A DNA stretch of 64,000 nucleotides from Novakomyces olei (lineage: Eukaryota). The notes under the pieces are model-generated. The model did no database searches. It was given only the letters and a program-made list of their open reading frames with translations, and had not been told where the DNA came from. Both the position numbers and the translations under genes were made by a program. The stretch covers positions 1,116,001 through 1,180,000 of the forward strand of contig JADEYG010000003.1 of assembly GCA_016906335.1 (NCBI GenBank), in the 5' to 3' direction. This document shows, piece after piece, positions 1 to 64,000 of this stretch (within the stretch, counting starts at the first letter, position 1; each line of letters opens with the position of its first letter).

Positions 1-43
1 ATTAATTAAATATATATTAACTATGTGGATAAGTAATTAACAG

Positions 44-432
44 CTTGTACATGTTTTGCAAAGAGAAAGAAATCAAATCAATAGCTGCTGCATTGAGTCT
101 GGATCAAACCCCCATTTTTTTATCGACCGCGAAACTTTCAAGCTGATAGACGATGTATACGGCTCGAGTCTTATACTCTCGAGTACAGGGGAAATCATTA
201 TCTTTGAAAGGTGGCATGAAAAAATAACGAGTATAGTAATTCATCACCTCACAAAATTATTTGGTGAGCTTATCTATTCTGTACAAATCTTGTGACCATC
301 GTAGATTGCCTCGTATTGATTCACCTTTACAGCTTCAAAGATAAAGTCAGAGGCGTTGTTAAGAAACGGCTGAGGCAAAATATAAACATTATAGTAAAGG
401 ATGCACTCTACACAGCTCCAAACTATTACTAA
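44..432 (+). CDS. Possible 3' portion of an unidentified spliced gene entering from the left edge
   Basis: Acceptor-like TAATTAACAG ends at 43. Open frame 44-263, then a GTGAGC...GTAG intron at 264-304 keeps the frame to TAA at 430-432. No recognisable domain. Confidence 0.3.
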
Positions 433-730
433 TAATCATTCAAGTATTTATTTGATTCTATGCACTAGACTGCAGTCCACAAGAGTTTAACGAGTACTAC
501 CGACCACGGAAACCCAGTATTACTGAAGTAACGCCCGAGATCGGTGTACCGTTAAAACAAGAAATTCAGCTAAACATGCTTTCTTAATATCCGTTTTAAT
601 CTCCGATAAGTGCTATATTGTGTGTCAAAATAATGATATTATCCCCCCCTTACTGTTGCCATGATTGATTTGAATGAACAAGAAACAGGTGCCACCAGAA
701 ACGTAGACATGCTCAGCCAAACCTCATAGT

Positions 731-1379
731 TTACTCTGGCTTGTCCTGCTCGAGGGGCGGTGGAGCCTGACCTTCATCGTCGTCATCACTGTCTCCGCCT
801 TCATCGTCGTCCTCACCAGCGCCAAACTGACCAAGGCCGCCAGCTCCACCAAGGCCACCGAGCTTGCTAAAATCAAAGCCACCAGCGCCGCCGGCACCGC
901 CAGCGAGCGCACTTAAATCAGGCATTCCTCCACCTGGACCGCCAGCGCCAAAGTCCATTTCCTCCTTCTCGTCTTGCTCGTCTTCGTCGACCCAACGGTC
1001 GAAATCGGTCTTGAGGAAATGAGGCTTGCTCTTGTCCTTGAGCAGCCGAGGCCAGTACTCGGCCGACTTTTCCTTCTTGCGCAGCTCAAACACAGTGTAG
1101 CGGCCTGTTACCGAATGCCGTGAGGCAGAGGGATCAATCTCTGCATACAGCTGAAGGTTCACCTCGTACTCCGTCCCGTTCTTGCTCTTACCCCGATAGT
1201 GCAGCGAATTGCTGTCTAATTTGATCTCAGGGTTGGGCACGTCTGGAGCAACGACCGTGACGAATACAATGTTCTTCTCAGCCACATCTTCTGATGAGCG
1301 CTGTGCCCACGTAACTATATAGTTAGATCGTTTGATCCTCTAATCCACAGATTCACTTACCTTCTGGGGTCAATGCCAT
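731..1379 (-). CDS. SBA1: Hsp90 co-chaperone p23 (Sba1/Wos2)
   Basis: MALTPEVTWAQRSS after removing a 46-nt GT-AG intron (1315-1360). Contains the p23 signature YWPRLLKDK...FLKTDFDRWVDEDE and an acidic Gly-rich tail. Confidence 0.93.
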
Positions 1380-1675
1380 AATGTTTGCTGCACAGTCTGT
1401 TTCGTGCTGCTTTTAACTCGGCGCCCGTTCTATGACGTTCGATTGCTTATTCTATGGCTCTGCAAACTTCTCTGTGTGGAGAAAACCCTGTGGGCTGTAT
1501 TACTTGCGAGCGCAATTATTGGGAGCGCTATTAATATAATATGGATGGCAATCTGCACGCAGCATGACTTGCCGCAATTCTATATAGAAAGAAATAATAT
1601 TATTATTGGAATAAACACCGCTATACATACACAAGAATACGCGACAGCAATACGCGACAGCAATTAGGAGACACA

Positions 1676-4600
1676 CTATCCCTGTGCCGATTGTAGACCC
1701 GCGATTATACGGTCGTGTGCCTTACCATAATGACCACTTGTACTTTGCAGTGCATTAACGTGCTCAGCAGAAAACCAGCCAGAGGCAATTCCACGTGCAA
1801 CTGAGCTGACAATCTGGCATACTTTATCCTCTAGTTCGAGCACATCAACGTCCTGGTCCGCTCCCGGTTCCGCGACTACTCCCTCGTCTCCATCTTCGTC
1901 GTCGTACGATAGTACTGGCTCGAATTGTGTACCCATTAAATCTGCCAGCGCCTTGTACGCTCGATCGAGTGTTTTGAGCACGTTTATCTCGTCGTCCGCC
2001 GTTAACAAGGGCACTTTGTATAGTCCGTGAGAGACATGCACCACGTCGCAAACACAGAGCAGAGCCTTGTATTAGTATCTGGGTTGCAGAGGAATATTTT
2101 CATAAATCACAAAATTATAGATTACAAAGAAATCAATGCAAAACAAAAAAAAAAAAGAGACCAAAACAGCCGTCAACGGTCCCGACAAAACTCACCCTTT
2201 GCTTTGCTCCAAAATCCAGACCGTTGCCGGCCAAGCAAAGCAGTACGTCGTTCTTGAACGCTCGGCACATTGCCACAGTTTCCTCAGCTTGATCGTCACT
2301 ATCGCGCTGCAACCGCCAGAGCAAGTGTAGACTGTACATGGACGCGGCCGAGCCAAGCAAAAGACTATTCTCGGAAATCTCTTGCCGAGACCAATCAGTC
2401 TCGTCCGGCAACTGCCTTTGTATAAAAGCCGTTGCTAAATCCTCCAGGCCCTTGCGGTTAGGGAACCTTGAACTATCGCACAGCCCAATAATGGCCCCGA
2501 GCCTCGACAAGCACGATGGCATTTCCGACAGCAATGCGTGCCCTGTTTCGCCGTCTCCATCGACCTGGCCGATCCGTGTATGCAGACTGGCTGCCTCGTC
2601 GTACAGAACTCCCAGCTGTGCCTCTAATATTTCAATGACATCATCGTGCACTGAGGGATTAGTCAGCCAGACGCGTAACGCGTGTGCAATCTCTCCATAG
2701 GCGGTGACGTCACTCGTGCCCTGGACGAGTGAAGCAGTCTGCTTCACCATTGACAAGAGCTCCTGACGCAGACTCGGCTGGTACTCGACCCGCTGAACAA
2801 CTCGGGACAGCTGCCGAATTGCTCCGCCGCTTTCACACAGCTTGAGCAGGTGATTGAAGTTGGTGGCAACGTACCTTGTCGCCTCTGTATCCCGCTCGTG
2901 CTCGAGAGCGTGCAGTATAGCCGCCAGGGCCATATTGTAAAGCAGACCTGTGCTGTGGCTGCCGTCAAACAGGAAAGCCTTAATCTTGCGTTCGCAAGAC
3001 TGATTAGACTTTTGGCCTACACTATTTGCGTCTGGTCGACTATTCGCGTCTGGTCCAAAGGCAAGGGTATTGACAAAGCCCATTAGTGCAGAGTAATTGC
3101 CCAGTTTCGGGGCCACTTCAGCCCCGGTTGAGAGAGCAATGGCTATTCTGCCGTCACTAGTACTCTGAACTGTATCTCCAATCTGCTCAACTGCCGCCTC
3201 GTTGTACTGCGAAACGAGCCCCGCAGCTATTGCGTACCATACCCAATCAGCCAGCTCGGATTCCTGTGGATCTCCACTCCCAAACTCTGCCATCTGATCA
3301 GTGTGGATATCCTGTAAATGGCCCAGGAAAAAGGTGAAAGCAGTCCGACGAAGAGTGGCGTTCTGGTCAAATATTAACCGGCTAATACTCTCTCCTGCTT
3401 CATTCTCCAACAGCCCTTGCCGGCGCACTATAGCTAAAAGCTGAATAGACGCTATCCTGACCGCATTGTCGCTGTCCAGCAGAGCAACTTGGACTAAACG
3501 ATCACGGAACCGTTCTGTAAACTGCCTCAGTCCAACAACAAAGGAGTCTTCTGCGTAAAGACGAGCAAGGTTACGCACCACCTGCAACCTCACACTCGAG
3601 GCAGTATCCGACAAGAGCCAGCCAAAGTACCGAAGGTAGGCAGAATCAAGAAAGATAGAACTTGCTTTAGCAATACAGGCACCCAATTCTTGAGCGCACT
3701 CGACGCGAATACGAGGCTCAACGTCGCGGTACCTGAGCACAAAGATAGTATCAAACAAATCTTGCAGGGCAGCAGCCACTTGGGCCTCTAGACTCTGTAG
3801 CTGTGCACTACGCTCCTCCAAAGCTTGCAGCTTTTGCGCTTGAGCTCTGGATAGTTTTGCATTTTTGTCAGACTTGTTTGATGCTTTTGCCTGTAAGCCA
3901 GAGCGCTGCCGTTCATTCACACTAATTTGCTGCTTCGCACTGGCGTAAGCGTCACACAATGCTGTCATTGCCTGCAGGGCAATTAACGTGGCAGTATGGC
4001 GGAAGGATCGCAGTCCGCTAGCGCTCATTGGCGCAATCCAGGCCAGTAATATTCGAAATACACCAGAGAACAGCATTTCACGAGCAAAGGCTTGTGAAAT
4101 AAGAAGCTGAGAAAATCTGCTTAATTTTTGGTGGGACTGTTTCGCAGATTTTGATATCAGCGCGTACTCTCGTGTACCATGCTTCCTGTGCAATTCCTCT
4201 ATTTGAGCCAGTGACTCCGGGAAACTTTCGCTGTCCTCCGCCTCGTGTGCCTCCATTGCCTTTTCGCAGCCGGCAAACTGAAAGTTAGCAAGTGACTCTG
4301 GACGATTATGGAGAAAGGGCGTTGAATTGAATAAGAATTGAATCAAAAAAAAAAGAACATCTAGCGCTGCTTACTTTGAGAGTAAAGTTTATAAAGTTTA
4401 GTATAGCAGTATTGGGATCGTCCCGCCAGGAATCGAGCCAGTCTGCAGCCACATTTTCCATTGGCCCATCTGCTTCAAGTGCATCTGTGTGATTAGCAAC
4501 ATTTAATTAGCAAAAGCTGATTAGCAACAAGGCACATCAAATAATAAACACAAGACTTTTGCAAAAATGGACAAGATTCAAACAGGATCGCGATCCAACC

Positions 4601-4944
4601 CGACTCGAGTTTAGGCAACTACTACTGGGGAAAGCAATAGACGAAGCGTAGAAGGCAAAAGACAACAAATCCAGAATAAATAAAAGGCAAAGCAGTATAC
4701 CCCATAAATCGTTGTGCATTGCCTCTGTATAGCGCTTGCCTGTCTCATCGTCCTCGTCCTCCATCTCCATCTCCACCTCTTCCTCCTCCACTCTTTGTTC
4801 TTTCCTCTTTCCCTTAGAAGGACCATTCTTCCTCTTCTTTCCAACTTTGACGGGCTCCTCAACCTCAGACTCTGAGTCGCTCTCCGCGTACGTCAGCGGC
4901 CGCTGCACGCGTAGCGACGCGCGCCGCGGCTCTAATGCCGCCAT
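1676..4944 (-). CDS. Cohesin STAG/Scc3-family subunit (Psc3/Rec11-like), about 941 aa
   Basis: STAG/SCD motifs FINFTLKFAGC, RSFRHTATL, FVLRYRDVEPRIRVECAQELG and FLDSAYLRYFGWLLSD. Introns at 4485-4700, 4278-4374 and 2066-2195. Confidence 0.9.
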
Positions 4945-4968
4945 TTGATATTAGGACGTGGATCGTTT

Positions 4969-4979
4969 ACGCGACGCGT
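4969..4979. promoter_or_regulatory. MCB-like (MBF) element ACGCGACGCGT upstream of the cohesin gene
   Basis: ACGCGT plus a tandem ACGCG about 25-35 nt upstream of the ATG. Cohesin genes are typical MBF targets in yeasts. Confidence 0.5.
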
Positions 4980-5494
4980 CCGAGTAATATTAATTACCGC
5001 CAACAAATAAATAATGTATGTAATAATGTATGTATATAGTTTATGTATATGTTCGTATATGGCTCCGTTCTCAAATACAATAAAACTGTATAATATTGTC
5101 ATTCATAAAATATAATTCATACTGTTGAAGTGAATTAGCAACCCAAGGTTGTGTAAGATTCTATGGACTGGTAGTTATATAAAATAAATAGATAGTTAAA
5201 CCATTAAATAAAGAATTAGTTTAACACAAATGGGATCTTCGATTAATGTAAAGTCGTTCGACACATACAATATTATTTTTACAATACCATATAATATTAT
5301 ACAATCCCATACATTCGTACAATACCATACTACCATACAATATTCATAAAGCATTCATATTACTGCAGCGTATACGCAGTAATGCACAATGCAAAGCACC
5401 ACCAACCTTAATATTGCTTGTGCGCACAAACAATAGCATTGACAAATCTGCGCAAACCCGTCGCGGGACACGTCGAATTCGTAATCAGAAACCA

Positions 5495-7700
5495 ATGGAA
5501 ATCGATCAGTCGCTCGATTCAATTATCGGCAGCCGACCGCGCAGCTCGCGAGGCCGAGGCGGTATCCGTAAACGGACTCGCGGAACCGTGAAACGGCCCG
5601 CGGCCGCGACAAAGGCTGCTCCCGCAGCGGCCGCCGCCGTGTCTGCTCCTGCGGCTCCAACTGCGCCTAAAAGACTCGCGGCCCAATCTGCTCCGGTGCC
5701 TGCAACACCGCGATCAGACAAGATTATTGTCAGCGGACTTGTACGTGGCTTTTTACGTTATTTTCGCTTTTACGTTAATTTTGCTTTTACGTTAAGTTTG
5801 CCTTGTATCGTGTTTTTGATCCGCCTTTTCGTTCCTTTTCTCTGCCCTCCGTCTCGGCTTCAGATCCGTGCGGATCTGGGGCCGAGAAAGTTTATCAAGT
5901 CGTCTAAAATTTGATTGCTTTTTCGCCGCTTTTTGCTAACCTTCAGCCGTCCGATATTGGCGAAAAGGAAATCAAGGTACTTATCACCTAATTACAGCAA
6001 CACGGTTGCTTTCGCGTTTGAATAAAGCTGTTTAGCACCAGTTTACATTGTCGCCGTCCCTCGCCCCTCTCTGTACCCGCTCAAAGCTGGTTTGGCTCTG
6101 CAAGGAGACTCGTGCCGACTCGTGCCGACTCGTGCCGACTCGTGCCGACTCGTGCCGACTTTGATGGGCATTCTGGCTTCAGACAAGTACAGGCTCCCTC
6201 TCGAAGTTTGGGCTGGTATAATCAGCTTTGCGCTTTGCCAAACGGCGCTAATTCGCGGTCGATTGTTCCAGCCAGAGCTGGCCAGATTCTTTTGCAATTG
6301 ACTTTTGCGATTGGCTTTTGCGATTGGCTTTTGCGGTTGGCTCAAGTGCAGCTCCTTATCAGGCGCGGTGAGAAGCATTGCTTGACCGGGCAGAGCCGGG
6401 AATAGGCACTTTGTGTCCTTGTATGCTTGCCGGCTTGGAAAGAAGACTGTTAGTTTCCTGGCCGTAATTGTTCGAGTCTGACCTGCTCTGCTCTTGCTCT
6501 GTCCGTCCGTCCGTCTGTTTGTGCAATCGTGTTTGATTTGACCGTGGTCGAACCGTATTGGACTATTACCTTACAAGGCGGCAGAGGCTGGGACGTGTAG
6601 CGAATGAGATGCAAGCTGAACTTGAGCCACACTTGAGCCATAGCAGGGACACTTGGTATGAGAGGGGCTTGAGAAGTCTTGAGAAGTCTTGAGAGGTTTG
6701 AGAGGTTTGAGAGGTCTTGAGAGGGACGGCGAGTTGTCTGATTGATCAATGAGTGGACGCATTCACAAAATGCAACTTACGATTGTATAAAGGGACGGCG
6801 ACTTGAAACTGTAGACGATCACGCGCCGGCTCATTTTGCGGACATCTTTTTATTTTGTTTTATTGAAGATGAGCATAAGAATTGGCCTGAGCCGATTACA
6901 CCTACTTTGTAGTCGAGTGCTGCAATTCGTTGTTTTTCCCTTTTAATTATTTGTATATTAGAGCACTGATTAACCTTTTCAATTATTTGTGAATCAAGGA
7001 ATTCTTCGTTGCTTACGTTGGCGCTGTGCGCCGCGTGGATTTGACGTACAACTCGCAAGGAAAATCGAAGGGCGTTGCTACCGTGATTTTCTCAAACAGC
7101 TCGTCCCCCCAAATTGCATTCGACAAGTACAACGGAAAGCAGGTGGACAACAGAACTCTTCGCGTATGATGAAATAAGGTTTATACTTGGGTTTCTTACA
7201 TTTTTAGATCGAAATCGTGTATAACCCAAACAATATCAAGTCTTCTTTGGCCGCACGCATTGCTCCAGCAGCTCTGGAGCAGGCAGCAGCGTAAGTGAAA
7301 TATGGAATACAAAATAAACTAGAGTTGAAATAAAAATAAAAATAAAAAAGGAAATAAAAAAGAGAAACATTCAAGAAACTTTGCTGACAAGGATCGTTTG
7401 CTAATATCAAAGTGCTGTTACGAGCGGCAAAAAGACTCGCAGTCAGAAACGAAAAGAAAAAAAGGCGGCAGCAGGAGCAGCGGCCGCTGCTCCAGCAGCC
7501 GCTTCTGCTCCAGCCAATGCTGCTTCTAAACCACAGAAAAGCACAAAGAAGCCGCGCCCTGCACGTGTTCGCCGAACAAAGAAAACCGCAGCAGAATTGG
7601 ACGCAGAGATGTCTGATTACTTTGGGCAAAAGGTACGTCTGTCGCTGGAGACTGGAAAATACTAACAAAGCAGGCAAACGCTGAAGCTCAAGCAGCGTAA
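5495..7700 (+). CDS. YRA1: mRNA export adaptor Yra1/Mlo3 (ALY/REF)
   Basis: N-box MEIDQSLDSII, RRM (KIIVSGLPSDIGEKEIKEFF...YNSQGKSKGVATVIF) and C-box KTAAELDAEMSDYF. Introns at 5741-5946, 5977-6998, 7164-7207, 7291-7412 and 7633-7673. Confidence 0.93.
6107..6160. repeat. Tandem 10-mer (GACTCGTGCC)x5 inside YRA1 intron 2
   Basis: Perfect repeat read directly. Confidence 0.95.
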
Positions 7701-7737
7701 TTCATGAAAATACAAACGACCAACGTGATTTATGCTT

Positions 7738-7793
7738 TGACTGCCTCAAGATGCACTGACTGCCTTGAGATGCACTGACTGCCTTGAGATGCT
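7738..7793. repeat. About 3 copies of a 19-mer (TGACTGCCTTGAGATGCAC) in the YRA1 3' region
   Basis: Direct tandem repeat with one variant copy. Confidence 0.85.
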
Positions 7794-8136
7794 CTACTCT
7801 GTCATTCATTCTAGTCTCACTCTAATCCTCTTTTTGAGAGCTATCTAGTAATCAATGCTTTTCCAGTTTGCTATTCAAATATTGACAATAAGTATTGGTG
7901 GTGTCTACACTTGCCGCTTTATTCGTATACTCTGCTAATTATCCGTTTTGCAGCCTATTCCAACTCGGCCATGCGGATATATTCGAATAATCCCAATTAA
8001 ATTATCTATCCCGTACAATAGACAAAGCGCCGTTTAATGGCACTAGAACCCAAACAATAAAAGTGTAATGCAAATGCCCGTACTCTGTGCTTTAAACTCC
8101 GTACAATAAACAAACAGGATTAGAGCAAAATCTCCG

Positions 8137-11100
8137 TTACAGCAGTCGAAGACCTCTGAGCTTAGACGCAGCAGCCGACTTGGCTCTACTCCTCTCCTCT
8201 CCCGAAACACTATCAAACTGCCTTCTCGTCATCCCAAAAATTGATTCAAAATCTTGGTCGGCGAGCCAGCTGTCTGCGTTTTCTCGAGAAATGCCGATAG
8301 CCTGACCAGCACGAGCCTGTGCGAGCGTAAAGTGGCGGTTAGCAATTAGCCCTAAAGCCTCATCCAGATCAAACACGTTAAGACTACGCGCTCTAAAGGC
8401 TTCATTGCCCTGTGCCGGATCGGCTCCCGATCCCGGTGGGGGAACGGTACACGAGAGCGAGTCGTCCCAGTACCTAAAGACTGCTTTCAGGTCACGTGGA
8501 GCCTTGGACGGCGGAGCAATCACGTTACACAGAGGCTGGATCGGCCTCTGTGCAACATCACTCAATGCTCCATACTGTTTTGTGAAGGCGAGCGCCTTCT
8601 CAATGACGTTTACGTCAGTCCGACGGTTGAACCCGATAAGGCAATAAATTTCGAAATAAGCGTCCACGACATAAACCCCGTCCGCTGTCAGATCAGATTG
8701 CAGGGCAAAAGGGATCTGCCTGACAGAGCCAAAGTCGATACTGAATATTCTGATCGTCATTCCGGGCGGGTCTGAGGCCCTATACTTCCAGTACGAAGCA
8801 CTCGCATAAACATTAGACTCTGATCGGAAAGATGCCCAGAAAACAGCAGGCTCTTCGCCTTCTTCCACCTCAAAGATCTGGTCTTTTCCGTCCCTTGGTG
8901 TACGCGCCAAGTTCAACGACTGCATTTCTACGGCAACCGCTCTTGCCGTCGCCCGTTCGCAGGGCAGACTGCCCGACCCGTACCACACGACACTGTACCG
9001 AGGCATTTGCAGCACAAAGGAGTAAGCCGAGCAGAGGGAGCTGCACAGTACTCGCTGCTCGTCCACAACAAATGCTGCCCGACCCACCCGCCGACACACT
9101 AGAAGCGACTCGCCCGTGTCGGAATCAGACAGGATTATTATCGTGCCTCCAAGGGCATGAATAAATGCGTCAGACTCTTTGCCTTGGGCCAGCCAGATCT
9201 GTTGTTAGCATAAATAATAGTAATATTAAAATAGTAATATTAAAATAGTAATTTAAAATGATATTAAAATAATATTAAAATAATATTAAAATAATATTAA
9301 AATAATATTAAAATAATATTAAAATAATTAAAACAATAATATTGAAATAATAATATTGAAATAATAATATTAAAATAATGTTAAAATGATGTGTAAATAA
9401 TGTGTAAATGATGTGTAAAAATGTAAAACAGTAAATAATAATGTAAAAATAATGAATGGCAAATTAATATAATGCAAGATAATAAAAAATGAACAATTCA
9501 GTAGTCAAAGTCTTGCAGACATGTACTAACGAATAAACGTACCACATTTGACGACTGCTGCTCTTTCAAGAACGAGTCTATATCCCGAGGTGAAGCCTTG
9601 CTGTTTATACCCGTCCATACAAAAGTGCAATTTTGTTCATGGCTTGTGGTATTGGCAGCGCACATCACTACACGTGTTTCTGCATTGTTCAAGTAGTGCT
9701 GGTGCGAACATGCCTGCGGCCGTTTAACTCCTCCTCTAAAAGACCACGATTTAGTCCGGGCAGTGTCCATGCTCGACGAATCTCCTGCTTCACGAGTGCT
9801 TAGAATACTGTCGAAATCAAAAGCGTACTTGGCCAGCCGACCGTCCGAGTTTCCGGACGCAAATTCAGTCAAAAGCGCAGTAGAGGCAGTATCCTTGACC
9901 GGCGAAACCGACCTCGACCGGCTTCCTGGAGACCGAGGCCCACGCGGCTTTGCACTTTTTCTTCTATCCAAGCCAGAGGCATTCAGAACGTACGAGTTTT
10001 TGGGTATAGATAACGAGGGAATGTCCCGCTCAATCGTACTTCTGCCCCGCTCCAACGGCGAAAGTTTCCCCTGCACAACGGGAGGAGACTGTGGCTTTTT
10101 GGTCTCTGGCTTTTTGGTCTCTGGCTTTTTGGTCTCTGGCTTTTTGGTCTCTGCCACTGCCTTGTCACCAAGCACATTAGCTCCAGCCTCGTGCATACCC
10201 CTTTCACCATTATGCCGATCAAGAAGTCCTGTACTGCTAAAGGAGTCGGGTTTAGTTGGCAGTGGAGGAGCAGCGTGCTTCATCCAGGCTCTTGGCTTGA
10301 AGCTGGGCACTCTTTGGCCCAAGTCGGGAGCCTTTTCCTCAATGTCAGAGGGGACATTAGCCCTCGACGGGTCGGGCTTGTGCAGCTCGCCAGACTCAAA
10401 ATCAAAATCAGGAAGCTTCAATGACGCTGACGTGTCTGTAAACTTTAGCGTTCCCGACTTGAGCCGCTCGAGCTTCTCTGTCTTTGAAAAGGGCGAAGCG
10501 CCAAATTTGGGCAGCGCATCCTTGTGCTCAGCTTCGAAAACTACCGGGCTTACTGGCCGTCTGCTTTTATCATCATTGTCAGGCTCAATCTTAGGCTCAA
10601 TCTTAGGCTCAATCTTAGGCTTATCCTGAACCTCAGATCCAAGACTTGTGCTCAAAGGCAAACCATGACTCGGCTTGGCCTTATTATCAACAGGTTCGTC
10701 ACCCTGACTGCTCGACTTTTTAGCAAAAACGGAAGCCGCCCGAGCAGCCGCGTTCGCTCCGGCCGCACCCGGTCGTGATTTACTGGCAAACAAAGAGCTC
10801 AATGGGACAGGGACACTACTCGGATCCGTGTCTACAGACCTCGACCGGAGTGCTTCAATGCGGCTTTTGACGTCAAGAGGAGCACTAGTCCGATTATGCA
10901 CTGGAGAACTGGGTCCGACCAGCTCGGGCTGCGATTGCTGCTTTTTCTCGACCAGTATCGGGCTTTTTGCAGTGTCTAACGGCTTAGCCGGTTCCGCGTA
11001 GTCTGCGGGTCGATCGACCGCTGACTCGGGTTTCGTGGTTTGTTTGCGTTTGTGCGGTCGTCGTGCTCGGCCCTTTGTAAGCTTTAAAACAAAATGTTAG

Positions 11101-13326
11101 TCTCGTTTCAACAATTAAATGGTTTATCTATAAAATAGTGTGGAAAAGCAGGTCTCGTACATGTGCTAAAGGCCGTGGTGGTCCATCGCTCTCGTTTTCG
11201 TTTTCGTCCCCTGCCTGAGCCTTTACAGGGCTGTCTGTTGCAGGGCCGTCTGTTGATCGCGTCTGGCCAGAAGGCCGGGCTCTTAAAAGGGATTCAAGCA
11301 TAGGGTTTCTGCTAGCGATTCCTTTTGGCTTTAGGTCGCTCGCAACAGGCAGAATCGAATACGATTTTGATGCCAACTTTCCTGGTTTGGGAGCTGCACG
11401 GGGAGGACCATTAGCTCCAGCAGGAGACGACTGTGCCGCCTTGGACTCTACGCTTGTCAGCCGGTTCAATAACGTAAGAATTGATAATTATCTAAATAAA
11501 TAATTAAATGATTAAATCGAGCAGCTAAAGGCTCCCCTCACATACCATCAAAAGCCTTACCTGAATGACGCGACTGAACAGCCCTGCCTGGACTCGGAGA
11601 CCTCAGCCTTTCACGTGTACCCAAAATCCCCTCCTTAAAAGGATCCGGAGCAGAATACTTTTCAGGAGTCGAACGCCGCAAAGATCCCTTAACTTCTAAA
11701 ATCCCACTCTTAAATTTATCTTCAGGAACGTATCTCTCCGGACTCGACGGTCTCAAATCGCCCTTTAATTCTGACAAGACCCGGTGAGCATCAAACGGGG
11801 AGTCAGAGTTGCCAGTACGACCAAGTACAGGAGTCCCAAACTTTGGCGGAGGCACTTTTGTCTCCTCAGGCGAGAGCAAATGCTTGGGCGTTTGATGCTT
11901 AACTGCATCGTTTTTAGCACCATCTTTGTGATCCTCGTCCCATCTTTCCTTGCCCGGGGTATCTGGTATTTGGGGCGTGATAGGTGCAGGCGTTTCCAAA
12001 GGCCGATCCACTCCGGCTTGAGCAGGACTTGAACGTGTATCCTGTAGCGTAAGAGAGCTCTTGGGGCCCCGAAAGGCAGAGTCCTTTCCCGGATCAATTC
12101 GTGGTGAGGCTTGGGCATAAGTTGAAGGCGAAAAATACCCGCTTGATCTTTTAATCAGGTCCGCAGGATCATTCCCACTTTTCTTATTGTCCTTAAGCGT
12201 CGGACTGCGCATTAAAGCACTGGCTACAAAATTGCCTCGGCCCCGAGAAGGCGACCCGGATCTCAATGGCGACGGATCGCGTGGTGTTGCTTGCGGAGTC
12301 GTACTGCCTTTATCATGCTCAAGCTTTGGAGAGCGGCTGATATCAAATATATTGCTTTTCGCTGGTAATGCAGTCTGAACTGAGGGTTGAATGGGCGACG
12401 AAGACCGAAGAGAAGCACGTAAATCTGCCCGAGAGATCTCACGTGATAATCTGTTTGGTGAGTCTAATCTGGGAGACTTTCCGCCTGGGCTAGAAGCGTC
12501 CTTGGCAGCGTCCGTAGTCTTTGGCTTGGCCGAAAGCCGATATAACCCATTAGTGCTGTCATTCAGTTCCTGCCGCAGCTCATTGTATCGATCTTGTTCA
12601 CTTGACGACGCGGGCTCTTGCGCTTTCTTTTCCCTTTGGCTTGAGTATGCGCTTTCCGCGGGTATATTCCGTATTCCCAGACCCGTCCCGGAGTCGTTCA
12701 GCCTTGTCGTTGATTCAGGCAAATGTGATTGGCCGCTCACACCCTTAGAATCTCCAAGTGTAGCCGCCTGCCTTGTAAACTGTCCCGCCTGTCTAAAAGT
12801 GGCCGGCTTTTGCTGACTAGGAGTTTTATCTGCACTATTTAAAGCCTTTTGGCTGGCAACGTTTCCCGGTTCCGATTTAGTCTGCTCATTGTTTTCTTCG
12901 ACTTTTTGGCCTATAGCCCGTCCCGCCTCTACATGGCCAGGCTTGGTTGGGCTCCGTGACCTTGCTCGCTCTTTTGTATTAGACAATCGAGAACCAAGAA
13001 GCCAAAAATAAATAAATGAATAAAAATTTAAAAATTCAAAATAAAAAGAAAAATAGCCAAAAAAAAAAAAGGAGATTGTATTCAGTGCAGATTAACAAAT
13101 GTAAATTAACAAGACTTGAACAATTAAAACGAATGCAGAAGCTTACCTCGACGCTCATGCCTTGCTTGTCTTTCTGCCAAAAGCCGCTGCAGTTTCTTTA
13201 GTATAATTATCAACAAGCACTCATGCATACCTGTTCTAACTGGTCAGAATCGCCTTCGTCGGCGGCGATAGAGCTTTGAAGCCGCTGAACTTTACTCAAC
13301 CATTCCTCTGCACTAGCAGAGCTCAT
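8137..13326 (-). CDS. DUF4045-type gelsolin/villin-like protein with a C-terminal villin-headpiece-like segment
   Basis: N-terminus ...LLAERQARHERRERARSRSPTK, motif LAHLTKGRARRP and a long Ser/Pro-rich middle. Gelsolin-like repeats (FVWTG, EVEEGEEPAVFW, QSDLTADGVYVVDAYFEIY) and headpiece-like LADQDFESIFGMTRRQF. Introns at 13196-13230, 12971-13146, 11448-11560, 11082-11160 and 9199-9542. Confidence 0.8.
9211..9380. repeat. AT-rich 11-mer minisatellite (AATAATATTAA-like) in an intron
   Basis: Visible degenerate tandem array within intron 9199-9542. Confidence 0.85.
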
Positions 13327-13638
13327 TGCCGACGGATTTACAGCGCCGTAAGATCGTATGAGCGGCAGTCTCTAGAAGGTAGGATGAATGGTACGCGGAA
13401 CGCGTCAATATTTACATACAAATATACGCATAATTATAATTTTTCTGGTTTATTTTATATTTTCACATTGGTGATGATTACATTTATTACGAGAATTACA
13501 TCTGCCGAACAAGTGACAGCAAGAGCGGAATTAGTGCAATTCGTTTCCTTTGGTACTCGATGGATTCTATAGCATCGGCACTAGCTCGATGCTCTGATTG
13601 CGTATAATAACATTGTTATCAACAACAACAACATCCAC

Positions 13639-13974
<336 letters not shown>

Positions 13975-14039
13975 TTTTGTTTTATTGAGGCGCGTAAATT
14001 AACATAAACACCAGTTCAAACAACCGTGTCAATCTCACA

Positions 14040-14577
14040 ATGGACCAGGCGGAAACCGAAGCAAAAGAACTTTCGCCTCGAGGATTGCTTGAAGAGGTAT
14101 ACTGACTCGCTGAATCTGCTTCTAATTTACAGCGATTAAAAGCGGCTGTTTGGTACACGACAGGAAACCTCGTGGACGAAATATCCGCGTCAGGACAGCT
14201 TCAGATCGACAATGCGCCAATGAATGCTACTCCCGCCTTTGTCGCTGGACTGGCCAATTTAGTATGGCAGCAAGCTGAAGTTTTAGCGAATGATATTGAA
14301 AGCTTTGCACAGTAAGACTAATATGAATTTATGCACTATATGCTCCTATTCTAATACAATATTAAGCCACGCCGGACGTAAACATGTGACGATTGACGAT
14401 GTCAAGCTTTGCTCTCGACGCAATGAGGGACTGGTATATTCATACACATTGCCATTATGCTGACGGTAGGAAAATATGGTCAACGAGTTGGCACAAGAGA
14501 TACTTGAGCGGCACAACAAGTCCAGCGCAAGCAAGAATGATCAGCAATCTAAAAAGCGGCATAAGCCGTCTGCCTGA
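14040..14577 (+). CDS. MHF1: CENP-S/Mhf1 histone-fold protein
   Basis: RLKAAVWYTTG...ATPAFVAGLANLVWQQAEVLANDIESFAHHAGRKHVTIDDVKLCSRRNEGL after splicing introns 14097-14132, 14312-14366 and 14434-14469. Missed by the ORF track. Confidence 0.92.
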
Positions 14578-14726
14578 CATTGAAAATACAACGAATGGTG
14601 GATGAAACGATAAAGTTTAATAAAAAATCTTGCAAGAGACGATAAAGAAACAATGCAAAATGCAAAAGCCCATTAGGCGGTATTAAAATGAGGCGATTGA
14701 TCCGACTCGCTGGGTACAATCCGCTC

Positions 14727-16796
14727 TCAAGTCCGGTCAGATTTCACGACATTATCAATCAAATCATTGGCTACCTTGCTAGCATCTGCTCCGGTGGAAA
14801 AAACGCATAGCCGCACGCCATTGGGAATGGAGCTTCTAGCTTTAGCGAGTCGCAGCCTCCAAGACAGTACGCGTTTGTGTATTGCAGAATTAGTGTCTGA
14901 ATCACTAGTCATGCTGAAACTTGACCCCCCGGAAGATTCAATTTCCGGGCCGGATTGAGATCTTTTGGATAGCAAAGGCCGCCCAGACTGCCGGCTGCTA
15001 ATATTTGATGAAGAAGTATTGAACCGGCTAAACTGAGGTGAGCGAGGCGGCAATTCTGGCGGAATAGGATCACTGCCCTTTTGCTGACAGTCCTGCTGAC
15101 TGTGGAAGCTTTCAGCGGCACTGGGCGCCTCTGTTGTCCTTGCCACTCCAGCGCCAATATCCCTTATGGCTCTGTCATACTTTGGTGTTGTTACATCACG
15201 AATAAAAATACCAGCAATTCTATCGCCATACACCCGTGCCAGCTCTGTATACAATTCTAAATCTTGCTCTGCCGAATCGCCGACTAGTATAAACTTGCGG
15301 AGAGGAAAGTCTGTAATTATCGCCTCCACATTGGCCCTCTTACGCTCTGCTGCAGGCTCAATAATGCCTTGCAGTAGTCCAGAGTACAACTTTAGATGAA
15401 CACTGCCAAAGGGCATGTTTTGCAGCTTGAAAAACTGACGCATAGTCGGCCAGATTTGCCAAGGCGAATTACTGACATAGTGAATAGCGACTCCTCTAGA
15501 CTCCATGCCGCGGTACCAATCGCTCATTCCCTCTACTCCAAGGCCCTGCAAATCCCGTACAAACGTATTACGAAAAAGCTCGCGTGCTCCATGAGCAACT
15601 GCAGTATGCTTTATAGTATCATCCACGTCAGAAATCAAGGAGACTCCGTGCTGCTCAACGAGCATGACAGAAACCTCCTCCGCCTTGTACCGTGGAGGCC
15701 TTTTTGTGTCCTGTGCGCGGAGGACGATGTCTTGTTTGCCTTGCAATAACGGAATCCTGGTCCGAGTAAAAGCATGGCCTGATTCGTCGGGACGTAGAGT
15801 GACCGTTTTGACCACTTGTTCGCTTTTACTCTGCTCATCTACCTTTGCTGGCCCTCTTTCCCTAACACAAACCTCCACAGTCACCGACTGCAAGGGCACT
15901 GGCTTGGCCATGAAGGGCAGAAGCCGGGAGACGAGGTTTTCGTGGCAGGCCTGCAGGTCCAAGTGTGGGAAATGCTTGAGCAGGGATTTATCGCTCTCGC
16001 TGCTCGCTTGGCGCGGACTGAAAAACCTCGATTTGGCAAACGTGCTGCGACTGCTGCTCGTGCCGCTGCTCGATCGTCGTCGGGGTGATCCGATATTACG
16101 TAGAAAGACGGAAGACAAAGGCGATTTCTTTACAGACCCGTCTCCACTCTCCCCCACCGGCTCTCGTTCTCGTTCTCGCTCTCGATCTCGATCTCGATCT
16201 CCTCCGACTCTGGCAGACCGCTCTTCTGACGTCATTTCGCCTGGTTCTGCCACGTACTCTGTCTCTGAGGGACCGAGAGCAAAAGCCGGATCCTCCTCCG
16301 ACTCGTCTTCGTCGCAGGACGAAGGCGGTTGGGACGAGGCCGTCGACTTTGGCGACGCTGGAGCTGAGCCGGTGGCCTGTGCAGTGCCCTGTGCAGTGCT
16401 CTGGGCGGCTGACGAGTTGGCAGCAGACGCTGGCGGCAGAGAAGGAAGCCCTGCAATCTGCCGGGCGGCCACCATCATGAGCCTGTTTCTGCGGTTAAAC
16501 TGTGTGGCCGCGACTGGCTCAGTGAGCCAAGCGTGTATGCAGACTTCAGTCGTTGTCTGACCCACACGAGCGTAGCAGGGAAACAGGTAGAGCTGCTGGC
16601 TAAAAGTATGGGCAATGGCTCTGCTTGCCAGCTCCAAGTCCCGATCACGAGCGGCCTCTGTGTCATAGGCTTCCAGCTCGGAAGCCTGTGCAGAATACGA
16701 GGTGGTTAGGTAGTTTAGTACTCGCCGAGCGTAGCCGCGAGCAGAGCCAGCGGCTTTGCCGGGCGTCGAAGCGGACGGGTCGGTAGAGGGATCCAT
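14727..16796 (-). CDS. APP1: App1-family phosphatidate phosphatase (DUF2183); start codon uncertain
   Basis: Motifs GVSLISDVDDTIK, HYVSNSPWQ, FILVGDSAEQDLELY and GIFIRDVT. Confidence 0.88.
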   Translation of the reverse strand: MDPSTDPSASTPGKAAGSARGYARRVLNYLTTSYSAQASELEAYDTEAARDRDLELASRAIAHTFSQQLYLFPCYARVGQTTTEVCIHAWLTEPVAATQFNRRNRLMMVAARQIAGLPSLPPASAANSSAAQSTAQGTAQATGSAPASPKSTASSQPPSSCDEDESEEDPAFALGPSETEYVAEPGEMTSEERSARVGGDRDRDREREREREPVGESGDGSVKKSPLSSVFLRNIGSPRRRSSSGTSSSRSTFAKSRFFSPRQASSESDKSLLKHFPHLDLQACHENLVSRLLPFMAKPVPLQSVTVEVCVRERGPAKVDEQSKSEQVVKTVTLRPDESGHAFTRTRIPLLQGKQDIVLRAQDTKRPPRYKAEEVSVMLVEQHGVSLISDVDDTIKHTAVAHGARELFRNTFVRDLQGLGVEGMSDWYRGMESRGVAIHYVSNSPWQIWPTMRQFFKLQNMPFGSVHLKLYSGLLQGIIEPAAERKRANVEAIITDFPLRKFILVGDSAEQDLELYTELARVYGDRIAGIFIRDVTTPKYDRAIRDIGAGVARTTEAPSAAESFHSQQDCQQKGSDPIPPELPPRSPQFSRFNTSSSNISSRQSGRPLLSKRSQSGPEIESSGGSSFSMTSDSDTNSAIHKRVLSWRLRLAKARSSIPNGVRLCVFSTGADASKVANDLIDNVVKSDRT

Positions 16797-17089
16797 TGGC
16801 GGATCTCTGTCCGTACGGCTCTCCCCACGATGATCAGAGAACCTGGAATAATTGCACCGTCTAATTTGAAACAGTGCTGCTCTGCTTAAGCGCCAAGGAT
16901 TCGCTGCTGCGTGTTCGGCAGCCAAAGATACTCTGAGCGGCTTTGGCCGTCGCATGTCCAATGCGTCATCGCTCGAAGGGCTCACAATTCACTAATCGAT
17001 CTGCTCGAGTGATTGCTACTGTTACATATTCGTATATAATGTAATTATACAATTATACAATATTAGAGAAGCAATAGAAGAGTAAATAA

Positions 17090-17240
17090 TCTTATCTTAT
17101 CTGATCTGATCTTATCTGATCCAGTCTAGTCTGTCTAGTCTGTCTATCAAGTCTGTCTGTCTAGTCTATCTGATCCATCTGGTCTATCTGACCTATCTGA
17201 CCTATCTGTCTAGTCTATCTAGTCAATCTAGTCTATCTAC
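17090..17240. repeat. Degenerate 4-5-nt repeat array (TCTTA/TCTGA/TCTAG/TCTA)
   Basis: Visible low-complexity array between APP1 and the TMA46 3' end. Confidence 0.8.
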
Positions 17241-17371
17241 TTTTAAAGCAGAATAAAATATAAAACAAATTGCTATTCTACAGATGAATTTAGCTACAAC
17301 TTGCAAGTATGAGAAAAAGGATATCGCTAATATACATTCGTACGCGTCCATTATTAAACATCATGAAGCAA

Positions 17372-18611
17372 TTAATCCTCATCGAGCTCGTCTGTGCGTT
17401 TTCGGAATTCGGACAGATCCCATACCTCGTCCTTGTCAGCCTCATCATCAATTTGCTCATATAATCTGTTGTCCAGCTCAAACATTTGCCGGCCAGAAAG
17501 GCCGACAGTTCGTCCAGCTTTAATGTTTGTCTCTGCCTTCTTCCGCGCCTCTTGCTCGTCTTTCTCCTTACGCGTTACACGGTCGCGTTTCCACTGCTCA
17601 AAGGTTTCCTTTGTGATTGGCGTAAGATTCTTGCCAAGCTTGTGCCGCTCAGTCTCCAAGAACTCCTCCAAAGATATTTCGTTCTTTGATTCTAATTCGC
17701 GTTGCTTTTTACGGTCCTTGTTCAAGACAAAGCCTTTGGGGAGAGCATGTTTGTAATGACAATTTTCGCCATCTGCCAAGAGTTAGCTGGAATTAAAGTC
17801 AGGAAAGAATCTTACTCGGACACGTCCAAAGCCAGCCGTATTTCTCCGTTTCTATGGCCTCTAGGAAGAATTTGCACACAATGTCCGTCTCTGCGGGGCC
17901 CTTCTTATATTTTTCTCCCACCACCTGGCGAAGCTTGTCCTCATCCCACTCTGACATGGCATCGTTTCGTTTTTCGTCTCGGTCGTCCGTGTAAATATCC
18001 TTCTTTTGTGTCTTGCGTTCCACCTGTGGATCGTGGCTGAATCTGCACTTGCTTCCTATGTACGAGTTAGAAGTTTAGTCATTGGTCAAGTTTGGTCATT
18101 GGTCAAGTTTGGTCATTGGCCGTGTTGTTGTCAAATGATACATATAATCGAATCAACTTACCCTTCTCACAGTACCCGTTTTTGAAGTTGATACATAGTA
18201 CAGTTTTAGGATCAACGCCAAACGCTACTTTTTGTACAACTTGTACCGGCTTTAAAAGATCATCAAGATCAGACTTTCCACCTCCCGGTCCTTTCTTCGC
18301 GTCCTTCATAGCTTTCCGCCGTGCTTCTTCTTCTCTACGCTTCTTTGGGTCATTCTGTGCCTGCTGCTTCTGAATCTCTGCAATCCTTTCCTGATTTTTG
18401 GCTCCTTTTTTCTTGATTCAGTTAGTTGTGGGGAACACGCGACAAATCTATCGTACAAGTGAACGAAAAATTAGGAGAAAAAGGACAATGTGTCACAAGA
18501 AGAAAAAAATACAAACGCTCTGTCTAAAGCACTCACGTTTTTCATGCCAAAAGTCTTGTCTACTGAGACTTTGGTCTTTTTCTGCTCAGGCTGCTTCTTT
18601 TTCGGAGGCAT
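17372..18611 (-). CDS. TMA46: Translation machinery-associated CCCH zinc-finger protein Tma46
   Basis: MPPKKK...DKTFGMKNKKG, GVDPKTVLC...CEKGSKCRFSHD, TDIVCKFFLEAIE...YGWLWTCPNGENCHYKHALP. Introns at 18412-18536, 18056-18161 and 17773-17815. Confidence 0.93.
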
Positions 18612-19214
18612 CTTGCACAACGCTTTAGCTTTTAAATAAAATTGCAAAGCTTATCGTTGACCAATTCGCGAGCCAAAAATCAATAAAACAAAACAAAAAA
18701 TAGTTTAGCGGACTGAGCTACAGCCGCTTTTTGAATATACGCTGACCGTCAGCTAAATGCCCGCTGCTTTTCGCAACTGAGCCGCCGCAAAATTTTTCGA
18801 GAGAGCAATGCTCGTGAATGGGCCTTGAATTATTATGTCAACGTTGAAATAGCTGTAATCCAAAAGGGTGTGTGGGCAGAATAGTATGTAAAATCAGTAG
18901 TATAAATTATTATCTTAACAGTTACACTACATTAGTTTTATTTAAACCACATAATACAAGTCGCAAGTAACGTTAGGAGCAGTCTGGTTTATGGTCCAGA
19001 GTCGCGCGTATAAACGCGTCGGGTCTAATCGAGTCTGCGAATTTCTGTCAAATGTTTACAGAATATAAATCATTTACGTGTTTATACAGTGCCAATTCTG
19101 TTTGAACAAACTGAAAACCTTCCATACTTTGATAAAGAAAGCAAGCTCTAAACTAGCTAATCGATAACGATAATGATACTGGTATTTGGGGAAATATACA
19201 TGTAAAAACCGAAA

Positions 19215-23669
<4,455 letters not shown>

Positions 23670-24161
23670 CGTGCACGTACGCACCTGCGCACAGCACTGT
23701 GCTGCGCGTTTACACGCGCGTTATTCGCCCTCTTCAATTTTCAAAAAGAAAAGGCGCCAACTTTCACAGCGTGACTATTTCATTAGTGAACTCGATACAT
23801 TTATGCTTGTGTATGATATTACCCATACACTTCATTATTGACCGTGCCACATTAGCGGCCGAGCGTGCTAGATAGTCAAAAAATCCTCAAGGCAAGCCGT
23901 CTGATCCCTTAAAGACTTTATCTGCTACGGCAAATAGGATCAGTGAATAATTGGCGTCTGTTTATAATCAATCATTCGTGCGCCGTGCACGCACATAATT
24001 CTCGACTCGAAATGGGTACAAAGTTGTCCACAGATCTAATCCAGAGATAAGCTTAATCGTATATCAGTATAACGCTCGACATTACTTTAATATTGAAATA
24101 TAATAAATATAATTTTATTACATAAAATAATGAATTTAATTAATCTTCAGCTAGCAAAAAT

Positions 24162-24188
24162 AGGGTAGGGTTAGTGCCGCAAGTCACG
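24162..24188 (+). promoter_or_regulatory. Homol E box AGGGTAGGGT plus Homol D-like AAGTCACG upstream of RPL26
   Basis: Exact match to the S. pombe ribosomal-protein Homol E element at 24162-24171. CAGTCACA-like motif at 24181-24188, about 70 nt before the ATG. Confidence 0.65.
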
Positions 24189-24258
24189 AATGTAGCTAAG
24201 TACAACAATACCACAACAAAGCATCCACACACATCGTCGTCAACTACAATACAACAAA

Positions 24259-24686
24259 ATGAAGTTCTCCCGCGACGTCTCGTCTTCGCGCCGCAAGCAG
24301 CGCAAGGCGCACTTCTCCGCACCGTCTTCGGTACGCCGTCAATTGATGTCGTCTGGTCTGTCGAAGGAATTGCGCGAGAAGCACGGCGTATGTGGTGCCA
24401 TATGGACTGAACGAAATACTAACTAGCGCAACAGGTACGGTCACTCCCCGTGCGTCAAAATGACGAAGTAGTTGTCGTGCGCGGTTCACACAAAGGTCGC
24501 GAGGGCAAAATCACAGCCGTCTACCGCAAGAAATTTGTTATTCACATTGAACGTCTTACACGGGAAAAGGTTAATGGCGCCTCTGTGCCCATCCCTATCG
24601 ATGCGTCAAAGGTTAAAATCATCTCGCTTAAGCTCGACAAAGATCGCAAGGATCTCATCAGCCGCAAGGGTGGCAAGGCTGAATAA
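24259..24686 (+). CDS. RPL26: 60S ribosomal protein L26 (uL24)
   Basis: [27 protein letters not shown]...[17 protein letters not shown]. 47-nt intron at 24388-24434. Confidence 0.97.
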
Positions 24687-25127
24687 ATATTTTGCACAGC
24701 CTTTTGCATTCACCTATACACAATCAATTGTGCCATATTAATACCTTTTTACGACCGTATACACATCAGATCCAGCCCATAATGCTTTAGTAAATGCCCA
24801 TAGTTTCGTGGCGGTTACACCATTAAGTGTACATAAATTGCTACACTTATTTCTGGGTCCATGCGGCTTAAATTTCCAAGGGCACTTGAATATAAAGATT
24901 AAATCAAATTACGTTTGACATTTTGTAAAAGAATTAAATATAATACGGTGGCCACTACGAATAGAGTTTATGTTGCAACATGCGCCTCAATACTACGATA
25001 CTACTATACAATACTCCACTAGAAAAACCATAATTGTGTAAATATTATATTAGAAACATACTGTGTGTACCGTGCGCTTATACCATCGAATAAATCAATA
25101 CATCTGCCCCTGTTCGAGACGATCTGC

Positions 25128-26627
25128 TCAAGACATTACCGTGCCGATATTGATAACGACAGATTTGATCTCTGTGTATGCCTCGAGAGCGTAGCTGCCG
25201 AGCTCACGGCCGATACCACTTTGCTTGTATCCACCAAATGGAATACCCCAGTGCAGTTGGTTGTAGCAGTTGACCCATACGGTACCAGCCTGCAGAGCAT
25301 TGCTGACACGAATAGCAGTGCCAATGTTTGCAGTATGCACAGCCGAAGCCAGACCGTAGATGGTGTCGTGCGCCTTTTGGATAACGTCTGCTTCGTCCTT
25401 GAATTTAGAGATGGCCACAACTGGACCAAAGATCTCCTCACGCATAATCTTCATGTCCGATCGAACATTTGAAATTACAGTGGGCTGGATAAAGTAGCCT
25501 TGCTGGCCATGGCGGTTTCCACCAGTATCGATCTGAGCACCTTCTTCCCGAGCAGAATCAACAAAGGCCATGATACGGTCGTACTGCAGTTTCGATACTT
25601 GTGGGCCCTGGAAGGTGCTCTCATCGAATGGATCGCCAACTTTGTTCTTTTCAGCACGAGCAATAAACTTTTTGACAAAATCGTCATAAATGGACTCTTG
25701 CACATAAATTCGGCTACCAGCACAGCAGCACTGGCCGTGGTTGTAGTAGATACCAAAATTGCACCAGTTTACCGCTTGATCAATGTCTGCATCGGCGAAA
25801 ACAATGTTGGGAGACTTGCCTCCCAATTCAAGTGTGGTCTTTTTCAAATTGCTATTAGCAGAGGCCTTCATGATGTTGCGTCCAACTGCGGTAGATCCGG
25901 TAAATGCAATCTTGTCAACGTTCATGTGAGATGCCAGAGCCTGGCCAGCAGTCTTGCCGTAGCCACAGACAACATTGACGACACCAGGAGGAATTCCAGC
26001 CTCCTTGATCAGCTTGCAGGTGTAGTAAGCACTCAACGGAGTCTGCTCTGCCGTCTTCATGACCAAAGTGTTACCGGTCGCAAGAGCCGGGCCAATCTTC
26101 CAGCAAAACATGAGCAACGGGAAGTTCCATGGGATGATTTGGCCGCAAACTCCGACAGGCTCATGGCGAGTATAAACCAGTTTGCTTGGATCAGTTTCAA
26201 TGGTCTGACCAAATTCCTTATCGGCGAAGCCACCGTAGTAGCGAATGCAGCCAATACACGCAGCCAAATCACCTCGAGCCATTGTGATTGACTTTCCGTT
26301 GTCCAGCGATTCGATTGAAGCAAGTATTTCGAGATTCTTCTCCATCAAATCAGCCAAACGGTAGAGGTAAAGCCCGCGCTCGTTGGAGGGCAGCTGACGC
26401 CACTTGGAGTCGGGATTGAAAGCAGCACGTGCTGCTTCCACGGCAATGTCGATATCATCCTCAGTTCCTTCCTCAATCTCGCAAATATTTTTTTCTGTGG
26501 ACGGGTTTACCACGGGGATCTTGCCTCCGTTCTTTGCAGCCACCCACTCGTTGTTGATGAATAGGCCAGTCGGCTGTGAGAGTTTAATGCCGTTTGGCAA
26601 AGTCAGATCAACTGATAGGGAAGACAT
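25128..26627 (-). CDS. NAD(P)-dependent aldehyde dehydrogenase (ALDH1/2 type)
   Basis: Motifs IIPWNFP, AFTGSTAVG, LELGGKSP, GQCCCAGSR, EEIFGPV and PFGGYKQSGIGRE. Intronless. Confidence 0.96.
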   Translation of the reverse strand: MSSLSVDLTLPNGIKLSQPTGLFINNEWVAAKNGGKIPVVNPSTEKNICEIEEGTEDDIDIAVEAARAAFNPDSKWRQLPSNERGLYLYRLADLMEKNLEILASIESLDNGKSITMARGDLAACIGCIRYYGGFADKEFGQTIETDPSKLVYTRHEPVGVCGQIIPWNFPLLMFCWKIGPALATGNTLVMKTAEQTPLSAYYTCKLIKEAGIPPGVVNVVCGYGKTAGQALASHMNVDKIAFTGSTAVGRNIMKASANSNLKKTTLELGGKSPNIVFADADIDQAVNWCNFGIYYNHGQCCCAGSRIYVQESIYDDFVKKFIARAEKNKVGDPFDESTFQGPQVSKLQYDRIMAFVDSAREEGAQIDTGGNRHGQQGYFIQPTVISNVRSDMKIMREEIFGPVVAISKFKDEADVIQKAHDTIYGLASAVHTANIGTAIRVSNALQAGTVWVNCYNQLHWGIPFGGYKQSGIGRELGSYALEAYTEIKSVVINIGTVMS

Positions 26628-27127
26628 TTTCTGCGGCAATGTTAGAGCTGTTTTAATTTAAAGCTGTTTTGATTTAGAGCTGTTTTGATCTTTCGGTAGT
26701 ATATATGATTGATTGTTCCACTTCTTTTGTATCCCTGATTTTTATTCTTCCCTGTTCCGTTGTAATGTGGGATGAATTATTTCTGGATAAATTATTCTGT
26801 ACGTACGAGATATACCTTTCGATGTAGTGTATGTATAAGGTTGTCGTTGTTTTAAAATTAGGGTTGAATGCGATTTTAGGTTAAATAGTGAAGAGTGGCA
26901 CAGGCACAAATATCTCGGAACCCGTTCGACGGAATGGTAACGGGCAAGTCGGATGGCAGCAGTACTCTACACGGCTTGGTGTACAGGCACGCACGGTATT
27001 TATACTCTTGCCGAGCACCCAGTAAGGAAAACAGTCACAGAAATTAGGTGTTAAAAGTAAGGAAAAAGTGAAAAAGGACCGATGGAAAGGTACTTGTGTC
27101 AAAGGGCGTGCGATTATTTTTTGGGAT

Positions 27128-27157
27128 GCGGGGGGCCATATAGAAAGCGGAGGCGGG
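27128..27157. promoter_or_regulatory. Cluster of three SYGGRG (CreA/Mig1/Scr1-type) sites upstream of ALDH
   Basis: GCGGGG at 27128, GCGGAG at 27146 and GCGGGG at 27152, about 500 nt upstream of the ALDH ATG. Confidence 0.4.
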
Positions 27158-29153
27158 GTCGGAGAAATGGAGTGCGAAACCCAAAAAGGTATAGTAAGGA
27201 TTACTATATTACACAGCATTACTTGATTTATTTCCATGTTTTAGCGTATTTTTTAGAAGCATTCTGGTGCGTAGAACTCGTCGGCCCCTGGAACATCGGA
27301 TGTGATTTCTTGCAGTGTACGCGAATACACTTGCACTGTTGAATGACGTCTTTTATGTTTAGTCTCTATGCAGTCTGTATCCATATTGACGCTACTGTTG
27401 TATATTTTTATTTAGTATACAGCAAATACAGAATATAATAATCTTTTACGCAATATCTAGCTAGAGGATATTGCGTGGATGGGGCTGGCATCTCTTGGAT
27501 CGCGTTCTTGTCTACAGTAAAAATTACAATCAGCCACGGGGCCCGTAGATTTAATATGTTAATTGCACTGTTTGCTCTTCTAGACTTGAAGGGAATAGCA
27601 GTACCAATATGGGAAGATTAAACAGCAAAAGCATTTAAATAGGAAACGATGAGTCAGCTCAATCTTTATCAGGCCGTAGATGTTTCTTTTTGGTACATCA
27701 TGCCATCTGCTAATTATTTGCGTATCCTTGTGTAACAGTTAGTTTTTGAGGGTAGCTTGCACTAGCATACAGTCTCACTCTAGCTCAAATGCGTGATAGG
27801 ATCGTAGTATGTTTGCGTAATAGCAAAACGTGTCCGATTGCTCATGTGGGCATTTAATGGTAGATATGCTCTACTGGCAATGTAATTCTTGTGACAGCGA
27901 CGCGTGTGGAATGGTTTATTCCGACAGAGCTACTTACTAAGCATGCCTGCTGCAAATACTGAGCAGGCTGCTACAAATAGTGAAGCAGAACTTAAATCTG
28001 TATACATACATCAAACAGTATTAAAGTTTCATTTTTATCTTTATTTTTATAGAAGTTTCTTTTAGTTTTTAGCGCGTATCAGTAAAGTCAGAAATTTTGG
28101 GATCGACGAATTTTAGCGATAAGCAAACTAAGTTATAATCGTTTCTGACGATATTTGAACACTTATCATTGCCATTTACTCATTTAATTCACTGGTCGCA
28201 ACTACGGGACGAGTCGAGCGAGAGCACGTGGTTGGAGTCGTTGGTAGAAAGCAATTGAATTCTGTATCAGGACCTTTTACATGGCACAAACGATTTTTTA
28301 AAGAGCACATAAACCCCGACTTGGATTGTGCAGTATATCGTCCATATATTGATATGATTAAATTACTGAAGCCCTGGCCAATCAAAAGTCTCTATTGAAT
28401 CCATGCTGTCGACGATTAGATAGTAGCATGCAATACGTGTTTGAGCATTTTGCACAATAACCTTTTCACGCGAATTTATGCCAATCTGCTACTCACTGCC
28501 ATTCTCAACAAATCCATCGTCAACCCATTGAAATCAATGCCGATGGTAGCGATTTAGGTGGATAATCATGTTAATTAAACTTTCCCACTAGAGCTAAATC
28601 TGCCAATCACAGCCAAAAAGAAAAATCCCCGTAACTGCATCAATCTATTTGTTTTTTGGTGCTGCAGATATCCAAAGATTCTATCCGTTCGCGACCACAT
28701 GAGCAGGCTACGTAGACATTGGCCATAGCTTACTACTATGAAATTTGTATAAAATCAATCAGGAGTTTTTGTATCAGAAATTCCTGCCACACATGCTCCG
28801 TACAGTCCAGTCTTGTATTGATTAATAATATTATACTGCTGTAAAGTTATACTGTATGTGAAAAGAATTGATTAAATTGATTGAATAACAGCAATCGCCA
28901 TATTGATAGATTTAGCAAGATTGAATTGATTGTACCATTTATTTATTTATATTTATTTATATTTATTCATTGTATGTAAATTAGTATTGATATACTAATC
29001 ACAGTTATTGTATATTATCCTCAAATCTTTTATCATATATGCAACCATCTCGGCAAGGCAGTTTACCACCAATTTAATTGCCTTTTCTTCGCTGCTTGGC
29101 TTTCGTAACGTAGCGCGCAGTCAGCTGACTGCCTCTACTTATCACATGCTTGA

Positions 29154-32100
29154 ATGCAGCTTTCACCAGGATCTGCACTTCCCGCTCGAAGTGTAGAGCC
29201 CTTACAGACGGACACCAAAGATGGGCCGGCAAATTTGGCTGCAGGCGCTCCAAACTCTGCTACAACGCCGGGCGCACAAGTATCAAATAGCGTGGATGCA
29301 CTTGATTTAGCTTCGTCTAGCCGATCCTCGGCTCCCCCCATTGCTTCGAGCTCGGAAAAAGTGACAGTGGCAGATCGGGGATCCAAGACGGACTCGCTCC
29401 AGCCAATACGCCCTAATGCTCTTCCGCTCGACGGACGGTCAAGCCAGACGGATTCAAAAATTGCTTCTGATTCTTTAGCATCACCTTTTGTTCCAAACAA
29501 AATTTCAAAAAACATTGCTTCAACTTTTACTACTACAGCTACCACTACAACGAAAAAGGTATCGGCCGACAGCTCACGGCCACCAAACAAGCAGCCTATG
29601 GGACACGACGCGTACAATGAGCGGGAAAGGTTTTCACGTAAAGCTAGTCAAAGTCTGAATTTATTCAAGGACAGTAAGGCAGCCAGCTCATCGCATACTT
29701 CTACAAAAGAAAAATCAAGCGATTTCATAGCGTCTCATGCTGTCCACCATGTACGCCGGTCGACGCATCATTCTCAAGTCTCTGACGGGCACCATCACAG
29801 CCACAGCCACAGCCATCATCCTCATCATACGCATAACGCTCACTATGGCCAGCAGCATTTTGGCCAGTCTGAGCGTAATCAAAGCCAGCCTGCCAACTCG
29901 GGTCGCCGTTCCCCGAGCGTGTCTCTAAATGATACCCTCTTTTCCTCTCGTGGCAAGACCACACGCACACGCTCTGGTACGGATTCGATACTCCCACCTC
30001 CAGATTTAAAGCGCCATGGTACTCGTCACTATGAGGGTGCCTTTTCTGGATCGGAATCAGACGAAGCTCAGCTGGATGACGACACGCGGGGTCGAGCAAT
30101 GAGTGAGCAGCGGACTGGCAAAGCATTCGACCGGAAAAGTTTATCAAGCAAGAGCCGAGGCAGTATAGAAAGCGACCGTTTTTACAGCAGTAGCAGTCAT
30201 CACGGCTCAGGCCATTCAACTGACTCGGATGAATACGATCATTGTGCAGGGTCGGATGAGAACTATGAAAGCTCCGACGGTTTCGATCGTGGCCGACACG
30301 ATGAAGTAGACGAAGACGAAGAGGAAGATGACGATGATAGTGTTAATGAGATGGAATTGCTTTCTTATCCGCCTTCGACAGAGATTGTGGGCCGGACTGT
30401 GCCTGGGTCTGGAAATGCTGGATCTAGTGGAGCAAGCAGCGGTAGTTCAGCCAGTGATGGAGGAGCAAAAACTGCGATAACTACGACTACTACGACAACA
30501 GCGACTTATATTCCTCGACGGTCAGAGACGCCTTCACGAAGACTGGCTCAGCGACCATCTAGCGCTGCCCACACTTCTTCACGCACCAAAACGCCAGGAT
30601 CTGGAAGTGGAGCCTTTCAGAACAAACGACCACTCTCACCCCCACCTGCTTTGCAGCTGCCCCCACCCTCTCAGGAGATTACGCCACCTTCGCTAGTGCA
30701 AAGACCGATTTCATCGTTACAGGCTCCGCAATCGTCCACTGCAGCGCCGCCCTTCTTTGCTTCTGGGAATGTGGAAAAGGGCCAGCCGGATACTCGGTCA
30801 TTGGGGTACCCTTCGACTGCTTCTCATGCTACATACTCCTCGCAGTCCTCGGCATTTTCGTCTTCACCTTCATCATCCTCTTCTTCTGACTCGGACGTTG
30901 AGTCTTCCATCTCGTCGCAGTCCACCCGCTCCGTCTCCTCAGGTATCGCGTCAGAATTGTCTACCTTCTCACGATCTACCGCCAGAATTGGCGATGACAA
31001 CGGTAGCGCAGACCATGATAATTTATCACGCGCCTCTTCTCGACACAAGCGGGGGATTAATAAGGCGTCTACTCGATCTAAAAGCCAAAGAAAACAAAAT
31101 GATCGCGTAAAACGTCACAGTAGAGTCCCGGGTGTTGTAGAGCTAAAGTGAGTTTATATATATAATATTTATTATATTACTATTTTATTATTTATTATTT
31201 ATTATTTATTATTTATTATTTATTATTTATTATTTATTATTTATTATTTATTATTTATTATTTATTATTTATTATTTATTTACTAATGTGGCAGACCATT
31301 TGTGCATCAAGTTGGTGGGCATACGGCTTTTTTCAGGTTTAGCAAACGCGCTGTTTGCAAACCCGTCGTGCAACGGGAGAACGAGTTTTATGAGCATGTG
31401 GAAACACGGCATCCAGAGCTCTTGTCCTTTGTGCCTCGTTATATCGGGGTTTTAAACGTAACGCACAAGGAAGTTGATAGAGAAGTGCCGTCGAATGCTA
31501 TAACTCCAGAGGAGACTACACTGCGGGTTCCAACAGGCGACGGTGAACCAAATTTAGCCGCAGATCAGACTAAAATTGGCCAGCAAGAGCAAGGAGCAAG
31601 TACGCAGCTCAATGTAGCTGATGAAGAAGCCAAGCAAATACGACAATCTCAGTCCAGTCTCCCGCCTCAACGGACCCGTCCACGAAGCAGCGATGGCCCT
31701 GTCGGTCGGACAGCAGCATCCTCGCCGAGAAACGGTCGGGAATCGACTCCCATGTCGATGCCACTTCCTGAAGTCTCCTTTGAACAAAACAAACATATAT
31801 TCCCACATTGGATGCTTGCAGACGACGGCAACAGGTTACACCGTCGTCGAAGGCCGTCCAAGCCAGCGCTTGAAGAGAGCACTCCGACTGCCAGATCACC
31901 GTCGCCTAGCGTAATCAATGTCTCCAACGCTAATAGTCCCAATGCTAATGCACACATGATGGAAAATCCTCAAAATACCCCCGATAATGCGACAGAAACG
32001 ACGGGCAACAGCCCCATAAGCAGTGGCAACGTTTCGTGGGGGGCAACGCTGGTCAACAGAAAGCTGCAGGAACAAGTTTTGCGTGAAGTGTTTGCTCCAC

Positions 32101-34109
32101 GACGATCTTCCGATAGGCAAGTCAGGAGACGTCAGCGGAGATCACGTTTCCAATCAGAACAACCGCGGTCCCCTGCGGCACGGGAAAATGATGATAACAA
32201 TGAAAAGGGAACTGATGTACCAGCATCAGCAGCAATCCCTTTTAAAAGCACAAACAGGAGCAGCGACTTGTTAGACAGAGCTCACCCGCTTTACAGTCGA
32301 CAGGACAGACACCACGGAGGCAGTTTTCGTGGAGAGAATGAAGAAGATTATGACGATGAAGACGACGACGACGATGAAGAAGAGGAGGAGTATGGAGGTC
32401 ATCGCCAAAAGTCTGCTTCATCACATCCAAACTCTTACTCTGGGGCGTTTGACAGTCATCGGCTCGGCTCTTCTGTGGAAACGCTGAGAGCCTCTTCGCA
32501 GAGACGAGCAGGGCAGTTTGAAGGCGAGTTTGCTGACGAAGAAGAAGAAGCGAGCAGTCGTCGACCGAGCTCAGTTTCGAGGCGAGGGCTGCGGCAAAGC
32601 TACCTGCACAGGTCAACATCGGCTGGAGTCCTAACGTCGAGGTCTTTGAGTAGCCATTCACACGATCACGGGGCCCAAGGGGACGCGTCGGGCGATGAGG
32701 GTGTAGCTGTCGGTGGCGGCCAAGAAGAAGATGATGAAAATGGACAAGAGGACGCACAAAAAGCAGTCCAAGACGAAAGAGACGATGACGTGTTCCATAT
32801 GGACGACAGTTTCCGTGTCTGCGAACCTTCAATCAGAGATCAAGTGCTGCCTAAAACGAAGCCTGTGCAAGAGTCGGGTGAGAAGATAAGCTGGGCCGAA
32901 AGATGTATGGAACGTGCGCTTAAAACCGGTCAGTCTGACCATAAATCCGGAGGAGCAGCTATGAATTCTACTGCGGGCGACACTAAAGCAGCAGACAGTA
33001 GCGGTATTGGCGGTACGCAAACGACAATGCTGAGTGACGGTGGAGTAGTCCGAACGCGTATTGAACGGTTCATTCTTATTGAGGATTTAACCAGTGGAAT
33101 GCGTAACCCCTGTGTGCTTGATCTCAAGATGGGAACAAGGCAATACGGCGTTAATGCGACGGATAAGAAACGGGCTTCTCAGCGTCGGAAGTGTGCAATG
33201 ACAACTTCACGCTCCCTCGGCGTCCGAATTTGCGGTATGCAAGTGTGGAACAGGAAGGAGGAACGGTATATATTTGAAGACAAGTATAAGGGTCGGGATA
33301 TTAAAGCCGGAGCAGAGTTCCAGGATGCTCTTATGCGGTTTCTGTTCACTGGCCTGACCTTCCAGAATGGTGAAAAGCGGTACCTCGTCAACTATATTCC
33401 TCAAATCCTTAATAAATTATTGGAACTAGAGCATATAATCTACAGCTTAAAGGGCTACCGCTTTTACGCGTCTAGTCTACTCTTCTTGTACGACGGAGAA
33501 GGCGAGCCTGCAGTGCCTTTTTACTCAAAACCTCGACGTCGGCACCGTCACAGTTCTGTTTCCCGTCAGCAAGACATCCGTCATCATCATGACCACAAAC
33601 ACCATGACCACAAACATCACCATCACCATCGTCAAAAAAGCCATTGCCTTGATTGCAACGAAACGAATGAACGGGGCAATCATATTGACATAAAAATTGT
33701 CGATTTTGCACATACAGTTATGGGTGAAGACGCGTTGCCGCCAGACACGCCCTGCCCTCCTCAGCACCCAGACACGGCTGATTTTGGGTACCTGCAAGGC
33801 CTGAGATCACTAAGGCTCTATTTTAAACGGATCTGGAACGAGCACAAGAACGATGAGCTGCGGTACGGCAGTGAGGGAGGACTTGGAAGTGGAAATAATA
33901 GCAGTGGAAGAACTGGGCCTGGTAGCACGAGTTCTGGAAGCAACACGAGCACAGTCACGGGGGCTGGTGGAACCGGAGGAAGAGGCAATAGTGGCCGAGA
34001 GTTTGGGTACGGGGAGGAGAGTTCTTACTGGGATACCATGGGCGAGTGCTGGAACTCTGTCCCGCTATCCCCGGAACTAAGTATTAGTTCTGATGAGGTT
34101 TCCACGTGA
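29154..34109 (+). CDS. KCS1: Inositol hexakisphosphate kinase Kcs1
   Basis: [13 protein letters not shown] across intron 31148-31294. Motifs [41 protein letters not shown] and KIVDFAH. Confidence 0.92.
31180..31281. repeat. (TTATTTA)n-type array in the KCS1 intron
   Basis: Visible AT-only tandem array. Confidence 0.85.
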
Positions 34110-35476
34110 TAGCGAAAAATAATTGCGAGGTATTATAATTATCGGGAAATATGATTACCTGAGATTATTGATCAATCAAAAGTTGGCAATGTATCATCAT
34201 CCAATGAAAGAGACGTCTGACCGAATCTCTTCGCGCGGGCACTATCATTTTCGTTACAAGGCCTTTTGCAACAACGTAATGGCAAATTGGTTGCTTTGTC
34301 TACGTTCAAAGACATTAAATGCTTTTATTTATTCGTCTATGAACTAGCATTGTTGATTATCAAGCTTGTTTTTGGAGTTTTGGAGATAAACACTTTCCCC
34401 TTTCTTTTTCGATTTTTTGACAATATCATTCATAGTTTTTTATTATTTGCTTGTTATTTGCTTTTTTCTTTTTCTTTTATTTCTGATTTGTGAATATAGG
34501 CGAGTGGACAAGAGACTTTGTTGCGTTGGTCTTTTTGCTTGATTGCTAATAGATGTGTAATATACTTTTATTCTATTTTGCTTGGAGAGTCATCCATTGG
34601 CCGCTTGTAATAGACTACTCTACCTTGGTTTTGAAAACTTACGGAGATGCAAGAATCTGTGGCATGGCGCGCTGGCTGTATTGCCAGCGCAAAAAATCCA
34701 GACCAGGCTTCTCGTCGCCTGGAGCGACGGGCGTAAGCTTTTCCTCCGGATCATGGAATCGTATAAAGTTGCGCACAACCCTGTAAGCAACGTACCGTAC
34801 CGGTGTACAAAGCTTGAACCTGACGAATAGCTCATAGAACGTACAAAGTCTTGCCAAAATATACAATAAAATTGTAAGGAAATAAGCGGAGGATAGCTGG
34901 TAGTGTTTGAGGATGAGAAATTAAGCTTATAAAGTGGCAGAGTAAAGGACAAAAGATGAATGGCTGGCGGAAAAATGATTACAAAAAGCTGTGTGATTGT
35001 GCGATCAAACAGTTGTGCAATCGTCAATTTAAAGCAAGTGCATAGTAGTATGAAAAATTAGAGTTAGTTGGTAGTTGCAACGACTATACAAAGGCAACCT
35101 GACAATAACCCCTGGCAATATAACCCTGACTATTGATATAGCGGACTGCGTTGCCCTTGAGGACAGATTGATACTATTCCGAACTCAAGCGATCAACGAG
35201 GCAATGTTAATTTGAAGGATATAACGAACAAAGAGAGTAGCAAGCAAGGATACTAACGAGCAAGTAGAGTAGCGAATAGGAAGGATAACGAACAGAGAGA
35301 ATCAGCCTGCCATTAGTGGGACAAGCCTTCAAAGTCGTAGGAAAGGAACTGTACAAAGCACTTGGAATCTTTCAGCAGCTTGAGAAAGGGTAATTAAACA
35401 AGATAAAAGGACTGGACCGAGGAGAAATCGCCGCTAAATACGAAAACAGCCGAAAACAAATTGCATCTTAATTTCC

Positions 35477-36271
35477 TTAAATTTGCGCTTTAAACTGCAA
35501 AAACTGCTGAAACTCTTGGCGTGAAAGACGTAGCACTACCTCGTTCGTGTTTGAATGGCTATGATCCTCCCGATTCTCAATCATACTCGGTTCCGTACCC
35601 GCCAAAGAATGCCTTTGCAAATACTGTTTCAATCGAGACTGGTGTGGAAGCTGTTCAATCCGACTAGACGTTTTTGGCAGTTTTTGTTGTATAGACTGTT
35701 GTTTTGTGCCAGAAAGTAAACCTTTGCCCTGCGACACTTTTTCCTCTTGAAAGCAGCTTGATCCTGGCAGAGTCTTGTACTCAGCATAACCGTTTCGAAT
35801 ATCCAACAGCCCGATTTCATTCTCCAGAACTAGTGTCTTTTCCGAGTATTTAAGAGGCCGATCATTCTGCCTTTTTTTCTTTTGGCACTGATCGTTTGCC
35901 GTTGTTTGCGATTCAATTGCAGCTGAGCTTGCACTGGCTTTGCTCACTTTATATCCAGCAGCCACCCAGTCGGCACTTATAGTCTTTGCAAACGACTGAT
36001 GAGCCTTACTCATTGCCTTTGGAGCCCATTTGGAGGCCTCCAATCCATTAGATTTTTTTGCAACAAGAGTACTGTCCTCCTTTGCCCGACACGGTCTTGA
36101 TGGAAAGGCAGCAGAGGCCTGCTTGTGACTTGCGATCCCATACCGATCCAAAGTTCCCCAGAAAGGTGTGTTTGGACCAGGATTCAGAGCCTTGCAAGCC
36201 ATTGACTTTAAGTCTTGAGTTGTATATTTTTTTCTGTCAATGCAAACAGCTGTATCCGGAGCAGAAGACAT
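35477..36271 (-). CDS. Hypothetical protein, about 264 aa
   Basis: Long ORF with ATG at 36271 in an otherwise gene-free interval. No recognised domain. Confidence 0.55.
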   Translation of the reverse strand: MSSAPDTAVCIDRKKYTTQDLKSMACKALNPGPNTPFWGTLDRYGIASHKQASAAFPSRPCRAKEDSTLVAKKSNGLEASKWAPKAMSKAHQSFAKTISADWVAAGYKVSKASASSAAIESQTTANDQCQKKKRQNDRPLKYSEKTLVLENEIGLLDIRNGYAEYKTLPGSSCFQEEKVSQGKGLLSGTKQQSIQQKLPKTSSRIEQLPHQSRLKQYLQRHSLAGTEPSMIENREDHSHSNTNEVVLRLSRQEFQQFLQFKAQI

Positions 36272-37399
36272 CTTTTGACCAGGTGCTTGTGAGATCCGCT
36301 TCACAAGCTTTTATGATATCAAATCTAGATTTGAATCGAATTTCTTTTATTTTATTTATTTCGAACCGACTGCCAGTTTTGTCCCTGAGAAAAAGCGGAG
36401 AGTGGGGATAGGGGGAAAGCAAGCTTTCGAGCTACAGCGAAATTTTATTTATTTCGGACTTGCAAGAATGGTAGCAAGCAGCAAAAGTACAGTAATATTG
36501 ATTAAACAGACAGCCAATAAATGACAAATACATGGCAAAACAAGCAAAAGGTTATGTACAAAAGATAGAGCTACAAAGCTGAACGAACGGTTTCAATACT
36601 GTTGATACTGATGCGCGAAACCAATGGAAAGATATCAAAGCGAGATTTCATATAAGGGTATAAGCCAATGGCCAAATATTTAATCGCCTCCACGTTTATT
36701 TAATGCCATTTTTTCCTATTCACCAAGGGCACGTTTAAGACGAATGCAAAGGGAATAAATGCAACGGGAATAGTTACAAAAAAAATAAGAGCCAATAGCC
36801 AGAAACCGGCAGAGCTGGATTTTCATAGCTCTGACATAATTGTTCGAGACAAAAGCTGAAAGCAGAGCCAGAAACTATATTTCAATCCTTTGGTTCAGCG
36901 TATCATCAAAACGCAACAATGCAGCTTCAAACACAAGAGCAATCATCAAGCAAACAGCATCGTGACCTTGTTTAGCTTAAAAGGGTCGAAAAAAATTTAA
37001 CAAGAATATCTTGCCATCAAAATAGACGAGACATTAAAAGACAATTTGCCTGGACGAACGGTCTTGTCCGTGTCCCTTTCAATATTGCTACGTGGAAGAT
37101 ATAGATCGCGTACACATATTGGAAGCTCCAAAGTACGCGATAGCGAGAAGTATAGATATATATGAACTGAAATTATATGCAGTGAACATACAAAATAAAA
37201 TAAATCTGAATAGAATAAATCTGAATAAAATACATCGAATTTTTAAAAAGCGAAGTGACATCAAATTAACATATTAAACCAAGCTTAAACCGATAAGCCA
37301 ATCTCGACAACTGAAAAAGATTAAGTCAGAAAGAAAAAATATAGAAAACTAAAACACAAAGACCGATTGCCACAGTTTTACGGTGACGACTTGCACGAC

Positions 37400-39508
37400 A
37401 TGCCGTCAGCAATTTTAGATGCGCGGCAAAGACGGCCTCCAAAACAAGGCTTTAAGGATTATGTCCCTCAGTCAGAACTAGACGAGGCCTTGCGGCAAAA
37501 AGATGTCAGTAATGTGCCTCGTAAAAAGCGAAAAACGTCTTCCGTTGAAAACGATTTGGAATGGCACGAAGTTGATATGCCTGATTTTATGGGCCACGAT
37601 ATGGAGGGATTCATGGGGTTAGAAGAAGTGAAAGGCGTGGATGTAGAGTATGAAAACGCTGGCAGTGCTCGTATCATACGATACAAGGTAAGAAGAATGC
37701 GCGTTTGTAGAATTACATTAAAATTGCAGAAAGTACCAGTCGGCGCACAAACCGGTTCGGTCAGTGACGGAGCTCAATCGCAAAAGAAAAGAATTAAATC
37801 AAAAGGCCAAGAGAAGCATGAAAAGGCCGGAACAGTTAAAAGCAAGGAACAAGCCAAAAATAAAGGCAGTCCAGCGGATGCGAAAGAGGCTGATCAACTC
37901 AATAAAAATGGAGCCGCAGCTAAATCCAGCAAGGAGCAAAAGCCGACTTCATCTTTTGACAAAACGATTGCCTTGAAGCAGTCTGGTAGCGGCGAAAATC
38001 CGTTTGCAGGTCTATCGGCCATGGATGATATTGATCTACCCGCCTGGGCAGATTTCAAACTATCCGTGCAAGTGCTCTCTGCTCTCAGTGAGATGGGATT
38101 CGAGTCGCCGACGCCGATTCAAAGCATGGCTATACCTGAAATCATGCAAGAATCTGATATAGTGGGCAAAGCAGCCACTGGCTCAGGCAAGACTCTGGCT
38201 TTCGGTATTCCTTTGGTGGAAAAACTATTAAAAGTCAGGGGCGAACAGAGCGGTCAGACCCGTACGATTTTCGCGCTTGTGCTGGCACCGACTCGGGAAC
38301 TGGCAAAGCAAATCCAGCAGCACATAAGTGCAGTTGCTCAAAATACAGACATCTCTATAATGACTGCCACTGGTGGACTGGCCATCGAAAAGCAAAAAAG
38401 AATCCTGGCACAAGCACCAGACATTGTAGTGGCAACGCCAGGCCGGCTGTGGGAGCTGGCTTCCTCGGGCCAAGGCACGCTTGAGATGCTTCAGGGCATA
38501 AGGTACCTTGTCTTAGACGAAGCAGATAGATTGCTGCAAAAGGGCCATTTCGACGAAATAAAGGAACTCGTCGGTGCTCTCAAGCATTCAACTGCATCGC
38601 AAAGAAAAGCACGTCAAACAATAGTTTTTTCAGCAACATTCTCAGAACATCTTCAGGTTAATTTACACAAGAATCGTGCTGCTCTCAGGGACAAATCCAT
38701 CGACGGCCCTGCGTCTGATGCGCTGAGCATGCTACTTAAACAACTGGATTTTAGGCGTGACCCTCTTTTCCTCGATGCTGATCCGGACAAGGCAGTAGCA
38801 TCGCGGGTCCACGAGGCCATAATTGAATGTGAAAAACGGGAAAAGGATTTGATTTTGTACTATTTTTTGCTACGCTTCCGTGCTAGAACTCTAGTATTTT
38901 GCAATAATGTGGATGATGCGAAAAGACTGTCTCCCTTGCTCACAAATTTAGGGCTCCCTGCTTACGCTTTGCATGCCCAATTAATTCAGAAAAAGCGATT
39001 ACAAACATTGGAAAAGTTTCGTAAGGAAAACGCTATCGTTGTTGCTACAGACGTGGCTGCTCGTGGACTGGATATTCCGCAAATTGACCATGTTGTTCAT
39101 TACAATGTACCCCATACGTCGGACGTCTACGTACACAGATCTGGCCGTACTGCCCGTGGATCTAATCAGGGGGTGTCCTTACTCATGATTGCCCCAAATG
39201 AACAGGCTAACTTCAAACGAATGCTGGCAAAATTGAAGAAAACATTGAACGATTTTTCGCATTTCACAGTGGACACTCAGCTCTCTGATCAACTGCGGCC
39301 TCGTGTTCGACTAGCAAAGAGTATCGTGGAGGCCACTCGGGATTCGGGCAAACGTGGGCGTGAAGAACGGTGGGTTAAGGAGTTTGCTGACGATTTGGGT
39401 GTTGACCTTGACGAGGTTAATCTTGAAGAGTATGCCGAATGATTTATTTGTTTATTTAAATTTTAATCTTGTTGTTCGCTTCAATTTCATTTCGACTCTG
39501 TTTTCTTT

Positions 39509-39543
<35 letters not shown>

Positions 39544-39853
39544 ATTATTTTCATTTAGTCTTCGAATCGTGCCTTGCTTTGCATCTGTTGCGCTCCCTTT
39601 ACTCACTTTTAGCCCCCGCAAGAAAAAGCCAAGCACAAATACCCCTCCTACGAACTCGGCACAATTAGGAATATGGCAATCAGAGCTTTCGCGATTGCTA
39701 AAGCAGCCGATAAGATCGCGATTCAGTGCCAAGTACTTGACTAGTGGTGCGACAAACATGGCTCAGGCTTTATTAGAAGGTCGCAGTCACGAGAATTTTC
39801 TGGGATCAGATCGGGCATCTGCGCTAGAAAGCTTGGGACGCAAGAAGCAATAG
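37400..39853 (+). CDS. MAK5: DEAD-box RNA helicase Mak5 (DDX24)
   Basis: Motifs GFMGLEEVKGV, AATGSGKT, LVLDEADRLLQKGHF, FSATF, HRSGRTAR and C-terminal ELSRLLKQPI...SAKYLTSG. Introns at 37688-37729 and 39430-39612. Confidence 0.9.
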
Positions 39854-40508
39854 ATTTATTAGAAAGTTTCCCCTGGAATGGATTGATTTGCATTTGTTCT
39901 TTGCTGTGTGTATATGCTCCTCCTCGTAATATTTAAAAGCCGGCTCATTGCTTCTTGAAGAATTGTATATAACAAATGATTGTACCAGCAAAAGTCCTGA
40001 ATAGTTCATCCTCGAGATTGACATAGACAGCTATACTGTAATTAATCAATTTAATACAATAGAGCAATTATGATTTTTAGACCAAAATAATTCATCCGTA
40101 ATTAAAGATATTTGATTTAAATTGGAACTAGCTGAATAAAGTACCCGTCATTGCAATCGGCATTTTGTGTAAACCAATTACTGTGCTTATCAGATTTGAT
40201 TTTAACCCTAAACCTAACTCGCGGCTACATCAATTACTTCAAAGACCGCCATGATATTATATTTATAGGGTCAATATAGCGACTATTCAAACCAATAACA
40301 AGGCTGGAACAGTTCATGAGCCAAGTACCCGGCAATTGACGTATCAGAAGCCTTGCTCTTGTGCGCCAGCAAAAGGCAATTATTGAAGGTAGAGAAGATT
40401 CAAACCTGACTCAGACTTTGTCAGATACATCTTTCTTTTTGCCCTTTTTTTCCGGACCAATTACGCTTCTAAAGCCAGTGTGGCTAAGGGGCCAATTCGA
40501 AACACTCG

Positions 40509-41628
40509 ATGGATGTCAAAGCAATCATGAAACGCGTATCATCGTCTTATGTAATCGATTGGGTCCTGTGCATTGGCGTCACTGTCGCTTTTGTTTTTAT
40601 AGAAGAAGCGACTCATCCATTCTATAGGTAATCTACTGACCGTGACAAAAATAAATTATTAATTCTTTTCATTTGTGTGCTTTATTTTCAATTATTTTCA
40701 TAATTTTGTTCTAACAAACAGGATGTTTTCTCTCGAAGATCAAACTATTCAGCATCCATTCACACACAAAGAACGCGTACCAAACGAAATGCTGCTGCTC
40801 TATGCTTTTGTGCTCCCCGTCTTTGTAATTGCTGTACTTTGCGTAGTTCAAAAACGGCCATTGCACTCCACGCACATGACCCTACTCGCTTTTGCTCTAT
40901 CTACTTCTCTCACTGTTTTCGTTACGTCAGTGGTGAAAAACGCAGTAGGACGGCCCCGTCCTGATTTGCTTGAGAGATGTCTGCCGGACGACTCGACTGT
41001 GTCTGGTCTCGTTGGCATTGAAATTTGTACTTCACAGAACCACTCTCTTCTAGACGAAGGGTTCCGTTCGTTTCCAAGCGGGTATGACTATTCCTCTATT
41101 GAACTCAATTGTCGATTTAATTTTTACGAAACCTTCGATTTAGTTTTTTTTTCGATTTAACGCCGGGGTTTAATATATTTGTATAATGATTAATTCAATT
41201 CTAATTCTAGGCACTCGTCTTACTCGTTTGCCGGGCTTGGGTTCCTCTCACTGTGGTTAGCGGGACAGTACGGCTTGTTCCGGCCGCCCAGTCATGTGCT
41301 CAAAGTATTTTCTTGCCTGTTTCCAGCACTTGGAGCAGCAATGATAGCGATCAGCCGAACTATGGACTATCGACACCACTGGCAAGACGTCACGGTGGGA
41401 TCGCTTCTCGGAATTTCGTTAGCCTACTTTGCTTATGTACGCAACACGTTTCTGATTTTGATTATTATTTAAATTATCTGTGGTTCATGTTTATCGACAC
41501 TTCTAATACACTAGAGACAATACTTTCCGCCTCTACACCACCATCAGTCGGAAAAGCCGTACCCTCCGCGCTCTCAAGCTGCCGAGTACTCTCTCGCCAA
41601 CGACGGCTCTGCGGAGGCAATGGCGTAG
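40509..41628 (+). CDS. DPP1: PAP2-family lipid phosphate/diacylglycerol pyrophosphate phosphatase (Dpp1-like)
   Basis: Motifs KNAVGRPRP, SFPSG|HSS and SRTMDYRHHWQDV. Introns at 40628-40721, 41082-41210 and 41437-41514. Confidence 0.88.
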
Positions 41629-42125
41629 ACCAATTCGGCAATGACGCTAAATACTCTTTACACGCCTTTTATTGAGCGGACCTGTACAAATACTATGAAT
41701 AGCCAATAAATATATACATTTACGATATTACACAGTCTTTGTTTTATAGGCAGAACAGGACTTGGGCTGTTTGTGGCTGTTTGGAAATATTAATTTGGTT
41801 CTTTGCTTATTTATATTTATTTTTTAAATAAAGAACTGAACTGGAATAAGACATGCTGTACTGATTGTAATAAGTAGCCTACAATTCCCAGTTAAGTGCC
41901 TTAGGTAATAACGTGCAAAGTCAGGCAAAGAGAGATAGTGCTCTGTGGCAGCAAACGCATGGGCATCAACCGGGAGATAAACTGCTGTAGTAGCAGCAAA
42001 TTACGAATTAAGTAAATAAATAAATAAATGAATGAATGAACAAATAATAATTTATTTATTGATTTGAACAACTGTAAATTTGTTTGAATTTAATAGATAT
42101 GAAAAAGGGGTAATATTCGTCTCTG

Positions 42126-43693
42126 TTAAATAAACGGAGCCAATTCTATATAATTTTCAAGACGTAGGCCGTCGTCGCATGCTTCAACAGGAATCACACT
42201 AAACTCACATCCTGCATCCTTGAACATTTTGAAGGTATTAAGTTGGGTCAGCATTGCATCAATCATAGGAACCACCATATCGTCCTTGAAAGCAATACAA
42301 TAAAGAGCATCGTATCCTCCAGCACCGGGAGAATTAACGCCCAAAACTCCCGGAATCTCATACAAACGAGAGGTAACACTGCCATACTCATTCGGTACGA
42401 TAGGAACTCCAGTACGGACCGATAAACTTTGCAATAACACGCGTAAAGCTTCAATCGCAGAACGCAACTTATTGAACGGGGGCTCATAAATACGTTTCCG
42501 AGCTAATTCTAAATGGCGCTGCCATGTGCGAGAGGCAACAGGAATTTTTTGGATCTCTGCCAATTGCTCTTCAATAGACTTGGTCGCCTTGCGAATATCT
42601 GCAAAGTAAGAAAGTGCAGAAAACACATACTTTCTTGCCCAATTGACAAAAGTAGCCGTCATTTTCGGAGTTGATGAGCCACCTTTTACACTGATCAAAA
42701 GTAGTTGAAGACCAGGAGGAAGGCCAAACGGATCGATATTGCAGTCCCACCGTTGGTGTACTTGTTGCACTAATCGCGCCAAGTACCGTGAAGGGTCTGT
42801 CTCAAAATTCTGTGCTAATTTTGGTGTAAATCGTTGATACTTGCAGGATCCAAAGCAGGCAGCAGCCACATCAAAACCCGATGAAACACCGCCCTGACCG
42901 GCGCAGTGTACGAGCTGAGAAAGATTGTGGATGCGTTCAATATCCTCCTGAATATCAACATGAGGCCATAAAGCTTTGTACAAAGCGGTAGTAACAGAAG
43001 TGGAGAGGGCGGCAGAGCTGCCGAGACCAGTCTTGCACACCTGTGAGATGGGAAAATCGAATTTGTTGAAAGGTCGTAATTGTGATCGAGAAATTTCTGG
43101 GTTCTGTGAGTAAAAGGCATTTGCTGCTAGAATGTTAAGCTCAATATCCATTCGTGGTAGTCCAGCTGACGAAGGTGCGGTTAGAGCTCTGTAAAAATTG
43201 AAAATATAATGGCAAGCCTGTTCAACAAACGCATTCGGGCTTGTATTCCTGTTGCGATTAGAATTGCGAATTTCAATTTAAGAGAATGTAATGAAGAAAC
43301 AATTAGGGATGGAATGGAAATTAGGCACAAATGTAAAAGAAAAGCAAAATCGTAATTGGTAAAGGAAAAGCCAATTGAAAAACAAAAAGAATGTATTCAA
43401 TTTGAAGGAACAGAATATTAAAATAGTAGCCATTACTCTTGGTGGACAACACGAATGATTTCGCCATCGTCGTAAACATGAAAAACACTAACACAGTCTA
43501 CAAACTGTGGACTTATAGCACGAACGACGGATGCATGTTCGAGAGAATCAGCGAAGCCGGGTATTGTGGCCTTTTTGACAAGCGTGTAAATCCGTGCGTC
43601 CACGGTAAGTACTAAACCTTCATATGCTGGGCTTAGAATAAGGTAGCCACCTGCCAAAAGAACTTTTCCAGGCGCAGAGATTGCACTACACAT
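42126..43693 (-). CDS. ERG8: Phosphomevalonate kinase Erg8
   Basis: Motifs SAPGKVLLAGGYLIL, KTGLGSSAA, SGFDVAAACFGS and PGAGGYDA. Intron at 43249-43436. Confidence 0.9.
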
Positions 43694-44706
43694 GAAATTA
43701 GATATTGATCTAAATTATTTTAAAACTTGCGTGACAATTTCGTCACTTGCCATCGCAAGATGACGGCAGTGGCCGAGGCCGCGGCGCTGAGCCGAGCGCC
43801 TATTACGCGAGCAAACGACTCGCGATAATAAGGGGAAATTTTCGCTGTCTAAAGTGACGCGCAGAAGCGTTTAATTCTGCTGCAATTCTGCAGGCGACAC
43901 GATTGCTCTGCGGGTCCAAGTTCTCGACAGAGCATGGAAGAAAACCCTGATAGTCCCACATTGTATATGAGAAAGATATTTAATATCAGATAATATTATA
44001 TTGATTAAAATGCCAATCAATTAAAATATTTATAAAATATTATCAAATTTTTTATAGTTGATATATTGTATTTCACATATTGTTTTAAAAATCACGTGTA
44101 ATCTGTATGGGTATGGGTATTTTTTACGAGCTCCATAATTACTTGACCCAAGAATTATTTAGATACTTAGGATTAGGGTTAATCCTCTGTGCTAACTGCA
44201 ACATAGTGAACCAAGTCTTTACAAACAACATAAAATGATGCTCATATGATTGATATTATATGTACTATGACAATCTTGATAAATTAGAGCAACAATGTTC
44301 GAACAAGACGACTCGCCTGATTTGTGCACTAAACATCACTTTAACGCGCTCATCTCCATATTATTGCATAGATTATTGACCATTTGCCTTCACGGCACAC
44401 AGCTGTTTTTGTTATCGGGTATGTATTATATTACGTATAAGATGAACTTGTGGGTGGGCGTATATATTATGGATATATTATATAAACATATAAATCCGTC
44501 CCGGGCACCGACTGCCTAGCGTAATGCATCGACAAGGATGAACATCGTGGATCGGTCCATTCGTGCGCTTTGTAAAGATTCAAAAAAACTCAAAAAATAA
44601 GACTTAATTAAATCTGTGTTGAGGCCGTTGGCCTGCTATTCGAACTGTACTTTGTTTATTTTTAATATTACTTCTTCGCCTTTTCACGGAGTCTGAGGCG
44701 CACAAG

Positions 44707-47584
44707 ATGAACTGCTTTGCCCGCCGAGTGCTGGCTAAAAGCTCGCGCTCAATTCACACAGCAGCTAGCGGCCATCTGCGTATTTCCAGAAATGTCCAAA
44801 ACGCCTTGGCGAACGGTGAGCCCGTTGTAGCCTTGGAATCGACCATAATTACTCATGGTAATCAAGCTGTATCAGCACATCTAATTGAAAAGGAATGCCC
44901 TACCCGCACAATTTGGAGATGGCTCATTGCTGCGAGCAACAGATTTTAAATAACGGAGCCGTTCCCGCTACAATTGCTGTGCTTGAAGGCCGATTGCACA
45001 TTGGATTACACGAGGAAGAGCTCAACCGGCTGGCAACGAACAAGTCTGCTCGCAAAGTCTCAAAACGAGATTTGCCCGTAGTGACTGCATTGGTATTATA
45101 TTTCTTGACTGATTAAAACTGACTATAGGGATTAAACGGGGGCACTACGGTCGCGTCTACCATGATCCTGGCTAAAGCTGCAGGAATTCGTGTTTTTAGT
45201 ACAGGCGGCATTGGCGGTGTACACCGCAATGCAGAGTATACAATGGATATTTCCGCAGGTGAGTCTAATATGTGTAACTATGGGATGGGTCGTTTGAGAA
45301 TGGTTGGAGATGAGCAATAAAATTATTTATCAATTTTACTATTAAATTTAATTAATTGATTAATTTGTTCTTTCATTGATTGTTAGTTTTTTGTGCCAAG
45401 CATGTGCCAACTAACGACAGACCTGATTGAGCTCGGCCGCACTGCGGTGGCGGTAGTCTGCGCTGGAGCCAAAAGCATTCTTGATTTGCCTAAAACCCTC
45501 GAAGTTTTGGAGACACAGGGCGTTACTGTGACCACTATAGGACCTCAAGGCACACCTTTCCCCGCCTTTTTTACCCGTGACTCTGGCCTGCCTTCACCGT
45601 TCAACTCTGAAGGACCAGAGGATGTTGCAAAGTTGCTCGCTGCCACTGATGAGCTGGCTCTGAATGCAGGAACATTAGTGGCTAATCCCATACCCGTGGA
45701 AGACGCCTTTGATGCTGATGTTATGCGGAACAATATCGAGCAGTCTGTAGAGGAGGCAGCAGCGAAAAACATTACCGGCAAGGATACAACACCCTTCTTG
45801 CTTGCTCGTATCTCTGAACTAACCAAGGGTGCGAGTATAAAAGCAAATACTGCCCTAGTCTATAATAACTGCCGAATGGGAGCAAGAGTGGCTACAGAGT
45901 ATGCCAGACTACGAGCGTCGAGCAATGGAAAGCGGCATTTTTCCAGTATAAATTTCTATCACGATACTAGCACCAGTACTGGTAATACTCCTGGTAGTAA
46001 CAACTCTGCTAGTACCAATTCGACTAGTAGTAATTCGATCAGACATCAGAAAGACGTGACTAGTGGCGAGTCAAACGGGTCTTCATCGCCAGCGGTTGTT
46101 GTTGGTGGAATAGCGATCGATAATACTTGCTCAATCACTAAAGCTTCGCCTATGGAACAGTTGCTCTTCACTTCTAATCCCGGGATTTTGCACCAGACTG
46201 TAGGTGGCGTGGGCAGAAACATTGCGCTTGCGGCCTCTTATTGCGGGTGCAAAGTTAAGCTTATTTCTGCAATCGGCCATGACGTTGATGGGCAAGCAAT
46301 TCAAGAGAAACTGATTGAAAATGGGCTTGAGGCCAAAGGACTCTACGTTGCTACAGATGAGCATGTTCGCACTGCTCACTATACTGCTGTCAATACTAGT
46401 AGTGGGGATTTGGTGATTGCTGTTGCTGATATGGCAATCTTCAACGCTTATCCATCTGCCGAGCATGTGCGTGAAAAGCTGGTGGAGTCATCGCCAGTAT
46501 GGGTTGCAGTAGACGGTAATTTCTCAGTATCAGCAACAAAGCACGTGTTTCAAGCAGCCCGATCTGTCGGTGCTAAAATACTATTTGAACCAACGAGCGT
46601 TTCAAAATGTATTAACGGGTTTGCCCCAGTGCTGCTGCCTACTGATGGAACTGAGAACGAGTCGAGGCTGCGGTTCTCACCTCCTCAGTCGCCATTAGTG
46701 GATATTGTTACACCCAACCTGTACGAACTTTCGGAGCTGTACCAGATATGTAGACGCCACGAGTTTTTCGCATCGGATTATTATCGTGAAAACGAGTGCA
46801 AAGCCGACTTTTCCAAGGGTATGATTGTTTGTGAGCCGGAGTTTGTTTATTCAATGATTTGTTTTCGTTTTAAGTGATGTGTTTATAACGTGAAGGCGTG
46901 CAATTGTAGATAATCACATAATGGGCTGCTTGACTCCGGGATACGGTTTCTGCACGCTACATTGGAAACGTGTTTAGTTTACTGTTGCTATCTATTTGAT
47001 TATTCTCTTTACAACTTTTCAAGTGCTCTGGGCACAGTTTATATTTTGTTATTTTCAATTAACCTTCAATTTTCTTATCCTCTTTCGTGGTTAACGATTG
47101 CTATTCTTGTTTTTATTTTAATTTTATAAAATACTGTATTGTTTCCCATTCAATTCTAATCACAGGCGCTTCTATGCTACTCAAAGAGCGGGGAAAAGGC
47201 GGCGAACTACGAGGAATCGTGGAGGACTCTGTGCTCCCGAACGCAATCCCACTTTTACCATTTTTCCCTCATATTTTCGTAAAAATGGGAAGCCTGGGAG
47301 TAGTTGAATTGCGCAAAAAAGGCATCGAGCCACAAACTGCACACGCTTGCGAATGGCGCTATAAGGACGTTTGTGTACGGTATCACGCAGCAGAACGGGT
47401 CGAGCACGACCGTGTTCGCAGTGTCAGTGGAGCAGGTGATTCCTTTACAGGAGCCTTACTTTCCCGGCTCGTTCACGGTGGGGGCGTAGTAGAGCAGCAA
47501 GACGTTGAGTTTGCTCAGAAAGCCGCGGCTTTGTCCCTGCAGAGCCTTGATACTGTTCCGTACCCGTTAGTTGCACAACATTAG
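44707..47584 (+). CDS. Bifunctional pseudouridine-5'-phosphate glycosidase / PfkB pseudouridine kinase
   Basis: PsuG motifs [46 protein letters not shown] and GKDTTPFLL. PfkB motifs GGVGRNIA and SVSGAGDSF. Introns at 44858-44892, 45093-45128, 45259-45420 and 46819-47165. Confidence 0.92.
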
Positions 47585-48464
47585 CAGTAGAGCCGCTTTA
47601 TAATTAGCCAGTTTGACTTTAATAAAAACAAAAGAACAATGTCGTGTGTATATCTAAAGCGGGCAAGCATTGCTGCCTTTCCCCATATATCAGATTGCTA
47701 TACCAAATCACGGCTATGTCCGCCATTTCCGAGCCTCAGAATTGTGATAAACACAGTATTGAATTGTAATCATTCGATACTGCGACACAGTCAAGACTGC
47801 CGACCCAAATGCCCGTTTTGTACGGGTTTATCGTCGCACACGGCAATGAGGTTTTAACCCTTATCGGCCGGCAGCGTATATAAATGAATAAATTAATTTG
47901 TGTATATATATACTGTTTACTTTTGCGCGAAATGTGTGCCGATAAGCCCACGCTAGAATAAGCATGACGGTGTGCAATGAGCCTGGCGTCAATTAGCCCC
48001 GCAATTGCCTATATACGGGTCTATAAAGGTCCGTCATTGGCGCTCAATATTTGATGATCTCTGCTTTGCTCCAAAATTAAAGCGCCAAACTAGTTGATTG
48101 CACAAAACTTGTATCAAACACTGATATCATCAGTATCGTTATATAAATATAAAATAGTATGATTGAGTATATAATACGACGTTTATACTGTCAGAATAGT
48201 TACAGCATTGTTAATATAATACGGTGCTCGTATTGTTTACATAATCATTATAAACAACACAGTGGTAAAAAGATCCAGATCAATATATAGATAAAAACAG
48301 GGAAAAAATAAGCAAAAAAATAAGGAAAAAAATAGGGGAAAACACTTAGGTATACCCGTATAAATAATAGGGAAATAAATAATCAGAAATAAATAATCAG
48401 AAATAAATAATCAGAAACAAGTTGAGGCTGTACACAGACGTAAAACATTGCGACCGACGCAGTC

Positions 48465-50633
48465 ATGGTCGAGCTGGGCCCGAGGCGGCAGCGAACCGCG
48501 TCGGCACAGGTCAGCGGCACTTCATCAGCGTCTAAAACTGCAGGACCGGCTTCAGCACAGTCGTCGCGCGGTCGGCGGCAGAGGACTAACGCGGCCGGGA
48601 ACAGTAGTGGCGATAGTAGTAGCGCACGAGCGGCAGATCTGCCTGACGCGGCAGCTCAGCCTTTCCATGAAAATAACAGTACTGCTATTGACGGCCTACA
48701 GCTGCCCAACCCGACGACGGTAGAGCCACGAGAATCAGAGCCGCCTAAAGAAATAGCAAGTGCGACCGAGTTTACAGAGCACCAGGACTCGTTTGATACA
48801 CATTTCCAGCAGCAGCTAGAACGGCTGCACAGGGCGTCAGCGCCCGCAGTGGGCGGCAATGGCCACGAGCACGGCAGCGAGGCTCACGGGGACTATACAG
48901 CGACAGGCGGCGGCCACGCTTACGACGAGGCATCGGCCCCAGGTGCCGTCTTTGACGATATACAGTATGCGTTTGGTGACTCAATGCACGATCTGCATCT
49001 GCCTTCGGATCATGGAGCCGAGACCGGCCATGTGCACGACGGGCACACGGGCGCTAGTGCCGCTGGCCACGCGGTAGAGCAGATGCTCGATCATTTTACA
49101 GAGTTTGGGAAAGAAGCAGCAGCAGCTGCTGCTGCTGCTGCTTCGTCTTCAATAATGCACCAGACACATTTGCGTACGGTCCCGGCACTCGACGTGCTGG
49201 CCACACAGGTTCTGCGCATGATTGGCTCTGGATCTTATGAGCAGGTTGTTAATATAGTAAGCCTTCCCGAGTCTGAACCCGGCCGGGCGTACGCTCTTGT
49301 CCGGGCCGCCTTTGTGGAGACACGTAACGTGTTCTCCACTGAACCGTTTTTAAATCCGTGGGAATTGGCACTTTCAGACGATCACCATTGTGTGGCGATA
49401 CGCAAGTCCAATCTGGCGACTTATGCTACTGCCATCTTTGGCTCAAGCGATATTGGGTTCTATGACTTGAACGAGAACTTTCTCGAGACATTTGCCCCGG
49501 ATGGTGGCCGTATCCTAAAGGCACATACAAACATTTATCTCGATTTGAAAACACAGGCATACATTTCCGCACTATCGGCCTCGGAGAGACCAAAGGAAGA
49601 GATTCTGGAGAGTCTTTTCCCCTCTGATTTGGATGGGCAGTTGCTGGCACGGAGGCAGGCAGATAAACTGCTGCCCATGGAAGAAGAGTTTGTACGCCGC
49701 TGTCATTTGCGCAGGGAGCATCTGGCCGAGCAGTCAGAGCTCATAGACAGCCAGGCCCTGGCTGACCGGTACCTGTGGTCAGAGTTTTTGGAGTCCACGG
49801 CAAAGTATATCGCGGGTAATTATGATATAATATCAACCACAAAGTTGCGCAGTAGCAGCAATGGTAATAGTAATGGTATCGGCAGTGGAGGCGGGTTAAG
49901 TGTCGCCCTGCCTTTTGAGCAGCACGAGACGGGAGTGGAACAGGTGTTTGATGAAGCGGAGGCTGAAGAAATTGCGCCCCGGCGGAGACGGTCGTCTCGA
50001 AGATCTCAGTCTCAGTATAATGATGGAGAAGCAGCCGAGGGCGAAGGGGCTGGTAATGCTTCACAGACTAGCGATGGCCATGAGTATGACAAACACGATG
50101 AAAGGGCGGAAGAGGCCTTTGATTCTTCTGTAGAGCAGTTTAAAAGGCGGAGAAGGTCACGTGGAATGTCGCACGTTGAGCTGTCAGCCGGCCCCTCTGT
50201 ATTTCATGACGTCATGCAGTCAGGCAACGGTATGGCTTTCCACTCAAATTCAGAAAATGCGGATAATAACGTTTCCACTGCGGAAATGTACCACAAGGCA
50301 CGGCTAAACCCGGCCGGGCTGACTGGTCCGGCGGCCGAGCTAGCCATGAGTGGCGGTGGCAGCTTGCGACCGTCTATGCGGAGTCTGAACAGACGAGCCT
50401 GGACGCCTGCTGAAGAGGAGGCCTTATTGGACGGAATCGATAGGGTCAAGGGGCCCCACTGGTCAGAGATTCTGCGGCTGCACGGGCCCGGTGGGTCAGT
50501 GAGCGAGATTCTAAAGGACCGCAACCAGATCCAGCTCAAGGACAAGGCCAGAAATTTAAAATTGTACTTTTTGAAAAACCATCTCGAAGTGCCTCCGAAT
50601 CTAAAATCGTGCACCGGAGATCTGCGCAAGTAG
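48465..50633 (+). CDS. TBF1: TTAGGG-binding factor Tbf1 (TRF-like domain plus telobox Myb)
   Basis: IRKSNLATY...IGFYDLNENFLETF...LDLKTQAYISAL, and C-terminal Myb RRAWTPAEEEALL...WSEILRLHG...LKDRNQIQLKDKARNLK. Confidence 0.92.
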   Translation: MVELGPRRQRTASAQVSGTSSASKTAGPASAQSSRGRRQRTNAAGNSSGDSSSARAADLPDAAAQPFHENNSTAIDGLQLPNPTTVEPRESEPPKEIASATEFTEHQDSFDTHFQQQLERLHRASAPAVGGNGHEHGSEAHGDYTATGGGHAYDEASAPGAVFDDIQYAFGDSMHDLHLPSDHGAETGHVHDGHTGASAAGHAVEQMLDHFTEFGKEAAAAAAAAASSSIMHQTHLRTVPALDVLATQVLRMIGSGSYEQVVNIVSLPESEPGRAYALVRAAFVETRNVFSTEPFLNPWELALSDDHHCVAIRKSNLATYATAIFGSSDIGFYDLNENFLETFAPDGGRILKAHTNIYLDLKTQAYISALSASERPKEEILESLFPSDLDGQLLARRQADKLLPMEEEFVRRCHLRREHLAEQSELIDSQALADRYLWSEFLESTAKYIAGNYDIISTTKLRSSSNGNSNGIGSGGGLSVALPFEQHETGVEQVFDEAEAEEIAPRRRRSSRRSQSQYNDGEAAEGEGAGNASQTSDGHEYDKHDERAEEAFDSSVEQFKRRRRSRGMSHVELSAGPSVFHDVMQSGNGMAFHSNSENADNNVSTAEMYHKARLNPAGLTGPAAELAMSGGGSLRPSMRSLNRRAWTPAEEEALLDGIDRVKGPHWSEILRLHGPGGSVSEILKDRNQIQLKDKARNLKLYFLKNHLEVPPNLKSCTGDLRK

Positions 50634-50781
50634 GTGCACCTGCAGCTGGATTAGGACAACACCTATAATTGCGGATAGAATACCCTTACCCTGGCTATTA
50701 GCTTTTCTTGTCTTTTGATTTTGATTGATATGGTCCAGCCTGATTTGTTTGTCTTTATCGTCCTGTCTGTGTACCGGTTTT

Positions 50782-50785
<4 letters not shown>

Positions 50786-50820
<35 letters not shown>
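50786..50820. repeat. Poly(T) tract, about 35 nt
   Basis: Read directly. Confidence 0.95.
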
Positions 50821-51217
50821 CGTTTTACAGCTTACCGTTGAGCACACCTTTTGTTTTATGGCCTGTTATACAGCTCGTTTATACTATTCTCGCTTTTTAT
50901 GTTCAATACTCGATTATAATTACTAATTTTCAAATCCGTTTTCAAAACTTGAGTTCCTGATAGCGAGTATTTCTTGTTGTCTTTAGGTAATAGGGCACAA
51001 GTGTGTGAGAGTACCTAGAATGAATGAACAAGCGTATATTTACTATCTCTTGCGTGACTGCATTCTGATTGGCAGCCTTCTACAGAGCATAAGCTATAGT
51101 TGAACTTGACTGTAAAACAAAGCGAATGCTTTTTCCGTGACTTGAAAATGGCGATTGGGAGCACAGTCTGTGCCACTAGAGGAAACTGTTGCACCTACCT
51201 CTACCACGATAGCGGTA

Positions 51218-51708
51218 TCATAAGGCAGACCGCTCTTCTTCTTCTTTTGTAGGCTTTGAGGGCCCCTGTCGGAACCGTTTACGCATGTCCAGCTAGGATG
51301 ATTAGTCGCACACTGTGCCAGCATCACGTTGCAAAGACACGCGTTCAATGAATATAGACAAATAGTATAGAAATGATAGACAAATAGTACAGAAATAGCA
51401 TAGAAATAACGTCGATGGCAAAAGGTAGGGTCGTTTAATAGCAAGCGGTGTTGATTTTAGTTGAAGCGCAGATCTTTTAAAAATATAAAAAATTTTGCTT
51501 AGAGCCATTCAATGGCTAATCTTATTACCATTGCTCGTCTGCACTCGAAATAGCCTTGCAGCGCAATAAGGCATTCTCCCGGCAAAGCTTCTCGCAGCTC
51601 CGCGGTATTCAAACATTCCTGGACAGAGTGCCCATCGCGGTAGACGCAGGGCGAATGCTGTACGCACGCGACGAGACCTTCACGGAGATCCTTACACGAA
51701 CTCGGCAT
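51218..51708 (-). CDS. PET191: Cytochrome c oxidase assembly factor Pet191/Coa5
   Basis: MPSSCKDLREGLVACVQHSPC...FECRRAM|LDMRKRFR. Intron at 51293-51528. Confidence 0.9.
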
Positions 51709-52008
51709 TGTCGTTGAGGTGTCAAGCGGTCACTGGATTATAAAATATTCATATTGTGACAAAATATAATGAAACTTGTAGGAGAATCTGGCGATTTAAT
51801 GTTACTAAAACTGTAAAACGGTATTGTTACGACCATTTAATAATGTGTGCTGCAATTTAATATATGTCAGAATAATATAATATCAGAAAACTACAATATC
51901 AGAAACCATTTAATTGCCCTGTAATTATATGGATAAAGTTTAGGCTTTATTATATACGTCAATTCGTACGGGGTTTCCATCTCCACAATGCGCGAATAGC
52001 GTTGCACG

Positions 52009-55000
52009 ATGGCAGAGAAACCGGACGAGGCTCAAGTTTTACAAAACTTGGCGCGCGCACAAACTCTTCAGCAAAAACTGACTCAGAATGCTTATCAACG
52101 GGAAAAGTATGTTGAACTCATCTCTCTTTTGCGCGAGACAAAGCAGTGGGACAGCTGGAGGGACACGTATAGTCGCATGCGATCTAAAATGCCTCTTGGC
52201 GCAGGTAAGAGTGCCTTGAAAAATTTTCAGGTCTTTTTGACATTGTGCTTTTTGTACTCTTTTATGTTTATTCGGCTCTTATTGATCTGTTGCCTTTACT
52301 TGACCTCAAATACTGTGCATGGCTTTTACTAATGTCTAGAGCTATGGACAGACAGGCTTGTCGGGGAGCTACAATTGCTGGAAACGGACGACAGTATTGC
52401 AAAAGAAGAGTTGATCAATTTGTGTGCGGAGTCTGTTAGAGAGGCTTATTCTGCATCTCTTTGGGAGGCAGTTTTCCGGTTGAGCCATGCTGTATACAGT
52501 GCCGAAACGGACACGGCAGGAGGCCGGGATGAGGAGCAGGATTCAGAGCATATGCAAAACGAGTTCTTTTGGCAGGGTGTTCGTGCCACCAAGTACGATC
52601 TGCCCAATAGTGCACGTGTATGGCGGTTGTTTGTGGAGCTGCAGTATTCGATATTTGCGCCTATCGAGGAGCTGGATGACCGGGACACTCTAGAAATTCT
52701 GGAGGAGCTCTACCGTGATCGGATTGGCACTCCGCACCAGGATATGGAGGCCACGTTTGCCGATTATTCGTCGATAGTGACGCGCCTGCATCCAGACAAG
52801 TATGAGGGGCTTATGGTCCAGGCCAATGCTGACTATGCTGCGGCCCACAGTGTGTGGAACGAGCGAGAGCATTACGAGCTGCGTTTACGTCATGAGGATT
52901 CGTTGGCCGTTTACCTCGAGTACCTTGGGTTTGAGACCATACCGGAATTGAAGCATGTACTGTTTGAGAGGGCACTGGAAAAGCACCTCCTTGAGCCCTC
53001 TGTCTGGCTCGGCTACACAAGTTTTCTGGGAAGCGAGCAAGACCTTGGCGAGTCTGGGCTGCCTTGCGATACCGCACAGGACGCAGCATTAAAGGCTACC
53101 CGACTATGCCCATGGTCGGGCAATCTGTGGGCCGAGTACTTTTATTGTTTTGCTCTTGCTGCTCCAGAGATTGAAGACTTCCGGGCTAGAGTTGTTCGTG
53201 CCACCAAGATGGCAGTCTTACAAAGCAATGCCCGTGAATGGCTACATGCTGTTTATGGTGTGGGAAATGCTCTAGTAGTTTTACTAGAGTTGAGGTCGGA
53301 TGACGATACCGTGTTTAATGCTAGTATCGATTTGCTCAATAGCTTGGACAAGCAGTTTTATTTCAGTAAGAGTACACGTTAATTTTTTCACTTTATTATA
53401 CTTGTTTACATGGCTTTCGAATCTTTTTTTATTTGTTATTATCAAGTAGAGTTCCGCTGACAGCTGTTTTAGGTTTCACAAAAAAACACAATATCACTGA
53501 CCCAGAGTATGGGATTGCATTAGCAATGATTCAGGTGTACACAATGAACGGCCGAATCAAAGAGGCACAAGGCCAATGGAACAAACTTGGACGTTTGCAT
53601 GCACAAGAGCACACGTATTGGCTCAGAAAGTACAAATGGGCGCTCGATGTCGAGCCAGAAACTGCTATTGAGTCCTTATTAGAAGCCTTCGGCTATGTGC
53701 TGGATGATCCCCGGCCATTGGCGAGCATGATAGAGTACCTGGGCATCGGATCGGGCGTGAATGCCCACCATTATCGCTACTCAGAGGCCGTTCGCAAGAG
53801 TCGTGAATACTGCCTAGCCTGGACGGAGGCCAAACTTGCAGAGCAGCAGCAGGTCTATGCGGCTTACCAGCACGATATAGAAGCCAGCGCGAGCCAAGGG
53901 GAAGGGAAACGCAAGTCTGAGGAGGATACGGCAGCCGCTGACGGCAAAACGTCCACGGGGCCTAAAAAGCGGGTACGAATACTGGCGCCTGGTGAAGAGG
54001 AGGAGAAGGCGGTAGATCAGGGAAGAAATCGTGAGCATAATGAAGTCATAGTATCAAATTTATCGAGGAAAACGACGGAGGAAGCGGTAAGGCAGCTTTT
54101 CTTTGATTGTGGGACGATAGTTGCGCTCACTTTAAAGCAGCCAATTCTGGCAGAGGGCTCCAGCGAAGATATTAATGGGGATACAAAAATTGGAGCGTGT
54201 GCTCTTGTTGAGTTTCAAACGCACGACGGATTCCTATCGGGCCTGACGAAGGATCATCGCCGGATCTTGCAAGCCCCGGACCCGGACGATAATAGCAGCA
54301 GCAGCAGCAGCAGTGACTTACAGGAAGTACGTGTTCACTCAGCCGAGGGTACTGACTTGTTTGTGACTAATTTTAGTCCGCTGTACGATACAGCGGCAGT
54401 CGCAGAATTGTTTGTCCAGTTTGGGCCTGTGCTAGACGTCCGTTTCCCGAGCCTAAAAGTGAAATCGACACGACGCTTTTGCTATGTGCAAATGCTCTAT
54501 GCAGACAATGCGGCAGCTGCAGTCGCTGCGCTTGATAATACGAGTATCCAAGGCAGAAACATCGTTGTAAAGTTATCAGATCCTGCTCAAAAAAGCAGGA
54601 GATCTGGTCCGATTGCGGAGAGACGGGAAGTATATGTACGCGGGCTCGTACCAGCAGCCACGGAAGAACAGCTGCGGCAAGTGTTTGCCTCTGCCGGCAA
54701 TGTAGAGTCGGTTAGAATCCCATTACGGCCGCCGCTGAACACGCTTAATTACGGTTATGGCTATGTTGTGTTTGCAACCGCACAAGAGGCACAACGTGCT
54801 CTTGATACGCTGGAGGGTCACGCAATGGGAAGCACAAGGCTGGTATTGAGCCTTTCTGAGCACAGAAATCGGTCTGGTCATCGGGGCAAGCCGCAAAGAG
54901 GCAGTGACGAAGACGCAGGCGGAGGAAGTACTCTTGGCGAAGAAAAATCGAGTCAAAATAGTGATAAAGCCGAAAGCAAACAAACTTTTGGATCTAGTAA

Positions 55001-55610
55001 AAGCTCAGAACTGGGCCAGTTGATCCGTGATAAGTCTTTGGGTGTTAGATGCGTGGCAGACACGGTTAGTGCTGTTAGGCTGCAAGCGTTGTTTGAGCAG
55101 TATGGGCGTGTAGTGAGAGTAGACATGCATCCAGAGCATGGTGGCGCTATTGTGGAGTTTGATACAGTTGTAGTATGCCTATTCTCTTTTTTTTTTTATT
55201 CTATTTGTCTATTATTCTCATTTTATTTAGTTTATTTATGAACACAAGATTAATTGTAAAATTCATGCTAATTTTTCCAGGAAGCAGGCAAAGCGCAAAT
55301 GGCGGTGGACGGTACGGAGCTAGATGGTGTCTCTATCGCAGTGGGAACGGTGGACGAACTCATGAATCAGCAGAAGGCTGTTGCTGGGCGCAGCCAAAAT
55401 AACGCAAAAGCAAAAGATGAGGCATCTGCACACCCTCGGCCACCTGCAAGCACAGCTTTCCGGCCCCGTCGACGACTTGAGGCTCCTTCGCGATCTTTGG
55501 TTCTGCGACAGACGGCAGATAGAAAGGGAGCAGACAAGCAAGAAGCCATCACTTTGCCCTCTGGAAACAAATCAAACGCTGATTTTCGTGCAATGTACTT
55601 GAACAACTAG
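52009..55610 (+). CDS. PRP24: U4/U6 recycling factor Prp24/SART3 (HAT repeats, RRMs, Lsm-binding tail)
   Basis: HAT-like repeats (LFERALE, KATRLCPWSGNLW), RRMs (LFVTNF...RRFCYVQ; REVYVRGL) and terminal KSNADFRAMYL. Introns at 52205-52339, about 53366-53472 and 55173-55280. Confidence 0.9.
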
Positions 55611-55796
55611 CAGCTCTCTGGTGAAAAACGAATTTGGGAGATTGGGAATGGTACGTCGATCGCGAGTGGTCAGCTCTGCAAGCTTGTGAGCATACTATAT
55701 AATGAAATGTATATACAAACTACCTATTGGCTCCATTAATGAATGGGAGTGTAGTGCCTTTCCACACATGAAAACAAACATAATTAATACCGTACA

Positions 55797-55869
55797 CTAA
55801 CCCTCACTCAAGGTAAACCCTAATTTATCCTACCCCTCTTCAAATGTAATGCCTGAAACCCTAACCCTA
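55797..55869. promoter_or_regulatory. Cluster of telomere-like CCCTAA/telobox motifs (candidate Tbf1 sites)
   Basis: CTAACCCTC, AAACCCTAA and AAACCCTAACCCTA within about 75 nt, followed by TATATATAA. Confidence 0.4.
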
Positions 55870-55917
55870 TATATAAGAATTTTACGGAGAAATCAGTATA
55901 CGCTAATCGTGTGCGCT

Positions 55918-57552
55918 TCACATTGAGGCCTTGCCTTGCGGCTCAAAGGGCACAAGACACACAATCAGCCCGGCAAGTATGAACAGTGCTCCGCTAACAT
56001 AAACGGGAACAGCGGTAGAAAGGTCACCGTACATGGCAATAATAGGAGCAATTACGCCAAGGACACGGTTAGCAGTGGCGAAAAGAGCATTGCCAGTCCC
56101 GCGATCCTTCGTGGGCAGTATCTCTGGGGTGAAGGCATACAGCACTCCGTACATGACGTTACTGCAAAAGTTGTATGCACAGTTCCAGCCGAGCAGTGCC
56201 GGGGAGGACCGTGCAGTGGTAGAGCAAAATAAAAAGACGCCCGTCAGAACAGTAGAAACAGCAAGTGTCCCACGTCTCCCGAACCGGGGCAGTTCTACAC
56301 AAAAGGCGCCCAGTATTGCGCCCGGAACACCCATGCAAGCGATAATTGCATTGTTACGGTAAGTAATATACGTGGACGACGCATCGGCAAACGTAGCCCC
56401 TCGTGTAGCCAGCAAGTATGGTAAAAAGTTGTTGTAAAGCGGGAAAGCCAGTCCTACAACGGCCCAGAAAATCAGTAGAAGCGTGGTGGCGTAAACCAAT
56501 TTTCTCGTTGAAAAGAGCGCTCGAAAATGGTGGAGCCGGAACTTTTGCAGTTGCTGTACAGCAGCTTCTTTAGCAGACACGACATTGTTTGTGGAGTCAT
56601 TGACGATGTTATTATTCGCTGCCGGTTCGCACCTTTGCAGGTGGTCAATGGTGAGAGCAGTTTGCTTGTGGTTGTACTTTGCCAGCTTGTGCATTACTTC
56701 AACCGCCTCCCCGTCCCGGCCCTTGCCCATAAGATATTTGGGGCTCTCCCACAGGTGAAACACAAAGAACCGTAGACAAAACATCAGCACGGCGAGGCTG
56801 CCGGCCACGATAACGAGGTAGCGCCAGCCAAAGTTATCCCGCCGCCGGCAAGGGCTTTCGTCAGGGCTGCAAGAGATATTGCCCAGCAAGGGCCAAGCAA
56901 TGAGCGTAATAAACAGCTGTCCAATGCTCCACCATATCGTCATAAACGTCATTATCCACTGGTGGCTGGCGGGTAAAAACTCTATAAGAATCGCACTGTC
57001 CACGGGGAGATTGCCCCCTACGCCGATGGACCATAGCCCGACAAACACGCAGGCGCCCGCGTACGTGGGCGACCCGGCGCAGACGAGACCGAAAACGGCA
57101 GTCACGCCAATGGTGGCGTTGAATGCGGGGCGACGACCGAATACGTCACACCCGAACCCCCACGCAACGGCGCCGATAAGGAGTCCAATGTTTTGCGATA
57201 GTGACAAATATTCCGGTTTTGCGGGGTGAAACTCTGCCGCTACGGGCGTGAGAATAAGGCTCGTGGTAATGGGCCAGAGATTGTCGCTCAGCCAGCCAAA
57301 GCCAATGACCAGCACAAGGCCCCACTGGTACCGGCCCATGCCGATACTCTGCAGTGCCGTGTTTAGCACATGAGCTTTGGCCTGGTACACGGGGTCTAGT
57401 GTGCCCTCGGGCAGAACGTCTTTCACGTTTATGGACGAGGACACGTCTGAAAGCTGCTCGACCGTCTCGTCAGCTTTAGACGCGGCCTGTTTTACTTCAT
57501 TGCGCGAGTCTGTAAGGTCCACGGTGGGGTACGAATCGCTCCGTGTCGCCAT
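55918..57552 (-). CDS. MFS transporter (SV2/SVOP-like sugar porter subgroup)
   Basis: Multiple hydrophobic helices with motifs IGMGRYQW, DVFGRR, GGNLPVD, ESPKYL, FGRRGT and YAFTPEILPTKDRGTG. Intronless. Confidence 0.9.
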   Translation of the reverse strand: MATRSDSYPTVDLTDSRNEVKQAASKADETVEQLSDVSSSINVKDVLPEGTLDPVYQAKAHVLNTALQSIGMGRYQWGLVLVIGFGWLSDNLWPITTSLILTPVAAEFHPAKPEYLSLSQNIGLLIGAVAWGFGCDVFGRRPAFNATIGVTAVFGLVCAGSPTYAGACVFVGLWSIGVGGNLPVDSAILIEFLPASHQWIMTFMTIWWSIGQLFITLIAWPLLGNISCSPDESPCRRRDNFGWRYLVIVAGSLAVLMFCLRFFVFHLWESPKYLMGKGRDGEAVEVMHKLAKYNHKQTALTIDHLQRCEPAANNNIVNDSTNNVVSAKEAAVQQLQKFRLHHFRALFSTRKLVYATTLLLIFWAVVGLAFPLYNNFLPYLLATRGATFADASSTYITYRNNAIIACMGVPGAILGAFCVELPRFGRRGTLAVSTVLTGVFLFCSTTARSSPALLGWNCAYNFCSNVMYGVLYAFTPEILPTKDRGTGNALFATANRVLGVIAPIIAMYGDLSTAVPVYVSGALFILAGLIVCLVPFEPQGKASM

Positions 57553-59119
57553 TGCTTGCCCACTTTTTTTTTCAAAGGCCTTTTTGTTCGTTCTCGTTTA
57601 CTTTTATTCCTTCTCGTCGTTCTCGTTGCTTTGCTCGACGATTCCCGATCAGATACAGTACTCGGCTGCTGGATGTGCTGCGTGACAGCGATCAGGGCGG
57701 CTCTGAGTGTGCGATTTGCCGTTCAATGGACGGCTGAACGGCGACTCGTCGTTCAATTGCGGCTCAACTGTTTCAATTCGCCTATGAGATCATTGTGATC
57801 GCCATGTTTGGGTTTACGGGCTTATCGTAACGACACGGGGTATTACTTGAACGTGGGAGTAGGAGTTTGGCCAAGGGGATTTAAAAGTGAATTTAACGTT
57901 TTTGCTGTAATTATAGCTTATAATAATAATTAATTTAATAATTAATAATTAATTTAATAATTAATATTGTTGAAGATAGAAGGTTGGAATTTGTTCTTAT
58001 GGTAGATTAAATGAATTAGAACCTCTCGATTGCTTTAGCTGAATCCCCCGAGGGGTATGAGGGTTCGCTTGAGCTGTATATATATAACTATGTATTTTTG
58101 AGTGAGGTCCTGTAAAGCAAAAGTCAAACAACTGACACTAATGGTAGAGTTGTCTTAGCCGGTCAGTGAGTCGGCAAGTGTACCATTATAAGGGGATAAT
58201 AGATTCATATTTCAACAAATAAAATTCAATAATCAATAATTAATGATCAATAATTATTTTATATAAAATATTTTATTAAATATAGTCGTCAATTTGCTCA
58301 AATAGTAAAATGAGTGGTAGTCGGTATATTAAATTATATTCTAGTTCGAGTTGGTCCATACTCGTGTTGGAACTATTGGCTCCTGTCGTGCAAATTGTAG
58401 GCTCAATTGCACGCCGGTTCAGTGTTTTAGTCTACATTTTAAATGCTATTTCTCTACCTCGATGCTAGAACTTTATTTATCATTAGTGTAATTTTATTAG
58501 CGACTAGTGCAAGAAGTGTACATACTAAACTCCCCGCTCCACAATACAGACGGGACAAACAAATTGGGGATTGCTGACACTCCTGGTATGTTTGAGGAGA
58601 TATTCTATTGTACAAGAAACCTAGATTTACGGTATTTTCGAACAATCCATAAAAGAGCACCGTTGTTTCGACACCTTTGCACCCTCTACATGGGATATTC
58701 CTACCGTGAATGACAAAATATGGAAAGAAAGCCAGAGCTTAAAAAACGCTAGATTATTTAAATGATCTATATTTGTAATATAATAAATAAATAAATATGG
58801 TAAATAAATTTTTAATAATTAATATAATTATTCAACAGAAAGCAGAGTCTGAAAGAGACAGAAAAGAAAAAAGGACAAAGTAGGCTTCACCAAGTGTTGG
58901 CGAACGCGAAACATGAGTATACAAACCAAAGAGCAAAATATAGACGCCGCCACGAGCCCACGGCCCCCGACATTGCTTGGCACTCCCACGCGTGATTAAT
59001 GTCATAGCACTGACATAATTCTTTATTATAATCTATACACGATGATGTCATGCTCCTCGACCACTCGAGTATAAAACGGCTTTGCCGCCACGCGCCCAGT
59101 AGCACAAACCCCAATCAAC

Positions 59120-61042
59120 ATGACAGGCGCCAAATTCCCCGTAGATTTGCAGCAGTTTAAGCGACTCCAGCTTGACGCGAAGCAGCCAGAGCTGACGAGC
59201 GAACAAAGGGCAGATTTGTTACACAATATTGGCGTGTTTAGAGACGCGATTGTAGCCTTTACAGCTACTGGAGCAGCCCGAGGCGTCTCTGGTCACACGG
59301 GCGGCCCCTTTGACACTGCGCCTGAAGTCTGTGTCTTGCTCGGCCTTATCAATGGGGACCCCAACGGCTATGTCGACACTCTGTTTGACGAGGCCGGTCA
59401 CCGAGTGGCCACGCAGTACCTTTTGGCCGCTCTGCACGGCGACATTGCCCCCGACCATCTGCTCAGCTACAGAGCAGCCGGGTCGAAACTGCCGGGCCAC
59501 CCGGAGCTCGGACTGACGCCCGGCATAAAGTTCTCCTCCGGCCGCCTCGGCCACCTGTGGGGTATGGTCAACGGCATCGCTATGGCCAACAAGGGCAAAT
59601 CCGTATTCCTGCTCGGGTCGGACGGGTCTCAGCAAGAAGGCGATGACGCAGAGGCAGCTCGTGTCGCGGTCGCCAACAACCTGAACGTCAAGCTCTTCAT
59701 CGACAACAATGACGTCACTATCGCAGGGCACCCTTCGCAGTACCTCAAGGGGTATGACGTAGGCCGAACCTTGGACGGCCATGGGCTTAAAGTCGTGCGG
59801 GCAGAGGGCGAAAACATTGACGCGCTTTACGCTGCCATTTGCGCAGTAGTGAGCCACGACGGTCCCGCCGCCGTCGTTGTCAACCGCAAAATGGCGCCTG
59901 GAATCGTAGAAATTGAAGGCCAAACCCACGCGCACGATGTTATTCCCGTGGCAATAGCCAAAAACTACCTCACCAAGCGTGGGTACAGTGCAGAGTCGCT
60001 GGCGTTTTACGACCAAATCAAACCGGGATCCAACCCTCACAGCTACGAGGGCTCTACTGTAGAAAAGGCGGCAAACCGGTCTATATTCGGAGAGGCTGTA
60101 AACGCGGTTCTGGACCAGTTGAGCAAGGGTGAGGCACACGACAGGGTTATGGTCATTGATTCTGACCTCGCCGGGTCGACTGGCTTGAAAGCCATTCAAA
60201 CAAAACACCCTGAAGTGTTTGTTGCCTCTGGCGTCATGGAACGAGGCAATTTCTCTGCCGCTGCCGGGTTTGGCTTTGGCAGCAAGGGCGAACGGCAGGG
60301 CGTGTTTTCCACTTTTTCTGCGTTCTTGGAAATGTGTATCTCTGAGATTACAATGGCCCGTTTGAACAATTGCACTGTCCTCTCCCACTTTTCCCATAGC
60401 GGAGTCGACGAGATGGCCGATAACACGTGCCATTTCGGACTGAACCATTTCTTTGCCGATAATGGGCTTATGGACGCAGAAGTAACACGGCTCTATTTTC
60501 CCGTGGACGGTGAGCAAATGAAGGCAGTAGTAAACAAGGTCTTTTGGGATCAGGGCTTGCGCTTCATCTTTTCTACTCGCTCAAAGCTGCCCTACATCCT
60601 CAAGGAAGGCAGCAGCGATGAAAAGATGTACGGGCCTGGCTACGAGTTTACTCCTGGCAAGGAAGAGTTTATCCGCCGTGGCAGTGCTGGCTACGTTGTT
60701 TCCTACGGCGATATGGTCTACCGCTCTCTCGATGCTGTAGAACGGTTGCGCCGTGAGGGCTTGGACGTTGGTCTTGTTAATAAGCCAACACTTAACGTTG
60801 TTGATGAGGACGCTATCAAGGTTTATGGGTCTGCGCCTTTTGTTTTGGTCGTTGAATCAATCGCACAAAAGACCGGACTCGGTTCACGCTTGGGTACACA
60901 CCTGCTAGAACGGAGTTTGACGCCCAAGTTTAATGCTATTGGCGCTGTTAAAGAGGGGTCCGGTGGACTGTATGAGCAGATCAATGCTCAGGGACTCGGC
61001 CCGGACGATATTTTGCAAGCAATCAAGAAAATTGCAAAGTGA
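59120..61042 (+). CDS. Atypical transketolase-like ThDP-dependent enzyme, 640 aa
   Basis: GHTGG, LPGHPE, SSGRLGH, ThDP motif GSDGSQQEG...DNN, DSDLAGST, GVMERG, STFSAF, and a transketolase C-terminal domain. Intronless. Confidence 0.88.
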   Translation: MTGAKFPVDLQQFKRLQLDAKQPELTSEQRADLLHNIGVFRDAIVAFTATGAARGVSGHTGGPFDTAPEVCVLLGLINGDPNGYVDTLFDEAGHRVATQYLLAALHGDIAPDHLLSYRAAGSKLPGHPELGLTPGIKFSSGRLGHLWGMVNGIAMANKGKSVFLLGSDGSQQEGDDAEAARVAVANNLNVKLFIDNNDVTIAGHPSQYLKGYDVGRTLDGHGLKVVRAEGENIDALYAAICAVVSHDGPAAVVVNRKMAPGIVEIEGQTHAHDVIPVAIAKNYLTKRGYSAESLAFYDQIKPGSNPHSYEGSTVEKAANRSIFGEAVNAVLDQLSKGEAHDRVMVIDSDLAGSTGLKAIQTKHPEVFVASGVMERGNFSAAAGFGFGSKGERQGVFSTFSAFLEMCISEITMARLNNCTVLSHFSHSGVDEMADNTCHFGLNHFFADNGLMDAEVTRLYFPVDGEQMKAVVNKVFWDQGLRFIFSTRSKLPYILKEGSSDEKMYGPGYEFTPGKEEFIRRGSAGYVVSYGDMVYRSLDAVERLRREGLDVGLVNKPTLNVVDEDAIKVYGSAPFVLVVESIAQKTGLGSRLGTHLLERSLTPKFNAIGAVKEGSGGLYEQINAQGLGPDDILQAIKKIAK

Positions 61043-61801
61043 AATGGTCGGCGCTAATCTTTTGCGTGGGCTTTGTAGAGCATATTTATATATAAAACAT
61101 TTTAATGAGAGATACTGATAATTGTCACACTGTCGGATTTGTATGTACAGTTGTAGGTTCGGGAATAATAATGAAAAACATTAAAGGTTTTCTGGAGGAG
61201 TACTCAACCTTTGAGCTTCTTCTCAACCTTTGATCTTCTTAAAAAATGTCCATATCGTAGAGGTCTTTAAATTGAGTATGTAAATACTAATTGATAATCA
61301 ATTACTCAAAACACAAGCCTAACTGCATACAATAATTGAATATACAATCTTCCAATCAGCAGACGGAAGCAAGACGAATTGAAATGTGCATAACCCAGCG
61401 AAAATGTAGAATGGGACAGGTGGAAAAGTATGCTAATAGACAGGCTAAGTGGATCTAGGCCACTTTTTATCAGCAAACCATAAGCAAAAAAAATGAAATT
61501 GTCGATAAAAACAATATCTAATAGCCAATAGCAATTATAACGTGATCGCGGTACAAAGACTGTGACCAAAATGCTTTCAATTTAAATCGAAATATATTTC
61601 CTTAATCCGACCGCGAATTGCTTGTTCATTAAAGTTATTCGCTGGCAAGGATGACATGAAAACGACATTTGGGTCTAATGGCGCTGAGAACATAGCCAAA
61701 GGTGAGATATAGACAGATAAATCGTTCTCATCTATTTCTCGTGAAGGGCAGAACTGACCTTTGGCTTCATAGATAATACACAATGATCCTTTATTCCCTT
61801 C

Positions 61802-63479
61802 TCATAAAAAGTACTCTGATCGTCTAATGCGCGCGGGTATCTGCCGAAGCTCATCAGGCAGTAAATAAAAGTCAGTATTTCAAGCAAAAACAAAACAAAA
61901 CAAAATGAAATGAAATAAAATAAAATAAAATAAAAACTATTATTTCATTTTTAAAAGGGAACTTATCTGCTGTGAAAATGTTAAACTCCGGGTCAAGGTC
62001 GTCACGCACTTTCATGATGCTAGCAACGTTACCGCATCGATAACAATAATTGGGTGCACTCCACACTGTAACCAAACTTTCATCCTGGAAATGATATTTA
62101 AATCCTTCTTGTACAAGTTGATGAGCACGCGCAATCAATTGCAGGCCGTTTAAATGATTGAACTATAATTAGCACGCTAAAATAAAAGATAGCGAGATTA
62201 AACGAGGAAAAGGAGGCCGAAATAAACGGAAAAAGGGACTAGATTTCTTTGGAAATATCGGGCGTCGAGCTTAATATATATAACAGGAAAGACGAGCTAC
62301 GGCGTCAATACTTCATGAAGCCGAGCCACGCGCTCTGAAACAAAAGACGCAAAGACCTCTGGAGCCTATGACTAGCGCCGTGTACAATAAGAGTACTTAT
62401 TCCCATCATAATGAACAAGAATCATTATGAAAAGCAAAACATAACATGACTTTAGAAACTATCTTACCTCTGAGGTCACTTTGGCGCCAAAAAGCCATCC
62501 AGCACCGCGGGGGGATACAGCCCAAGCATCGACCTCTGTAAAATTTAGATTGCAATCGAACAGTTAAAATGTCCCTACCTTCAGGATCTGACCACATTAA
62601 ATCACAAAAAGCTCCTTCATGAGGAATCTCCTGAGCTCGTGCAAGTATTCGAATTTGATCGAGTGTTCGCACTTCAGGGCTCAGCCCACCGTGCACACAC
62701 AAAATCTTGCCGTCTATGACAGCGGCTAATGTTAGAAAGTCAAATACTTGGCAGCAGTATTTCCAGACATTAGCATTCCCATATTTCTGCTGGCATTCGT
62801 CGTAGAAACCGTAGACTTGTGTTATCTGCCGTGACTCGTGATTTCCACGTAACAGTGTAACTTTATCCGGGTACCTTTGGGTAAGGACAAGAATTTGGGA
62901 AAAAGAAGAGGTAGCCTCAAGAAGCACAGAGACAAAAGCGTAGCAGACGGAATGGCTGATTAAATGCAAAGTTCAAGACAGCTTGAGAATGCAAACCGAC
63001 AGAAATATCGAGCCACCGATGAGACAGAGGAGGCAGAATCATCAAATAGAAAAAGACTTGTTAAATAACGATGAATTACTTTGCTTTTAGGCACATCAAA
63101 AGCGTAAAAGTCTCGAGACTAAAGTATCCCCGGTCCACAAAATCACCCTATTTTGTAAGCAGCCGTAAAAACAGCCTTTATTTCTCACCATGAATATATA
63201 ATTTGTATCGGGAACTTCGCCGCCAACTCGAAATAGCTCAAGCAGATCGTAAAACTGGCCGTGTATATCACCAGCAACTGAAACGGGGGACGAAACAGGT
63301 TGGATATTGGACTCCTCCTGTACAAATTAAAGTGTAAGTCGATCAAATTGGCGAGGTTGTACTGTTCTCCTCACCATCAAAATATCCTTGACCATCTCAC
63401 ACAAACGCTTCAGATCAGACTCGAGGAGGTGATTGCACCCGCGCACAATGTCGAGCCACTCGTCGGGTCCTCCACCCAT
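61802..63479 (-). CDS. SIT4: Ser/Thr protein phosphatase PP6 catalytic subunit Sit4/Ppe1
   Basis: [52 protein letters not shown] and terminal YFL. Introns at 63318-63374, 63148-63188, 62875-63079, 62536-62578, 62163-62467, and an AT-AC intron at 61861-61966. Confidence 0.95.
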
Positions 63480-64000
63480 GCTTGTGACGCTGACGCTGTA
63501 CGCGAACTAACGAGCTTTTGCTTTGTTTTGCTTTGTTCTATTTAATTTAATTTAATTTCTTTCCTCCCGCTCGATCGCAAATGCCGCGTAAGTTGCAAAT
63601 GATATATTAGTCAGTAATAGCAGACGAGTAATAAGCGTGAATAGAAATAAAAGGTATAAGAATAGTGTCTGACTCTGGTTTTAAAAAAATCAAAACAATA
63701 ATTCAAACAATAATTCAAGCAGTAATAAACAATAATTAAAACAATAATAGAAAAATAAATAAACAATAATAAAAAATAGATAAAACAATGGTAATATACA
63801 GCTGAATAATGCGTGTAGTATAGCAATTTTATTTGTTTAAATGTCTCTGTGCGCGGTTTGGATTATACTGAATTTTTAACTCATTCAGAGACTAAATACT
63901 AAATAATTTATAGAGGCAATCTTTCTCTGCACCTTCGTGACCTAATGCGTTAATATAGCAAGGCTTTGTCCAGGCGAGGCAAGTCGTTAGTTTAGCGGCG

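What the first reader, a model, noticed from the sequence alone, without database searches (positions are those of the whole stretch)
5977..6998. Giant YRA1 intron with nested long-range helices and a two-partner docking element
Seen: the intron is 1022 nt and GC-balanced, whereas the other introns here are 35-350 nt and mostly AT-rich. Element GTCGCCGTCCCTC (6050-6062) is complementary over 12 bp to two downstream sites, GAGGGACGGCGA (6721-6732) and AGGGACGGCGAC (6791-6802). The second pairing extends through CAGTTT 6039-6044 / AAACTG 6806-6811. Nested inside, GCCCCTCTC 6063-6071 pairs with GAGAGGGGC 6660-6668, and TGGCTCAAGTG 6338-6348 pairs with CACTTGAGCCA 6630-6640 or with a second copy at 6620-6629. 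The donor (GTACTT), branch (CTGATTAAC) and acceptor (AAG) are all weak. Known: S. cerevisiae YRA1 autoregulates via a long intron with a non-consensus branch point. Inference: this is a folded RNA switch that loops out about 750 nt to control splicing, or an intron-hosted ncRNA.
Basis: partly seen in the sequence, partly recalled or inferred. Interest (0 to 1): 0.72.

Follow-up and report, generated by a model that had tools for sequence, protein, structure and literature searches.

The report
Long repeat-filled YRA1 regulatory intron
This is the unusually long intron that yeasts keep in their mRNA-export gene YRA1 to control the gene's own output, here swollen by short repeated sequences whose matching halves could pair in the RNA, though nothing yet shows that the pairing is used.

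Summary
Window 5977-6998 is a 1022-nt, 49% GC intron in a Yra1/ALY-REF gene, and every reported complementarity sits at the stated coordinates. The repeats exceed chance.

The intron lies at the same codon position and phase as the S. cerevisiae YRA1 autoregulatory intron, directly before the EFF motif. It is therefore the orthologue of a known long, poorly spliced regulatory intron. It has a weak donor, an off-consensus branch site and a stop five codons in.

The "RNA switch" reading is not supported:
- The right arm is one 21-nt inverted copy of 6051-6071, split by a 52-nt minisatellite, and the second "partner" is a 15-nt direct duplicate.
- Five tandem arrays fill the intron, so these look like DNA-level duplications.
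- Fold energy is ordinary (z = -1.7 sense, -3.0 antisense).
- Shuffled sequences are predicted to bring donor and branch site as close or closer.
- The alternative partner has 2% predicted occupancy.
- Rfam finds nothing in the intron.

No relatives' DNA and no RNA data were reachable, so covariation and splicing remain untested.

Verdict: a new member of a known kind, of modest interest.

The parts
5495..5740 (+). Exon 1 of the Yra1/REF gene. It holds the N-box (start of the protein), a basic/Ala-rich linker and the RRM RNP2 strand (KIIVSGL).
   Evidence: ORF. Aligns with Yra1 family proteins.
5741..5946 (+). Intron 1, 206 nt (GTACGT ... GCTAAC ... CAG). It contains a 17-nt x3 tandem repeat at 5751-5801.
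5947..5976 (+). 30-nt microexon (PSDIGEKEIK, RRM loop 1 / helix 1).
   Evidence: The frame and the alignment require it. The Tortispora annotated protein P0243 lacks exactly these 10 columns.
5977..6998 (+). Intron 2, 1022 nt, phase 0, GC 0.49. It is the positional orthologue of the S. cerevisiae YRA1 intron.
6039..6077 (+). Left arm. 6051-6071 is the exact 21-nt core, and 6039-6044 adds CAGTTT for the distal partner.
   Evidence: I4, I5, I8. Pairing probabilities 0.96-0.98.
6107..6160 (+). Tandem array, 10 nt x 5.4, 100% identical.
6289..6342 (+). Tandem array, 13 nt x 4.2, 92% matches.
6338..6353 (+). Inner left arm (TGGCTCAAGTGCAGCT).
   Evidence: I2, I3. Predicted pairing with 6614-6629 is about 0.99.
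6614..6640 (+). Inner right arm. It holds an 11-nt x1.9 duplication (ACTTGAGCCA twice), which gives two registers.
   Evidence: (D6, I2, I3). The 6630-6640 register has predicted probability 0.
6655..6668 (+). Right arm, first half (GAGAGGGGC plus a GU/AU extension). It pairs with 6063-6077.
6669..6720 (+). Minisatellite (about 10 nt x 6.7 counting the flanks, 89% matches) that splits the right arm. It is predicted to fold on itself.
6721..6737 (+). Right arm, second half (GAGGGACGGCGA). This is the proximal partner of 6051-6062.
   Evidence: I5. Probability 0.98.
6791..6811 (+). Distal partner. It is a 15-nt direct duplicate of 6722-6736 (93%) followed by AAACTG.
   Evidence: (D5, I4). Probability 0.02. 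It becomes the partner if 6721-6732 is blocked, at a cost of +9.1 kcal/mol.
6964..6974 (+). Candidate branch region (ACTGATTAAC). It lies 25 nt upstream of the AAG acceptor.
   Evidence: Sequence. Not mapped experimentally.
6992..6999 (+). AATCAAGG at the 3' junction. It repeats the 5' junction octamer at 5970-5977.
6999..7163 (+). Exon 3, the rest of the RRM (RNP1 KGVATVIF).
   Evidence: Pfam RRM_1, 3.1e-9..
7208..7290 (+). Exon 4. Intron 3 (7164-7207, 44 nt) precedes it, and intron 4 (7291-7412, 122 nt, AAG acceptor) follows.
7413..7632 (+). Exon 5, with the C-box (ELDAEMSDYF).
   Evidence: Pfam FoP_duplication 8.6e-4, below its cutoff. Best PDB match is the Yra1 C-box 5sup_G, E 0.057..
7674..7700 (+). 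Exon 6 and the stop codon. Intron 5 is 7633-7673 (GTACGT ... TACTAAC ... CAG).
   Evidence: The spliced CDS is 771 nt with a single terminal stop.

Best explanation
The interval is the long, deliberately poorly spliced regulatory intron of the YRA1/ALY-REF mRNA-export adaptor gene. It is inherited at the same codon position as the S. cerevisiae YRA1 intron.

How it most likely works is inferred by homology and not shown here. The size, a donor lacking the +5 G, an off-consensus branch site and an AAG acceptor make splicing slow. Excess Yra1 protein then tips transcripts towards the unspliced form. That form carries a stop five codons into the intron and is destroyed, by NMD as reported for Yarrowia or by an Edc3-type route as in S. 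cerevisiae.

The 'nested helices' are real complementary sequences. They are best read as by-products of local DNA duplication in a repeat-prone stretch:
- a 21-nt inverted copy later split by a growing minisatellite;
- a 15-nt direct duplicate that creates the 'second partner';
- an 11-nt duplication that creates the two inner registers.

In the RNA the 21-bp split helix would very probably form and loop out about 680 nt. This may help the spliceosome span the intron, but no evidence singles it out as a selected switch.
For: Gene identity.
- N-box, RRM and C-box align with proteins that their sources name YRA1 or RNA annealing protein.
- RRM_1 at 3.1e-9.
- The best PDB hit of the C-terminal exon is the Yra1 C-box.

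Positional homology.
- S. cerevisiae Yra1 (P0362) and its exon-1 read-through ORF (P0360) part after R95, directly before EFF.
- The intron's 5' boundary is at nt 285 (PMC2864733, passages read).
- The window's intron 2 falls after K92, before EFF, in phase 0.
- PMC2911113 (passages) states that YRA1 homologues of all hemiascomycetes carry a long intron with a divergent branch motif. In Y. lipolytica it is 850 bp, and the retained form accumulates only in NMD mutants.
- Retention here gives a stop at codon 97, against 92 exonic codons.

Duplication origin.
- Five arrays lie in the intron, three of them scoring 60 or more.
- I count about 30 distinct arrays at that score in the 64-kb window, from the 42 rows.
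- The right arm collapses to an exact inverted copy of 6051-6071 once the array is removed.
- The distal partner is direct repeat D5.
- All core helices are pure Watson-Crick.

No structural excess.
- Sense z = -1.7 (60 shuffles) and antisense z = -3.0 (40 shuffles).
- The predicted donor-to-branch path is 135 nt (pairs with p >= 0.5) or 169 nt (p >= 0.9).
- 22 of 25 shuffles are shorter at 0.5, and 13 of 25 at 0.9.
Against: - The arms are perfect (21 of 21 and 15 of 16) although the interior is evolving fast. That fits recent origin but also fits selection.
- Outside the cores the arms share no extended homology, so they are not visibly remnants of a longer duplication.
- High-confidence long-range pairs number 45, against a shuffle mean of 15. 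Only 1 of 25 shuffles reaches 45.
- Hooks et al. 2016 (PMC4937481, passages read) predict a conserved structure in the S. cerevisiae YRA1 intron. Structured YRA1 introns therefore have precedent.
- No RNA data and no relatives were available, so neither splicing, autoregulation nor neutrality was tested.
Confidence: 0.62

Rival explanations
1. The long-range helices are selected RNA structure. A loop-out ('zipper-like') enhancer would bring the weak donor and the weak branch site together. The duplicated partner would act as a back-up or as the alternative state of a switch, possibly set by Yra1 itself.
For: - The 21-bp split helix and the 16-nt inner helix have predicted probabilities of 0.96-0.99.
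- Leaving the left arm unpaired costs 21.1 kcal/mol.
- Blocking the proximal partner moves the arm to the distal one, at a cost of 9.1 kcal/mol.
- The arms stayed perfect on both sides of an expanding minisatellite.
- Precedents: the RPS17B and RPL7B zipper stems, and the protein-controlled exclusive structure of RPL7B (PMC12311795 abstract and passages; PMC12350175 passages).
- A predicted conserved structure in the S. cerevisiae YRA1 intron (PMC4937481).
Against: - There is no covariation evidence, because no relatives were available.
- Fold energy is ordinary on the sense strand and more extreme on the antisense strand.
- Shuffles shorten the donor-to-branch path as much or more.
- The stem fails the published zipper-stem linker limit. 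Linkers total about 314 nt (proximal) or 224 nt (distal), against 42-85 nt (definition in PMC12350175; coordinates).
- Distal-partner occupancy is 0.02.
- Every helix coincides with a DNA repeat.
Confidence: 0.2
2. The core 6039-6811 is a decayed non-autonomous transposon (MITE or foldback type) that landed inside the old YRA1 intron. Its terminal inverted repeats would be the 'docking' elements.
For: - Inverted termini CAGTTT..GTCGCCGTCCCT / AGGGACGGCGAC..AAACTG bracket about 770 nt.
- Subterminal tandem arrays are typical of foldback-type elements (general knowledge, recalled).
- GC is higher than in the neighbouring introns.
Against: - No other copy in the 64-kb window.
- All 131,496 contigs (17.8 Mb) of run X1, the probable source assembly, were laid at 80% likeness or more. 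Of the 5 records that laid, only the locus's own 4 cover the intron. The tool warns that a filter can drop records.
- No target-site duplication flanks the arms: gcac|CAGTTT on the left and AAACTG|taga on the right.
- No transposase-like ORF. Pfam on 4 intron ORFs gave only one chance-level hit, E 0.02, below its cutoff.
Confidence: 0.12
3. The whole intron is a recent gain by insertion. This is suggested by the 8-nt direct repeat AATCAAGG at both junctions, which resembles a target-site duplication.
For: The octamer occurs at 5970-5977 and 6992-6999. Beyond the AG|G expected from splice consensus, five further bases match, which by my estimate has a chance of about 1 in 1000.
Against: - The position and phase are identical to the S. 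cerevisiae intron.
- The Tortispora protein model lacks exactly the microexon, implying introns at the same two sites.
- The literature reports a long intron in all hemiascomycete YRA1 genes.
- No terminal inverted repeats lie at the intron ends.
Confidence: 0.03
4. The intron hosts an independent non-coding RNA, such as a snoRNA.
For: The intron is long, GC-balanced and predicted to be highly paired.
Against: - No Rfam family matches inside 5977-6998 at E up to 1.
- No box C/D candidate with a terminal stem.
- The repeat arrays are unlike any processed ncRNA I know of (recalled).
Confidence: 0.03

Closest known systems
S. cerevisiae YRA1 (YDR381W) autoregulatory intron, and the long YRA1 introns of other hemiascomycetes (Preker & Guthrie 2006, not held, cited through PMC2911113; Dong et al. 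2010, PMC2864733; Mekouar et al. 2010, PMC2911113)
   Same: - Same gene family.
- Same intron position and phase, directly before the EFF motif of the RRM.
- Far longer than the neighbouring introns: 1022 nt here, nt 286 to about 1051 in S. cerevisiae (boundaries), 850 bp in Y. lipolytica.
- Off-consensus branch motif.
- An early stop if the intron is retained.
   Different: - The gene here has five introns, and a 30-nt microexon precedes the long one.
- The donor and the acceptor are also off-consensus.
- The intron is packed with tandem arrays and exact inverted repeats.
- None of the S. cerevisiae intron modules (ERE/TRE) could be looked for, because no S. cerevisiae intron DNA was available to me.
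- Regulation was not tested.
Zipper stems of long yeast introns (RPS17B, RPL7A/B; Rogic et al. 2008, PMC2536676, abstract seen in a listing; Rangan et al. 2025, PMC12350175)
   Same: A stable stem lies between the donor and the branch site and loops out most of the intron. It starts more than 10 nt from the donor and ends more than 20 nt from the branch site.
   Different: Linkers total about 314 nt (proximal partner) or about 224 nt (distal), far above the 85-nt limit of the published definition. Shuffled controls are predicted to give equal or shorter paths.
RPL7B intron 1 structural splicing enhancer with a mutually exclusive, protein-bound alternative structure (Granas et al. 2025, PMC12311795)
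   Same: An autoregulated gene, a non-consensus branch site, and one strand with two possible partners.
   Different: - In RPL7B the alternative structure is conserved across yeasts and is bound by the gene's own protein.
- Here the two partners are direct duplicates of each other.
- The alternative is predicted at 2% occupancy.
- No conservation or binding data exist.
Predicted conserved RNA structure in the S. cerevisiae YRA1 intron (Hooks et al. 2016, PMC4937481)
   Same: A structured element proposed inside the same orthologous intron.
   Different: That prediction is reported as conserved only within Saccharomycetaceae. I could not see its sequence or position. No Rfam family matched the window's intron.

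Membership tests
YRA1 long autoregulatory intron | The host gene is a Yra1/ALY-REF orthologue (N-box, single RRM, C-box). | tested here: met
   The alignment with 10 family members shows all three blocks. Sources name these proteins YRA1 or RNA annealing protein. RRM_1 at 3.1e-9. Yra1 C-box is the best PDB hit, E 0.057.
YRA1 long autoregulatory intron | The intron sits at the homologous position and phase. | tested here: met
   S. cerevisiae exon 1 ends after R95, before EFF (P0362 against P0360; nt 285, PMC2864733). The window intron falls after K92, before EFF, phase 0.
YRA1 long autoregulatory intron | The intron is much longer than the organism's ordinary introns. | tested here: inconclusive
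   It is 1022 nt, against 206, 44, 122 and 41 nt for the other four introns of the same gene (with intron 5 corrected). No genome-wide intron set was available.
YRA1 long autoregulatory intron | The branch site is non-consensus. | tested here: inconclusive
   The best candidate is GATTAAC at 6968-6974, where introns 1 and 5 have GCTAAC and TACTAAC. The branch point was not mapped.
YRA1 long autoregulatory intron | Splicing is inefficient and responds to the Yra1 level, and the unspliced RNA is degraded. | not testable with these tools
   No RNA run was listed for this DNA. Only a stop at codon 97 on retention is shown.
Zipper stem (sensu Rangan et al. 2025) | A stem of at least 6 bp with high confidence between the donor and the branch site. 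| tested here: met
   A 21-bp split helix with pairing probability 0.96-0.98. This is a prediction only.
Zipper stem (sensu Rangan et al. 2025) | The linkers from stem to donor and from stem to branch site total 42-85 nt. | tested here: not met
   74 + about 240 nt for the proximal partner, and 62 + about 162 nt for the distal one (coordinates; definition).
MITE / foldback transposon or introner | Several copies in the genome. | tested here: not met
   None in the window. Of 131,496 contigs of run X1 laid at 80% or more, only the locus's own cover the intron. Older, more diverged copies are not excluded.
MITE / foldback transposon or introner | Terminal inverted repeats flanked by a target-site duplication. 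| tested here: not met
   The inverted arms have no flanking direct repeat. The junction octamer has no adjacent inverted termini.
Intron-hosted snoRNA or other Rfam family | A match to a covariance model, or box motifs with a terminal stem. | tested here: not met
   No Rfam hit within 5977-6998 at E up to 1. No C/D candidate.

The most novel reading that the evidence does not exclude
Yra1 is an RNA-annealing protein. In this lineage its own intron may have evolved long-range helices with a duplicated docking site, so that Yra1-promoted annealing (or a re-pairing from the proximal to the distal partner) directly sets how fast the weak donor and branch site are brought together. That would be a structural, protein-sensed autoregulatory switch in an mRNA-export factor gene.
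Probability: 0.08. Interest if true: 0.75.

Novelty: new member of a known kind. Interest (0 to 1): 0.3.

Why it matters
The finding shows that the long YRA1 intron occupies the same codon position in S. cerevisiae and in an ascomycete with no close named relative. Its best named matches for a conserved enzyme are only 64-70% identical (one 49% row, from an insect assembly, excluded). Here the intron sits behind a 30-nt microexon that at least one public annotation appears to have missed.

That strengthens the view that this intron is an old, maintained regulatory device rather than a Saccharomyces peculiarity.

The helices themselves are a cheap and clear experimental target, because the arms are exact and GC-rich. 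At present they are no more than a plausible by-product of repeat turnover.

Tried and rejected
- Whole-genome search: no genome is held for this window.
- Copies elsewhere in the window: none beyond chance-level matches of 24 nt or less.
- Public runs: no RNA holder is listed, so expression and splicing could not be examined.
- Four DNA contig sets laid. X1 is the probable source. X2 is identical wherever it is covered (7 records, 0 differing letters). X3 is a 170-nt identical piece plus an unrelated repeat match. X4 gave nothing. So there was no variation to use.
- Metagenome scan with exon 3: 1 confirmed locus out of 596 or more pattern matches, and it is a nucleolin-like multi-RRM gene.
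- Word-indexed protein search with exon 3 against longer proteins: 17 candidates, none scored.
- Earlier scan notes: nothing for this genome, for relatives or for 'YRA1'.
- PDB search with exon 1: only a chance-level hit.
- PDB search with the partial RRM ranks nucleolin and others above ALY. The RRM alone therefore does not identify the family. The N- and C-boxes and the full alignment do.
- Extended homology between the arms, or a long degenerate palindrome: not found.
- Global fold z-score as evidence of structure: rejected.
- Predicted donor-to-branch shortening as evidence: rejected after the shuffle control.
- Pfam on four intron ORFs: nothing credible.
- Preker & Guthrie 2006 (PMC1464842) is not held. 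Its content is cited only through PMC2911113.
- Supplements of the papers were not opened. Those of PMC4937481 may hold the S. cerevisiae YRA1 structure prediction.
Full report
**What is there**

The + strand of window 5495-7700 encodes a 256-residue protein in six exons. The spliced CDS is 771 nt with a single terminal stop. Introns fall after residues 82, 92, 147, 174 (phase 2) and 248.

The protein has three parts:
- an N-terminal box at its start;
- one RRM (Pfam RRM_1 3.1e-9 on exon 3 alone);
- a C-terminal box. Pfam FoP_duplication scores 8.6e-4, below its cutoff. The best solved-structure match of that exon is the S. cerevisiae Yra1 C-box, 5sup_G, E 0.057.

A full HMMER scan with exon 3 returned 341 proteins at E up to 0.001. 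Multi-RRM proteins lead the list. The single-RRM hits of 210-260 residues align with the window protein over all three blocks.

I looked up ten of these hits by exact sequence.
- Seven carry names, two of them informative: 'RNA-binding protein YRA1' (Ascoidea rubescens) and 'RNA annealing protein' (Wickerhamomyces ciferrii).
- Three are unnamed.

The partial RRM on its own does not pick out the family. Nucleolin, Pub1 and others outrank ALY in the PDB search.

The organism is an ascomycete without a close named relative. For the intron-free aldehyde dehydrogenase at 25128-26657(-), the best hit is an unnamed 80% match. Named fungal hits are 64-70% identical and come from Orbiliomycetes, Sordariomycetes, Saitoella and others.

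**The observation**

Removing 5977-6998 (1022 nt, GC 0.49) is the only way to join the microexon 5947-5976 to exon 3 in frame.

It is more than chance within the intron. In 500 dinucleotide shuffles, exact 12-mer inverted matches average 0.03 against 2 observed, and 9-mers average 1.8 against 15 observed.

One caution applies. By my estimate, a 64-kb window should hold about four exact 12-mer inverted pairs within 1 kb by chance. At least one other widely spaced exact pair of 12 nt or more is seen, at 53603/54196. The listing printed only 25 of its 46 pairs. What is improbable is the contiguous 21-nt arm, not a single 12-mer.

**Anatomy of the repeats**

- The left arm 6051-6071 is continuous.
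- Its partner is GAGAGGGGC (6660-6668), then a 52-nt stretch of an approximately 10-nt minisatellite, then GAGGGACGGCGA (6721-6732).
- With the array taken out, the right arm is an exact 21-nt inverted copy of the left.
- The 'second docking site' 6791-6805 is a 15-nt direct duplicate of 6722-6736 with one difference (D5).
- The two registers of the inner helix come from an 11-nt duplication at 6620-6640 (D6).

The intron also holds a 10-nt x5.4 array (100% identical), a 13-nt x4.2 array and a GTCC x3.8 run. Intron 1 and the 3' UTR of the same gene carry further arrays of 17 and 19 nt. Arrays of 10-24 nt are common across the window, including in coding regions.

All core helices are pure Watson-Crick, and no extended homology surrounds them. 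This is the signature of small DNA duplications, direct and inverted, in a repeat-prone sequence.

**Does the RNA fold say more?**

The minimum-energy fold is -343.4 kcal/mol.
- Against 60 dinucleotide shuffles, z is only -1.7.
- The antisense strand gives z = -3.0 against 40 shuffles.
- There is therefore no sense-strand excess.

Predicted occupancy in the ensemble:
- the left arm pairs with the proximal partner at 0.98;
- 6063-6071 pairs with 6660-6668 at 0.96;
- the inner helix 6338-6353/6614-6629 pairs at about 0.99;
- the distal partner has 0.02, and the 6630-6640 register has 0.

Energy costs:
- blocking 6721-6732 moves the arm to the distal site, at +9.1 kcal/mol;
- blocking the left arm costs +21.1 kcal/mol.

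High-probability pairs shorten the donor-to-branch path from 996 nt to 135 nt (p >= 0.5) or 169 nt (p >= 0.9). The control undoes this as evidence. Of 25 shuffles, 22 give a shorter path at 0.5 and 13 at 0.9. Only the count of confident long-range pairs is high: 45 against a mean of 15, with 1 of 25 shuffles reaching 45.

The stem also fails the published zipper-stem definition.

**What the intron is**

S. cerevisiae Yra1 (P0362) and the ORF that reads from exon 1 into the intron (P0360) are identical up to R95 and then part, directly before EFF. Dong et al. 2010 give the intron's 5' boundary as nt 285 (PMC2864733, passages).

The window's long intron falls after K92, directly before EFF, in phase 0. 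It is therefore the positional orthologue of the YRA1 autoregulatory intron.

The annotated Tortispora caseinolytica protein (P0243) lacks exactly the ten residues of the window's microexon. This suggests the same two introns there, with the microexon missed by the annotation. That is an inference.

Many database entries are partial ORFs:
- about 125-150 residues, matching only the C-terminal 55-64% of the query;
- 97 or 106 residues. The 97-residue one that I read is exon 1 plus two intron codons.

This is what a long intron does to gene callers.

Mekouar et al. 2010 (PMC2911113, passages) state that YRA1 homologues of all hemiascomycetes have a long intron whose branch motif diverges from consensus in almost all species. 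The Y. lipolytica intron is 850 bp, and its retained form accumulates only in NMD mutants.

In the window:
- the donor GTACTT lacks the +5 G that three of the gene's four other donors have;
- the branch candidate reads TTAAC where introns 1 and 5 have CTAAC;
- the acceptor is AAG, which intron 4 also uses;
- retention gives a stop at codon 97.

**Mechanism**

By homology, which is inferred and not shown here, slow splicing makes the mRNA yield sensitive to the Yra1 level, and unspliced RNA is non-productive and degraded. Which decay route applies is unknown.

The 21-bp helix is strong enough (duplex about -40 kcal/mol) that it should form in the transcript and extrude about 680 nt. Whether that matters for splicing is open.

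**Rivals**

- A selected loop-out or switch remains possible. The arms are perfect, and there are precedents in RPL7B (PMC12311795) and in a predicted conserved structure in the S. cerevisiae YRA1 intron (PMC4937481). It has no positive evidence here.
- A decayed transposon is disfavoured.
  - No other copy lies in the window.
  - None lies among the 131,496 contigs of the probable source assembly laid at 80% or more (with the tool's caveat that a filter may drop records).
  - No target-site duplication flanks the arms.
  - No transposase remnant was found.
- A recent intron gain is suggested by the AATCAAGG octamer at both junctions. The conserved position contradicts it.
- A hosted ncRNA has no support.

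**Limits**

- No genome is held for this window.
- No RNA run is listed.
- No related DNA was reachable.
- Covariation, expression and splicing therefore remain untested.
- Paper supplements were not opened.

**Verdict**

This is a new member of a known kind: the YRA1 long regulatory intron in a poorly sampled ascomycete. It is repeat-inflated, and its strong but so far unexplained long-range complementarity is most economically a by-product of duplication.

Noticed in passing
window 5911-5975: A 17-nt, 88% inverted repeat pairs the 3' part of intron 1 (5911-5927) with the last 17 nt but one of the microexon (5959-5975). The loop encloses intron 1's branch site and acceptor. The local fold is -20.5 kcal/mol, z = -2.1, and 8 of 200 shuffles fold as well. 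It could affect microexon inclusion.
   Followed up: partly
window 5970-5977 and 6992-6999: The same octamer AATCAAGG spans both junctions of the long intron. It looks like a target-site duplication, yet the intron position is shared with S. cerevisiae. This is unexplained.
   Followed up: partly
P0243 (Tortispora caseinolytica protein model), alignment: The public protein model lacks exactly the 10 residues that correspond to the window's 30-nt microexon. The microexon was probably missed in that annotation.
   Followed up: partly
window 7291-7412: Intron 4 of the same gene also needs an AAG acceptor (7410-7412) to keep the frame. It is 25% GC and holds A-rich repeats.
   Followed up: no
window 7465-7502: A 25-nt, 92% palindrome lies inside the Ala-rich coding part of exon 5. 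It accounts for the weak, sub-threshold Rfam hits (ctRNA, miRNA families).
   Followed up: no
window 6021-6026: An AATAAA hexamer lies 45 nt into the long intron. I did not examine whether it is an intronic polyadenylation site.
   Followed up: no
window 13639-13974 and 22577-22814: There is an (AAT)x112 microsatellite, and a CCTGAG x39 array inside the 1501-residue ORF 19215-23720(-). Period-10 to 24 minisatellites are frequent throughout the window, in coding DNA as well.
   Followed up: no
window 7738-7792 and 5751-5801: Further tandem arrays lie in the same gene: 19 nt x2.9 just after the stop codon, and 17 nt x3 in intron 1.
   Followed up: no

Follow-up and report, generated by a model that had tools for sequence, protein, structure and literature searches.

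The last intron of a PP6/SIT4/ppe1-type protein phosphatase gene begins with AT and ends with AC, and we consider it very likely that this is a genuine U2-type AT-AC intron (an 'AT-AC type II' intron), running from 61966 to 61861 and removed by the major spliceosome so that 61967 is joined to 61860. The gene lies near one end of the stretch of DNA that we analysed, which is 64,000 nucleotides long and is called the window below. An earlier note, made from the letters, had placed an AT-AC intron at 61861-61966, and we find these coordinates to be exact, the termini being read directly on the minus strand. The gene and the parts of it that matter most for the argument are the following, with a slash marking the border between exon and intron.

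61802..63479, minus strand: PP6/SIT4/ppe1-type protein phosphatase gene, ATG to stop, 7 exons, 306 codons
63479-63375, 63317-63189, 63147-63080 and 62874-62579, minus strand: exons 1-4 of the PP6 gene, as joined
62535-62468, 62162-61967 and 61860-61802, minus strand: exons 5-7 of the PP6 gene, as joined
61802..61860, minus strand: exon 7 of PP6, 59 nt, G+C 49%
61861..61966, minus strand: intron 6 of PP6, AT..AC, 106 nt, phase 1, 17% G+C
61961..61969, minus strand: 5' splice site cag/ATAAGT, 8/9 against CAG/GTAAGT, mismatch at +1 only
61871..61877, minus strand: putative branch site TACTGAC, 6/7 against TACTAAC, branch A at 61872, 11 nt from the last intron base
61861..61863, minus strand: 3' splice site TAC/, no AG between the branch and AC, next AG ending at 61850
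61887..61935, within intron 6: pentanucleotide tandem repeat, (AAAAT)n on the plus strand and ATTTT/GTTTT on the gene strand, 9.8 copies

Joined together, the seven exons form a frame of 921 nt, with 306 codons plus TGA and no internal stop. Introns 1-5 are all GT..AG and measure 57, 41, 205, 43 and 305 nt. Membership of the PP6/SIT4/ppe1 family follows from the metallophosphatase domain, exon 4 matching the Pfam family Metallophos (PF00149) at 1.6e-20, and from the fact that the closest identity is to named PP6 orthologues. Identity of the spliced model amounts to 82% with a cluster that includes a Protomyces lactucae-debilis protein, 81% with Ppe1 of S. japonicus and 80.6% with the P. jirovecii protein. 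A protein search with exon 6 returned thousands of PP2A-family proteins, the best full-length fungal matches being named SIT4, ppe1 or PP6, and no product 100% identical to the spliced model is found among the best 120 protein matches. The conserved C-terminal tail ending in Tyr-Phe-Leu is obtained only with the AT..AC junction, as exon 7 contributes the last two bases of a split Val codon, 18 codons up to Tyr-Phe-Leu and the TGA (61804-61802). At the other end of the gene, AT-rich tandem repeats at 63693-63789 and 63516-63558, with periods of 11-34 and 5, are found a short way upstream of the start codon, in the promoter and leader region.

On the minus strand the donor reads ...TTCACAGCAG/ATAAGTTCCC..., with the first intron base, A, at 61966, and the acceptor reads ...AAATACTGACTTTTATTTAC/TGCCTGATGAG..., with the last intron base, C, at 61861. 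The terminal letters on the gene strand are A at 61966, T at 61965, A at 61862 and C at 61861. The intron splits a Val codon as G/TG, which the join of exon 6 to exon 7 completes. Its base composition also sets it apart, with a G+C content of 0.17 against 0.42-0.60 in the exons and a sharp change at both borders.

The remaining signals of intron 6 are those of a U2-type intron, namely a /ATAAGT donor and a U2-type branch at the usual distance, with no U12 branch motif. Both are the strongest in the PP6 gene and stand above those of the five GT-AG introns, whose donors agree with CAG/GTAAGT at 5, 5, 6, 6 and 7 of nine positions and whose branch candidates reach 5/7 against TACTAAC. The U12 donor /ATATCCTT is matched at 4/8 positions. 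For the U12 branch TCCTTAAC, which lies 10-15 nt from the 3' end in that class, the best match is 5/8 and ends 18 nt from the 3' end; four of the PP6 GT-AG introns match it equally well and intron 3 does better, with 7/8. The reading of the donor and branch as U2-type rather than U12 in the earlier note is thereby supported (8/9 and 6/7 against 4/8 and 5/8). Elsewhere in the window, the candidate GT-AG introns of a strict screen and the intron of a ribosomal protein gene, both described below, have a CTAAC, CTGAC or CTAAT motif at 5-16 nt before their 3' ends, so a branch-to-end distance of 11 nt is ordinary for this genome and is no U12 trait. A strong /ATAAGT consensus is described for metazoan U2-type AT-AC introns (PMC5029451), and Sheth et al. 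picked their U2-type AT-AC introns by a 5' site otherwise fitting the U2 matrix (PMC1557818).

The strict screen, in which open reading frames were joined across the whole window, yielded 10 candidates with GT-AG ends and, apart from intron 6, a single one with AT-AC ends, at 24400-24438. The latter is a false positive that falls within an ordinary GT-AG intron. The gene concerned codes for a ribosomal protein like L26; it spans 24260-24686 on the plus strand and has one canonical intron of 47 nt at 24388-24434 (GGC/GTATGT...TACTAAC...AACAG/GTA). A looser version of the screen proved non-specific, since control dinucleotide pairs gave as many candidates as GT-AG. Elsewhere in the window we observed an open frame of 1,501 codons (19215-23720, minus strand), which contains an extended and perfect stretch of Ala-Gln dipeptides as well as PVSK and TLANTKP units that recur, and has a zinc-finger-like C-terminus. 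A search of the 64-kb window with Rfam at the gathering threshold found no RNA family.

The choice of the junction was examined with a profile of the protein tail. All pairs of donors at 62010-61926 and acceptors at 61900-61816 (85 x 85 = 7,225 pairs) were translated and scored with an HMM made from 115 complete orthologue tails, which were drawn from 251 proteins, 120 of these being unrelated transketolase-like proteins. The AT..AC pair 61967/61860 ranks first of the 7,225 with 91.9 bits, and the ranks after it are taken by slides of the same junction by 1 to 3 bases, with non-splice dinucleotides. Just 21 of the pairs are GT/GC..AG, and the best of these scores 72.9 bits with nine codons of intron read-through. 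The match of the AT..AC junction to the tail profile is more than chance. The motif F-x-A-V-P-[DEN] is found in 129 of 191 complete orthologue tails and the looser F-x-[AS]-V in 163 of 191. Counted from the YCYRCGN motif, the window tail has 46 residues; the commonest length in the family is 47, found in 131 tails, while 13 have 46. That the joined exons restore the F(S/T)AVP motif and the terminal YFL, as had been proposed, is upheld by the 306-codon frame and the best profile score.

The same test allows us to weigh splicing at canonical sites. Canonical pairs near intron 6 either insert read-through or remove conserved residues, and on paper there are three in-frame alternatives. In one, a GC donor (61971/GCAGAT) would be joined to the AG ending at 61850; this pair, 61971/61849, deletes five residues and scores 70.9 bits. 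In another, the GT within ATAAGT would serve as the donor, with the exon ending at 61963, and would be joined to the AG ending at 61824; the product of this pair, 61963/61823, has Asp-Lys directly ahead of the final six residues and reaches 67.7 bits. Either would leave a shorter tail that still ends in Tyr-Phe-Leu in the right frame, and three Pneumocystis records (P0243, P0241 and P0245) are annotated in the style of the second. Their donors, GCAGAT and GTTCCC, are however very poor, and their scores lie about 21-24 bits under that of the AT..AC junction. They would also put into the intron 5 to 13 codons that match the family pattern V-P-D/E...R-x-I/V-P in frame, and the G+C content steps from 0.17 to 0.49 at 61861/61860 and not downstream, as they would need. 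We therefore regard canonical splicing of this intron as very unlikely.

A different question is whether the intron is removed at all. Without splicing, translation enters intron 6 for 31 codons before it meets a stop (ORF 61872..62162), and this open stretch would suit an intron that is mostly retained, or a gene in decay, with a protein truncated after exon 6 and extended by read-through. But the other six exons are intact, with 81-82% identity to orthologues, exon 7 has been kept in frame with the family tail, and the intron with the best splice signals of the gene would be the one left in place. We give retention or decay just as little chance as canonical splicing, and return to the AT..AC junction.

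The relatives of this gene offer a further view of the same intron position. The Pneumocystis ppe1 cluster (P. jirovecii) consists of eight records from six species with lengths of 263-300 aa (P0046, P0241-P0247). In seven of the eight (two of jirovecii, carinii, murina, wakefieldiae and two of canis) Asp-Lys directly follows the homologous Ala. A G/GT donor would give Gly at this place, and Asp-Lys therefore points to a G/ATAAR donor that has been read through; the intron starts of the relatives are deduced from the read-through translations alone, and Lys is compatible with A or G at +5. The opposite terminus in these relatives would presumably be AC. Four of the Asp-Lys records end 2-8 residues further on (jirovecii CCJ31087, carinii, murina and wakefieldiae). 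The other three (jirovecii RU7 and the two of canis) pass from Asp-Lys to ...(Q/R)(I/V)P...EYF(I/V), the last 13 residues, a bypass of the kind that the window's GT..AG alternative with 67.7 bits would make. The eighth record ('macacae') breaks off at an intron further upstream and is uninformative on intron 6. Gene finders do stumble at this intron, as had been expected: of the eight Pneumocystis models, four end within its counterpart and three skip it. As for other introns of the gene, the position of window intron 2, and perhaps that of intron 3 too, seems to be common to Pneumocystis, judging by read-through in P0247 and a deletion in P0241.

A protein search with the read-through ORF of the window listed 120 matches, 112 of them new. 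Among the matches listed, Ala-Asp-Lys is also found in two metagenome ORFs, P0282 and P0349. The first continues as Ala-Asp-Lys-Phe-Pro-Phe, which is the window's own read-through, and the second as Ala-Asp-Lys-Ser-Leu-Phe. Both are about 74% identical to window exon 6, and where P0282 aligns with P. carinii the identity is likewise 74%, so these ORFs are taken to represent a third lineage. P0349 is non-homologous upstream of FNH and P0282 begins two residues before FNH; the position of the preceding intron may also be common to the window and these two ORFs. Among the tails listed from a metagenome scan with 80 loci, none contains the Ala-Asp-Lys read-through. A scan of prokaryote genome contigs gave 10 eukaryote-like loci in prokaryote MAGs, at 53-70% identity, and the nine that were translated added nothing.

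In other fungi this intron position has a GT donor. Such a donor is indicated by Ala-Gly-(Lys/Thr/Glu) in all four ORFs of the P0351 cluster, and P0351 resembles a protein of the basidiomycete Pisolithus (71%). In the DNA of L072 (560-760), one of the 80 loci of the metagenome scan, we see a GT-AG intron, GCG G/GTGCGC...TGCAG/TT CCC, in the same position and phase as intron 6 (with the acceptor letters, G/GTGCGC...GCTGACGGCAGCATGCAG/TT). This locus has a second intron before the final Tyr-Phe-Leu codons. There is no intron at the site in Protomyces-like ORFs from contigs of 43 kb and 119 kb, nor in most Pezizomycotina and yeast sequences. The presence of GT-AG at the same position and phase in other fungi points to a switch from GT-AG to AT-AC within the major class. 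The suggestion that the intron is the relic of a converted minor intron finds no support, the introns seen at this site elsewhere being GT-AG of the major type in the L072 DNA and having a GT donor in the four P0351-cluster ORFs.

These comparisons also bear on the possibility that an ordinary GT-AG intron was wrongly sequenced or assembled at its two ends. The pentanucleotide repeat inside the intron might invite errors, though such repeats favour indels over substitutions, and two substitutions, independent of one another, would have had to strike precisely the pair of bases that compensate each other. Seven independent Pneumocystis records and two metagenome ORFs moreover show the A(+1) signature as well, which makes such an error hardly credible.

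For the phylogenetic placement of the window we used a PP6 tree of 29 rows, made up of the window and 28 named or representative sequences chosen from a larger set, none of them from Basidiomycota or early-diverging fungi. In this tree a clade of Pezizomycotina and Saccharomycotina is supported at 100/98 and excludes the window, which takes its place beside S. japonicus, the Protomyces group and Pneumocystis in a grade whose order is not resolved. From this tree and from the neighbouring gene, the organism is probably an ascomycete outside Pezizomycotina and Saccharomycotina. The neighbour is transketolase-like and free of introns (59123-61039, plus strand); it converges on the PP6 gene, about 760 nt separating the two stop codons, and is 79-82% identical to proteins of Penicillium, Aspergillus and other ascomycetes. 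This identity to Pezizomycotina is unusually high given the placement of PP6 outside that group.

Within this placement the odd A(+1) donor appears to be common to several lineages that, like the window, lie outside the Pezizomycotina and Saccharomycotina clade. The simplest history would be that the site once held a GT-AG intron of the major type, of old standing, which many lineages lost and which became AT-AC in one or more of the lineages outside these two groups. The placement also argues for dependence of intron 6 on the major spliceosome (U1/U2/U4/U6), because PMC10639083 describes no convincing evidence for minor introns in Ascomycota or Basidiomycota; from its position in the tree, the organism would be expected to lack U11, U12, U4atac and U6atac. 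A U12-type (minor-spliceosome) AT-AC intron with degenerate signals, to which the AT-AC termini and the short distance of 11 nt from branch to 3' end might seem to point, is the least probable reading of all, as it agrees with ATATCCTT at 4/8 positions, its best match to TCCTTAAC (5/8) is no better than in the PP6 GT-AG introns, the 11-nt spacing is ordinary for GT-AG introns of this genome, and the closest relatives are ascomycetes, in which the same source reports no convincing minor introns.

How the major spliceosome would process a U2-type AT-AC intron of this kind can be sketched from earlier work. According to Wu and Krainer 1997 (cited in 10.1101/226894), it removes AT-AC introns given strong other signals. 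Parker and Siliciano 1993 (cited in PMC5029451) are the source for the finding that the second step fails when an intron beginning with A has an AG acceptor, and that it is rescued when the final base is C. Intron 6 fits this established type II pattern, having the strongest donor and branch of its gene, a T-rich body, an AC that is the first past the branch and no competing AG. The 5' splice site would pair with U1 and U6 like a perfect GT site except at +1, and the TACTGAC branch site would pair with U2. In the second step, A at the first and C at the last intron base would stand in for the non-Watson-Crick contact between two Gs, and the A(+1) would direct the choice of the first AC past the branch over the AG 11 nt downstream. 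The join of 61967 to 61860 would then complete the Val codon and add the conserved PP6 C-terminal tail ending in Tyr-Phe-Leu. We infer that splicing takes place in vivo at these AT..AC termini. Its most likely origin is a GT-AG intron in this position that underwent two substitutions, each compensating for the other.

Introns of this kind are known but scarce, as the earlier note had stated. The survey in PMC1557818 gives 15 U2-type AT-AC introns in human, 6 in mouse, 3 in fly, and none in worm or Arabidopsis, that is 24 of 610,067 introns in five species. Examples of animal type II introns are those of SCN4A and SCN5A (Wu and Krainer 1997, cited in 10.1101/226894 and PMC1557818), which like the window intron have AT/AC termini with an otherwise perfect U2-type /ATAAGT and no U12 motifs. 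Their borders are described as conserved from human to pufferfish. The window intron differs from them in being fungal, in lying in a phosphatase gene, in its length of only 106 nt and in its yeast-like branch site. For SCN4A and SCN5A, dependence on the major snRNAs was demonstrated by experiment, whereas that of the window intron is proposed from sequence comparison. With U12-type AT-AC introns the window intron shares the terminal dinucleotides only, their donor and branch motifs being absent.

Among fungi, a close counterpart is the AT-AC intron of lea1 (SPBC1861.08c) in S. pombe, which 10.1101/226894 describes as confirmed by RT-PCR, removed by the major spliceosome and earlier mis-annotated. 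Like intron 6, it occurs naturally, interrupts coding sequence and belongs to an ascomycete outside Pezizomycotina and Saccharomycotina, and S. pombe has no minor spliceosome (10.1101/226894). The two introns lie in different genes, and the case for lea1, which we compare through its published description, draws on RT-PCR, RNA-seq and spliceosome profiling, whereas that for the window is comparative only. In S. cerevisiae, nested AT-AC junctions in RPL30 also represent AT-AC splicing in a yeast without a minor spliceosome (PMC5029451). These events concern 1-2% of transcripts, take place inside another intron and have donors unlike /ATAAGT (PMC5029451); the window intron, in contrast, has the /ATAAGT donor and is the sole route to the conserved protein tail. 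AT-AC introns have further been proposed in the literature for fungal xylanase genes. Our literature search found nothing linking AT-AC introns with Pneumocystis or with ppe1, although supplementary tables may list further fungal AT-AC introns, and for non-canonical splice sites in Pneumocystis it found unrelated papers only. The window intron would therefore belong to a known kind, and what seems new is its apparent conservation across lineages together with what looks like a systematic error in public Pneumocystis models.

The idea that this is a rate-limiting intron controlling a regulatory YFL finds no support in our analysis. Human PP6 holoenzymes are reported to be unaffected by the loss of C-terminal methylation (PMC8630191), which weakens the argument for a regulatory YFL, although the tail itself is strongly conserved. 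A bolder proposal would be that the AT-AC state of the last ppe1/SIT4 intron is ancient and kept by selection, being common to the window organism, all sequenced Pneumocystis and at least one uncultured soil lineage, that the amount of full-length PP6 is set by a second splicing step which is slow or depends on conditions, and that further AT-AC introns are hidden by the annotations of these fungi. We think that this proposal is unlikely to hold as a whole.

If the preferred reading of a U2-type AT-AC intron is true, it has several consequences. S. pombe lea1 is the only fungal AT-AC case in a coding region with experimental support that we found, and the window would provide the second. The host gene is an essential signalling phosphatase, and the odd first base is apparently kept across distant lineages. 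Of the eight public ppe1 models of Pneumocystis, seven seem to be in error at the 3' end, probably because AT-AC was disallowed, and a correct annotation of PP6 would require that it be allowed. Finally, the intron would be a natural system in which to study how the first and last intron bases are matched in the second catalytic step.
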